DNA from: Malacoraja senta
Taxonomy: Eukaryota
Length of the DNA stretch: 64,000 nucleotides
NCBI GenBank assembly: GCA_038087875.1
Contig: CM075981.1
Coordinates: 19,840,001-19,904,000, forward strand
Direction of reading: 5' to 3'
In this document: positions 1-64,000 of the stretch, one piece after another
Position numbering within the stretch: the stretch's first letter is position 1
Layout of the letters: the number at the start of each line of letters is the position of its first letter
The notes under the pieces: model-generated
Told to the model about the DNA's origin: nothing
The model's input: the letters and a program-made list of their open reading frames with translations, nothing else
Databases searched by the model: none
Position numbers and translations under genes: made by a program

Positions 1-1175
1 GTATCTGGACTTTCAAAAAGCCTTTGACAAGGTCCCACAGGAGATTAGTGTGCAATATTAGTGCACATGGTATGGGGGTAGGGTATTGACATGGATAGAG
101 AACTGGTTGGCAGACATGAAGCAAAGAGTAGCAATTAACGGGTCCTTTTCAGAATGGCAGGCAGTGAGTGACCAGTGGGGTGCCACAAGGCTCGGTGTTG
201 GGACCCCAGTTGTTTACAATGATTTAGACGAGGGAATTAAATATAACATCTCCAGGTTTGAGGAAGACACAAAGCTGGGTGGCAGTGTGAGCTGCAAGGA
301 GGATGCTGTGAGGCTGCAGGGTGACCTGGATAGGATGGGTGAGTGAGCAGAAGCATGGCAGATGCAGTATAATGTGGATAAATGTGAGGTTATCTACTTT
401 AGCGGCAAGAACAGGAAGGCAGATTATTATCTGAATGGTGTCAGATTCAGAGAAGGGGGCGTGCAAGGAGACCTGGGTGTGCTTGTACATCAGTCACTGA
501 AAGCAAGCATACAGGTACAGCAGGCAGTGAAGAAAGCTAATGGCATGTTGGCCTTCATTGCGAGAGGATTTGAGTTTAGGAGCAAAGAGGTCCTACTGCA
601 GTTGTACAGGGCCCTGGTGAGACTGCACCTGGAGTATTGTGTGCAATTTTGGTCTCCTAATTTGAGAAAGGACATTATTGCTATTGAGGGAGTGCAGCAT
701 AGGTTCACCACGTTAATTCCCGGGATGGCGGGACTGACATATGATGAAAGAATGGGTCGACTGGACTGGGCTGGAATTTAGATGAGAGGGATCTTATAGA
801 AACATATAAAATTCTTAAGTGATTGGACATGAACAAATGTTCCTGATGTTGGGGGGGGGGGTCCAGAACCAGGGGTCACAGTTTAAGAATAAGGGCTAGA
901 CCATTTAGGACTGAGATGAGGAAAAACATTTTCACCCAGATAGTTGTGAATCTGTGGAATTCTCTGCCTCAGAAGGCAGTGGAGGCCAATTCACTCGATG
1001 TTTTCGATAGAGAGTTAGATTTAGCTCTTGGGGCTAAAGGAATCAAGGGATATGGGGGGGGAAAAAGCCAGATCGGGGTACTGATTTTGGATGATCAGTC
1101 ATGATCATAATGAATGGCAGTACTAGCTCGAAGAGCCGAATCGCCTACTTCTGCACCTATTTTCTATGTTTCTAT
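1..1175 (+). mobile_element. CR1 LINE 3' fragment
   Basis: RT C-terminal frames (MQYNVDKCEV, LYRALVRLHLEYCVQFWSP) and ttctatgtttcta tail. Confidence 0.92.
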
Positions 1176-1206
1176 CCAGGTGTGTAATAGAATCTGGGAG
1201 GGAGTG

Positions 1207-2437
1207 TTTAAGCCTTCATGGTTGGACGGGGGTTTTACACAATGGAAGAATTATGGAATTAAAAATATGGGACAACTTTACAAGGAAGGCACTTTTCTGA
1301 CATTTCAGGAGTTGCAACAGACTTATGGACTTCGAGGAAATGATTATTTCAGATATCTTCAACAGAGATTATGTAAAATCGAATACTCAAAATTTTCGAA
1401 TTAGAAATTCAGAAATTCTTGATGAATGTTGGAACAAACATCCTAATACAGAAAAATTAATATCTTATATATATAATATCTTATTAGACAGTGACATTCC
1501 ATCGACGGACTTACACAGACAAACATGGGAAAAAGAATTAAATCTAATAATAACGAAAGATACTTGGGAAGAAAGTTTGCAACACATACATCAATGTTCA
1601 TTAAACGCCAGACATTCTCTAATACAATTTAAAGTAATACATAGGTTACATTATTCAAAAACAAAACAACATAAAATTTTTCAACATATCTCACCTATAT
1701 GTGATAAATGTCAACATTTAGAAGCTACCTTATCTCATATGTTTGCAAACTGTATAAAAATTAAAAAATTCTGGGTAAATATTTTCAGTATAATATCTAA
1801 AGTAACCAGCATACAATTGGACCCAGATCCAAAATTAATAATACTTGGAATATTAGAATTAAATCAAACATTTAGAACAACACAAAGAAACTTTATTGAT
1901 TATAGTTTAATAACAGGAAAAAAAATAATTCTAAAATTTTGGAAAGGCCCTACGACCCCCACAATCAAAATGTGGATTATAGAAATGACGGAGACCTTAA
2001 ACGTGGAAAGAATCAGATTCTCCCTGTTGGACAAACAGGAATTATTCGTTGGAACATGGTCTCCTTTTATTGATTACTTAAAGGGTCAGAACAGTTCAGC
2101 ACAGGAACCTGACTAGCACCCGGGCTAAAGAATGGATGAAATGCTATATTTAGAAATGTACGAATATATCTCGAATGAAGTTTTCTATTTTAATAAATTT
2201 TTCCATTCTTCTTTAACTATCTTTTTTTTTTTTTTTTTTTTTTTCTTCTCTTTCTTTTCTTTCTTTACTTCATCTTTCTCTTTAGTTCTATTTAGTTCAA
2301 CAAAAAAAAAGGCAAAAGGTATTGGAGACAATGTAATAATAATTGACAATATTATCAATTTAAAAATGTAAGACTGTAATGATGTAACTAGGTTGTGTAC
2401 ATATCTCCAATAAAAAAATATTTAAAAAAAAAAAAAA
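1207..2437 (+). mobile_element. 5'-truncated L1-clade LINE with polyA and TSD
   Basis: ORF2 C-terminal Cys domain (CDKC..EATLSHMFANC..IKKFW), AATAAA and A-tail; 18-bp direct repeat agaatctgggagggagtg at 1189-1206 and 2438-2455. Confidence 0.92.
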
Positions 2438-2489
2438 AGAATCTGGGAGGGAGTGGATAGGAATGCCAATTAATGTTTGATTAGTCTAA

Positions 2490-4937
2490 AGGGCCTGTTC
2501 CACTTGCCGACTTTTTTTCGGTGACTGCCGGCATCATTGACTGACGTATCAGGTCACCCAAAAATTTGCGGCGTGACGACGTATGACGCGCTGTGTTTTT
2601 TTCAAGTGTCACAACATAGAAACATAGAAAGTAGGTGCAGGAGTAGGCCATTCGGCCCTTCGAGCCTGCACTGCCATTCAATATGATCATGGCTGATCCA
2701 ACTCCGTATCCTGTACCTGCCTTCTCTGCATACCCCCTGATCCCTTTAGCCACAAGGGCCACATCTAACTCCCTCTTAAATATAGCCAATGAACTGGCCT
2801 CAACTACATTCTGTGGCAGAGAATTCCAGAGATTCACCACTCTCTGTGTGAATTTTTTTTTTCTCATCCCGGTCCTAAAAGATTTCCCCCTTATCCTTAA
2901 ACTGTGACCCCTTGTTCTGGACTTCCCCAACATCGGGAACAATCTTCCTGCATCTAGCCTGTCCAACCCCCTAAGAATTTTGTAAGTTTCTATAATATCC
3001 CCCCTCAATCTTCTAAATTCTAACGAGTACAAGCCGAGTCTATCCAGTCTTTCTTCATATGAAAGTCCTGACATCCCAGCAATCAGTCTGGTGAACTCCC
3101 TCTATGGCAAGAATGTCCTTCCTCAGATTAGTAGACCAAAACTGTACGCAATACTCCAGGTGTGGTCTCACCAAGATCCTGTACAACTGCAGTAGAACTT
3201 CACTGCTCCTATACTCAAATCCGTTTGCTATGAATGCTATCATACCATTCGCTTTCTTCACTGCCTGCTGCACCTGCATGCCTACTTTCAATGACTGGTG
3301 TACCATGACACCCAGGTCTCGTTGCATCTCCCCTTTTACTAATCGGCCAACATTCAGATAATAGTCTACTTTCCTGTTTTTGCCACCAAAGTGGATAACC
3401 TCACATTTATCCACATTATACTGAATCTGCCATGCATTTGCCCACTCACCCAGCCTATCCAAGTCACCTTGCAGCCTCCTAGCATCCTCCTCACAGCTAA
3501 CACTGCCCCCCCGCTTTGTGTCATCCGCAAACTTGGAGATGTTGCATTCAATTCCCTCGTCCAAATCATTAATATATATTGTAAATAGCTGGGGTCCCAG
3601 CACTAAGCCTTGCGGTACCCCACTAGTCACTGCCTGCCATTCTGAAAAGGACCCTTTTACTCCTACTCTTTGCTTCCTGTCTGCCAGCCAGTTCTCTATC
3701 CACATCAATACTGAACCCCCAATACCGTGTGCTTTAAGTTTGTATACTAATCTCTTATGTGGGACCTTGTCGAAAGCCTTCTGAAAGTCCAGATAGAACA
3801 CATCCACTGGTTCTCCCTTATCCACTCTACTAGTTACATCCTCGAAAAATTCTATAAGATTCGTCAGACATGATTTACCTTTCATAAATCCATGCTGACT
3901 TTGTCCAATGATTTCACCACTTTCCAAATGTGCTGCTATCCCATCTTTAATAACTGACTCTAGCAGTTTCCCCACTACCGATGTTAGACTAACTGGTCTG
4001 TAATTCCCCATTTTCTCTCTCCCTCCCTTTTTAAAAAGTGGGGTTACATTAGCTACCCTCCAATCCTCAGGAACTACTCCAGAATCTAAAGAGTTTTGAA
4101 AAATTATCACTAATGCATCCACTATTTCTGGGGCTACTTCCTTAAGTACTCTGGGATGCAGCCTATCTGGCCCTGGGGATTTATTGGCCTTTAATCCATT
4201 CAATTTACCTAACACCACTTCCCGGCTAACCTGGATTTCACTAATTTCCTCCATCACATTTGACCCCCGGTCCCCTGCTATTTCCGGCAGATTATTTATG
4301 TCTTCCTTAGTGAAGACAGAATCAACGTAGTTATTCAATTGGTCTGCCATGTCCTTGTTCCCCATGATCAATTCACCTGTTTCTGACTGCAAGGGACCTG
4401 CATTTGTTTTAACTAATCTTTTTCTCTTCACATATCTATAAAAACATTTGCAGTCAGTTTTTATGTTCCCTGCCAGTTTTCTTTCATAATCTATTTTCCC
4501 TTTCCTAATTAAGCCCTTTTTACTCCTCTGCTGGACTCTGAATTTCCGTCCAGTCCTCTGGTAGGCTGCTTTTTCTGGTTAATTTGTATGCTTCATCTTT
4601 TGTTTTGATACTATCCCTGATTTCCCTTGTTATCCATGGATGCACTACCTTCCCTGATTTATTCTTTTGCCAAACTGGGATGAACAATTGTTGTAGTTCA
4701 TCCATGCAGTCTTTAAATGCCTTCCATTGCACATCCACCGTCAACCCTTTAAGAATCAATTGCCAGTCTATCTTGGCCAAATCCCGTCTCATACCCTCAA
4801 AGTTACGTTTCTTTAAGTTCAGAACCCTTGTTTCTGAATTAATTATATCACTCTCCATCCCAAATTTTTTTTGTTGCCGCTGGATTTTGAAATGACGACG
4901 GCAGTCGCCAAAAAAATCGTCACGTGGGACAGGCCCT
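2490..4937. mobile_element. PIF/Harbinger-type MITE split by a CR1 insertion
   Basis: TIRs agggcctgttccac / gtgggacaggccct; TAA on both sides (2487-2489, 4938-4940). Confidence 0.8.
2614..4860 (-). mobile_element. CR1 LINE, ~2.25 kb, near-intact RT
   Basis: 458-aa ORF 3055-4431 with YRPVSLTS, DFQKAFDKV, GVPQG, FADD; (AACATAGA)n tail. Confidence 0.96.
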
Positions 4938-4999
4938 TAAAGGATCGTTAAACAACGGTGGCCTGAAGGGCCTGTTTCTGGCCACTGTCTCTCTAGCTG

Positions 5000-7030
5000 A
5001 TGTGATTGCACTGAAGAGGGTGTAGAGCAGATTCACCAAGATGTTGCCTGCGATGGAACCTTTCAGTTGCGAGGTGAGGCTGTTTGTTTTCCCTGGAGCG
5101 GAGGAGGCTGAGGGGGGACCTGAGAGAGGGCAGAACAATAAAGAGGGCCACTGACAAGGCGGATTGTGAGAGACGTTTCTGCATGGCAGAGGTGTCAAAA
5201 ACTATAGACAATAGACAATAGGTGCAGGAGTAGGCCATTTGGCCCTTCGAGCCAGCACCGCCATTCAATGTGCTCATGGCTGATCATCCCCAATCAGTAC
5301 CCCGTTCCTGCCTTCTCCCCATATCCCCTGACTCCACTATCTTCAAGAGCCCTATCTAGCTCTCTCTTGAAAGTATCCAGAGAACCTGCCTGCACCGCCC
5401 TCTGAGGCAGAGAATTCAACAGACTCACCACTCTCTGTGAGAAAAAGTGTTTCCTCATCTCCGTTCTAAATGGCTTACTCCTTATTCTTAAATGACCTAA
5501 AGGTCATAAGTTGAGAAAAATAAATTTAGAGGGGATTTCACTGGAGTTTTTTCACCCAGAGGGTGGTTGGATTCTGGAACTCACTAGGAGAAGGTGGTGG
5601 AGGCAGAGATTCTCCCAACATTTTGCTATTCATTTGAATCGCCAAAGAATAAAGGCCGTGGACCCAAGTGCTGGTAAATGGCACTAGTATAGATCGGTAT
5701 TTGATGATCAGCCTGGACATGGTGGGCCGAAAGGCCTGTTTCTAAGCTGTTTAACTCTGATGCTACAAACACATCCCCCATTTCCCCTTTATCCGCAGCT
5801 CAGGTTCTTCTGAGAACAAACATAAATTTTAAATGCATGGTTTTCCTTTCACAAAGGTATACTGCCTTGCATGTTTTTAGTTAGTGAGATGCATGATGTT
5901 AATTATAGCTTTGAACATCTCCCAGTTGATGTCATACTAACAGGCGTAGAGCTTCCTGCTTTCTGACTCGCTTCCTCTTTTTCTTTGCACAAAGGCGATA
6001 CATTTGCTATTTTCGAATCAAATGAAACTTGTTTGAATAGATTTTGGAGAATTGGAACTTTGCGCATCATCTATTTCACTGACTACTATTTGAAGATACT
6101 TGGGTGAATTCCATCAGCAGCTGGAGGCTACCAGCCCACAGTCCGAACAATCTGCTCCAACCCCTGCCCTGGTGAAGGCAATACCAGCCACCTCTCCTAC
6201 TCTTCCCCTGAGTTCTTCCCATGGAAGCTTCAGGGAGATTAGCACAGGCAGAGTACTTGGTTGAAGACATACATGATGTGAAAATTGTCAGCTCACACTG
6301 TGAAAGAGAAAGAAAACAGTGTTTTTTACTTTGTGAGAGACGGGACAATGTTGGTGTGGAGAAGGAGCCGAGTCCCTGGGCACCACTCACTGGACGTTCC
6401 CCTGCAGGAAGAGCAGCGGTCAGGAGGGGGATGGTCCGTGGGCTTTCACTGCAAGAGGGGTTGAGTCCAGGAGTTGAGACATCTCCCTCCAATTATCCGG
6501 GGCCCGGGGGAGACCACACCTGGAATATTGTGGACAGGTCTGGGCTCCCCACCTGAGGGAGGTTCAGGTGAGGGAGGGAGTGCAGCAAAGGGTCATCGGA
6601 TCGATTCCCGGGATGGGGGGGTTTGTCCCAGGAGGAGAGAGGAAGCAGACTGGGACCGTCCTCTCTGGCGTTTAGAAGAACGAGAGGAGATCTCACTGAA
6701 ACCTCCCAGCTCCTTCCAGGGCTCGACAGGATGGGTGTGGGGAGGTCGTTTCCTACGGCTGGGGTGTCTGGAACAAGGGGGTCCCCGTCTCAGAATGAGG
6801 GATCGGCTGTTCAGGGCAGAGATGAGGAGAAATGTCTCTCCCCACAGGGGGGTCTTTGGAATTCTCTTCAACTGAGGCTGTGTGGTCCTGGTCACAGAGG
6901 CAATTTACGACAGATCGCTGGGGTTTGGAATGTTACAAAATTGAGGGATGTGGGGTTAGTGAGGGAGAGTGAGGCTGAGGGAAAAGATCAGCCGCGGTCT
7001 CACTGAATGGGGCAGCAGGAACGAGTAGCC
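5000..7030. mobile_element. Cluster of short CR1 3' fragments, both strands
   Basis: (GACAATA)n-tailed piece at 5205-5495 (-); degraded RT-end pieces at 5540-5760 and 6500-7030. Confidence 0.7.
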
Positions 7031-7089
7031 AAGTGACCTATTGTTTATCGCCTCCCCTTTCTTTATCTCCTCCACTCTCTGGCCAACAG

Positions 7090-15634
<8,545 letters not shown>

Positions 15635-15754
15635 CGCACACTCCAGAAGCCCAGCTGCGCTACCGTCTCTCGCTCCCCTCTAGGGCAGACGGGGCTATTC
15701 CCCTCCCTGCCACCCTTTGCTCCGTGTGTATGTTCCTCAATGTAACATTGGATT

Positions 15755-15760
15755 AATAAA
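15755..15760 (+). terminator. NDUFS2 polyadenylation signal
   Basis: AATAAA about 120 nt after the stop codon. Confidence 0.8.
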
Positions 15761-16384
15761 TGGAATTGCTCAAGCTCGTTCACATCATCTCTCCGTGGGG
15801 TGACCTCAAAGGCCCGTAGTGGTGGGGCTGCTAGTTGCAGGAATGGAGCTGTTTAACTGCAGGGCCATCGCGACCTGTGGTTGCAGGCAGTGGAGTTACA
15901 TTATGAGATTTGCACTGCCCCTTATTGTGGGAGACAATTCAGCAGGGGTCTATCCAAAATGCTCAGCCCTTCCTAACACCGATTACTTGCATCCCCACCC
16001 CTCCCCAACTTGCCATCATGTCCTGACTTATCCCTCCTGCTCCTGGTCTCCCCCCAACTCTCCCCCTCCACCCCAGCTTTCCACTTATCTCGCTCTCTCT
16101 CCCTCCCACTCTTCCCCTCCCCCAACACCCACAACTAGCTCGCTCTTCCCTCTCCTTCACCTGCTTGCTCTCCCCTTTCTCTCTCTCTCGCTCGCTGCTC
16201 ATTTTCTTTCTCTCTCTCTCTCTCTCTTGCTCTCCCCTTCCTTTCTCTCTCGCTCGCCGCTCATTTTCTCTCTCTCTCTCTCTCTCTCTTTTCCCCCCTC
16301 CCCCCCACCTCTTTTTATGTCTCAACCCTGTCCATCTCTCCTCGCTCCACCCACCCCTATCTTGCCCCACTCTTCCTGTGCTCT

Positions 16385-16445
16385 GGGAAGTCAGTGACTC
16401 TTTGACCACATCTCTGGCTAGGCTCTCCAGTCTTACTTCCTCCTC
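16385..16445 (+). promoter_or_regulatory. Putative FCER1G proximal promoter (ETS x2, RUNX)
   Basis: GGAAGT 16386-16391, GACCACA 16404-16410, ACTTCCT 16435-16441, 70-125 nt upstream of the ATG; motif match only. Confidence 0.45.
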
Positions 16446-16511
16446 ACAGACGGCCAGCCCAGCAGGCAGGACGTGCGGACTCTTCCACTGTGCCTGGCTG
16501 CTCGCTCCACC

Positions 16512-16557
16512 ATGAAGGCTATTCTTGCCCTCGTCTTTCTCTTCCACTCCGCTGCTG
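16512..16557 (+). CDS. FCER1G: FCER1G exon 1 (signal peptide)
   Basis: Kozak ccaccATG; [15 protein letters not shown] g|gtaagt, phase 1. Confidence 0.88.
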
Positions 16558-19500
16558 GTAAGTCGGACATGTCCTGGGTCCTGTGGTCACCCCTCCCCCT
16601 GACACCTCATGTTTATCGACTAGCACTGAGCCGTGGGGCTTACTGGGGGCCATTTTGGGTTCTGTCCAGCCCTGAGCTCAGACATCCAAAATCCACCCCA
16701 TCTATACTCCGCTACCAGCCCTCCACAACACACGGCAGCCCCTCCCCCGTAACCCCTACACCTGCCCTACCCCCATAACACCCTCCAGCCCCTGCAGCCT
16801 TCCCTGTCCCTGTAACCCCTGTCCCGTAACCCTGCCCTATCCCTGTAACCTCCTACACTCCTGTCCCCGAAACCCTGTCGAGCTCGTACACCCTGCCCTA
16901 TCCCTGTAACCCGTTACAGACCCGACACCCTTCTATATCCCTGTAAGCCACTACAGACTAATCCCCTCCCCACCTCTGGCCCATACACCTCTCCCTGTTT
17001 CTGTGAGCCTCTGTACCCTCCTGCCCCTCATCATCCCATCCAGCTGCTGCATCTCTACTGGTTAGGTGTGCAGGCAGGGTGATTTGTGTTCATCACTGTC
17101 TGACTCTGTTGTACAGGGCAGCATGGGGACTGGGTTGAGGGCGATATTCGTACCGAGCACTAGTGGGGATAATGAAATTGGGGGAGGCTGCTCCTGGAAT
17201 TGAGTGAATCGTTGTCATTTTTTGGGGCGTGTACATGGTGTGCCCGAGGGTTTTGCTGGTACACCTGCCTTGACAGGGAATGGTTGGTGGGATGGGAGAG
17301 TCTAGCAATTGCCAAACGGTGACTGAATCCTCCCAGCCCTCCCTGTGCTGTTTCTGTCGAGACATGGTGATCAAAAGCCCTGATTAAAATGGCCGTCTGA
17401 TCTTATTTTGGTTTCAGTCTCTCTTCCTGTTGCAAAATGGGGGAGAGATGGTGATAGCGAGCGTGTGTGAAAGATGGGTCTGGCCGCTCTCATACCTGAG
17501 CTGGCCCAGGCTCCGGAAGCTGCATGGTCTGAGCCCGAGTTACTGTTGGGGCAACGTTCCCCAAGGCCATGAGCTGGAGAGGGGCCCATCTCACAATATA
17601 GAGACTGACTGTGCAAGTCTCACCAATTCCTGATACAACTGAAGCACAATCGCAAGGCTTTAATATTCAGTTGCCCCAGGACAGTTGTCTGAGTCCCCAA
17701 AGCCCATCAGGGAAGGAATTCCATGGATTCCCCGCTCTGGATGAAAACATTTGTCCCATCTCTACCCCTCACTCTGAGACGGGGGACCCCTGGCTCTAGA
17801 CACCCCAGCCAGGGCACAGCCCTCCTCACATCTGCCCCGTCGAGTCGTTGATTCAAACCCTCTCACAGTGAAGGGCCACGGACAGTCTCCCTCCTGACCG
17901 CTGTGCTTCCTGCGGGGAACGTCCAGTGAGTGGTACCCAGGGTCTCCCATGTCCTTCTCCACAACAACACCGTCCCATCTCTCTCCATCACAACAAAAGT
18001 GCCCCAGCTTTTTATTTCTTCCTCCACAGTATGGGGTGGAAGGAATAGAAAGGAATAGGAATAGTCCAAATGGGGTAACTGGATAGGGTGAACTGCTTTA
18101 AATACCTGGCCGTCCACATCACATAGGATCTAACATGGGCTACACACACTGTCGCAATGGTGAGTAAGGCTACGCAGCGCCTTTACCACCTCAGGCAGCT
18201 GAGGAAATTCAGAGTCTCTCTGAGGATCCTTCAGTGCTTCTACTCTGGGCTGGAGAAAGCATCTTGTCCAGCAACATCACAAGCTGATTTGTGAACAGCT
18301 CTGCCCAGGACAGGAAGGCTCTGCAGAGAGTAGTGCGTTCGGCCGAACGCACTATGGGAACAACACTCGCCCCCCTGCAGGACCTATACACCAGGAAGTG
18401 CAGATCCAGAGCCAGCAACATTATGGGGGACCCCTACCACCACAGCAACGGATTATTCCAGCTGCTACGGTCAGGCAAACGCCTCCGCTGTCACGCTGTG
18501 AAAACGGAGAGGATGGAGTTTCTTCCCATAGGCCATCAGGACTGTAAATTCTTATCTCACCGGGGACTAATTTACTGTACTAATTTACTGTTGTGTTCTC
18601 TGGAAAAAAATTTTTTTCTAACATGTAAATACTGATTCTGTTCTGTAGATTTTCCACAATCCGCAGGCATTGCCATTTTCATTTCACTGCACTTCTTGTA
18701 CGTGTATGTGACAAATAGTTGACTTGACTTGAAGTGGGTGACCTGCCATTTTTCCGTATTGTACTCCATCTGCCATGTCCCTGCCCATTCACTTGGACAG
18801 TATATATCCTCACAGAACCTCCTTCATCCATCCATCACCTATGCTACCCGCCATCCAAAATACGGACGTCTCTCAACCTTGTCTTTAGAACCTGTGGATG
18901 TAACCCAAGCTCCCTCTACTGCTTTACAATGCTTGATGCTCACTGTTCATTGCCTATTCCCTGTCTGGTTTCACCTCCCCAGATGCATCAGCTCACACTG
19001 AACCTCAAAATAATGGAGGGTACAGGTCACTGTCTCGCTCAGGGGAGTGTCCTGGGCCCAACTATTTTCAGCTGCATCATCAATGCCCTTCCATCCCAAG
19101 GTCAGAAGTGAGGATGATCATTGATTGCACAATGTTCAGTTCCATTCACAACTCCTCAGCTAGTGAACAGCCCGAGTCTGCATGCAGCAGGAGCCAGATA
19201 ACTGTGTCCAGGCCTAGAATCCTAACTTTGGGAAAGATGCAAGGGTTCCAGAAAGGATGGGCAAGGGATTACCCAACATGGTTCCACAGATGAGAGAGTT
19301 TTAGTTGTGGCAGAGAGGAGGGGAGATGGGAGTAGCTGGGATTGATCTGTATTGGAGAGGGGATGGGTGCAGGGCCTTGTGGAGTGAAGAGGCGGAGCGG
19401 AAAGGGTGGGAGAATGGGACGGGGATAGGCTCCTCGAAAGGACCAGCACAAACTCAGTGGGCTGAATGGCTGCCTTTCTGCTGGGCGAGTAGAAGGGGAA

Positions 19501-22500
19501 GGTGACCATATGATGTTCACAACTTCAGTGGTTGGGAAATTATCACTACCTAAACATTTCGTGAAAACACAGTTTTAAATAGCTCTGGTTATCTGATGGA
19601 CAGAGTACAGGGCGAGAGTAAGCTAGTGATCACAATCATGCCCCTTCCTCTGACTTTGCAGAGATAACATGCCTCCCTTATGCTCCGGTGCAGTCTCAAA
19701 CTGCTCTGCTGGTAACAATGACACGAGCAATGGACAAGTACACCACTCACACATTACTAGGACACTGGTGAGACACAGGTTGAAGCTGCCTCATACAGAC
19801 TGAAAAGGCAGGGACAGAGAATTCTGGATCAGATACATGGCTGTACGATTGTGCTGTGGAATGTGTCAGAATTCACTGTAAATGGTGTGGTTCTATTAAC
19901 ATGGTCTGGGTGGGTACCTGCAGGACATTTTGTAGATGGTGCAGGACACTGCGCACCAATGGTGGAGGGAGGGATGTTAGGGCTGAGGGAGGAAATGTTT
20001 TGGAAAGCTAATGGAGAGATGCTTTGGCCTGGATGGTGTCAATCTTCTTGAGTTGATAGAAGTGCACTCACCCAGGCAAGTGGAAAATGTTCTCTCTCAC
20101 CTTGAAAAACACCAAATTTTAGGTGTAAACCCCAAATAAAAAATGGTAATATTGGAGTCAACAACGTGGAAGCGTATCCATGCAGCTAACGGGAAAGAGA
20201 GTGTAGGAAAGGTCATGTTTAAACTAACAGGGCAGGGGGATGGGACCAAATGCAAGGAGACAGAGGGCCATAAAAGGAGGACAGATGCAAAAGGCAGAAG
20301 GGAGATAAGAAAAATTAACCTGAAAGCTTTGTGCCTTAATGCGAGAAGCATTCGAAATAAGGTGGAGGAGTTGAATGCAGTTAGTAGTTAAGGGATATTG
20401 TAATGTTCCATTACCTTTGAAGCATATGTCCCTATGAGTAGGTCAATGCCAGAGTCTATTTCAGGAATCTTGATATCCTTCAAGTAAGGCCATTGTAACA
20501 GCTCTTCCTGTCTGGGAATGTTCAGCTGAGAAACAGGCATGGTCTTGTGTGTGAACACATCAGATAGTTGAATGACATCGTCTTTGTCCAGACTAGATAT
20601 TTCCAAACCTGAGATTTGGTGACTGATCACAGGCTTCATCTGGTTCATGGTACCCAAGAGAATACTAGCCTTTTGTCCTGTAATTTTCTGCCTTCTCATC
20701 AAGCTTTCTGTGCAAAAGGTCGATTAGCTTCCATGATCCCAAAATGCATATGTTTGCAACGCTGTGTCCCCCTCATGGCTTTTTTACCTGTACTGGTACA
20801 ATGGAGAAGATGCAGGCTTCTTCACTGGCCCCAATATGCTGCATATATGAGGTGAGGGAACAGCATTACTCACAATTGGCATCTCATTCTGTTCTGTATG
20901 CTTTGGCTTCTCTTTGTTCTTTTGTTCAATGTGAAGTATTTCAGGATGGTTTTGGTTGCACACACACACAAGTCAAACAACTCTTGCAGTCTCTGCTCAT
21001 GTGTCCTATTTTCAAACATCCAAAGCAGACTCCCTTCTCCTTCAAGAAGTCTATCCTTTTTCTGTGCCCCCTCTCCCTGATCTGTGGACACCACCCCAAT
21101 GTGTGACCACTTTTATTACAGAACAAACAAGAACCTTGAGAATTTGGTGGTAGATATATTTCTTCGCATTCCACTTGTTGTCAGATTTTCTTGCACTGGT
21201 GTTTCTACAGGTATTATAGTTGTTGTAAAACTGCTTCCTCTTGGTCCTGACCTTTCCCTTGCTTTAACAAAAGTACCGCCTTTGACAGTTGCAATTGGCC
21301 TAGCATCCTGAATGTTTCCAAAAAGTGGATCGGACAGTATCTTCACTTGTCTCTCCATGAAGTCTACCAGGTCAGAAAATCTAGTTCGCTGTCCAAGTTG
21401 CTCTTATAGCTGACATGCACTATCCCTCCACTTGTCTCTGATCTTGTATGGCAGCTTTAGAGGATGGTCTTCATATTGGAAGCAACATTCATTTCCTCCA
21501 TATAGGTGAGATGTGCCATTGCATTGCAACAACCTCTAATGAACAGTGAGCCTGCTTCCAATGCCTTCACATCCTCTGGTCTGATCACTGACCAGGCAAA
21601 TACCTTGACCATATATGCAGTGGCAATCTTATGTTCATTACCAAAATGTTTTTTAAGCAGATCTTTTGCTCTTTGATAGCCCTGGGCTGGAGGCAAATGT
21701 TGGCAACTCGAAGAGGGTCTTTTGGATACCCTCTTGTGTATTGCTCTAGAAATTGCAACCAACCACATGCCCTGATGTAAACTTCATACTGCTTCCTCTT
21801 TCAACACCATCAAAAACATGAATGTCTCTTGGTGGTAAAGTAGAAGAGAGATTTTGTTGAGCCAGAAGAGCAGTGATGTCAGTACATTTTGCCCTTGAAG
21901 AGAATATTGAGTTAGAAGGGTCTTATCATGAGCTCCAACAGATGCTCCATGAGTTGTTTGTTTTGGTCTAACAACCAGTTGCTGGGAGGAAGATCAGTGC
22001 CCATCAACACATTCTGTCTTTGTTGCACTTGATCAGATAAGTATTCATTTGCATGTGGATTTAATTTAGCTGATGCTTCCTTTTGAGCAGTTCCTCTTCT
22101 CAAGTAAGAGTTCATCCCATCAGATACTCTAGAGCTGTTTCGTGATCCCTTGGCCTCAAGTACATTGAAGGTACACAATAATGCTGGAGAAACTCAGCGG
22201 GTGCAGCAGCATCTATGGAGCGAAGGAAATAGGCAATGTTTCGTGCCGAAACCCTTCTTCAGACTGATGGGGGGTGGGGAGAAGAAAGGAAAAAGGCGGA
22301 GGAGGAGCCCGAGGGCTGAGGGATGGGAGGAGACAGCCCGAGGGCTGAGGAAGGGGAGGAGACAGCAAGGGCTAACAGAATTGGGGGAATCCAATGTTCT
22401 GTTAGCTCTTGCTGTCTCGTCCCTTCCTCAGCCCTCGGGGTGTCTCCTCCCATCCCTCAGCCCTCGGGCTCCTCCTCCGCCTTTTTCCTTTCTTCTCCCC

Positions 22501-25500
22501 ACCCCCCATCTGTCTGAAGAAGGGTTTCGGCCCGAAACGTTGCCTATTTCCTTCGCTCCATAGATGCTGCTGCACCCGCTGAGTTTCTCCAGCATTTTTG
22601 TGTACCTTCGATTTTCCAGCATCTGCAGTTCCTTCTTAAACACTCAAGTATATTGATCCTTGCATTGGCTGCTGCCAGCTCTGTCTCTAGTTCCAACTGT
22701 TCCATCTCTCTTTTCAACTGTTCCTCTTGTGCCTCAAACTCAAGCTTGGCATTGGTTGCTGCCAGCTCAGTCTCTCTTTTCATTTGCTCTTCTTGTGCCT
22801 CAAGGTTGTGCTTTTTTCCCCATGGTAGCAGCCCGGTCCAAGAGAGCAGCCCTAACTGCCTGAGCTTTAATACGAGCAGAGACCGTTGAAGATGCACATG
22901 ATGAGGGACTAGATTTGTGACTTAATTTAGGCTTTGAGACATTTGAAACACTCATCAAGTCCAATTTCATCTGAGTTTACAACACTCTGTTGTATGGCAC
23001 TTTCAGCTATGGAGTGTGTAGCTTGCTGTCCAATATCAGATAACCACACCTTTACATCTTGTATCAAGTCATTAAAAGTTTCCATTCTCAGTTCAAATCC
23101 CTGATTTTCCCTTTCAAGCTCCTTTTCAGGCAGTGGTACCTTCACATGGTTTTCACTGACTTCATAGAGCTTGATTAATTGAACCAAGTTAGATTGTACT
23201 TCATTTTCATTTCCCTTTGATTTCATGAGCTTTCAACTTTCCAATTAACTTGTTAGCTTGTTTACATATCGAGTTTCTTGTCTTCTGACACTTTTCCACG
23301 AACAAGTCCCAGCCTTTGTCAGTGTGTTTAATAACTCTTCTTTCCTTTTCAGAATTATTTCCAACATCGCCATCTTGTAACTGAACTTTAGACATACTTG
23401 TCCACTATCCCTTTAAGTCTCGTTGATGTGAAAGCCGTATGCCTGCGGCTGGTATTTCAAACGGCTGATATCGCTCTGATTCTCAAGGTCACTTCTCAAT
23501 TCTCCATTTTAGTAGCCGGTTTCCAATACAGCTTATATATAGCTTCACCAATAAAGCTTAATGCTCTCCCTGCGCGTCGGCTTTCGAGGTTTCCAATTTT
23601 CCGTTAGTCAGATTAGCGAAGGTGGCGACCGTAACCAGTTGATCGGGAATGGCGGCGTCAGGCTGGTGAAGTAAAACAATCCTTGTTCCCAGGTTTTCAC
23701 ATGCTCCAGTTTCACTGAGCTGGTTTTTCACTTAAATATAATGGCAACTTTCCCACTCGTCCAGTGTCCAGCTTTCCGTTGCCATTAGTAATGTAGGAGC
23801 GATCTTATGCAGATCAAATAGAACCGATTTTCCAGTCATTATTTAGTGGTTCTTTATTGAAGTGGTTGTACAAACAAAGAGATGAGTGTACCAGGTTTTC
23901 CTTATTCTGCATACAAGTTGTAGCTAGCTGTTCTTCCCGGTCTGGTGGTCTGGTGAAAAAACTATGCTCTCCACCCCTGTGCCCTGGTCTGCCCCTCCCT
24001 GTCCACAATGCCCTCTGTGCATTTAATGACCGCCGGTCAAGTGTCCAAAATAATACTGCAAAATTATCTAGCCAAAATAATATAATATGCCGACAGTAGC
24101 TAACCTAAACATAATTGCTCCTACACACCGGCCCCCAATTTTTGTCTTACGTATATAACGAACAATTACCAATAAACATTAAGTTATAAAACTTTTACAC
24201 TTCACCGCAACAAGACAGTCTCTCCCAATGAGGCTGTTCCCAATGGACTGCTCCGCTGGTGCCTGGCGTCATTTTGTACGCCACTAGGAACAGTCATCCA
24301 GGGATACTAACGGGAGAGAAGGAAGAAAGAGGGAGGGTAGAAGGAGAGAGCGATGGGGAGAAGGAAAGAGGAGAGGAGAAAGATGAGGAAAGTGAGGGGG
24401 AGAGGGGTGGACAAAGGAAACGAGACGGGGCGAGGTGGGTGTGGGCGGGCGGGAGGTACGAAGACGGGAAGCCACCTGGTACCTCTCATTAGGTCCTACT
24501 GTGTTCGACATCCTCTGATCCTCCACTCACTTCTTTCTCGGCAGCTGGACTGCAGGAGCCCGAGATCTGTTACGTTCTGGACGCCATTCTGTTCATCTAT
24601 GGGACGGTGTTAACGGCTCTGTACTGCCGTCTGAAGGTGAGTGGACAGCGAGTGGACAGCTAGCAATGAGATAGAATCCTAGTCTCTGGCGCTATAAGGC
24701 TGTAATGGTAAATCTGCTCTCTCACACTCAACACACTCGGCAACACCTCAACCCCAGCGCCCTGTTGTAACACCTCGACCCAGCTGTAAACACCAGTGGA
24801 GATATTGGTGTGGTATTGATACAGAGCGAAGGGTTGCTGGGGGACAGTGTGAGGGAACTTGGTCACGCTTGGAGATATAGTCAGTGACGCGGGGCGCTGG
24901 GAAGGTATTGGAAGAATGAAAGAATTTGGATGGATCTGTGGTTGGTACCATTGTATCCAATGAGTAACGGTGTGAAGGCGAGTTCCTCACTTGGCAAACA
25001 CGTTACGGGGTTGTAATGTAACGACAGACAATTCACTTTCCTTCGGACGAGGCTCGGAGTACAAGAGTAGGAGGGGGTGCATGATCCGTGCCCAACACCA
25101 GTTAGACCCCAGCCTGACCCTGGGGACAGTTCTGGTCACCATCTCCAGGAGAGACGGGTCACACTGGGCTAGGGATTTACCAGGACGTTGCCTGGACTGG
25201 AACTTTGTCACTGTGAGGAAAAATCGGAGAGGCTGAGTTGATTTCCGTGGACAGAGGGTTGTTGGGAGAAGTGGGGATTATGCAGATGTAACCAGGCACG
25301 TATTCTCTCTTTTAGGCACACTCTATCTCACACACTCAGAAGAGACACACATACTCACACGCAGTGTCACACGCACTCATACACACACAGACAGTCACAA
25401 ACTCACACACTCACAACATACACCGTTACACACGTCTCACCCTCAAACATTCTCTCACTCACTGCACAAGTGCTTCCCAAATTTGCAATGTCCAATTCTC

Positions 25501-27107
25501 ATTCACATCGACGGGGTGTGTGTGGAAGGGGCTCCGCTGGCTGGGGTGTCTGGAACCAGGGATCTCTGTTTCGGAGTGAAGGGGTCGGCATTTCAGGGCA
25601 GAGACGGATAGAAATGTCTTCCCCCCACTTTGGAATTCTCTCCCCCAGAGGCTGTGGGGACTCAGTCACTGAGGAGATTCCGGGCAGATCGCTGGGGTTT
25701 GGGATGTTGAGGAACCCGAGGGTTTGGGGGTTCGTGCGGGAGGGAGGAGCTGGAGGAAATTATCCGCCGTGGTCTCTCTCATTGAATGGGGCAGCAGAAA
25801 CGAGGGCCCGAGTGGCCTCTCCTGCTCTGTATCTCGTGTTCTGAAGGGCGGGGGGTGGCCGGCGCTGCCATCTTGCAACAATTACCCACGCACTGAAGGC
25901 TAACGTAAACCTTTCTCAATCAATCGACACAGATCTTGAATCGGAAGAAGGAAAATGCGGCGGCTGGGGAGTTAAATTATGAGGTGAGGCGAGAGCTTGG
26001 GCCGCGGGGAGGGGAGGGGGGGGGTGGCTGTCATCTGGCTGGATTTAGGAACAGACCCCCCACCCCCTCCCGATCGCGGGCCTGACACCTCAACCAAAGG
26101 CGGTGGGAGGGTTAATGCCACAGATGGGGAACGATGTGTGAATGGGCAAAGGGAGTGAGAGGGTTAATGTCACGGACTTTAACCGGTATCTGTGTCCCTG
26201 GCAGCACCTGCAGATAGGAACCAAGGACATCTATGAGGAGATAAAGGGAGAAAAACGGACTGGTGGCGGTGGAAAAAAGGTGAGTCCTGATCAAATGACG
26301 GCCGTATGTGACGGGACAGTGTAGCGGGAGCTTCACCCCGTGTCTGCCAGTGTGTGGCAGATGGTGCGGTTGTTGCAAGCACTTAGTTAGTTATTTTTCT
26401 CACTTTCTTCTCTCCCCACAGCAAGAAGAGGGCATTTACACGGTATGGACATGGTCTTTTTTGCTCCGCATATGTCTCTCGGCCAATCTCCCTCTCCCTC
26501 TCCCTCTGCTCTCTCTCTCTCTCGCTCTCATCCCTGCCTCCGCTAACTTAATAACTGTCTGACTCTCTCACCCCCTCTCCCCCTCGCATTTTCGTGTCTT
26601 TCTGTTGTATCTTTTCACTGGTTTCCGCTCTATCCATGTTTTCCACTTCATCACTTTCTTCGTCTCTCAAGATCTCCCTTTCTTTCACTATTTTTGTGTG
26701 CTCATCTCTGAATTTATCTAACTCTCTTCCACTTTTTCCCACACTACCACCCTCTCTCTCTCTTTCTCACTTTTTTTTCTCTCCATCCTTCTCTGTCCAC
26801 CTCTCTCACTCCCACCCTCTCCCTCTCACCCTCTCCCTTCCTAGCTTTCCCCTCGTCCCACCCCCTCTCTACCCGCCTCTCCTCCTCCCTGCTTCCCAGT
26901 TGATCTCTAACCCCATTCCCCCTCTCTCTGCTCACCTCTCTCTCCACTCCTCCCCCTACCCCCCCCCCCTCTCTCCAACCACCCCCTCCGCCCCCCACCC
27001 CCCATCTCAGTTTGTATCTAACCCTTCTCTCTCTCCCCCAGGGTCTGGGAGAGCACCATGTTGATACGTACGAATCTCTGCAGCGCCAGGTCCCTGGAAG
27101 GAAGTAG
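16512..27107 (+). CDS. FCER1G: Fc receptor common gamma chain (FcR-gamma) homolog, 6 exons, 116 aa, two ITAMs
   Basis: [118 protein letters not shown] CxxLD..YCRLK signature; 92-nt exon 2 and 21-nt penultimate exon as in human FCER1G; immediately downstream of NDUFS2 as in mammals. Confidence 0.93.
16740..16960. repeat. Degenerate C-rich minisatellite in FCER1G intron 1
   Basis: Recurring ccctgtaacc / ccctgcccta. Confidence 0.75.
18110..18720 (+). mobile_element. Rex1/Babar LINE 3' fragment
   Basis: [13 protein letters not shown]...DLY..KC..RA..I..DPYH...LFQLL.SG.R; cttgacttga tail. Confidence 0.88.
22167..22642. mobile_element. Penelope-like element ends in inverted arrangement, inserted in the BEL gag
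   Basis: ~215-bp inverted arms; flanking duplication ctcaagta(c/t)att at 22155-22166 and 22643-22654. Confidence 0.85.
22514..22543 (+). ncRNA. Minimal hammerhead ribozyme core (Penelope-associated)
   Basis: CTGAAGA-A-GGG TTTCGG CCC-GAAAC GTT; helix I pairing weak, triplet GUU. Confidence 0.5.
24545..24636 (+). CDS. FCER1G: FCER1G exon 2 (short ectodomain + TM)
   Basis: cag|ct gga ... ctg aag|gtgagt; (A)[30 protein letters not shown]. Confidence 0.96.
25933..25983 (+). CDS. FCER1G: FCER1G exon 3
   Basis: cag|atc ... tat gag|gtgagg; [17 protein letters not shown]. Confidence 0.88.
26205..26279 (+). CDS. FCER1G: FCER1G extra exon completing ITAM1 (alternative acceptor at 26214)
   Basis: gcag|cac ctg cag ata ... 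aaa aag|gtgagt; [25 protein letters not shown]; phase 0/0. Confidence 0.82.
26422..26442 (+). CDS. FCER1G: FCER1G 21-nt exon
   Basis: cag|caa gaa gag ggc att tac acg|gtatgg; QEEGIYT (human KSDGVYT). Confidence 0.92.
27042..27107 (+). CDS. FCER1G: FCER1G last coding exon
   Basis: cag|ggt ctg ... aag tag tga; [21 protein letters not shown]. Confidence 0.93.
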   Translation, partial: GLGEHHVDTYESLQRQVPGRK

Positions 27108-27666
27108 TGATGCTGCCGATCGCTGGGGCTTGTGTGTGTGTGGGGGGTGGGGCTGTGGGGAGGGGTGGGTAGTGTAGGTGGGAGTGTGGGGATGGGAGTG
27201 TGGGGATGGGAGTGCGGGTGCGGGTGGATGTATGGGGTGGGATTGGGAGTGTTGGGGTTGGGGTGGGACTGGGAGGGTAGGGTAACTGTTCATGATCACC
27301 CAGTCTTCAGCATCAAGACCGCGATGCCCAACATGTTTTGTGCGATTGCAGGAATTGCTCGTCCTTCCTCCTACACCTGGAGGCTCTTAAGCCCCTCGAG
27401 TCTGTCACCTGGGGACAGCAAGGCCATTCAGCCTCTTTCATTCCTCCAACAAAGGTGTGGAAGGAAGCTGGTCTGCTCTGTGACTGGGTGGAGGGAACGC
27501 GGGGACTGTGGGATCTTGTTAAAGAATATTTACATCATATGGGTGGGGTTAGTAACGCTTTGAATCGTGGAGGCAGGAGGTGAGTCACACCTGGTTGAAT
27601 AGATTGATGAACAACTGTCATTTCAGTCATTCGCTGCTCTTGGTTTTATGTGGGTTTATCTTGTGT

Positions 27667-27672
27667 AATAAA
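27667..27672 (+). terminator. Candidate FCER1G polyadenylation signal
   Basis: First AATAAA I noticed after the stop, about 560 nt downstream. Confidence 0.5.
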
Positions 27673-28440
27673 TGTAGCCTTGCAATGGTCTGGTGGTCAA
27701 GTGTCATTATTATCAAGAGGCTTCACTCCAGGCTGGGGGTTGAATCAATAGGCACAGGGTGTGGCCTCTCTCTAAACTCCCAGGCCCAAGCTTTGTGGCC
27801 TCACACTAAACTTCAACCTCTGATCCTACCTCAGCAACGAAACATTATTGATCACCTCTTCCTCTACCATGGTCTATGCACATGTGATGCTGCTGTAAGC
27901 AAGATTTACACTGCACCCGCACCTCACCGTATTTGAACAACTTACAGTGAAGCCGACTCGAGGCCTAGCTCTAAATCTAAGGCTCAGACTTTGTGGTTTA
28001 GCTCTATTAAACAGCCCAGGGTTTTGGTGACACAAGAGACTTGAGCAAAATGTTGTGTTAGAGGAACTCTACAGGCAGGCCAGCATCAGTGGAGAGAAAT
28101 GGGCAGATGATGTTTTGGGTTGGGACTTTTCTTCAGACTGATGGTGTAGAGGGGAGATAGGTTGTAAAAGGTGAGTGGAAGAAGTGGGGCAGGAGTCGGC
28201 AAATGATAGGTAGATTCAAGTGAGGAGAGGTTAATTGGCAGATTGGTCATGTGGGAGAGAGAAGAGTGGAGATAGTAACCAATCCAGAATGTCTGAAGTG
28301 GAAAACGTAAAGGGGCTGTACGATGGTGGAATTGATAAGGAAGAGAATCAAGAGTGTTTAATTGGCATATGTACCAACCGCAGAATAATGAAATTCTCAC
28401 TGGCAGCAACATAACACCTCTGTACACAATACACATATAT

Positions 28441-28662
28441 CAGGGGTACCCAACTTTTTTTGTCCCTGGCAATTTTAATAGCACATAACAATGTCATTTC
28501 ACTTATTTATGAACTGATGATGAAGAGATACCAGTATACCAGAACCAAACACACTCAGTCAATGAGAAAAAATATGTACAAATCCAGAATCAACAAATGT
28601 ACCCTCTGGGTAGGCGGAATTTACCCCCTGGGGATAAATTGACCCCAGGTTGGGAACCCTTG
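28441..28662. mobile_element. hAT (Charlie-like) MITE
   Basis: TIRs caggggtacccaac / gttgggaacccttg; degenerate 8-bp TSD acatatat / gcatagat. Confidence 0.75.
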
Positions 28663-28699
28663 GCATAGATGATATATAATATACAAAAAAACAACAATA

Positions 28700-29150
28700 A
28701 ATGAATAGCTCTAATACCAGGAGAAAACAATCCAACATCCATTGTTCATAGTTGAGATGAATGTTGTGTCATATTCATGAGCTTGATGTTTTTTGGGAAG
28801 AAGCTATTCTTAAAGCTGGTGGCCATAATTTTCAGACTCCAACACCTACCTCCCAGTGTTAGGAGTAGGAAATTAGAGCATGACCAAGGTAATGTGGATC
28901 TTTGATGATGCCGGCTGCCTTTTGAGGCAGATCCTTCTATGATGGGAAGGTTAGTACTTGTCATGGACCATGCAGTGTTTACCACTTTTTGCAATCTCCT
29001 TTATTCTTGGACTCGAGTTGCTGAACCAGGCCACAATGCAACCAGGCAATGTGCTCTCTATCATACACTTCTGGAAGTTCAAGAGAGTATTCATCAACAT
29101 ACTGAATCTCCTCAATTTTCTCAGGAAGTAGAGGTATTGATGTTTTTTTC
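28700..29150 (-). mobile_element. Rex1/Babar fragment
   Basis: MQKVVNTAWSMT.TNLP.IE...SFKNSFFP..IKLMN on the minus strand. Confidence 0.75.
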
Positions 29151-29229
29151 TTTATGATTACATCAATGTGCTGAGCCTAGGACAGATCTTGGGAGATGTG
29201 CACACCCAGGAATTTGTTGTTAATTCTCC

Positions 29230-29810
29230 TTTGAAGAAGGTAGGCTCGCGGCGATCATTTAGCTGAACACCTTCGCTCAGTGTGCCTGGGCCTACGCGAT
29301 CTGCAGGTTGCTAAATACTTTAACTCCCCCTCCCATTCCCATACTGACCTGTCTGTCATGGGCCTCCTCCACTGTCAGAGTGAGGCCATCGCAAATTGGA
29401 GGAACAGCACCTCATATTTCACTTGGGCAGCTTGCAACCCAGTGGTAAGAAGATTGATTTCTCCAACTTCAAGTAGCCCTTGCTTTCTCTCTCTCTCCCT
29501 GCCCCATACCCCCACCCTAGTTCTCTGATGTTTCACTGTCCTCCTGATTAATTTTGCTATTTGTATACCTCATTGTCCCTTCCCCTCAGCCAACAATGAA
29601 CCATTCTATATTTCCTTGATCATCGTCTGCTTTGATCTGTCATTTTTGCACCTTACCCTTCCATATCTCTCGATTCCCTCGTCCCTGACTCTCAGTCTGA
29701 AGAAGGGTCTTGACCTCAAATGTTGCTCATCTTTCTCTCCAGAGTTGCTGCCTGTCCCACTGAATTACTCCAGCATTTTGTACCTATCTTTGATTTTAAC
29801 CAGCATCTCC
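29230..29810 (+). mobile_element. Penelope-like element 3' fragment
   Basis: KLEEQHLIFHLGSLQPSGKKIDFSNFK* ORF end, followed by ctgaagaagggtc and the PLE tail. Confidence 0.85.
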
Positions 29811-30959
29811 CTCCTGTACTCTAAATCATCTTTACTCGTTATTCATCCAATACCTGGTGTCATCGGCAAATGTAAACACTGTGTTGGAACAGACTCTGGC
29901 TACACAGTCATGGGTGTAGCGTGAGTAGAACAGGAGACTGAGCACACAGCCCTGAGGCCCCTCTTTAGATGGTTATTGAGGAGGAAGTGTTATTGTCAAT
30001 TCAATATGATTGTGGTCTGCCAATGAGGAAGTTGAGGCTACAGTTGTGTAAGGATGAACAGAGACCCAGTTCCTGAGTTTAAGGAACGGTGAGGAATCTA
30101 ACGTGGAACCGGAGTTGAGGTGTAGTTGGTATACAGGAACGGGGAGGGGATAGGAGGAGATAGGGATGGGTATTAAGCAGGAGTGGAATGGAATGGTGCG
30201 GGGGAAGTGGAGAGAAAGATGTGTGTGAGGGTTGCATGGACTCCTCCAGTCCAGAGTGGTGGAACAGCACTTTATATTCTGTTTGGGTAGCTGACAACCC
30301 AACCGCATGAAATTGAATTCTCCAGTTTCATGGAATCACCCTCCCCAACGCCAACCCCTCTCCTTCTGATCCTCACCCTTATCCTTCCACGCATTTCATG
30401 GCAGCCCACAAACCCAGAAATGACCTGAGGTTAAAGTAGGAGGAGCGGGTGAGATTGGAAGTGACTGGGCGATGTCAGGATGGTGGTGGAATTGGCAGAG
30501 TAAAGGTGAGGTGGACTTGACAGGAAGACGGCATGGAGGGCTAGGTAGAGTGAGCCAGGAGCAGGGTCGGACAGAGCATCCTGCAGTGAAGCAAGTGGGG
30601 CGCTACAGTAATCGGCCGCGGGCTGGCAGTGTGAGGGCAGGGCAACAGCTCGGGTCATATCGTTTTCAGCGTCAAGACCTCTGAATTTTCTTTAAATCCA
30701 ATGATACAGGGACTATGACTACCCTTTGACAGCAGGTGGCGGTGTTATCCCCCCTTTACCCTTCACAGTGAAGCTGTCAAGGAACAGGGTGGGGGTGGTT
30801 CGCAGTGGGAGAAGACCACCACCTTTTGGTTCCGGCTGCAGTTTCATGGTGGGAACCATCCTGTGGCGGGCAGTGATATGCACAGTCCTGCAATAATGTG
30901 TGGGAGGATGTCCCAGGTATGGAGGGTGACACTGGCCCTTGTTTGACACAGTGACACTG

Positions 30960-32805
30960 GCAATAGATCAGTGAATGACACAGTCAACCTAGGTCTGCAC
31001 TTCATCCGCCAGCACCTAGGCCAGCACTTCATCCGCCAGCACCTAGGCCACCAGGGGACCTATGCAAGGATTTTGTTTGTGGATTTTAGCTCTACGATCA
31101 ACACCATTGTGCCAGAGCTACTACACTCCAAACTCTCCCAGTTGACTGCATCTGAACCCCTGTCAGTGGATCACCAACTACCTGACAGACAGGAAGCAGC
31201 ATTTGAGGCTGGGAAAGCACATCTCGGACCTGCTGACCCTCAGCACAGGAGCACGCAAGGCTGCGTACTCTCCCCTCTCCTTTACTCTCTCTACACCACC
31301 GATTGCACCTCCACAGACTCCTCCGTCAAGCTTCTCAAGTTTGCGGATGGCACAACCCTGATTGGACTGATCCAGGATGGGGAGGAATCTGCCTACAGAC
31401 AGGAAGTGACACAACTGGCGTCCTGGTGTCATTGTAAGATGGCACCAGGAGAAGAGGAGTTCATAACAAGAGGAGTTGAGTATAGAAGCAAAGAGGTCCT
31501 TCTGCAGTTGTACAGGGCCCTAGTGAGACCACACCTGGAGTATTGTGTGCAGTTTTGGTCCCCTAATTTGAGGAAGGACATTCTTGCTATTGAGGGAGTG
31601 TAGCGAGGTTCACAAGGTTAATTCCCGGAATGGTGGGACAATCATATGTTGATAGAATGGAACTGCTGGGCTCTGGAGTTTAGAAGGATGAGAGGGTATC
31701 TTATTGAAACATATAAGATTATTAAGGGTTTGGACACGCTAGAGGCAGGAAACATGTTCCCGATGTTGGGGGAGTCCAGATCCAGGGGCCACAGTTTAAG
31801 AATAAGGGGTAAGCCATTTAGAACGGAGATGAGGAAAAACTTTTTCGCACAGAGAGTTGTGAATCTGTGAATTCTCTGCCTCAGAAGTCTGTCGAGGCCA
31901 ACTCTCTGGATGCTTTCAAGAGAGAGTTAGATAGAGCTCTTAAAGATAGCTGAGTCAGGGGATATTGGGAGAAGGCAGGAACGGGGTACAGATTGTGGAT
32001 GATCAGCCATGTTCACAGTGAATGGCGGAGCTGGCTCGAAGGGCCGAATGGCCTATTCCTGCACCTATTGTCTATTGCAACAACCTGGAGCTCAATGCTC
32101 TTAAGACAGTGGAATTGATTGAAGACTTTAGGGGAGCTCCCCCTCCCCTCCCCCCCATTCACCATCAACAACATCACAGTCACATCTGTGGAGTCATTTA
32201 AGTTCCTTGGAACCATCATCTCCAGGGACCTTAAATGGGCCATCAAAAAGGCCCAACAGAGAATGTACTTCCTGCGGCATCAGTGAAAACACAATCTGCC
32301 ACAGGCAATGATGGTCCAGTTTTATACTGCCATCATAGAGTCTGTCCTCACCTTCTCCATCATGGTCTGGTTTGGCTCAGCCACCAAGCATGACATCTGG
32401 AGGCGGCAGCACCTGGTTGGATTAGCTGAGAAGGTTGATCGTCCCTGACTACTCTCACCCTGGCCACAAACTCTTTGAATCACTTCCCTCTGGAAGGCGA
32501 CTCCGGACTGTCAAAGCCGCCACAGCCAGACATAAAAACAGCTTTTTTTCCACGAGCAGTAGCTCTACTCAACAGCCAAAAGTCTGTAGCCTCCTTGTGC
32601 TGTGGTATTTTATTTCATTCTTCACATGTTTAAATTTTTTATTTTAAATAAAACAATGTTTTATTTTTAATTGTCTACTGTATACTGTGTTGTTATTTGC
32701 GAGCAAAACACCAAGGCAAATTCTTAGTATGTATACATAATTGGCTAATAAAATATATATTCAATTCAATTCAATTCGGTGCAATGCAATGCAATGCAAT
32801 GCAAT
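30960..32805 (+). mobile_element. Rex1/Babar LINE interrupted by a CR1 fragment (~31435-32075)
   Basis: ARILFVDFSS, QGCVLSPLLYSLYT, KFAD; resumes with NNLELN after the CR1; (CAATT/CAATG)n tail. Confidence 0.9.
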
Positions 32806-33239
32806 TATACTCTGAGATTATTGGGCCATTCTCTGGAAAGTGGACTAAAATGCCACACACGTGACCAGATGGCATCACATAAAGTAATACATTAAAAAAC
32901 TCTTGTAAGAGATTAATCTTATTCATTGCTATTTTCCTACCTTCAGAACTATAATGCATGTCTGTTAAACATATGAACATTCTAGCTCTTTAAAATTCAC
33001 AGTTTGCAAGATAAAACTGAGATGAAAAAAATGCTTCTGTGTGAGGTCACATACATGACCAGTCATATTTGACCTCTAACCCTGAACAAACATTGTCAGC
33101 ACAACAAAAATTTCACTTGATAAACTTTGAAAAAAATATGAATCATATATATGGTACAAAACAATATTCCTGTAATGCTTTCATAATTAGAAGAGATGTA
33201 TTCCACAATTGTCCATATTTTGGTCACACACGTGACTAA

Positions 33240-33735
33240 GATTGGGAGGGGGGGCCTATTGTAAATGGGGATGGGGATGGTTCATGAAATCTCCCTCAAG
33301 ACGACTCCAGATAGACTCTGTGTCTCAGGTCTGACTCCTGGGGAGAGGGGTGCCCCACCCTGATGCCATCAGCCAGTCTGGGATGGCCCCGCTGATCCTG
33401 GGGGTGAGACTGAGGCAGAGGTAAGACCAGCGGATCCAGACAGGGAATCAGGTGCACTGGGTGGGACAGGTGTACCAGCCAAACAGTGACAGGTGCTGGG
33501 ATCTAGTGTACTTCTGACATGAAGATCACCATCACCAGCCTATATGTGAACGGCAATGGAGGGTCTATGCAGATGTAACATTCCTTTGGTCCTTAGGAAT
33601 GGGAAACTGTTATGGCCCTACTGCAGGAAACCCATGCCATCCATCCAGGAAGACGTCCAACTGGTCCATCGAGAGGCCATAGGGGTCTACATGTGAGGTG
33701 GCTATTTTGTTAACCCTAACTCCAGCAGGAAGCCT
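33240..33735 (+). mobile_element. Tx1-clade fragment (ORF1 end / ORF2 endonuclease start)
   Basis: MKITITSLYVNG...LLQETH...VAILL, degenerate. Confidence 0.65.
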
Positions 33736-33749
33736 TGAAGGTCAAGCCA

Positions 33750-36700
33750 TTTGCCTCATCTCACCCTTTGGGAGTTTTTTCAGATCATGAAGATGGTTGT
33801 GTGAAATTGCAGCAGGATTTTGGTCGATTGGCCAGGTGGGTTGAGGAATGGTTGATGGAACTTAATACAGAAAAATGTGAGGTGTTGCATTTTGGGAAGT
33901 TTAACATGGGCAGGACGTACACAGTGAATGGTAGGAATCTGGGGAGTGTTGTGGAGCAGAGGAATCTAGGAGTGCCGGTGCATGGTTTCTTGGGTGGTCA
34001 AAAATGCTTTTGGCACATTGGCCTTCATCAGTCAGAGTAGTGAATATAAACGTTGGGAGGTCATGTTGCAATTACATAACATTTTGCTGAGGCTGCATTT
34101 AAAGTATTGTGTTCAGTTCTGGGCACAATGTTATGGGAAATATGTTGTCAAGCTGGAAAGGGTACGGAGATGATTTTGGGGTTGTTGCCAGGACTTGAGG
34201 GTCTGAGCTTTAGGGAAAGGTTGAGTAGGGTGGGGCTTTATTCCTTGGAGCACAGGAGGATGAAGGGAGATCTTATAGAGGTGTGTAAAATCATGAGAGG
34301 AATAGATCGGGTAGATGCACAGAATCTCTTGCCCAGAATAGGGGAATCATGGACCAGAGGAGATAGGTTTAAGGTGAAGGGGAAAATATTTAATAGTAGT
34401 CTCAGAGGTAACCTTTTTCACACAAAGGGTGGTGAGTGTATGGAAAGAGCTGCTGGAGGAGGTAGTTGAGGCAGGGACTATTGCAATGTTTATTAAGATC
34501 ACCAGTTCTCGGGGGTTATTCAGAGGGTTCTGTACCACATGTAAGCATAAATGGGAAGTAAATCCACTCCTTATGGCCATATGGCATTTTGAGATGCTTT
34601 GGAGATAGGTGATTGATTTAGGGCCCAACTAGGCTTGACCTTTAGGGAAAGACGTATGGAGGGAGTAGCAGGAGAAACATGCTGAGGGAGCTGCATTTTG
34701 AACAATCCTGAGGTAGGTGATGTTATAAATTGCTTGTTTCTAAGCTTCCCCCCCAGTCTAGTTTCAGTAAAAGCACTGAATCAAGCACTTGAAACAACTA
34801 ATCTTTATTTTAGCAAAAGCGCATTACAGTTCAACTACCGTACCTATCCCACCGCGGGTTCGATCCTCATATCTGCCTGCTGAAGCTCTCTAGGCCTCGC
34901 TCAGACAGAGACACTCCAGAAAGTCACGCAGTCCCAAGCACTCTCTGAGAAGATCGAAGCTGGACCTCGTGGTAGTGGACTTTTATATGTCCCGGGACCT
35001 CGAGGGCCCGAACCACACGGGGGTGGTCTCTTAATAATCCAATTACAGATATCAATTAACCCCATACATACAGACATTTCCCTAACCCAATAATACAGCA
35101 GCTCAATACATTGTATTCAAACCGGACTTCGCAAGGAAGCCAACTTAGAAACATTTACCCTGATCTGCAAGAAACCCAGACAAGGCTCAATACCTCATCC
35201 AATCAACACTCGGCAAAGCCGAACTCTGCAACATTATTTACAATTATTTATAAGCTGTATGTCTGGTTTGCAGCCATCCAATCCATTCTATGCGTTTTGC
35301 ACCTAATTGACAGGTTCTGCAGATGATCTATTCTTTTCTTGCAAATTGTATCTAGGCTCCAGACACACTGGCACCACCCCTCAGCTTGTCCCAGCTCTGC
35401 AGAGAGCAATTCCAAATTGACCAAATCTCCCAGCAGCCCTGAAGCTTTTACCCCATTTTAAAGTCCTAGCCTCTCCAATTTGGCCAGAATTAACAATGTC
35501 ACAGATCCAAATGCCACAGGATTTGGATTGTGGCACACTCTTCCTCAACTCGCTGATGATGAGGCTATTAGCAGATTGTGGACCTGCTTGCCGACGATGA
35601 CTCCCCAGAGCTTTAAGGAATTAACATAACGGTGTGTGAGAGGCCAGCCCTACTCTCCCTCAGGACCTGGCTCAAGATGGACTCCTGGTGTCTGGAGCAT
35701 CGGGTCATCTTCAGACCTGACTCCTGGGTGGAGGGGTGTATCCACCATGCCACTGTCAGCAAGTTTTCATTCCCCAGATGAACATCGTAGGTGGATTGGA
35801 AGGAGTGAGAGTAGGGTGGGGAACAGAACTAAAAGGTTACCTGAACCTAGACAATTCAATGTTCTTGTAATAGACTACCTGGGCAAAACCCCAAAGTGTT
35901 GCAGAGCTTCTGGGGGGCCCTGGAGGACAATTACATGCAAGTCCTAGGGGTCAATTCTATGCAAGTCCATTGGTGGAGGAAGGCTGTCAGAAAACACGGC
36001 ACAATATAGATCAACTGCAGAAATGGGCGGAGAAATGGCAGATGGAATATAATCCAAGCAAGTGTGACGCGCTGCACTTTGGGAGGTTGAATGTAAGGGG
36101 AGAAATATGACGACTCTAAACAGCATTGATGTGCAGAAGGATCTTGTAGTTGATAGCTCACAGAAGGTGGCTGCACAAGCAGATGGTAAAGAAGGCATTC
36201 AGCATGCTTGCCTTCATTGCGAGAGGCATTTAGTATAAGAGGCAAGAAGCCATGATGCAGCTCCATAAGGCTTTGGTTAGGCCGCATGGAGTATTTCATT
36301 CAGTTCTGGTTGTCTCATTACAGGAAGGATGTGGAGACTTTGAACAGGATGCAGAGCAGGTTGATCAGAATGCTGCCTGGATTAGAGGGATTCAGCTGCA
36401 GGGAGAGGTTGGATAAATGATTTGTTTTCTCTAGAACATCGGAGGTTGAGGGGAACCTTTATAAATGATGGCCAGCTTAGAAAGGGTAGGCAGTCAGAAC
36501 CTTTTTGAAACATAGAAAATAGGTGCAGGAGGAGGCCATTCGGCCCTTCGAGCCAGCACTGACATTCATTGTGATCATGGCTGATCGTCCCCTATCAAGG
36601 ATTTCCCCCAGGATGGAAATGTTCAGCCTAGAGGGCATAGCTATAGGGTGAGAGGAGGAACGTTTATTGAAGATGTGCAGGACAAGTTTTTTACACAGGG

Positions 36701-36770
36701 TGGTGGAGGCTGATACAATAGTGGCGCTTAAGAGGTTTTTAGTACATGGAGATGCAAGGACTAAAGTGAT
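33750..36770. mobile_element. CR1 3' fragments (33750-34500, 35950-36770) and a possible solo LTR (~34760-35110, -)
   Basis: ELNTEKCEVLHFGK and LEYCVQFW-like frames; minus-strand TGTATT start, TATAAAA and AATAAA in the middle block (weak). Confidence 0.6.
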
Positions 36771-37059
36771 ATGGATCGTGTACCAGTAGATGAGATCAGT
36801 TTAACTTGGTATCATGTTAAGCACAATAATTGTGGGCCAAAGGGTCTGTCCCTGAGCTGTACTGTTCTATGTTCACATCTGTTGTGTTTGTTTTCGGTCA
36901 GCTTCTTCTCACATTCTATTTCCCCTTTTCTCATTACTTGCGCAATTCTTCTTTCAGAGAATTAAAGGATGTTTACAATGTGTGGCAGGATATCTGCCTA
37001 TCTTATCTGTCATTAAGACATCTCCACTAACCATCAGAAGTTCCCTATCTAGTGTACAC

Positions 37060-37215
37060 ATATCCATCTCAGATAGGGACTGTGAGACAACAGTCAGTGT
37101 ACAGATATCCCCCTGAGAAAGAAGGACTGAGAGACACCAGTCAGTATACAGACATTCCCCTGAGAGAGAGGGTCTGAGGGCGACCAGTCAGAATACTGAG
37201 AGCCCCTGAGAATGG
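37060..37215 (+). repeat. ~40-bp minisatellite (reverse copies at 43510-43680, 50580-50750, 58030-58095)
   Basis: cagtcagtgtacagatatccccctgagagagagggactgagagacac-type units. Confidence 0.8.
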
Positions 37216-37245
37216 GGCCCGGGTCTCTGTGTCCTGTCCAACAGG

Positions 37246-37300
37246 ATGGATCCCATTACAGTCGGGCATTTCTCTTTTTCACACTGCTGACTGCTGCAGT
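37246..37300 (+). pseudogene. Candidate leader exon of the CD2/SLAM-like gene (frameshifted)
   Basis: ATG at 37246; adding one base gives M(G)SHYSRAFLFFTLLTAA or MDPITVGAFLFFTLLTAA; donor is poor. Confidence 0.3.
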
Positions 37301-37517
37301 CCTGTCTACAAACCCCTCTCTTGTCTGCAGGAAGTTAGAAATGTCCTGCTCACCCTGACATCCCTCCCCACTGAGATGTCTGAGTTAAAGGGTGTAGACG
37401 AGGAAGGAGGAAGATGCCAACAGAGTGAGGGGTGCTAGGCAGTGCCACTGGAGACCAGGGCTGGGGTATCAGCAGTTGTGTGGCTCCATTCCCAAACACT
37501 CTGTTGCAATGGCTTGC

Positions 37518-37850
37518 AGGGCTGCCAACTCACGCTTTGAGCATGAGAATCGCGCATTTGGACAAATTCTCACGCTCCCACGCTGACCACAAATTTCTCA
37601 CGCTCTGTTGTGAGAAATTCTGTAATCAACGAAAATGTCAAAACTCATATAAACTGCATGGGTCGCGGGTGTTGGGGAGCCAGGGCTGGCGAGTGTTTGC
37701 GGGGCTGGCGAGTGTTTGCGGGGCTGGCAAGTCTCTCGCTGCAGCTCCGGCCATGGAGCAGCTTCAGTGCAAGAGTCCCGGGACGTCGGAGGCATCGGAA
37801 GCGTTGCGCCGCTGCCGTGAGAGTCTCTGTGCCGAAGGGACAGAGACTCT
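37518..37850 (+). mobile_element. hAT-like non-autonomous element, left end only
   Basis: CAGGGCTGCCAACT terminus and repeated tctcacgc subterminal motifs; no partner TIR found. Confidence 0.5.
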
Positions 37851-38610
37851 CAAAGGGAGGGGGAGAGAGAGAGGGGAAGGAGACAGAGAGACAGGGGGGG
37901 GGAGAGAGAGGGAGGGAGAGGGAGAGTGGGGAGAGGGGGGAGAGAGAGGAGAGGGAGAGAGGGGGGAGAGAGAGGTAGGTGAGAGAGGCAGAGAGAGGAG
38001 GGAGGGGGAGAGAGAGGAGAGAGGGGGGAGAGTGAGGTGGGAGAGAGGGGGAAGGGAGAGAGAGGGGGTGAGAGGGAGGGGGAGGAAGAGAGTGAGAGGG
38101 GGAGAGAGAGGGGGAAGAGAGGGGGAGAGAGGAAAGAGAGGAGAGAGAGGGAAGAGAGAGAGGGGAGAGGGGGTGAAGAGGGAAGAGAGAGGGTAGGAGA
38201 GAAGGGGAGAAGGAGGGGGGAGAGAGGGGGAAGAGAGAGGGATGGTAAAAGAGAGAGGGGGAAGAGGGAGAGAGGGAGAGAGGAGGGAAAGAGAAAAGGG
38301 GGAAAGAGAGAGAGAAGGGGGGAAAAGAGAAAGTGGAGATAGAGAGAGGAGAAAGTGAGAGAGGGGAGAGTGAGGGGAGAGAGAGGGGAGAGAGAAGCGA
38401 GAGGGAAGGGAGAGAGAGAGGGGGAGACAGGGGAGAGAGGGGGGGTGAGAGAGAGAGGGAGAGACAGGGGAGAGAGAGGGGAGAGAGTGGAGAGAGAGAG
38501 TGGAAGGGAGAGGGGGGTGAGAGGAGAGAGAGTGGAAGAGAGGGTGAGGGAGAGAAGGGAGAGAGAGAGGGGGGAGAGTGAGGTGGGAGGGAGAGAGAGA
38601 GGGGAGAGAA
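37850..38610. repeat. GA-rich low-complexity tract (similar CT/GA tracts at 14290-14460, 16050-16360, 26490-27040, 57320-57630)
   Basis: Almost pure G/A sequence. Confidence 0.97.
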
Positions 38611-40359
38611 AGAGCTGCCCCACCATGAAGAGACTTTGTTAGATTCTAGACGTTGGTGAGGCTTCGACCTGACAGAAGATGCCTCCCTGCTGAAGAGCCA
38701 GCGGATAGACCGTGTTTTAGCAGAGTCTAAAAGCTTTGTCATTCCTGACTTTGTCACCCTTTCTCATTCAAGTGTTCATACGTTCATACATCATAGGAGC
38801 AGAATTAGGCTATTCGGCTCTTCGAGTCTACTCTGCTATTTAATCATGGCTAATCTATCTTTCTCTCTTAACCCCATTCTCCTGCCTACTCCCCCTTAAC
38901 CTTTGACACTCTTACTAATAAAGAACCTGTAAATCTCTTTAAAAATACCCAAAGACTTGGCCTCCCCACAGAATTCCACAGATTCACCACCCTCTGTCTA
39001 AAGAAATTCCTCATTTCCTTTCTATAAGTACGTTCTTTCATTCTGAGACTGTGCCCTCTGGTCCTACATCTCTCCCACTAGTGCAAACATCCTCTCCACG
39101 TCCACTCTGTCCAGGCCTTTCATTAGTCGGTAATTTTCAATGTGATTCCCTTAAATCCTTCGAAATTCCAGTTCTGGGATTTAGATCCATTTTCTTTGGA
39201 GAGGAATGACGGGTGATTTTACTGCAGCTTAGAAGATGCTGAAGAGATGAGAGATAATTGATAGTCATAGAGTCAATTTGATGTTCAAATAGCTCCGCCG
39301 ATAGGACAGTCTCGAATGAGGGGACACTGAGGTACATAAGAATAAGAACTGAGGTACATAGGAATTATTTTGGATGGAGGATGGTGAATCTTTGGAATTA
39401 TCTGCCTCTGAGGATTGTGGAGACTGGGCCACTGGGGCATATAAAGAGAAAGGAAATGCATGTTTGAAAACTCAAACACCTCCATCCTTGTTGCTTCCTC
39501 TGGCCAATTTATATGCCTCTTCCTTGGATTTAACATTATCCCTAATTTCCCTCGTTAGCCACGGTTAAGCCGCCTTCCCTGTTTTATTTTTACGCCAGAT
39601 ATGGATGAACAATTGTTATAATTCATCCATGCGATCTTTAAACCTTTGCCATTAATCCACCATTAATCCTTTAGGTATCATTTGCCAGTCTATCCTAGCC
39701 AATTCCTGTCTCACCATCAAAGTTACCTTTCTTTAAGTTCAAGGTAGACAAAAATGTTGGAGAAACTCAGTGGGTGAGGCAGCATCTATGGAGCGAAGGA
39801 AATAGGCAACCTTTCGGGTCGAGACCCTTTTTCAGAGGTTCAGGTCGAGATCCTTCTTTAAGTTCAGGACCCTTGTCTCTGAATTAACCGTGTCACTCTC
39901 CATCCTAATGCAGAATTCTACCATATTATGGTCACTGTTGCCCAAGATTGCTAACTAATCCTTCCTTATTACACAATACCCAGTCTAGGATCATTCAGGG
40001 CCAGTATGGGCTGGGTCACGCTAAGGTGTATACGGGACACTGGGACCACTCACAGGAGTGACAAAGGACATGGAGCTGGAGAGAAATTCCCGGGATTCAC
40101 AGAGCCATAAACACGGCACGTGTAGAGTATGTGGATGAGTGCGGGCAGCGGTCGGGAAGGGGGCGCATCACACGTGTGGACTTCCTCCAGCAACAACTGG
40201 CGGAACTGAAGTGGGGGGGGGGGGGGTTAAACTGGTGGGTGGAAATGAACTGGGATTGGTTTATAGTTCACTCGTGGTTGTTGGAGATGGGGTGTTGGGT
40301 ATCGTGGGGTCCACAAGGATCTCCTTTACTCATCTTTCTTCTCTTTGCCTCAACCTCAG

Positions 40360-40654
40360 AGCCCGTGGCAGGAACACAGATTAAGGCTCAGAACATCACC
40401 GAGATCTGCAACTTTGCCTTGACTTGCTCTGTGACCTCCGGCGACCCCACCGGCGACCCCACCAGCGTCAGGTGCTGGAGGGGCGAGAACCTCTGGAAAA
40501 CGACAGCACACATCACCTCCGAGGACACGGAGGGACAGTAGAGGTTCATCACATAGCAGAGGGGGCGTTGTGTACAGGTGTGAGGCCAGGAACCCGGGCA
40601 GTGAAGGCACGGCACAGATCTGGCTGAGGGGCGTTTGTAAACAGACCACATTTG
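40360..40654 (+). pseudogene. CD2/SLAM-family Ig C2-type domain exon with two 1-nt frameshifts
   Basis: Strong acceptor, phase 1/1; EPVAGTQIKAQNITEICNFALTCSVTSGDPT(GDPT)SVRCW../..PLENDSTHHLRGHGGTVEV../..YRCEARNPGSEGTAQIWLRGVCKQTTF. CxxxLxC and YxCxAxNPxS...C are typical of CD2/SLAM domain 2; 295 nt (297 needed). Confidence 0.8.
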
Positions 40655-42350
40655 GTCAGAGTGAGGATCAGGTTTAGGGAGGCTGGTGGTCCCCGGGTGT
40701 CCGAGGATCATGTGATGGAACAGTGCATAGGAAACTATGCTCTATGTGTAACCCGTATCCCAGGATGGGATCTTTGCCCCCTGTGTCCATGCTGACTATC
40801 AAGTAGCCATTTCTACTCATTCCACTTTGCTGACCTTGCACTGTACATAATCATACATCCCTGGGCCATACACATGCATTTAGAATGTCCACCTCCACCA
40901 CCCTCTCACTCAGTGTGTTCCAAGTTGCAACAACCCTGGTGAAACAAAAAATTCTCCTTCCCCTTACCCTGAACCTATGCTTTCTGGTTACAGGCTCTTC
41001 GGCTGTGGACTTTACATGCCCTCTCTATTCCCCTCATAATTCCTATGATTTAAATCTCCTCCCCCTCAGCCTCCAACCCTCTCTATCTTCATCAGTTCTA
41101 TGCCAGGCAACATCCAGGGGAGTCTCTGCTGCAATCACTCCATGGTGCAATCCCGTCCTTCCTGTAAATGTGAAGACCAGAAGTGTACATGATATTCCAA
41201 ATGTGGCCTGAATAATGTGGTAAAAGTTGGACCATAACCTCCCTGCTCCTTTACTCTTAAGCCCCCAAGTCTCCTTTCTTGACCCTGTGCTGCCACCTCC
41301 AGGCAGTTTTGGACATATACCAAGGTCCTCTGTTCCTCATTACTCCCCGTGTATGTCCTACCCTGTTAGTCCGCCCAAACTTAGTCCGCATCACACTTGT
41401 GGGATTAAACTTGCTCTGGATCCTGTGGGCTGTTAACATGATGACCAGCATCCCACGTAGAACCTTGTCAAAGGCCTTGCTGAAGTCCTTCTACACACCA
41501 TCAATCACATTAGAGCGATGGAATGGTTGACGTTTCTGATCGAGGCCCTCCTTCAGACCCGTAACGTCACCCATTCCTTCTCTCCAGAGATGCTGCCTGT
41601 CCCGCTGAGTTATTCCAGCATTTTGTGTCTATCCTCGGTTTAAACCAGCATCTGCAGTTCCTGCCTATACTTCAATCACACTGTCCATATCAACACCTTT
41701 TCTTATTTTCTTATTTCTTCAAAAAACTCAATCAAACTTAACCCTGTCCATAGGAATTGTTTTAGCGACTACCCTTCCATTGATATTATAGATTCACTGA
41801 CCAATAATTTCCAGACATTCCTGCTGTCCCTTTGAATGAAGGTATAATATTCATTGTCCTGCAGTCGTTTGTCTCATGCCTGACCTGTGGCCGGTAAAAG
41901 ATTTGAAATTATTTGTCGAGATTCAGCAATTTCCTCCCTTGCCGTCCACAAATAGGATATACCTCATCAGGCCCTGGGGATTTATCCACCTATCAGCCTG
42001 CTAAGCCATCACGTCCACCTTTCTAATGATGAAATTATGATGAACTTCTACAGGTGTACAGTAAATAGAGTATATTGACTGGTTGCATCACGGCCTAGTT
42101 CGGCAACTTGAATGCCCAGAAGCGAAGGATACTGTAAAAAGTTGTGCACGCTGCCCAGTCCATCCGGGTTCTGACCTCCCCATCATCAAAGGGATTTGCA
42201 GGAGAACTGCCTCGAAAAAGTAGCCAGCATCATCAGAGACCGACACCACCCTGGCCACACATTCATTTCACCCCTGCCATTGGGAAGAAGGTACAGGAGC
42301 CTGAAAACAGTAACGTCCAGGTTCAGGAACAGCTTCTTCCCTACAGCCAT

Positions 42351-42600
42351 AACTTAGACTTAGACGTAGTTCCTCCCACACTGTTGAGTGCATTGGTCAG
42401 CAAGCTTTCGCCATTCTGTTCGGTTAGGTGCGACGTCTTCCACCCTCGATAGGTTTGCGTCCCGGGCTTCCAAATCCTTCTGGAATGTTCGCCTCCATAT
42501 GAGTTTTGGTCGGCCTCTTTTCATTCTTCTGTCAGGTTGCCATGTCATTGCTATCTTAGGTGCACGTTCTGGTGACATTCTGAGTACATGTCCTGCAATA
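42351..42600 (-). mobile_element. RTE-clade LINE 3' end inserted in a Rex1 fragment (duplicate at 49464-49713)
   Basis: GHVLRM...KRGRPK..WRRT..KDL; (AAGTCT)n tail; TSD acagccat at 42343-42350 and 42601-42608. Confidence 0.88.
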
Positions 42601-42704
42601 ACAGCCATTAGGCTATTAAATACTACAACCTCCAAATAAGCTCTGAACTACATAGACTATTATTGTTATTATATTATTATTGTTTGTTGGTTTATGTGTA
42701 CGTA

Positions 42705-42712
42705 TGTGTGTG

Positions 42713-42752
<40 letters not shown>
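42705..42752. repeat. (TG)n(TA)n microsatellite (duplicate at ~49815-49872)
   Basis: Direct observation. Confidence 0.95.
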
Positions 42753-42754
<2 letters not shown>

Positions 42755-42949
42755 TTATCTGTGTATAAGTGAGTATGTGTATATGGACACACATTCTGCT
42801 GGGCTGCTGCAAGTAAGAATTTCATGGTTCTATCAGGGACATATGACAATAAAACACTCTTGACTCTTGAATAACCCCAATCCCCTTCCTGAATTCTCCA
42901 CCTATAATGCCCTTGTCCTTAGTGAAGGCAGATGGGAAGGATTTTGTGC

Positions 42950-43090
42950 AACACAGTGGCGTAGCGGTAGAGTTACAGCCTTATAGCACCAGAGACCCAG
43001 ACCCAGAATGATCCCAGAACATGAATCACTGGTCGCCACGGACTAAGTGAGCTGAAGAGCCTGTTTCTGCACTGTATCTCTAATGTCTAA
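42950..43090 (+). mobile_element. Internally deleted tRNA-derived SINE (duplicate at ~50040-50180)
   Basis: A-box tggcgtagcggt, ccagagaccc, CR1-like 3' end. Confidence 0.7.
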
Positions 43091-43767
43091 ATTTAAGATT
43101 TCATCCACACTCGGGTTCCATGCATAGATTGCTCCCTTGGTCCTTCAAGGGCCCAACTATTCCACCTGGATACTCTCTCACTCACTCACATTCATAAAAT
43201 GTAATGGAATTTTTCTTAACCTTCTTTGCTAGTGACCATATGTATATGGTCACACTTTGCAAACCCAACTTCCTTTCTCGGAACGCTCTCTACTGAAGGC
43301 CAGCCCATTTTCAGTCCTTAGTACTGCCCATATACTTCCTTTGATTTATTTATTAAACCCCTGATATCATGACAGTTAGGGTACCTTGGAGTTGCTGTCC
43401 TCACCATTCAACATGATAGAACTTGTTAGCCATGAAATCTCACTATTCACTTTTAAAGGACTCCCCCTGGTCAGATGTAGATATCCCCATGTAGATTTAC
43501 CCAGTGCCAGTTCTGTCACTCCTTCTCTCCCAGCAGGATATCTGTACGCTTACTGGTGTCTCTCAGTCCCTCTCTCTCATGGGGATATCTGTTCACTGAC
43601 CGATGTCTCTCAGTCCCTCTCTCAGGCGGATATCTGTTCACTGACTGGTGTCTCTCAGGCCCTTTCTCTCAGGGAGCGTAAGGATGGGATGGATCCATCC
43701 CTCCCATGTCACTGGGAGTGAGAGGATGGGATTAAGCACAGAATCTTTCCTCCTCCCTCTGTTGCAG

Positions 43768-43973
43768 CTCCCAATACAACAATGGTACCCGATACCACGA
43801 CAGCACCCAACATAGCAACAGCACCCAACATAACGAGAGCACACGTGCCTCAGAGAGTGACCCTCCTGATCGCACTGCCGGTGTTGGGGACCCTCCTGAT
43901 CTCTGCTCTCGCCGTCCTGGAGTGTTGTGTGGAGGAGAAGAGCTGCAGGACGGGAAGTATCTTCAGGCACTGA
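43768..43973 (+). CDS. Thr-rich stalk + TM + short tail exon of the CD2/SLAM-like gene, copy 1
   Basis: ttgcag|ct ccc aat...; PNTTMVPDTTTAPNIATAPNITRAHVPQR-VTLLIALPVLGTLLISALAVL-ECCVEEKSCRTGSIFRH*; phase-1 acceptor compatible with the Ig exon. Confidence 0.7.
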
Positions 43974-44474
43974 CAGCGAGTGGATCTGACACACAGCCCC
44001 TGAGCCTGTGGGTGGGTTGGGGGGAGGGGGGGGTGGTGGAAGGGTAGGAGTGTGGATGTTGGGGGAACAGAGGGAGGGGCTAGGTGGAGTACTGAGTCAG
44101 GAAGTGTTTCAGTGTGGACCCCCTGTTCTCTGTCCCATGGACCCAGCAGAGACTTTGGACATTTACGTGAAGGGGAAGCAGAATTGTCAAACTGGATATC
44201 AGCCCCTCGTGGGGAATTGAATGCAACAGCAGACGCACAATCTCATGGCGGGCGAAACTGGGGGACTGCACCCCACAATCTTCCATGATCACCCCCACCA
44301 AAGTACCTGAGGACCCACACAGACATTACACAATCCAAGAATATTGGTTTGTTTCAGTGATCTCGACTCCTTCTCAGACAGGTGGACACTGGCCCAGGCC
44401 CAGGCTGTGGCCTCACTCTAGCCAACAGGCTGGGCTTTGTGGCCAAGCTCTGACCACATGCTTGAGTATATGGC

Positions 44475-44480
44475 AATAAA
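44475..44480 (+). terminator. Candidate polyA signal for CD2/SLAM-like copy 1
   Basis: AATAAA about 500 nt after the stop; lies just outside the duplicated block, so absent from copy 2. Confidence 0.45.
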
Positions 44481-47400
44481 ACTCGATCACTTGATTTTGA
44501 AGCATTCATGCATGGTGGAGGTATAATGTCGTCATAGAGTGATACAGTGTGAAAACAGGCCCTTTGGCGCAACTTGCCCACACCCGCCAATATGTCCCAG
44601 CTACGCTACCTGCTTTTGGTCCATACCTCCAAACCTGTCCTATCCATGTATCAGTCAAACTGTTTCTTAATTGTTGGGATGGTCCCTCCCTCAAATACCT
44701 CCTCTGACAGCTTGTTCCATACACCCACCACCCTTTGTGTGGAAAAAGTTACCCCTTAAATAGATACCTCTTAAAAATACTTCATACAAAAAACATTGAA
44801 ATTATACTTCTACAATGCATGATTTTAATATATCAAATTTCAAAATGTCCCAACCCTGGGAGGGGGGACACCCCCCCTTCCACACCCTCTTCCCACTCGG
44901 TTGCTCCACTCCCTCGCCGGGTACCCCCAAGGCCAGTGATCAGTGACCGCGCAGCCCCGCCCTTTCAAAAACGCTCCACAGCCCCTGGTTCAGACAGAGA
45001 ACACTGCCAGATGTGAGCGGGGAACTGAGGCCAGTTGTCCATGATGTCTGGATCCCAATGCTCAGCGCTTCAAGTTTCGGAGTTGGCTAATGTTATTGAT
45101 TTGTAATTAGCCTGATTTGTATTTATTTCACAAAACCTTAATTTATTAATCCGGAATATCCAGTGGGATGGGATAAGTGTAATATTAAAATGACATGCAA
45201 GGTGTCAAGCTGTCTGTCACAACATACAACCCCGATAACCCATTATTTCCTTCAGTTAAATATTGGGGAGGTAGCACTATTGTCATTTGCCACTCAACTA
45301 TTATGTTTGTTTACCTCACTGACTATTTCTACCACAAATTCCTTTGACAGGTTGAATAGAATTGTCCCCAATCTCATTGTTTTATTAATTCAACACGTAA
45401 ATGAACATCCGCAAGGAGTGTAATCAGATGGAAACTGATTCAGATGCGATGCTTAAAAGCGTGTTCAAAGAAGGGGCATCTTTTAAAGGAGTGACAAAGA
45501 TACCACAGGGGAATGTGTGATGAGGTTTTTATTTGTCTTTAGTTTTAGCTTGAACCAGGACATTTGAAGATTCAAAGGTTAATATAGTAATTGTGCTGAT
45601 ACTGACTCTAACCAACTACGTAATGAACATCATCCATTCCGGAGGTTTTATTTTTCTGATGCCATTTAAACTTCACTTGGATTTCAATCATTTCAATGTA
45701 AAAGTAATTGGGAAATGGGAGCATTGGAACAAAAATTTGCCCTCGGTACATATTAACTGTAATATAATAATGTATGCATGTTCATAGGTGCAATCGAAAC
45801 AAAGATCTTTTTTTTTTATCATTGTTGTGTTATGAATACCACAGAAAATATGATGTACTCTCAAGATCACATTTAATAGAATATTTTTGCTGAAATATAT
45901 ATTTATTGGACTTTGCATTTCGCAAAAGTCCCAGCTGACAGGAAGACAGCAAAATACTGAAAATATTGGGGGTGAAAATGACTTCAGGACAGTTTGTTAG
46001 GAAAATGAAAGAAATGGTAACAGAATACTTATACAGCTGAGTGAGTATAATTTTATGGATGAGAAATTGTGTTCAACCAATTGATTACTTCTTTGACAAA
46101 GTAACTAGCATGTTAAATAACAAGGAAGCCAATGGGTGTAGCAAATTTTGTTATACATAATTTGGTCTGTGAAGTGCCCCATAAAAAATTACCGCATTAG
46201 AGGTAGAGGTGGCAGAGGTGGCTGCAAGATCACTGAAGTGGGATTGTCACTTCCAAAGGCAGGACAGGATTATGCTTTTCACAAGTAATCTTGCGTCCAA
46301 TCCTACCTTCTGGCCCAGGTCAACTGGAGCTGCCCCACCATGAAGAGACTTTGTTAGATTCTAGACGTTGGTGAGGCCTCAACCTGACAGAAGATGCCTC
46401 CCTGTTCATGAGCCAGTGGAGAGACCGTGTTTTAGCAGAGTCTAAAAGCCTTGTCATTCCTGACTTTGTCACCCTTTTTCATTCAAGCATTCATAAGTTC
46501 ATACATCATAGGAGCAGAATTAGGCTATTCGGCTCTTCGAGTCTACTCTGCTATTTAATCATGGCTAATCTATCTTTCTCTCTTAACCCCATTCTCCTGC
46601 CTACTCCCCCTTAACCTTTGACACTCTTACTAATAAAGAACCTGTAAATCTCTTTAAAAATACCCAAAGACTTGGCATCCCCACAGAATTCCACAGATTC
46701 ACCACCCTCTGTCTAAAGAAATTCCTCATTTCCTTTCTATAAGTACGTTCTTTCATTCTGAGACTGTGCCCTCTGGTCCTACATCTCTCCCACTAGTGCA
46801 AACATCTTCTCCACATCCACTCTGTCCAGGCCTTTCATTAGTCGGTAATTTTCAATGTGATTCCCTTAAATCCTTCAAAATTCCAGTTCTGGGATTTAGA
46901 TCCATTTTCTTTGGAGAGGAATGACGGGTGATTTTACTGCAGCTTAGAAGATCCTGAAGAGATGAGAGACAATTGATAGTCATAGAGTCAATTTGATGTT
47001 CAAATAGCTCCGCCGATAGGACAGTCTCGAATGAGGGGACACTGAGGTACATAAGAATAAGAACTGAGGTACATAGGAATTATTTTGGATGGAGGATGGT
47101 GAACCTTTGGAATTCTCTGCCTCTGAGGATTGTGGAGACTGGGCCACTGGGGCATATAAAGAGAAAGGAAATGCATGTTTGAAAACTCGAACACCTCCAT
47201 CCTTGTTGCTTCCTCTAGCCAATTTATATGCCTCTTCCCTGGATTTAACATTATCCCTAATTTCCCTCGTTAGCCACGGTTAAGCCGCCTTCCCTGTTTT
47301 ATTTTTACGCCAGATATGGATGAACAATTGTTATAATTCATCCATGCGATCTTTAAATCTTTGCCATTGCTCATCCACCATCAATCCTTTAAGTATCATT

Positions 47401-47523
47401 TGCCAGTCTATCCTAGCCAATTCCTGTCTCACCATCAAAGTTACCTTTCTTTAAGTTCAAGGTAGACAAAAATGCGGGCGAAACTCAGCGGGTGAGGCAG
47501 CATCTATGGAGAGAAGGAAATAG

Positions 47524-47553
47524 GCAACGTTTCGGGTCGAGACCCTTCTTCAG
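47524..47553 (-). ncRNA. Minimal hammerhead ribozyme core (Penelope-associated)
   Basis: Reverse strand CTGAAGA AGGGTCTCGACCC GAAAC GTT. Confidence 0.5.
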
Positions 47554-49826
47554 AGGTTCAGGTCGAGATCCTTCTTTAAGTTCAGGACCGTTGTCTCTGA
47601 ATTAACCATGTAACTCTCCATCCTAATGCAGAATTCTACCATATTATGGTCACTGTTGCCCAAGATTGCTAACTAATCCTTCCTTATTACACAATACCCA
47701 GTCTAGGATGGTTCAGGGCCAGTATGGGCTGGGTCACACTAAGGTGTATACGGGACACGGGGACCACTCACAGGAGTGACAAAAGACATGGAGCTGGAGA
47801 GAAATTCCCGGGATTCCCGAGGATCATGTGATGGAACAGTGCATAGGAAACTATGCTCTATGTGTAACCCGTATCCCAGGATGGGATCTTTGCCCCTGTG
47901 TCCATGCTGACTATCAAGTAGCCATTTCTACTCATTCCACTTTGCTGACCTTGCACTGTACATAATCATACATCCCTGGGCCATACACATGCATTTAGAA
48001 TGTCCACCTCCACCACCCTCTCACTCATTGTGTTCCAAGTTGCAACCACCCTGGTGAAACAAAAAATTCTCCTTCCCCTTACCCTGAACCTATGCTTTCT
48101 GGTTACAGGCTCTTCGGCTGTGGACTTTACATGCCCTCTCTATTCCCCTCATAATTCCTATGATTTAAATCTCCTCCCCCTCAGCCTCCAACCCTCTCTA
48201 TCTTCATCAGTTCTATGCCAGGCAACATCCAGGGGAGTCTCTGCTGCAATCACTCCATGGTGCAATCCCGTCCTTCCTGTAAATGTGAAGACCAGAAGTG
48301 TACATGATATTCCAAATGTGGCCTGAATAATGTGGTAAAAGTTGGACCATAACCTCCCTGCTCCTTTACTCTTAAGCCCCCAAGTCTCCTTTCTTAACCC
48401 TGTACTGCCACCTCCAGGCAGCTTTGGACATATACCAAGGTCCTCTGTTCCTCATTACTCCCCGTGTGTCCTACCCTGTTAGTCCGCCCAAACTTAGTCC
48501 GCATCACACTTGTAGGATTAAACTTGCTTTGGATCCTGTGGGCTGTTAAAATGATGACCAGCATCCCACGTGGAACCTTGTCAAAGGCCTTGCTGAAGTC
48601 CTTCTACACACCATCAATCACATTGGAGCGATGGAATGGTTGACGTTTCTGATCGAGGCCCTACTTCAGACCCGTAACGTCACCCATTCCTTCTCTCCAG
48701 AGATGCTGCCTATCCCGCTGAGTTATTCCAGCATTTTGTGTCTCTCCTCAGTTTAAACCAGCATCTGCAGTTCCTGCCTATACTTCAATCACACTGTCCA
48801 TATCAACACCTTTTCTTATTTTCTTATTTCTTCAAAAAACTCAATCAAACTTAACCCTGTCCATAGGAATTGTTTTAGCGACTACCCTTCCATTGATATT
48901 ATAGACTCACTGACCAATAATTTCCAGACATTCCTGCTGTCCCTTTGAATGAAGGTATATTATTCATTGTCCTGCAGTCGTTTGTCTCATGCCTGACCTG
49001 TGGCCGGTAAAAGATTTGAAATTATTTGTCGAGATCCTGCTATTTCCTCCCTTGCCGTCCACAAATAGGATATACCTCATCAGGCCCTGGGGATTTATCC
49101 ACCTCTCAGCCTGCTAAGCCATCACGTCCACCTTTCTAATGATGAAATTATGATGAACTTCTACAGGTGTACAGTAGATAGAGTATATTGACTGGTTGCA
49201 TCACGGCCTAGTTCGGCAACTTGAATGCCCAGAAGCGAAGGATACTGTAAAAAGTTGTGCACGCTGCCCAGTCCATCCGGGTTCTGACCTCCCCATCATC
49301 AAAGGGATTTACAGGAGAACTGCCTCGAAAAAGTAGCCAGCATCATCAGAGACCGACACCACCCTGGCCACACATTCATTTCACCCCTGCCATTGGGAAG
49401 AAGGTACAGGAGCCTGAAAACAGTAACGTCCAGGTCCAGGAACAGCTTCTTCCCTACAGCCATAACTTAGACTTAGACGTAGTTCCTCCCACACTGTTGA
49501 GTGCATTGGTCAGCAAGCTTTCGCCATTCTGTTCGGTTAGGTGCGACGTCTTCCACCCTCGATAGGTTTGCGTCCCGGGCTTCCAAATCCTTCTGCAATG
49601 TTCGCCTCCATGTGAGTTTTGGTCGGCCTCTTTTCATTCTTCTGTCAGGTTGCCATGTCATTGCTATCTTAGGTGCACGTTCTGGTGACATTCTGAGTAC
49701 ATGTCCTGCAATAACAGCCATTAGGCTATTAAATACTACAACCTCCAAATAAGCTCTGAACTACATAGACTATTATTGTTATTATATTATTATTGTTTGT
49801 TGGTTTATGTGTACGTATGTGTGTGC

Positions 49827-49868
<42 letters not shown>

Positions 49869-50841
49869 ATATGTACACACATTCTGCTGGGCTGCTGCAA
49901 GTAAGGATTTCATGGTTCTATCTGGGACATATGACAATAAAACACTCTTGACTCTTGAATAACCCCAATCCCCTTCCTGAATTATCCACCTATAATGTCC
50001 TTGTCCTTAGTGAAGGCAGATGGAAAGGATTTTGGGCAACACAGTGGCGTAGCGGTAGAGTTACGGCCTTATAGCACCAGAGACCCAGACCCAGAATGAT
50101 CCCAGAACATGAATCACTGGTCGCCATGAACTAAGTGAGCTGAAGAGCCTGTTTCTGCACTGTATCTCTAATGTCTAAATTTAAGATTTCATCCACACTC
50201 TGGTTCCATGCATAGATTGCTCCCTTGGTCCTTCAAGGGCCCAACTATTCCACCTGGATATTCTCTCACTCACTCACATTCATAAAATGCAATGGAATTT
50301 TTCTTAACCTTCTTTGCTAGTGACCATATGTATATGGTCACACTTTGCAAACCCAACTTCCTTTCTCGGAACGCTCTCTACTGAAGGCCAGCCCATTTTC
50401 AGTCCTTAGTACTGGCCATATGCTTCCTTTGATTTATTTATTAAACCCCTGATATCTTGACATTTAGGGTACCCTGGAGTTGCTGTCCTCACCATTCAAC
50501 ATGATAGAACTTGTTAGCCATGAAATCTCACTATTCACTTTTAAAGGACTCCCCCTGGTCAGATGTAGATTTACCCAGTGCCATTTCTGTCACTCCTTCT
50601 CTCCCAGCAGGATATCTGTACACTGACTGGTGTCTCTCAGTCCCTCTCTCTCATGGGGATATCTGTTCACTGACCGATGTCTATCAGTCCCTCTCTCAGG
50701 CGGATATCTGTTCACTGACCGATGTCTCTCAGTCCCTTTCTCTCAGGCAGCGTAAGGATGGGATGGATCCATCGCTCCCATGTCACTGGGAATGAGAGGA
50801 TGGGATTAAGCACAGAATCTTTCCTCCTCCCTCTGTTGCAG

Positions 50842-51047
50842 CTCCCAATACAACGATGGTACCCGATACCATGACAGCACCCAACATAGCAACAGCACCC
50901 AACATAACGAGAGCACACGTGCCTCAGAGAGTGCCCCTCCTGATCGCACTGCCGGTGTTGGGGACCCTCCTGATCTCTGCTCTCGCCGTCCTGGAGTGTT
51001 GTGTGGAGGAGAAGAGCTGCAGGAAGGGAAGTATCTTCAGGCACTGA
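50842..51047 (+). pseudogene. Stalk/TM/tail exon, copy 2 (orphan: Ig exon deleted)
   Basis: 4 differences from copy 1 in 206 nt; reading frame intact. Confidence 0.65.
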
Positions 51048-52349
51048 CAACGAGTGGATCTGCCACACAGCCCCTGAGCCTGTGGGTGGGGGTGGGGGGA
51101 GGGGGGGGGCGGTGGAAGGGTAGGAGTGTGGATGTTGGGGAACAGAGGGAGGGGCTAGGTGGAGTACTGAGTCAGGAAGGGTTTCAGTGTGGACCCCCTG
51201 TTCTCTGTCCCATGGACCCAGCAGAGACTTTGGACATTTACGTGAAGGGGAAGCAGAATTGTCAAACTGGATATCAGCCCCTCGTGGGGAATTGAATGCA
51301 ACAGCAGGCGGACAATCTCATGGCGGGCGAAACTGGGGGACTGAACCCCGCAATCTCCCATGATCACCCCCACCAAAGTACCTGAGGACCCACACAGACA
51401 TTACACAATCCAAGAATATTGGCTTGTTTCAGTGATCTCGACTCCTTCTCAGACAGCTGGACACTGGCCCAGGCCCAGGCTGTGGCCTCACTCTAGCCAA
51501 CAGGCTGGGCTTTGTGGCCAAGTTCTGACCTGAGGCTCTGGCTGCCGGACCTCAAAGCCCAGGTTTTCTGACCTAGCTCCGCGAGAAACCCTCAGCATCA
51601 GGCCTATTGCCAACACTGTCCACAGTCACACTCTGATTCACAGCACAGACAGGGACAGAGTAAAAATATTTGGCAGAAACCAGATCGATCGGGAATACAT
51701 TGGGGAGATTGTATCACGCAGAATCTGCCCAGATAGAGCCATAAAGCACGAACACATAACATTTGGCCCACCTTGTCCTTGCTAATCATTGGATGCCCAT
51801 CCATATTAATTCCACCTCCAAGCACTTGGCCCATGGCGTTCTGTATTTCAGTGATTCAAGTGATTGTCTCTCCCCTCCCCCCCCCCACCCCCTGGCAGCT
51901 GATGGCAAGAGTTGGTGACTGCTGAACTCAGAGGGTTGAGCAGGACTTGAGAACGTAATATTGCTGCTCTCGCAGTTGTCAGAAGGCCAAGACGGGAAAC
52001 ACTCGTTCCACAAGTTCCGTTCCTGGGAACTGCTGGTGTCAGAAATGATCAACGGTGTGTGGGGGTAGGATCACAGTACAGCTCTGGTCGGATAGGAAGC
52101 AGATGTGGGAAGAGTAGCCGCCGGCCGGCCAGCCTCACTGACTCAGCTCTGCTCGGCTCCTCCCAGCAGCGGCTCAGGAGGCGGGGAGAGAAGGCGCCAG
52201 GTAATGCCTGCAGCATCCATGAAACCCATCCCCATCAATCCCGCAGGTCTCCCAAATGCTTGCTCATATGGATGGGGTCTCCATCAGGGAAGCAGGGGCA
52301 GTGACCGCACGTTGGCTACAGGTGTCGGTGTTTTCCCTCTCGTCCTCAC

Positions 52350-52498
52350 AGTGAGTCCCGTCACACAATCCCAGGGGCGCGGGGCAGTCACAGTGTGAAG
52401 CTCCCTCTACACTGTCCCATCACACACTCCCAGGGGCACGGGTCAGACACAGTGTGAAGCCCCCTCTACACTGTCCCGTCACACACTCCCAGGGCACG
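52350..52498 (-). repeat. ~58-bp dispersed satellite-like repeat (also 12608-12720, 14602-14745, 15170-15392, 26305-26345, 53175-53239, 63512-63550)
   Basis: Unit gtgtctgacccgtgccctgggagtgtgtgatgggacagtgtagagggagcttcactct. Confidence 0.88.
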
Positions 52499-53174
52499 AG
52501 TTGGACCACTTGACAGTGGGAGCAGTCCCTAGTGGAGGTCTCTCTATACATTGGGGACCTGGGGCGGAGAGTTTTGCACAAAGCTGTGGCCTGTAATAGG
52601 TACTTGAGCCGGTTCACGGACTCTTCCCCTGCGTGTCATTTCTGCGGTGAGGAAGAGACCGTGTTCCACGTGTATATAGAGTGCGAGAGGTTGCAGCCCC
52701 TGTTCGAGTATCTGAAAGGGCTGCTCCTCCAGTTTTGGCTACATTTTAGTCCAACGCTATTAATCTATGGGCACCCGGTACAGAGGGGGGAGGGTCGGGA
52801 GGGAGGAGGGGGTCTCCCTGTCGGACTGCTCCTGGGCCTGGCCAAGATGGCCATTCGCGGGTCCAGGCAGCGGGCGGTCGATGGCCGCACAGCGGTCGGC
52901 TGCCTGCCCCTTTTCCGGGGTTACGTCCGTGCCCGCGTGTCCCTAGAGAGGGAACACGCGGTGTCCACGGGGACTGTGGAGGATTTCTGTGAACGCTGGT
53001 CACCGCAGGAGGTTGAATATATTATAGATAAAAATGTTAATATTTTAATTTGATAGTTTTGTGTAAATGTTTTTTAAATTGTGTGAGCTTTCTACCCTTC
53101 CTTGTAAATTGTACATTTGTTTAAAAATCTAATAAAAAAACCATTTACGGAAAAAAAAAGAAAAAGAAAATAAG
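52499..53174 (+). mobile_element. Tx1-clade LINE 3' fragment A with polyA and 7-bp TSD
   Basis: CHFCGEEETVFHVYIECERL Cys domain; AATAAA at 53131; gggcacg at 52492-52498 and 53175-53181. Confidence 0.88.
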
Positions 53175-53239
53175 GGGCACGGGTCAGACACAGTGTGAAG
53201 CCCCTTCTACACTGTCCCGTCACACACTCCCAGGGCACG

Positions 53240-53830
53240 AGTTGGACCACTTGACAGTGGGAGCAGTCCCTAGTGGAGGTCTCTCTATACATTGGGGACC
53301 TGGGGCGGAGAGTGTTGCACAAAGCTGTGGCCTGTAACAGGTACTTGAGCTGGTTCACGTACTCGCCAGCCGCCTGTCACTTCTGCGACGAAGAAGAGAC
53401 CGTGTTCCATGTGTACATGGAGTGTGAGAAGTTGCAGCCCCTGTTCGACCATCTGAAGGGGCTGCTCCTCACATTTTGGCTACATTTTGGCCCTACGTTC
53501 CTGATATTTGGGCACCCGGTACAGAGGTGGGAGGGTCTGGAGGAACGGGGGAGGGGGGGGGTGTTATCCCTGTCGGTCTGCTCCTGGGCCTGGCCAAGAT
53601 GGCCATTCGCGGGTCCAGGCAGCTGGTAGTCGATGGCCACACCGTGGTCGGCTACCTTCCCCTTTTCCGGGCCTACATCGGTGCCCGTGTGTCCCTGGAG
53701 AGGGAACACACGGTGTCCACGGGGACTTCGGAGGCCTTCGCCACGGGAGGCTGAGTTTATTGTTGATGATGATCACGTTATTGTAAAATTGATGACTGTT
53801 GCTTTGTAAACTGCCACAAACGCAGTTTTG
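53240..53830 (+). mobile_element. Tx1-clade LINE 3' fragment B
   Basis: CHFCDEEETVFHVYMECEKL; same 5' junction as fragment A. Confidence 0.85.
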
Positions 53831-54819
53831 ATCATGTTGTCCCCTCTCTTTCTTTCTCAAACTCCCCACCCCTCCCCTATATCTGACCCCTTCTCTCTCT
53901 ACCTGTCCTCAGGAGATTGCCCATGCCATTGTGGGAAGAGAAGAGGAGATTGAACAAGGTCTGGCCACCTGCTCAGAGTCCACAGACAGCCGGGGAATGA
54001 GACACGCAAGACTGACCACACAGAGAGCTGAGCCAGCAGGGACACAGGGTGAAGCCAACATCAGCACTGGAGGAGGAGATCAGATAACAGAACTAAGAAA
54101 AGAAATGATTAAACCCCTTCCAAAACGTGACAGAGTAACCAGAGAGAGACACAAACAAATGAATCATCCCAGGAACATTAACCCTCACCCACCTCTCCCA
54201 TCCATATACAGGGCAGCTTGTTTCCCATTGGCAGGGCACAGTGGTGCTTTCAGTGTGAGCCCAGGTGTGTGGGAACCTTCCATTCTGAAGAAGAGTCATG
54301 AGGAAAAATCATCACCTATCCACGTTCTCCGAAAATGCTACCTGAGTCACTAATTTGCTCCAGCACGTTGTCTCTTTTCTTGTAAACCAGCACCTGCATT
54401 TGCCAGTGTCAAATGCTCCTTCAGTAATGATGTTCATTTGTGTGAGGCCTGGTGTGAGGAACACTCTTTTATTAGTGATCTGCCACCTCCAGTTTAAATT
54501 CCATTTGGAATAATTTTGGAGGACCAGGAAACCAAGAATCCGGATTTCAGTGTGTGTGAGGGAACTCTGTTTCCAATCATGTTACTCTGTCCGTGTGAAT
54601 TCAATATAACGTTTGTACATGTGGCATTATTCTGTTCAAAACATTACGATTATTTCAAGAATTTCAGTCGGGTAACAGATAGCGCAGGGAGTGTGAGCCA
54701 AGGCCACGCAACTTTGGAGACAGCATCTGGCACACAGATCTGCAAGCGGAGGTACATATTGAATCAATTATTCCCTCTGTCGTTCAGCGACTAATGTATA
54801 CTTCACAGAACTGGCTCCG

Positions 54820-55545
54820 CAATGTCCTTACATTGTGAGCGGGTTAATCCCCTCTGACAGGGAACTAATGCCTTAGTGTGGGTGGAGAGAGGGGGTGAGA
54901 ACGTTAATCCCCTCTGACAGGGAACATGCTGCCCGGTGTCCTTACGTTGCGAGTGGTGAATGAGAGGTTAATCTCCTCTGACAGGGAATGGGCTCCTGGG
55001 GTGAGGGTGGAGAGAGCGGGTGAGAGGGTTAATCTCCTCTGAGTGAGAGGGTTAAACCCCTGTGAAAGGGTGTGAGGAGATGGGTTGAAAGGGTTAATCT
55101 CACCGATGAGGAACGGGCTGCCTGCAGTGGACAGGGAGAGAGTTTAACTGATGGGCAACGGGAGCCAGGGATGTGGATGGAGATGAGAGGGTTAATCTCC
55201 TCCGACAGGGAGCGGGCTGCTTGATGTCTTTAATTTTGAGCTGGTTTAATCCTCTCTGGCAGGCAACGTGCTGCCGGGGTCCTTACATTGTGAATGGTGA
55301 TTGAGAGGATTAATCCCCTCTGAAGAGGCAGCAATCTGCCTGGGATGTGTGTGGAGAGAGGGGGTTAACCCTCTTCAATGGGGAATGGGTTGCTGGGTGT
55401 GGATGGGGAGAGAGTTTACACTGAGAGGGAACGGGTGCCCCGGGTGTGGGTGGGGAGAGGGGGTGAGAGGGTTAATCAACTCTTATGGGGAACGGTCTAT
55501 CCTGGATGTGGATGGGGAGAGGGTTAACACTGAGAGGGACAGGCT
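54820..55545. repeat. Degenerate tandem array (gagagggttaatcccctctgacaggg core, about 12 copies)
   Basis: Core recurs every ~50-65 nt. Confidence 0.85.
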
Positions 55546-55784
55546 GCCAACTTTGGGAGTTTCTGGCTGCACTCCTTGCTCCCGCCTACCTCCTGGATGG
55601 GACGTGTCATCTGGAGCTTGATCTTGGGATCGGGACGTCCTGTAAGCAGCCTCCGATTACGGACCAGGGCTCCAGCACCGTGCCAGGCTGTGCCAGGCCG
55701 CGCCACGCCGCACAGCCCTACCCTGCCCTTTTCACCCTCGACACTCCTGCCCACCCCTGCAGTGGGGAGGTGAGGGTTTTGGGG

Positions 55785-56198
55785 ATGATGTTGGGACGGT
55801 CACTGGGACTGTGGTGCTTGCTGGTGTTGGGGGCGAGGAGGCAGCCGGGGGCACGAGGGCAGCCGGGGATGGTGGTGGGCACGTCACGGCTGCGGCGGGT
55901 GGAGCTGCTGGTGGTGGTGGACGTGGGTCTGGCGCACGCCCTGGGTGGGGATGTGCGCCCCTACGTGCTGGCGCTGCTGGGCGCGGCGGATCGGCTGTAC
56001 AGGCACCCGTCGCTGGGCAGCGCAGTGAGGCTGGTGGTCAGCCGGCTGGAGGTGGTGTGGGACCAGGCCATGGGTCCGCGGGTCGATGCCGACGCCAGGC
56101 AAACTCTGCACGCCTTCTGCCACTGGCAGCGGGAACGGCGGGCACTGGGAGACTGGGGAGAGGCACCGTACGATGCCGCCCTGCTGCTGACACGAGAG
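55785..56198 (+). CDS. ADAMTS-like first coding exon (signal peptide + start of catalytic domain)
   Basis: MMLGRSLGLWCLLVLGA-RRQPGARGQPGMVVGTSRLRR-VELLVVVD...YRHPSLGSAVRLVVSRL...TLHAFCHWQ...YDAALLLTRE|gtagg; acceptor at 55762. Confidence 0.88.
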
Positions 56199-59100
56199 GT
56201 AGGGCACACCCACCAGGGCACACTCACTGGGGCACGCCCACCAGGGCACACTCACTGGGGCACGCTCACCTGAGCACACACTGAGGAAAACCCCCTGGGA
56301 CACACCCGCTGGGTAACACTCACCGGGGCACACTCATCAGGGCATACTCATGGGGACACACTCACTGGCACAGTTAATAGGTTACACCCTCTGGGGCACA
56401 CTCATTGACACACTCACAGGGCACTATCGTGGGGGAACAATCACTGGAGCACACTCACTATGACACACTCACAGGCACATTCACCATGACAAACGCAAGG
56501 GCACACTCATAGACACAATTCCCATGACACATTCATGCGCAGATTCACCAGGGCACACTCACAGGCACAGTCACTGGCACACACTCACAGACACACTCAC
56601 AGACACACTCACGGCCACACTCACCATGCCACACGCACCACAACACACTCAAGGGCACATTCACAGGCACACTCACTAGGGTCTGTGCACTGAGGCTAGG
56701 GCACACACATCATGACACATTCACCGTAGCACACCCATCAGTGCACCCACAAAGGCACATTCACCAGGGCACACTCGATGGGAACACTTACCTTCGCACA
56801 CTTACAGTGACACCCAGGAGCACACTTGATGGGCACACTCAATGGGTACATTCATCAGGCACACTCACAGGGGCACACATCTTGGGTCACTCGCCAACTC
56901 AGGCCGACTGGGACACATTTGCTGTACTTGCGCATCAATGCTGACTGGCTGCATACACCTGCTGGGTCACACTGCCAACACTCATAAAATCACACCTGCA
57001 GGGGCACACTCAGTCACATCTGCCAGCGTACACTAGCCGCTCTCAATCCTCTGTACTTAGCATCGTACTCACCTTGTCATAATCTGTGGTCACACTCACC
57101 ACAGTCACATCACTGGGTCACACTCACTGGACCCACACCCACATTGCTTACAGCTGCCAGGATCACTCATGCTCACCACTCTTGCTATGCTCACACTCAC
57201 CTGGATCAGACAGACGGGACTCACAATCAATGGTGTGACACCGTGCTCACATTCACAGGATTCACTGTCACAGCAAGGGTCACTTGTCAGTCACACTCAC
57301 ATGGGGTCGAACACACACTCTCTCAATCTCTCCCTCCTTCTCTCTCTCGACCTCCCTCCTTCTCCCAATCTCTCCCTCCCTCTCTCTCTCTCTTACACTC
57401 TCTCTCTCCCAACACTTTCTCCCACTCTTTCTCTCCCTTCCCTCTTTAATCTCTCAATTCTCTCTTTGCCTCTATCTCTATCCCTCTCTCTCACTTCCCC
57501 CCTCCCTCCCACTCTCCCTCACTCTCACCCTATATCTCTCACCTCCCCTCCTTCCCTCTCTCTCTCCACCACTCCCTTTCTCCACCCTTCCCTCCCCCTC
57601 TCTCCACCCCTCCCTCCCTCTCTCCTCTCGCCTTTTTGGCAGTCATTGTTTATTGGGTTCTGCCACATTCCTTTGCAAAGGACCTTAAAGCAGCAATAAA
57701 ACATCAAGGAGGCTCTGGAACTGCTGACAAACATAATGTGGTCAGACAGAACCAAAGCTTTCTGAGTTGCCTCCCACAAATCCGCTCAACACCACAATAC
57801 TGCTTCAGTAACCACACACACAAACACTGTGACAACAACATAAAAATAAGTACAAATACTCCAACATAATCTGTCTACACTGCACCATGGTCCAGGACAT
57901 TGGCGTTCAGAGCCCCCTCCCCATCGCTCATGAAATTGGTAATCACTCATGCATGTTTTTAGATCCTTTTTTAGCCTTTACAAGGGAGTTTCTTGCAGTC
58001 ATAATTATTTTATCATGGTATTACATTCATCTCTGTACACTGATTGGTGTCTCAGAGTCCCTCGCTCTCAGGGAGATATCTGTACACTGACTCTCTCTGT
58101 ACACTGACTGTCTCTATACACTTTCTCCATACACTGCCCCTGTACACTGACTGTGGTAGAGTTGCTGCCTTACAGCGCTTTCAGTGCCAGAGACCCGAGT
58201 TCGATACTGACTGCAGGTGCCGTCTGTATGGAGTTTGTATGTTCTCCCTGTGACCTGCGTGCGTTTTCTCCGAGACCTTCGCTTTGCTCCCACACTCCAA
58301 AGACGTACAGGTTTGTAGGTTAATTGGCTTGGTATAAATGTAAAAATTGTCCCTAGTGTGTGTAGGGTAGTAATAATGTGTGGGGTTCGCTGGTCAGCGC
58401 GGACTCGGTGGGCTGAAGGGCCTGTTTCCGCGCCATATGTCTATCTCTAAACTCTCTCCATACATTCTCTGTACACTCTCTCTCCACACTCTACACAGTA
58501 TCTGTGCACTCTCTTTGTATACTCTGTACACAGTCTCTGTACACTCTCTACATAATCTCTATACACTCTCTCTGTACACTGTCTCTGTACACTGACTGTA
58601 CACGCTCTCTGTACACTCTCTCTGCACACTATAAAGTCTCTGTATAGTCTGCACATTGTCTCTGTGTATCTCTACACTGACTGTACTATCTCTCTATGTA
58701 CACTGAGTCTCTGTACATTGTCCCTGTACACTCTTTCTGTAAACTGACGGTCTATGCACTCTCTTTCTCTGCACACTCTCACTGTACACAGTCTGTACAA
58801 TCTCTAACAGCATTAACACCTTGACCCGTCAGAACCTCTGTCAGGAAAACTTCTGCGAGTCGCTGGGGCTTGGCCACATTGGGACGGTGTGTGAGGTGGA
58901 CAGTGGTCAGAACTGTGCCGTGGTCCAGGACATCGGCCTTCAGAGTGCCTTCACCATCGCTCATGAAATTGGTAATCACGTGCCTGGTTTTAAGTTCTTT
59001 TTTTTGCCTTTACAGGGGAGTTTTCTGCATAGTCACAATATTTTTGAACAATTATCATGGTATTACATTTATCAATACTGCTGTTTGTGCAGTTTGTAAA

Positions 59101-62100
59101 CAACAGGCACCAAATTACAATATATTTAACTCCACGATACATTCGAGCCCCTGCGGTGATCAACGTTCATGGAAGGCCCCCAGATTCCCCGTGAACACCA
59201 TGTGTTCCCTCTCCAGGGACACGCGGGCACGGAAGTAAGCCCGGAAGAAGGGCAGGCAGTCGACTTGGGTAGAGACATCACTGCCCATCCCCTGGACCCG
59301 ACAATGGCCACCTTGGCCAGGCCCAGGAGCAAACCGACAGGGAGACCCTCCCTCCCCTCCCTGACCCACCCCCTCCGTATGGGGTAACCAAAGGGCAGGA
59401 GCATGGGGCTGAAATACAGCCAAATCAGGGGAGCAGCCTCGTGCAATACTCCCACAGGGGCTGTAACCTCTCACATTCCATGTACACACAGTGACAGGCG
59501 GCTGGCGTGTCCGTGACCCGACGTACAAACCTATTACACGGCATGGCTGTGTACAACACCCCCCACCCCGGGTCCCTGATATAAAGGGAGAGGCCTCCCA
59601 CACAGAGAGAGACCTCCACTGGGGACCCTCCCCGCTGTCGGACAGTGGAACAGCCCGCCATGGCGTGTCCGGACGGGAGACGAGGGTGAGGAAGTGTAGA
59701 GTGTGCAGGAGCATCCCGTACAGCAAGCATTTCCCTGCGTCACGGCGCCTTGGGTATCTCGGAGACGGCTCATGTTGTGTGGGACCAGCTCCCGGGAAAG
59801 ATCCTGGGCCTTGGGTCTGGCGAGCAATTCCAGTGGAGCGGGGTTAGGCCCGTTCGGAATCACTCCATGCTCACGACAATCTCCGACACCCATCGTGACA
59901 GGGGGAGGACTGGCCACTCTCATAGCTACAACACCCCCTCCCTCTGAAGAGTAGCATGTTGGCGGAAAGTGACCAAATTTTAGGCTCTTAATTGCTCACA
60001 GTAAATACTTGGCCAACCTAGTTTTTACAAGGCTTAAAGCTGACCAGATATGGGACATCCTTGGCGCACTCTCCTTCCATAGTGAAGAGGCCCCAGAAAG
60101 GATCCGTTAACCTTTACGAGACTCTCTGCAGTAGCTTACAAAAGCCGGACTTGGGCTACGAAATGCGGCCTTAGTCCAAACACTTGCAGAGTCCTGAAAA
60201 GTTAGTCATGATCCATCCTGTCAAACACTTTCTCCTGATCAAGGGATAGAAAGGCGACTGAATGACTAACTTTCAGTTAGTCTGAACGAACAACTTCTAG
60301 GAAAGGTGGGTCGTGGAGCAGATGGATGTTGTCCTGGGTGGACCAGCCAGGATGTTGTAGGACCGGTCAGGGTGGATCACTTGGACCAGCACGGAGCCTG
60401 TCAATTTGCCATTGGCCGGGCATAAGGAAGCTTGTACTTTGTGCTGAGGCGAGACACTGGGCACTATTCCTTAACATAGAAACATAGAAACATAGAAAAT
60501 AGGTGCCGGAGTAGGCCATTCGGCCCTTTGAGCCTGCACCACCATTCAATATGATCATGGCTGATCATCCAACTCAGTATCCTGTACCTGCCTTCTCTCC
60601 ATACCCCCTGATCCCTTTAGCCACAAGGGCCACATCTAACTCCCTCTTAAATAAAGCCAATGAACTGGCCTCAACTACCTTCTGTGGCAGAAAATTCCAC
60701 AGATTCACCACTCTCTGAGTGAAAAATGATTTTCTCATCTCGGTCCTAAAAGACTTCCCCCTTATCCTTAAACTGTGACCCCTTGTTCTGGACTGCCCCA
60801 ACATCTGGAACAATCTTCCTGCATCTAGCCTGTCCAACCCCTTAAGAATTTTGTAAGTTTCTATAAGATCCCCCCTCAATCTTCTAAATTCTAGCGAGTA
60901 CAAGCCGAGTCTATCCAGTCTTTATTCATATGAAAGTCCTGCCATCCCAGGAATCAGTCTGGTGAACCTTCTCTGTACTCCCTCTATGGCAAGAATGTCT
61001 TTCCTCAGATTAGGAGACCAAAAATGTACGCAATACTCCAGGTGTGGCCTCACCAAGACCCTGTACAACTGCAGTAGAACCTCCCTGCTCTTATACTCAA
61101 ATCCTTTTGCTATGAATGCTAGCATACCATTCGCTTTCTTCACTGCCTGCTGCAGCTGCATGCCTACTTTCAATGACTGGTGTACCATGACACCCAGGTC
61201 TCGTTGCATCTCCCCTTTTTCCTAATCGGCCACCATTCAGATAATAGTCTACTTTCCTGTTTTTGCCACCAAAGTGGATAACCTCACATTTATTCACATT
61301 ATACTGCATCTGCCATGCATTTGCCCACTCACCCAACCTATCTAAGTCACCTTGCAGCCTCCTAGCATCCTCCTCAAAGCTAACACTGCCCCCCATCTTC
61401 ATGTCATCCGCAAATTTGGAGATGTTGCATTCAATTCCCTCATCCAGTTCATTAATATATATTGTAAATAGCTGGGGTCCCAGCACTGAGCCTTGCGGTA
61501 CCCCACTAGTCACTGCCTGCCATTCTGAAAAGGACCCGTTTACTCCTACTCTTTGCTTCCTGTCTGCCAGCCAGTTCTCTATCCACATCAATACTGAACC
61601 CCCCAATACCGTGTGCTTTAAGTTTGCATACTAATCTCTTATATGGGACCTTGTCGAAAGCCTTCTGAAAGTCCAGATATAACACATCCACTGGTTCTCC
61701 CTTATTCACTCTACTAGTTACATCCTCGAAAAATTCTATAAGATTCGTCAGACATGATTTACCTTTCATAAATCCATGCTGACTTTGTCCAATGATTTCA
61801 CCACTTTCCAAATGTGCTGCTATCCCATCTTTAATAACTGACCAGCATTTCCCCCACTACCAATGTTAGACTAACTGGTCTGTAATTCCCCGTTTTCTCT
61901 CTCCCTCCCTTTTTAAAAAGTGGGGTTGCATTAGCTACCCTCCAATCCTCAGGAACTACTCCAGAATCTAAAGAGTTTTGAAAAATTATCACTAATGCAT
62001 CCACTATTTCTGGGGCTACTTCCTTAAGTACTCTGGGATGCAGCCTATCTGGCCCTGGGGATTTATCGGCCTTTAATCCATTCAATTTACCTAACCACTT

Positions 62101-63748
62101 CCCAGCTAACCTGGATTTCACTCAGTTCCTCCATCTCATTTGACCCCCGGTCCCTTGCTATTTCCGGCAGATTATTTATGTCTTCCTTAATGTCTTCCTC
62201 AGTTATTCAATTGGTCTGCCATGTCCTTGCTCCCCATGATCAATTCACTAGTTTCTGGCTGCAAGGGACCTACATTTGTTTTAACTAATCTTTTTCTCTT
62301 CACATATCTATAAACACTTTTGCAGTCAGTTTTTATGTTCCCTGCCAGTTTTCTTTCATAATCTATTTTCCCTTTCCTAATTAAGCCCTTTGTCCTCCTC
62401 TGCTGGACTGAATTTCTCCCAGTCCTCTGGTAGGCTGCTTTTTCTGGCTAATTTGTATGCTTCACCTTTTGTTTTGATACTATCCCTGATTTCCCTTGTT
62501 ATCCCCAGATGCACTACCTTCCCTGATTTATTCTTTTGCCAAACTGGGATGAACAATTGTTGTAGTTCATCCATGCAGTCTTTAAATGCCTTCCATTGCA
62601 TATCCCTTTAAGAATCACTTGCCAGTCTATCTTGGCCAATTCACATCTCATACCCTCAAGTTACCTTTCTTTAAGTTCAGAACCCTTGTTTCTGAATTAA
62701 CAATGTCACTCTCCATCCTAATGAATTTAAAAACACAGATAACCAAAATCCTTCTGGGATGTCCTTAGGGGCAACTACATGAAGATCCTGAGGGAAAACA
62801 TGGTCACCGGGGAGATGCCCCTCTGCCCCTCTCATGAGGTAGTTGTCGTCCTGCCGCCCAAGCCCTGTCAGCCCCTCCATCCCAGGGGACATGCCCCTCC
62901 TGAGTGGTGCTGGGCATCGGTCAGCTCCCCCAATGCCAGGCGACCATTGAGATGTGGGAAACATCTGGGCCGACGGTTGGTAGGCCCTTCCAAAAGACCC
63001 CTCACGTCCTCGTTGGATGGATCCGACGAGAACAGCCTTGTAAAAGGACCAGGTTAAGGCACTAATCCTGTGCAGATCTGTGACAGTGGGGCAGTGTCTG
63101 CAGGTAACTCCACAAGCTACCAGGAAACATCACCATCCAGAGAGTAGAAGGGTGAAGTGTGGTCCAAATCATGCCATGTCTGGACCCATGACCTCACGTA
63201 TAAACCACAGGACCACTCAAGCTGCAAGTCCCTCAGTGCAGCTTCCCTCTCTTGTACAATCGCCACTGGAGTGTGTACCCACAATCCGACCCAGGCCATA
63301 CTCCAAGTCGAGCACCTCTCCCACAAGGCATCCGATTCATATTTCCCAACTCTTGGTTGACCCTCATGCAGACCCCTGGCCATATGAGCCATTCCCACAG
63401 TCCACCAAAACCTTCCAAAGTCTCACCACTTTTTAATGCTCTCTGACAACTAACCCTTCTAATTTTATTTCAGTGACTCACAGAGCTCCTATTAGTGTCT
63501 GACCTTGAAGTGTACTGGGACAGTGTAGAGGGAGCTTCACTCTGTGTCTGATTTTGTCAATGTTCTCTCCCTATTCGCAGGACATCTCATCGGTATGGCA
63601 CACGACAACTCGGAGATTTGTGTGCAGATGGGGGAGGACTCCTGGGGTCACCAGATGATGTCTCCCATGTTGTCCAGAGTCAACATGGCTGCGCCCTGGT
63701 CTCTCTGCAGCTTTCGCTTATCCCTCGGATTCTTTGCAAGTGGCAGGG
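55785..63748 (+). CDS. Divergent ADAMTS metalloprotease, aggrecanase clade (ADAMTS1/4/5/8/15-like); 3' part beyond the window
   Basis: Three exons with the family's intron positions (TRE|, HEIG|, GRG|) give an M12B catalytic domain with HEIGHLIGMAHD and the Met-turn MMSP. Confidence 0.92.
56200..57310. repeat. AC-rich degenerate minisatellite (gggcacactcac)
   Basis: Starts immediately after the ADAMTS exon donor. Confidence 0.9.
57887..58030 (+). pseudogene. Partial duplicate of ADAMTS exon 2 3' end, its donor and adjacent intron
   Basis: VQDIGVQSPLPIAHEIG|gtaatcac, then about 90 nt similar to 58972-59080. Confidence 0.85.
58150..58455 (+). mobile_element. HE1/V-SINE-like tRNA-derived SINE
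   Basis: B-box gagttcgatac, core ggagtttgtatgttctccc, CR1-like 3' end. Confidence 0.85.
58440..58800. repeat. tctctgtacac minisatellite
   Basis: Many degenerate 11-13-nt units. Confidence 0.88.
58833..58971 (+). CDS. ADAMTS-like catalytic exon 2
   Basis: cag|aac ... att g|gtaat; NLCQENFCESLGLGHIGTVCEVDSGQNCAVVQDIGLQSAFTIAHEIG. Confidence 0.93.
59150..60330 (-). mobile_element. Tx1-clade LINE fragment
   Basis: GLLLGLAKVAI.GSR and LYIRDPGW.VLY..MPCNRFV frames homologous to 52499-53174. Confidence 0.8.
60473..62723 (-). mobile_element. CR1 LINE, ~2.25 kb, frameshifted RT
   Basis: Same family as 2614-4860; (AACATAGA)3 tail. Confidence 0.96.
62760..63440 (-). mobile_element. Degraded L1/Tx1-clade fragment
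   Basis: Weak similarity (PFYSLDGDVSW) to ORF2 C-terminal region. Confidence 0.45.
63581..63748 (+). CDS. ADAMTS-like catalytic exon 3
   Basis: cag|ga cat ... agg g|gtgag; HLIGMAHDNSEICVQMGEDSWGHQMMSPMLSRVNMAAPWSLCSFRLSLGFFASGRG. Confidence 0.93.
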
Positions 63749-63769
63749 GTGAGCATTCGTGCAGGTGGG

Positions 63770-64000
63770 GCTGTGAGGGAGCGCCGCACTGTGGGAGGGG
63801 CGGTAAGAGAGGGCCGCGCTGTGGGAGGGGCAGTGAGGGAGCCCCACGCTGTGGGGGGGGGGCGGTGAGGGGGCGCAGCACTGTGGGAGTGGCTGTGAGG
63901 GAGTGCTGCGCTGTGGGAGTGGCGGTGAGGGTGCGCCACGCTGTGGGAGTGGTGGTGGAGCGCTGCGATGTTGGAGGGGCGGTGAAGGTGCCATGCGCCG
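63770..64000. repeat. ~30-bp GC-rich minisatellite
   Basis: gtgagggagcgccgcactgtgggaggggcg units, about 8 copies. Confidence 0.88.

Follow-up and report, generated by a model that had tools for sequence, protein, structure and literature searches.

The FCER1G locus of Malacoraja senta

The window, a 64-kb stretch of DNA from the skate Malacoraja senta, holds an orthologue of FCER1G in six exons on the + strand, with its ATG at 16512 and its stop at 27107 (Table 1). The predicted FcR-gamma protein has 116 residues and two ITAMs. FcR-gamma is the signalling chain shared by Fc receptors, NK receptors, C-type lectins and the platelet collagen receptor, and in CD3-zeta, a related chain, the strength of the signal is known to depend on how many ITAMs there are. 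The gene lies downstream of NDUFS2, which is on the + strand as well and is separated from it by about 880 bases; the NDUFS2 exon at 13801-13881 matches the Pfam family Complex1_49kDa with 35.4 bits (cut-off 24).

Table 1. NDUFS2 and the parts of FCER1G in the window (a slash marks an exon border)
Feature	Positions	Strand	Remarks
NDUFS2	7140-15634	+	conserved peptides at 7140, 7236, 11256, 13801 and 15614; start approximate, earlier exons unmapped
Exon 1, start codon and signal peptide	16512-16557	+	15 codons + 1 base, donor G/GTAAGT
Exon 2, short ectodomain with dimerising Cys, TM helix with Asp, LYCRLK	24545-24636	+
Exon 3, juxtamembrane linker, ends E-L-N-Y-E (first half of ITAM1)	25933-25983	+	..NYE/gtgagg
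Exon 4, extra exon, 75 nt, phase 0/0, 25 codons, no stop	26205-26279	+	..ggcag/CAC..AAG/gtgagt
Exon 5, 21 nt, QEEGIYT (first half of ITAM2)	26422-26442	+
Exon 6, coding part, G-L-x7-Y-E-S-L, C-terminus, stop	27042-27107	+	covered by relatives' spliced contigs
3' UTR	27108-27690	+	AATAAA at 27667-27672; end inferred from the poly(A) signal; relatives' contigs cover 27273-27632

The gene is FCER1G, as the preliminary description had proposed, and the assignment draws on the transmembrane (TM) exon, the gene order, the C-terminal ITAM and a protein tree. Exon 2 matches Pfam PF11628 (TCR_zetazeta) with 56.9 bits (cut-off 25), and its peptide, with a Cys for a disulphide dimer and an Asp in the membrane, forms a stub and TM of the zeta/gamma type. 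The juxtamembrane sequence LYCRLK is gamma-type, as in every FcR-gamma compared. NDUFS2 is found directly upstream of FCER1G and on the same strand not only in the skate window but also in Leucoraja and in a lizard. The C-terminal ITAM is of the YTGL-x7-YE(S/T)L type, split after Y-T and preceded by a 21-nt exon, a trait of FCER1G; this 21-nt penultimate exon is common to skate, shark and lizard. In a tree of 46 proteins, built from a short alignment of 119 columns in which the ITAM columns were included, FcR-gamma and CD3-zeta are split at 100/100, and the skate protein stands on the FcR-gamma side as sister to Leucoraja and Amblyraja. In the interval from NDUFS2 to the TM exon, exon 1 is the sole ATG exon that both resembles a signal sequence and has a phase-1 donor, and its peptide is near-identical to the Leucoraja N-terminus. 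No TM exon of the NxxR type, as expected of a partner receptor, was found in the 64-kb window. The one ITAM and five exons that characterise FCER1G of mammals and teleosts are not shared by the skate gene; the published Xenopus orthologue departs likewise (PMC4536121), so that this trait does not define the FCER1G orthologue group.

The extra exon and its ITAM

Exon 4 has the coordinates, phases and splice sites that had been described for it from the sequence, and both YEHL-x7-YEEI across the exon 3/4 junction and the usual YTGL-x7-YESL can be read in the gene. The junction encodes E-L-N-Y-E/H-L-x7-Y-E-E-I, in which the consensus E-x-x-Y-x-x-L-x7-Y-x-x-I is complete; the second half of this ITAM1, H-L-x7-Y-E-E-I, is encoded by exon 4 together with a Gly/Lys linker, and the intron border falls after Y-E, as for classical split ITAMs. 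The usual ITAM, encoded by exons 5 and 6, lies C-terminal to the extra one. Intron 3 contains 32 open frames bounded by AG..GT, and only those starting at 26205 complete an ITAM. A loose pattern for the second half of an ITAM is found in about 0.2% of such frames across the window, a rate from which about 0.05 chance matches are expected in intron 3. A chance open frame is ruled out by conservation of ITAM1 in 12 species and by inclusion of the exon in transcripts of relatives.

The exon sizes of 75, 21 and 66 nt are equal in Leucoraja and Stegostoma, as is the position of exon 4, and skate exon 3 is four codons longer than that of Leucoraja. Both tyrosines of ITAM1 and their spacing are invariant in 12 aligned elasmobranch and caecilian sequences. 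The motif is not canonical everywhere (YEVV in Amblyraja, YEQM in Narcine), and that of Callorhinchus has a degenerate first half and a spacing shorter by one residue. YEEI is specific to skates, sharks having YHEI or YLGI. Exon 4 evolves faster than the exons that follow it, skate-shark dN being 0.93 as against 0.39 for exons 5 and 6 together. Compared with Leucoraja, its dN/dS is about 0.2, on 10 changes in 75 nt, too few to carry weight, and exon-versus-intron conservation is uninformative because the introns, too, are 82-90% identical. The Pfam ITAM profile (PF02189), with 20 positions, performs weakly even for the accepted ITAM2, which scores 14-15 bits in the orthologues of Leucoraja and Amblyraja, below the cut-off of 22.2; ITAM1 is unmatched there. 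Skate exon 4 scanned alone against Pfam gave no family match.

Transcripts

The transcript evidence comes from sequencing runs of relatives, searched at 80% likeness, three of four of which gave spliced contigs. Exon 4 is included in all three, one contig per related organism, with GT..AG joints at the predicted sites; had transcripts always skipped 26205-26279, the preliminary description would have fallen. The joint 24636>25933 is present in a relative's spliced contig, and 26279>26422 and 26442>27042 in those of relatives. An intronless mRNA contig from Logan codes for the two-ITAM form of the caecilian type. The one locus-bearing run of the skate itself is of DNA and not of RNA, as its even depth of 30-50x across introns shows. 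Exon 4 is likely to be included in the main skate mRNA, to judge from the relatives' transcripts.

With 75 nt and phase 0/0, exon 4 can be skipped to give an in-frame one-ITAM isoform, through which splicing could tune signal strength. The NCBI annotation includes models of such isoforms for S. torazame (93 aa), Geotrypetes (95 aa) and Lissotriton (96 aa). No exon-4-skipping joint is listed in the relatives' contigs, assembled contigs being a form of evidence that drops minor isoforms.

Distribution among vertebrates

The FcR-gamma of Xenopus laevis was described as having six exons and two ITAMs, and was called unique (Guselnikov 2003, Dev Comp Immunol 27:727; 2015, PMC4536121). Public records contain a two-ITAM FcR-gamma in 14 other cartilaginous fishes: 13 automatic models from NCBI (for species of Leucoraja, Amblyraja, Mobula, Hypanus, Narcine, Scyliorhinus, Stegostoma, Hemiscyllium, Carcharodon, Mustelus and Rhincodon) and one UniProt entry from the elephant shark Callorhinchus (V9LFN2), in which the extra segment is present. 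The same form is predicted by automatic models of frogs, salamanders and caecilians, and so of all three amphibian orders; nearly all full-length amphibian models compared have a canonical ITAM1, the exceptions being short or skip-type models. Among the taxa examined the extra exon is confined to Chondrichthyes and Lissamphibia, with one ITAM in bichir, sturgeon, teleosts, coelacanth and amniotes. No lungfish FcR-gamma was among the matches listed, and the protein collection searched has no entry for the skate's own. For S. canicula, Microcaecilia, Bombina and coelacanth the exon structure is deduced from proteins alone.

The two-ITAM FcR-gamma is therefore not new as a form, having been published in Xenopus and annotated in sharks, rays and amphibians. 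Two published statements are corrected by its occurrence in cartilaginous fishes and throughout the three orders of amphibians: one that cartilaginous fish lack FcR-gamma (PMC4016189), the other that no species but Xenopus laevis has the second ITAM (PMC4536121). The Xenopus publication (PMC4536121) covers the form itself, and no report of ITAM number in chondrichthyan FcR-gamma was found in the literature searched, where most subscription journals were missing. What may be new is the derivation of an ancestral exon, its likeness to CD3-zeta ITAM2 and its later losses.

Predicted role in signalling

Skate FcR-gamma is predicted to be a disulphide-linked adaptor with an Asp in the membrane, through which activating immune receptors would signal. 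Once phosphorylated, each chain would have two sites at which the tandem SH2 domains of Syk/ZAP-70 can dock, and the homodimer four, as against two in mammals. By analogy with the multi-ITAM CD3-zeta, partner receptors may have a higher signal gain or a lower activation threshold. The explanation as a whole, namely an FCER1G orthologue with six exons and two ITAMs, exon 4 in the main mRNA, four docking sites per homodimer, a higher gain and inheritance from the jawed-vertebrate ancestor, is regarded as likely. The natural two-ITAM gamma tails are on offer for comparative work on receptor signalling; their use is for comparative immunology, and the understanding of the family is unchanged.

Alternative readings and the origin of the exon

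Possession of more than one ITAM, and a TM family that Pfam names after CD3-zeta, could suggest CD247, or a paralogue of the zeta kind, in place of FCER1G. This is given next to no credence, being refuted by the 100/100 branch that places the protein with FcR-gamma, by the gamma-type LYCRLK, by the conserved NDUFS2 synteny and by the exon number, six and not eight; moreover, the elephant shark has a separate three-ITAM CD3-zeta in addition to its own FcR-gamma. Grouping with CD247 and a third ITAM exon had been named in advance as evidence against FCER1G; the phylogeny called for at the same time gave the gamma side, and no third ITAM exon was found in the 10.9-kb gene span, which holds just one cassette-like exon. 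It is improbable that ITAM1 does not recruit Syk/ZAP-70 and that its tyrosines serve, for example, docking of Src-family SH2 domains or YxxPhi endocytic sorting. The exact YEEI of skates would suit such a role, as pYEEI is the preferred ligand of Src-family SH2 domains, and so would the non-canonical +3 residues of some lineages (YEVV, YEQM, YGIE) and the lack of a Pfam ITAM match to ITAM1. However, the skate motif is a full ITAM consensus, the Tyr-Tyr spacing is fixed in the 12 aligned species and across amphibians, YEEI itself is not shared by sharks, and the intron splits the motif after Y-x like every classical ITAM (PMC4536121). Improbable, too, is a mainly cassette use of exon 4, with the one-ITAM protein dominant in most cells and the two-ITAM form minor or tissue-restricted. 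Its frame-keeping length and the NCBI skip isoforms of the three species named above are compatible with such use, but all three of the relatives' spliced contigs include the exon and list no skip joint, the splice sites are near-consensus, AAG/GTGAGT among them, and the two-ITAM model is the first or sole isoform in most annotated species.

An independent gain of the exon in cartilaginous fishes and in amphibians, which would make the skate form a lineage novelty, is considered unlikely, although several observations favour it. The exon is limited to these two groups among the taxa examined, the one-ITAM state is found from bichir to amniotes, and by plain parsimony two gains come out slightly ahead of three or more losses. 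The amphibian ITAM1 profile gives only a weak score for shark ITAM1, and lizard intron 3 (552 nt) yielded no convincing decayed relic of the exon. Against this, the chondrichthyan and amphibian exons share intron and phase and are nearly equal in length, and a terminal Tyr-Glu in exon 3 is common to both groups and to lizard, coelacanth and human, all three without exon 4. When non-amphibian ITAMs are scored with an HMM built from amphibian ITAM1, that of skates comes first (17-25 bits) and CD3-zeta ITAM2 second (10-12 bits), both above gamma ITAM2, zeta ITAM1 and zeta ITAM3; the module is similar to CD3-zeta ITAM2 with its "YSEIG.KGE" tail.

Exon 4 is probably ancestral to jawed vertebrates, with later losses in ray-finned fishes, coelacanth and amniotes; occurrence of the same form in Xenopus, sharks, rays and other amphibians likewise implies that it is probably an old vertebrate state and not a novelty. 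In the lizard, which lacks the extra exon, exon 3 still closes with ..IYE and the 21-nt exon comes next; human FcR-gamma aligns in two blocks, the first of which stops at a Tyr, and what is missing between them is precisely the part encoded by exon 4. This final Tyr-Glu of exon 3, read in the lizard and deduced from the alignment in human, would be a relic of the lost exon. A fuller account is put forward tentatively, with slightly less than even confidence: the two-ITAM FcR-gamma would be the ancestral jawed-vertebrate form, its ITAM1 module homologous to CD3-zeta ITAM2; the 75-nt exon would have been lost at least three separate times, with Tyr-Glu and the odd 21-nt exon as relics; and, where the exon was kept, signalling would be switched between two ITAMs and one by regulated skipping. 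If so, the gamma/zeta ancestor was already a multi-ITAM adaptor, and exon loss produced the FcR-gamma with a single ITAM that mammals, birds, reptiles, coelacanth and ray-finned fishes have. The occurrence of the two-ITAM form in cartilaginous fishes and amphibians also suggests an older, stronger adaptor of which the mammalian one is a reduced version.

Comparison with known signalling chains

Close counterparts are the FCER1G records of other cartilaginous fishes, with 113-118 residues and the same extra exon; that of Leucoraja is 85% identical to the skate protein by BLASTP and 91% over the columns of the tree alignment. Unlike the skate, some of these species have non-canonical ITAM1 residues. 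Xenopus laevis FcR-gamma shares the six exons, the gamma-type TM and an extra membrane-proximal ITAM split after the first Tyr module, but the second half of that ITAM is YEKI where the skate has YEEI, and the linker, Gly/Lys-rich in skates, differs. FCER1G of mammals and teleosts has the NDUFS2 neighbour, the signal and TM exons, the Cys, the Asp, LYCRLK, the 21-nt exon and YTGL-x7-YE(S/T)L in common with the skate gene; it has five exons, however, without the one of 75 nt, and the Tyr-Glu that ends exon 3 (in the lizard, and in human by alignment) is left partnerless.

CD247/CD3-zeta belongs to the same Pfam TM family and has ITAMs split after Y-x in phase 0; skate exons 4, 5 and 6 parallel zeta exons 6, 7 and 8, and skate ITAM1 resembles zeta ITAM2. 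It differs in its three ITAMs, eight exons, locus and juxtamembrane sequence. In elephant-shark CD3-zeta, which has eight exons, a phase-0 intron interrupts each ITAM after Y-x, from which it follows that one-ITAM gamma, two-ITAM gamma and zeta differ by whole exon modules, and the early designation of the skate gene as a structural intermediate between FCER1G and CD247 was a fair one.

Gene structure and identity

The FCER1G gene of the window contains six exons, of which exons 3 to 6 had the coordinates, sizes and splice sites of the preliminary description when positions 22000-28000 were read again and the proposed exons translated. The spliced frame of 351 nt encodes a protein of 116 residues. 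Its ITAM1, E-L-N-Y-E-H-L, x7, Y-E-E-I, meets the full consensus D/E/N-x-x-Y-x-x-L/I-x7-Y-x-x-L/I (PMC4536121), and is followed by the usual ITAM2, Y-T-G-L, x7, Y-E-S-L. Compared with Leucoraja (19759-19797 of the little skate locus, L001) and Amblyraja, exon 3 has four additional codons (12 nt, G-E-L-N), owing to which position -3 of ITAM1 is Glu in the window and Ala in the other two.

Features of the window (positions in the whole stretch)
Feature	Positions	Strand	Remarks
NDUFS2	~7140-15634	+	conserved peptides; one exon matches Complex1_49kDa
FCER1G exon 1, signal peptide	16512-16557	+	phase-1 GTAAGT donor
Inverted-repeat (hairpin-like) element	22180-22620		~440 bases, FCER1G intron 1
Long open coding-like stretch	22650-23400	-	FCER1G intron 1
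FCER1G exon 2, transmembrane	24545-24636	+	Cys-Tyr-Val-Leu-Asp core, Leu-Tyr-Cys-Arg-Leu-Lys
FCER1G exon 3	25933-25983	+	Tyr-Glu at end, then GTGAGG donor
FCER1G exon 4	26205-26279	+	75 nt, CAG acceptor, AAG/GTGAGT donor, 25 open codons
FCER1G exon 5	26422-26442	+	21 nt
FCER1G exon 6 (coding)	27042-27107	+	stop codon at end
AATAAA	27667-27672	+	3' of FCER1G coding end; sequence reading
Recurring open frames	41956-43476, 49069-50564		~7.1 kb apart
ADAMTS-like gene	55763-56198		downstream of NDUFS2-FCER1G block (7140-27107)

Exon 4 is more than a chance open frame. A loose pattern for the second half of an ITAM occurs in ~0.2% of AG..GT-bounded open frames window-wide, so that ~0.05 matches would be expected by chance among the 32 such frames of intron 3, where the sole matches start at 26205. 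Conservation and transcription weigh more than these pattern statistics.

The transmembrane segment and the adjacency to NDUFS2 had pointed to FCER1G, an assignment borne out by further evidence. A score of 56.9 bits (cut-off 25) assigns the transmembrane exon to Pfam TCR_zetazeta; NDUFS2 lies on the same strand, its stop ~880 bases from the FCER1G start, in an order common to the window, the little skate and a lizard (locus L005); and in a search of 5.8 billion proteins the matches were all source-named high-affinity IgE receptor subunit gamma, plus a few unnamed, the best being from Leucoraja erinacea (85% identity). In a maximum-likelihood tree of 46 proteins, Leucoraja plus Amblyraja form the sister group of the window protein. 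Together these results identify the gene as the FCER1G orthologue of a skate. The alternative, that it groups with CD247 and has a third ITAM exon, is rejected: a branch with 100/100 support places the protein with FcR-gamma and apart from CD3-zeta, synteny and protein matches agree, and no other ITAM-like exon occurs in the 10.9-kb gene span.

Other elements of the window were also noted. Over the inverted repeat of intron 1, the summed contig depth in the DNA run X1 is 2-5 million vs ~40 in the flanks, which marks it as a very high-copy repeat of the genome; the adjoining minus-strand stretch probably belongs to a transposable element. In a region described as a CD2/SLAM-family gene, the recurrence of the same open frames, seen as two pairs of near-identical peptides in an exon-pattern scan, suggests a tandem duplication. 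In human, ADAMTS4 lies upstream of NDUFS2; the neighbourhood of FCER1G is conserved in content and rearranged in order relative to human.

Use of exon 4 in transcripts

No RNA run of Malacoraja senta was found, the only strong match to the locus being X1, whose even depth of ~30-50x over exons and introns identifies it as DNA. Four small runs from other organisms were therefore aligned to the window at 80% likeness, and in three of them spliced contigs of orthologous FCER1G mRNA were present. These include exon 4, contrary to the possibility that transcripts always skip 26205-26279. Record 19 of run X5 (375 nt) aligns to exons 2, 3, 4 and 6, and record 1 of X2 (508 nt) to exons 2, 4 and 6, short stretches at the places of exons 3 and 5 remaining unaligned. 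Record 7 of X3 (220 nt) aligns to exons 2, 4 and 5, the 37 letters between exons 2 and 4 matching a Leucoraja-type exon 3 minus its last two bases. The listed joints with GT..AG ends are 24636>25933, 26279>26422 and 26442>27042, while the joint into exon 4, 25980>26202, is at most 3 bases off the predicted 25983>26205. No joint skipping exon 4 is among those listed, in contigs whose assembly drops minor forms. NCBI includes models of exon-4-skipped isoforms for cloudy catshark (93 aa), one caecilian (95 aa) and one newt (96 aa), so that exon 4 may additionally serve as a cassette exon.

Distribution and conservation

The extra segment is found in skates (Leucoraja, Amblyraja), rays (two Mobula species, Hypanus, Narcine), sharks (two Scyliorhinus species, Stegostoma, Hemiscyllium, Carcharodon, Mustelus, Rhincodon) and the elephant shark (UniProt V9LFN2, 'ITAM-bearing signaling subunit'). 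Leucoraja and Stegostoma DNA shows the same exon sizes: 75 nt, then 21 nt, then a coding end of 66 nt. The two-ITAM form also occurs throughout amphibians (three caecilians, three salamanders and >20 frogs, including Xenopus laevis and X. tropicalis), and an intronless Logan contig of 1515 nt codes for a caecilian-type two-ITAM protein. Bichir, sturgeon, teleosts, coelacanth, reptiles, birds and mammals have one-ITAM FcR-gamma. Three automatic annotations look faulty: the Rhincodon model P0014 apparently continues beyond the 21-nt exon into unrelated sequence; the Bombina 'gamma-like' P0017 (89 aa) ends after ITAM1, yet shares a 90%-identity cluster with the complete 117-aa protein; and the Sardina 'FcR gamma-like' P0123 falls among CD3-zeta-like proteins in the tree.

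Across 12 aligned elasmobranch and caecilian proteins, ITAM1 shows no variation in its two tyrosines, in the Glu that follows the first of them, or in the spacing. Position +3 departs from the consensus in Amblyraja (P0075, YEVV) and Narcine (P0004, YEQM), and the Callorhinchus protein (P0079) has a first half YGIE and one residue fewer between the tyrosines; constraint on ITAM1 may be relaxed in some cartilaginous-fish lineages. Between skate and shark, dN reaches 0.93 in exon 4 vs 0.39 in exons 5+6, and the window-Leucoraja dN/dS of exon 4 is ~0.2, from ten changes only. From these comparisons, selection on exon 4 looks concentrated on the motif.

Function and prior knowledge

The skate protein is a gamma-type adaptor with a dimerising Cys, a membrane Asp and two consensus ITAMs. 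By analogy with CD3-zeta and from what is known of ITAM signalling, Src-family kinases would phosphorylate both ITAMs, and Syk or ZAP-70 would bind each doubly phosphorylated ITAM through tandem SH2 domains. With four docking sites vs two, a homodimer would raise gain or lower threshold. YEEI is the preferred Src-family SH2 ligand, and a role of the skate YEEI in kinase docking is therefore possible, in addition to the ITAM role or as its rival.

The double-ITAM FcR-gamma is real, and its first interpretation is supported, by exon structure, gene identity and relatives' transcripts. It is also already known, having been published in frog and auto-annotated in many sharks and rays. The six-exon, two-ITAM gene of Xenopus laevis was described in 2003 by Guselnikov and colleagues, and in cartilaginous fishes no FcR-gamma homologue could be found by Akula and colleagues in 2014 (PMC4016189). 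The restriction of the second ITAM to Xenopus laevis (PMC4536121) and the absence of FcR-gamma from cartilaginous fishes (PMC4016189) are both overtaken by public protein records; a literature search of incomplete coverage found no paper correcting either statement. The novelty is modest, and lies in a two-ITAM form that spans Chondrichthyes and all Lissamphibia, is probably ancestral and appears to leave a relic.

Origin of the exon and comparison with CD3-zeta

From 26 amphibian ITAM1 segments an HMM was built, and every other ITAM segment in the family was scored with it. Skate ITAM1 was the top non-amphibian match (17-25 bits), followed by CD3-zeta ITAM2 (10-12 bits); gamma ITAM2, zeta ITAM1 and zeta ITAM3 scored lower, and shark ITAM1 was weak (0-12 bits). 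This ranking lends moderate support to homology of exon 4 between cartilaginous fishes and amphibians, and to an ITAM1 module older than the gamma/zeta split. Plain parsimony, with two gains vs three or more losses, is slightly against an ancestral exon and tempers the HMM support, leaving the two-ITAM form a reasonably probable ancestral state.

Loss of the exon seems to have left its trace at an exon border. Lizard FcR-gamma has five exons, with exon 3 ending ..Ile-Tyr-Glu before a 21-nt exon, KVEGIYT; no convincing relic of exon 4 was found within lizard FCER1G intron 3 (552 nt). Human FcR-gamma, from solved structures, aligns with the skate protein in two blocks separated by a gap of exactly exon 4, the first ending with a Tyr opposite the first ITAM1 Tyr and the second restarting at the 21-nt exon, an alignment that suggests a similar relic. 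In elephant-shark CD3-zeta, a phase-0 intron interrupts each ITAM after Y-x, and exons comprising a second half plus linker alternate with exons comprising a linker plus Y-x; skate FcR-gamma has one such alternating pair (exons 4 and 5), whereas CD3-zeta has two.

What the first reader, a model, noticed from the sequence alone, without database searches (positions are those of the whole stretch)
55763..56198. ADAMTS apparently lacking the prodomain: signal peptide + 21-aa linker + catalytic domain
Seen: in one exon, a 17-aa signal-like peptide (MMLGRSLGLWCLLVLGA) is followed by only 21 aa ending in RLRR, then VELLVVVD, the first strand of the catalytic domain. Established: aggrecanase-clade ADAMTS have a ~200-aa prodomain removed by furin; ADAMTS13 is the known short-propeptide exception. 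The zinc motif and catalytic Glu are intact, but several acidic positions differ (CDTLG to CESLG, IEDDG to VQDIG, FLDNG to FFASG). Inference: a secreted protease that may be active without normal zymogen control. Alternative: an upstream phase-2 coding exon at the 55762 acceptor would make the hydrophobic stretch a type II anchor.
Basis: partly seen in the sequence, partly recalled or inferred. Interest (0 to 1): 0.75.

Follow-up and report, generated by a model that had tools for sequence, protein, structure and literature searches.

The report
Skate ADAMTS protease without a prodomain
This skate gene encodes a secreted matrix-cutting zinc protease of the ADAMTS family that starts with a signal peptide and goes almost straight into the catalytic domain. 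The same holds in other rays, while sharks keep only a stub, so this lineage has lost the roughly 200-residue prodomain that normally keeps such enzymes inactive.

Summary
Exon 1 (ATG 55785 to donor 56198) encodes a 17-residue signal-like peptide, a 21-residue linker and then the first half of a reprolysin catalytic domain. Exons 2 (58833-58971) and 3 (63581-63748) complete an intact HEIGHLIGMAHD zinc site.

Spliced transcript contigs from a closely related skate run unspliced through the suspected acceptor at 55762, start near 55702, and join exon 1 to exon 2. No prodomain-like exon lies in the window.

The trait is shared across the clade:
- Three skates, a sawfish and two manta rays have 31-38 residues before the catalytic domain.
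- Sharks have 72-77 residues, including a furin-type R-x-x-R|SISRTRH site.

The skate RLRR aligns with residues inside the mature N-terminus of ADAMTS5, not with the canonical furin site.

RefSeq calls the gene ADAMTS4, ADAMTS4-like or ADAMTS5-like. It sits in the FCER1G/SLAM neighbourhood, where ADAMTS4 lies in humans. Its sequence, however, is sister to ADAMTS5, and grouping it with ADAMTS4 is rejected (AU p = 2e-5).

Every member also replaces both carboxylate ligands of the S2'-loop calcium site (Asp to Asn, Glu to Gln). Purifying selection among rays (omega about 0.17) argues against a pseudogene.

This is a new variant of a known kind. Activity and regulation are untested.

The parts
55702..55784 (+). 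Minimum 5' UTR of exon 1. It spans the unused AG at 55761-55762.
   Evidence: A 295-nt RNA contig of a close relative lies colinear on 55702-55995. There is no loose end and no depth further upstream or in the introns.
55597..55773 (+). Upstream ORF (MGRVIWSLILG...) in a different frame from the enzyme. It corresponds to the start of the 61-64-aa N-extension in RefSeq models of two other skates.
   Evidence: The frame differs because of a 5-nt indel at about 55696-55700 relative to Amblyraja. No RNA depth is seen here in run X1.
55785..55835 (+). Start codon and 17-residue signal-like peptide MMLGRSLGLWCLLVLGA.
   Evidence: It has a 12-residue uncharged core with mean hydropathy 2.35 after a basic residue. 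The homologous N-terminal Met in Pristis has an in-frame TAA 27 codons upstream.
55836..55898 (+). 21-residue linker RRQPGARGQPGMVVGTSRLRR. It is a remnant of the end of the shark mini-propeptide, and its furin site has decayed.
   Evidence: It aligns to shark PGAKARKGR|SISRTRH. It contains an 18-nt tandem duplication at 55829-55868. It has pLDDT below 50 in the model.
55899..56198 (+). Exon 1, catalytic domain N-terminal half (VELLVVVD ... LLLTRE).
   Evidence: Pfam and PDB matches. The donor is confirmed by the RNA joint 56196/8 to 58831/3.
57887..57940 (+). Pseudo-exon: a partial copy of the exon 2 3' end plus the start of intron 2.
   Evidence: It is also present in Amblyraja at L001:11870-11935. 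Run X1 shows no RNA depth here.
58833..58971 (+). Exon 2 (139 nt): the S2' loop CQENFCESLG, VQDIG and the first zinc ligands HEIG.
63581..63748 (+). Exon 3 (168 nt): HLIGMAHD, the Met-turn, and FFASGR. The gene continues beyond the window.

Best explanation
This is the 5' part of a real, expressed gene for a secreted ADAMTS zinc metalloprotease of the aggrecanase clade. It is the skate member of an elasmobranch lineage that is ADAMTS5-like in sequence and domain order, but sits where ADAMTS4 sits in humans. Translation starts at 55785. A cleavable signal peptide is followed by about 21 unstructured residues and then the catalytic domain, so the protein is made essentially in its mature form, with no prodomain and no cysteine switch. 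Sharks keep a propeptide of about 55 residues with a furin site. Rays lost that as well, and the skate linker is its decayed remnant, lengthened by a 6-residue tandem duplication. What is shown: the gene structure, the splicing, the lack of a prodomain, conservation across the clade, intact catalytic residues, and purifying selection among rays. What is inferred: the enzyme folds and is secreted without a chaperoning propeptide, as ADAMTS13 does, and its activity is restrained by other means. Candidates for that restraint are expression level, TIMP-type inhibitors, ancillary domains, or the altered S2' loop, whose calcium site has lost both carboxylate ligands.
For: Sequence and family. RNA: in run X1 the contig is unspliced through 55762, exon 1 is joined to exon 2, and depth is zero in introns and upstream. 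Orthologues: 94% (Amblyraja), 96% over 240 aa (a third skate), and 66-71% (Mobula, Pristis). All have 31-38 residues before VELL, and sharks have 72-77 with R-x-x-R|SISRTRH. Start codon: Pristis has an in-frame stop 27 codons upstream of its ATG. No prodomain: tblastn of 123 ADAMTS N-terminal regions finds nothing credible. The Pfam propeptide family is absent here but present in alligator ADAMTS4. Tree: sister to ADAMTS5 with support 100/99, and AU rejects a clade with ADAMTS4, p = 1.7e-5. Selection: skate versus sawfish catalytic domain dN/dS = 0.17. Structure: residues 1-34 are disordered, the catalytic and disintegrin-like fold has pTM 0.81, and the best PDB matches are ADAMTS4/1/5 with target TM about 0.9.
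Against: The RNA comes from a related species about 2% divergent, not from the window's own species, and it consists of assembled contigs. A contig end at 55702 is therefore not a mapped transcription start. RefSeq models of two other skates begin 61-64 codons upstream, in frame. Between the two skates dN/dS is 0.6-0.8, although on only 14-19 substitutions (19 over all 240 codons, 14 in the catalytic part) and with an unusually low dS. No protein-level data exist on signal cleavage, secretion or activity. The rest of the gene lies outside the window.
Confidence: 0.72

Rival explanations
1. A prodomain exon exists further upstream, as in ADAMTS4, whose exon 1 encodes the signal peptide and prodomain. 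It would be spliced to the AG at 55762, making the hydrophobic stretch internal.
For: Alligator ADAMTS4 does have an intron exactly at the prodomain/catalytic border, with exon 1 covering aa 1-212. A plausible acceptor sequence sits at 55762, and the frame is open upstream of it.
Against: The RNA contig runs 61 nt through that site unspliced and has no loose end. No prodomain-like coding sequence is found in the 55 kb upstream or in the 10 kb upstream in Amblyraja and Pristis. The 55762 site lies 45 codons before VELL, whereas the ADAMTS4 intron lies about 9 codons before it. Six annotated orthologues show no such exon.
Confidence: 0.06
2. Translation starts at an upstream ATG, as in the RefSeq models of two other skates (MGRVIW...). 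That would give a propeptide of about 75-80 residues, removed at RLRR.
For: In Amblyraja and a third skate the upstream ATG is in frame and open for 61-64 codons. RLRR fits the furin consensus R-x-[K/R]-R.
Against: In the window that ATG is in another frame and its ORF stops at 55773. The region between is an indel-prone GC repeat. Run X1 shows no RNA depth over it. Pristis cannot have such an extension. Substitutions in the extension are mostly non-synonymous.
Confidence: 0.07
3. The gene is decaying or has become a non-proteolytic protein. On this view the loss of the prodomain and of the calcium ligands are symptoms of relaxed constraint.
For: The stem branch is very long, 1.12 substitutions per site. 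Skate-versus-skate dN/dS is 0.6-0.8. One skate model is flagged LOW QUALITY. The Asp-to-Asn and Glu-to-Gln changes fall at a functional calcium site (PMC4885070).
Against: The reading frame is open and all domains are kept in sharks and rays. The zinc ligands, catalytic Glu, Met-turn and all 8 catalytic-domain cysteines are invariant. dN/dS is 0.17 across rays. The transcript is spliced and reasonably abundant.
Confidence: 0.1

Closest known systems
ADAMTS5 (aggrecanase-2)
   Same: It is the sister group in the tree (100/99). The domain order is the same, including a single C-terminal thrombospondin repeat. The mature N-terminus motif is shared: sharks have SISRTRHVELL and ADAMTS5 has SISRARQVELL. 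Exon 1 runs into the catalytic domain, and there are 8 coding exons.
   Different: There is no ~245-residue prodomain, and in rays no furin site. Identity is only about 40%, on a very long branch. The S2'-loop consensus CGxxxCDTL has become CQxxxCESL, and both carboxylate ligands of that loop's calcium site are replaced. It lies next to FCER1G/SLAM genes rather than ADAMTS1. Whether cartilaginous fishes also have a canonical ADAMTS5 could not be established.
ADAMTS4 (aggrecanase-1)
   Same: RefSeq names the Amblyraja gene ADAMTS4. It is a member of the aggrecanase clade.
   Different: The AU test rejects a common clade (p = 1.7e-5). ADAMTS4 ends at the spacer, whereas this protein has a further thrombospondin repeat. 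ADAMTS4 has a Pfam-detectable prodomain on its own exon.
ADAMTS13 (von Willebrand factor-cleaving protease)
   Same: [quoted passage not shown] It is therefore the functional precedent for a near-prodomain-less ADAMTS. The shark form, with about 55 residues and a furin site, is closely analogous.
   Different: It is not closely related: exon 1 scores 1.5e-4 against ADAMTS13 but 1e-19 against ADAMTS5. The ancillary domains differ. Rays go further than ADAMTS13 by having no propeptide and no furin site at all.

Membership tests
ADAMTS (M12B metalloprotease with thrombospondin repeats) | Reprolysin catalytic domain with HExxHxxGxxHD, a Met-turn and 8 conserved cysteines | tested here: met
   Pfam PF01421. 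HEIGHLIGMAHD and QMMS are present. The cysteines are invariant in the 29-sequence alignment. The fold matches ADAMTS4/1/5 with target TM about 0.9.
ADAMTS (M12B metalloprotease with thrombospondin repeats) | Disintegrin-like domain, central TSR, cysteine-rich domain and spacer | tested here: met
   All are found in the 94%-identical Amblyraja orthologue. In this genome they lie beyond the window's end.
ADAMTS (M12B metalloprotease with thrombospondin repeats) | N-terminal prodomain of about 200 aa ending in a furin site | tested here: not met
   There is no PF01562 match and no tblastn hit. Only 21 residues lie between the signal peptide and the catalytic domain. The canonical furin position reads QPGM in skates and PGE-R / PSE-Q in other rays.
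Aggrecanase clade (ADAMTS1/4/5/8/15) | Falls inside the clade, with ADAMTS9/20 as outgroup | tested here: met
   The clade has support 100/100.
Aggrecanase clade (ADAMTS1/4/5/8/15) | S2'-loop consensus CGxxxCDTL with Ca-coordinating Asp320 and Glu349 (ADAMTS4 numbering, PMC4885070) | tested here: not met
   All 7 elasmobranch sequences have Asn, CQxxxCESL and Gln. All 13 canonical sequences have Asp and Glu, and 12 of the 13 have CDTL (the Eublepharis ADAMTS4 reads CGTL).
ADAMTS4 orthologue | Forms one clade with sarcopterygian ADAMTS4 | tested here: not met
   AU p = 1.7e-5, with a log-likelihood difference of 42.
ADAMTS4 orthologue | No thrombospondin repeat after the spacer | tested here: not met
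   TSP1_ADAMTS is found at 736-787 of the skate protein, and none in alligator ADAMTS4.
ADAMTS4 orthologue | Conserved neighbourhood (FCER1G / NDUFS2 / B4GALT3 in humans) | tested here: inconclusive
   FCER1G and a SLAM/CD2 gene lie upstream according to earlier notes, and my quick motif check did not reproduce this. A RhoGAP gene lies downstream in Amblyraja, but its identity was not resolved. NDUFS2 and B4GALT3 were not looked for.
ADAMTS5 orthologue | Groups with ADAMTS5 and has a single C-terminal TSR | tested here: met
   The topology cannot distinguish an orthologue from an ancient paralogue.
ADAMTS5 orthologue | Tandem neighbour of ADAMTS1 | tested here: not met
   No other ADAMTS exon is found in the 64-kb window or in the 10-kb flanks in Amblyraja and Pristis. 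The range searched is limited.

The most novel reading that the evidence does not exclude
Cartilaginous fishes retain an ADAMTS5/8-type duplicate in the ADAMTS4 (1q23-like) paralogon that bony vertebrates lost. This enzyme shed its prodomain in steps: about 55 residues with a furin site in sharks, and none in rays. At the same time it converted both carboxylate ligands of the S2'-loop calcium site to amides. Latency control may thus have moved from a removable prodomain to the loop's own closed, zinc-capping conformation. That would be a second, independent route (after ADAMTS13) to a zymogen-free ADAMTS.
Probability: 0.2. Interest if true: 0.7.

Novelty: new variant of a known kind. Interest (0 to 1): 0.5.

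Why it matters
ADAMTS proteases are described as zymogens that need furin removal of a prodomain. Removing the propeptide abolishes secretion of ADAMTS9 and ADAMTS17, and ADAMTS13 is the textbook exception (PMC8275829). Here an aggrecanase-type ADAMTS has lost the prodomain naturally, and the loss has been kept under selection in sharks and rays, animals whose skeleton is cartilage. This natural experiment shows that an ADAMTS4/5-like catalytic domain can be kept without its prodomain; folding without it is inferred, not shown. It also points to residues (the S2' loop and its calcium site) that may compensate. That bears on how aggrecanase activity, a drug target in osteoarthritis, can be restrained. 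The gene also exposes a conflict between position (the ADAMTS4 locus) and sequence (ADAMTS5-like) that published ADAMTS histories, which did not sample cartilaginous fishes (PMC4349717), do not cover.

Tried and rejected
- ADAMTS13 orthologue was my first guess and was rejected: exon 1 scores 1e-19 against ADAMTS5 but 1.5e-4 against ADAMTS13.
- A recurrent weak tblastn hit of ADAMTS15 prodomains at 19425-19481 on the minus strand was rejected. It is 19 residues inside stop-ridden, low-complexity sequence, on the wrong strand and 36 kb away.
- I looked for remnants of the shark mini-propeptide upstream in the skate and sawfish loci. Only the last ~10 residues align. The shark propeptide shows no significant similarity to canonical prodomains.
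- I searched for a canonical ADAMTS5 in cartilaginous fishes. None was among the 120 best full-length hits or the 120 best fragment hits. This is inconclusive, because the lists are cut off at about 67% identity.
- DNA for the shark loci was not available.
- The identity of the downstream RhoGAP gene could not be resolved from a low-complexity exon.
- A regex check for FCER1G motifs in the window found nothing, probably because the exons are tiny.
- Earlier-findings look-ups by words gave nothing.
- Literature searches found no description of this gene lineage.
- A search for exon numbering of mouse Adamts4/5 knock-outs gave nothing usable, so that argument is not used.

Full report
**What is in the sequence.**
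- The + strand ORF from ATG 55785 to the GT donor after 56198 translates to MMLGRSLGLWCLLVLGA, then RRQPGARGQPGMVVGTSRLRR, then VELLVVVD...LLLTRE.
- This exon alone matches Pfam Reprolysin from its residue 39 to profile position 3.
- Against PDB sequences it scores ADAMTS5 1e-19, ADAMTS1 1e-18, ADAMTS4 6e-16 and ADAMTS13 1.5e-4.
- Exon 2 (58833-58971, 139 nt) encodes NLCQENFCESLG...VVQDIGLQSAFTIAHEIG.
- Exon 3 (63581-63748, 168 nt) encodes HLIGMAHD..., the Met-turn, and ...FFASGR.
- The zinc motif HEIGHLIGMAHD is intact.
- The window ends 250 nt later, and it contains no N runs.

**Transcript evidence.** Contigs of four public runs were laid on 53100-59050. Run X1 behaves as RNA: its depth is zero over introns and over unique upstream sequence. 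It comes from a close relative, about 2% divergent.
- One 295-nt contig lies colinear on 55702-55995. It crosses the putative acceptor at 55762 by 61 nt, with no loose end.
- A 2519-nt contig covers 56010-56196/8, jumps to 58831/3-58972, and continues beyond the stretch. Exon 1 is therefore spliced to exon 2 exactly as predicted.
- There is no depth between 54692 and 55686.
- The other runs are DNA of this and related skates.
- Limits: the RNA is not from the window's own species, and a contig end is not a mapped transcription start.

**No prodomain nearby.**
- tblastn of the pre-catalytic regions of 123 ADAMTS proteins against the whole window gave nothing credible.
- Full-length ADAMTS queries hit only the three exons.
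- A repeated weak hit at 19425-19481 on the minus strand is a 19-residue chance match in low-complexity sequence.

**Orthologues.** A HMMER scan of 1.8 billion representative proteins found two close relatives. A named search then found the whole set:
- Skates and rays: Amblyraja radiata 'ADAMTS4' (94% identical), Pristis and Mobula 'ADAMTS5-like'.
- Sharks: Scyliorhinus, Mustelus, Chiloscyllium, Hemiscyllium and Rhincodon, named 'ADAMTS4-like' or 'ADAMTS5-like'.
- A third skate is 231/240 identical over the window's exons.
- None of them carries the Pfam propeptide family.

Their N-termini:
- Pristis: MISGRLLGLSCLLVVGARGGSPGERWLSRTRQ|VELL.
- Mobula: MSGGLLGLSCLLVVGVQEGLPSEQWVSRTRH|VELL.
- Sharks: a signal peptide, about 55 residues, then (R/K)xxR|SISRTRH VELL.
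- Canonical ADAMTS5 reads RRxRR|SISRARQ VELL.

It follows that:
- Sharks keep a mini-propeptide with a furin-type site at the canonical position.
- Rays have lost it.
- The skate RLRR aligns with RTRH/RARQ, residues that belong to the mature enzyme in ADAMTS5.
- The skate segment PGARGQPGM aligns with shark PGAKARKGR, so it is the decayed furin region.
- The skate linker is 6 residues longer because of an 18-nt tandem duplication, GAR(R/G)QP twice.

**Which start codon.**
- RefSeq models of two other skates begin 61-64 codons upstream, at MGRVIW.
- In the window that ATG (55597) is in another frame and its ORF stops at 55773. The cause is a 5-nt length difference in a GC-rich repeat.
- Run X1 shows no RNA depth over it.
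- In Pristis an in-frame TAA lies 27 codons upstream of the ATG, with no other ATG between them.
- I conclude that the hydrophobic stretch is N-terminal.
- Its uncharged core is 12 residues, preceded by Arg and followed by small residues (VLG-A). This is typical of a cleavable signal peptide and too short for a membrane anchor. This is a manual assessment, not a SignalP run.

**Identity of the gene.**
- A maximum-likelihood tree of the catalytic-to-spacer region places the elasmobranch clade as sister to ADAMTS5, with support 100/99 (32 sequences, LG+C20, ADAMTS9/20 as outgroup). Its stem branch is 1.12 substitutions per site.
- Forcing it together with ADAMTS4 costs 42 log-likelihood units (AU p = 1.7e-5).
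- Like ADAMTS5 and unlike ADAMTS4, it has one thrombospondin repeat after the spacer.
- It has 8 coding exons in Amblyraja.
- Alligator ADAMTS4 has an extra intron exactly at the prodomain/catalytic border. Exon number therefore cannot separate 'ADAMTS5-type' from 'ADAMTS4 minus exon 1'.
- Earlier notes of this scan place FCER1G at 25.9-27.1 kb and a SLAM/CD2 gene at 40-44 kb of this window. In humans both lie at 1q23 beside ADAMTS4 (my own knowledge). I did not verify these two genes myself.
- In Amblyraja the downstream neighbour is a RhoGAP gene.
- Brunet et al. (PMC4349717) report that ADAMTS4 was lost in ray-finned fishes and describe the ADAMTS1-5 and ADAMTS8-15 tandem pairs. They sampled no cartilaginous fish.
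- I could not find a canonical ADAMTS5 from cartilaginous fishes in the capped hit lists. Whether this gene is a relocated, fast-evolving ADAMTS5 or an ancient ADAMTS5-type duplicate in the ADAMTS4 paralogon therefore remains open. I lean towards the duplicate.

**Is it functional?**
- All 8 catalytic-domain cysteines, the three zinc histidines, the catalytic Glu and the Met-turn are kept in every member.
- dN/dS for the catalytic exons is 0.17 between skates and sawfish (dS 0.68).
- Between the two skates dN/dS is 0.6-0.8, but that rests on only 14-19 substitutions (19 over all 240 codons, 14 in the catalytic part) and an oddly low dS of 0.03-0.04. Flanking non-coding DNA is 9-10% divergent.
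- An AlphaFold2 model of the Amblyraja N-terminus through the disintegrin-like domain has pTM 0.81. Residues 1-34 score below pLDDT 50, the first strand begins at residue 37, and part of the S2' loop has low confidence.
- Foldseek finds ADAMTS4, ADAMTS1 and ADAMTS5 structures first (target TM about 0.9, 38-41% identity).

**A second trait shared across the clade.**
- According to Takeda's review (PMC4885070), ADAMTS4 switches between two forms. The open form has a calcium ion held by the side chains of Asp320 and Glu349 and by backbone oxygens of the S2' loop (consensus CGxxxCDTL). The closed, autoinhibited form has lost that calcium, and the loop folds onto the zinc.
- In all seven elasmobranch sequences these positions read Asn, CQxxxCESL and Gln. 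All thirteen canonical ADAMTS1/4/5/8/15 sequences keep Asp and Glu, and twelve of the thirteen keep CDTL (one gecko ADAMTS4, Eublepharis, reads CGTL).
- The site-I residue in CLLD is Asn, as it is in snake-venom enzymes.
- That these changes alter calcium control of the active site is an inference. That they compensate for the missing prodomain is speculation.

**Mechanism proposed.**
- The protein enters the secretory pathway through its signal peptide. It then leaves with a short, floppy N-terminal tail in front of a ready-made catalytic domain.
- Reviews state that ADAMTS enzymes are generally made as zymogens, and that removing the propeptide abolishes secretion of ADAMTS9 and ADAMTS17. 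ADAMTS13's very short propeptide is dispensable (PMC8275829).
- The ray enzyme would be a second case of the ADAMTS13 kind, arising inside the aggrecanase clade, with the shark form as an intermediate.
- Furin cleavage at the skate RLRR cannot be excluded. It is unlikely to be the conserved mechanism, because the motif is specific to skates and abuts strand beta-1.

**Novelty and score.**
- The proteins already exist as automatic RefSeq models with inconsistent names.
- I found no paper describing the missing prodomain, the altered calcium site or the conflict between locus and tree.
- It is a new variant of a known kind, and of moderate interest.

Noticed in passing
window 57887-57940 (and about 150 nt after it): This is a partial duplicate of the 3' end of exon 2 (VQDIGVQSPLPIAHEIG) together with the start of intron 2. 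The same pseudo-exon is present in Amblyraja (L001:11870-11935), so it predates the split of these skates. It is not covered by RNA in run X1.
   Followed up: partly
window 55829-55868: An 18-nt tandem duplication lies inside the coding linker (GARRQP / GARGQP). It straddles the predicted signal-peptidase site and is absent from sawfish and manta orthologues.
   Followed up: partly
window 55560-55784 and exons 1-3: The 225 nt upstream of the ATG and the exons are 97-98% identical to Amblyraja. Synonymous divergence is only 0.03-0.04, while surrounding non-coding DNA differs by 9-10%. This suggests a conserved GC-rich promoter or 5' UTR, or locally low mutation or biased gene conversion.
   Followed up: no
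window 58075-58472: A very high-copy interspersed repeat, SINE-like with a poly-A tail in the loose ends, lies in intron 1. Summed contig depth is 1e5-1e6 in all four runs, including the RNA run.
   Followed up: no
window 60570-62120, minus strand: LINE reverse-transcriptase ORFs lie inside intron 2. Related copies sit downstream of the gene in Amblyraja (L001:27366-28678).
   Followed up: no
window 56201-56776 and 58440-58630: There are long imperfect microsatellite or minisatellite arrays (units AGGGCACACTCACC and TCTGTACACTCTC). The first begins immediately after the exon 1 donor and the second ends about 200 nt before exon 2.
   Followed up: no
L001 29723-36898 (Amblyraja), minus strand: The downstream neighbour of the orthologue is a RhoGAP-domain gene with a long proline-rich tail. 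If it is ARHGAP30, it would extend the synteny with human 1q23. Its identity was not resolved.
   Followed up: partly
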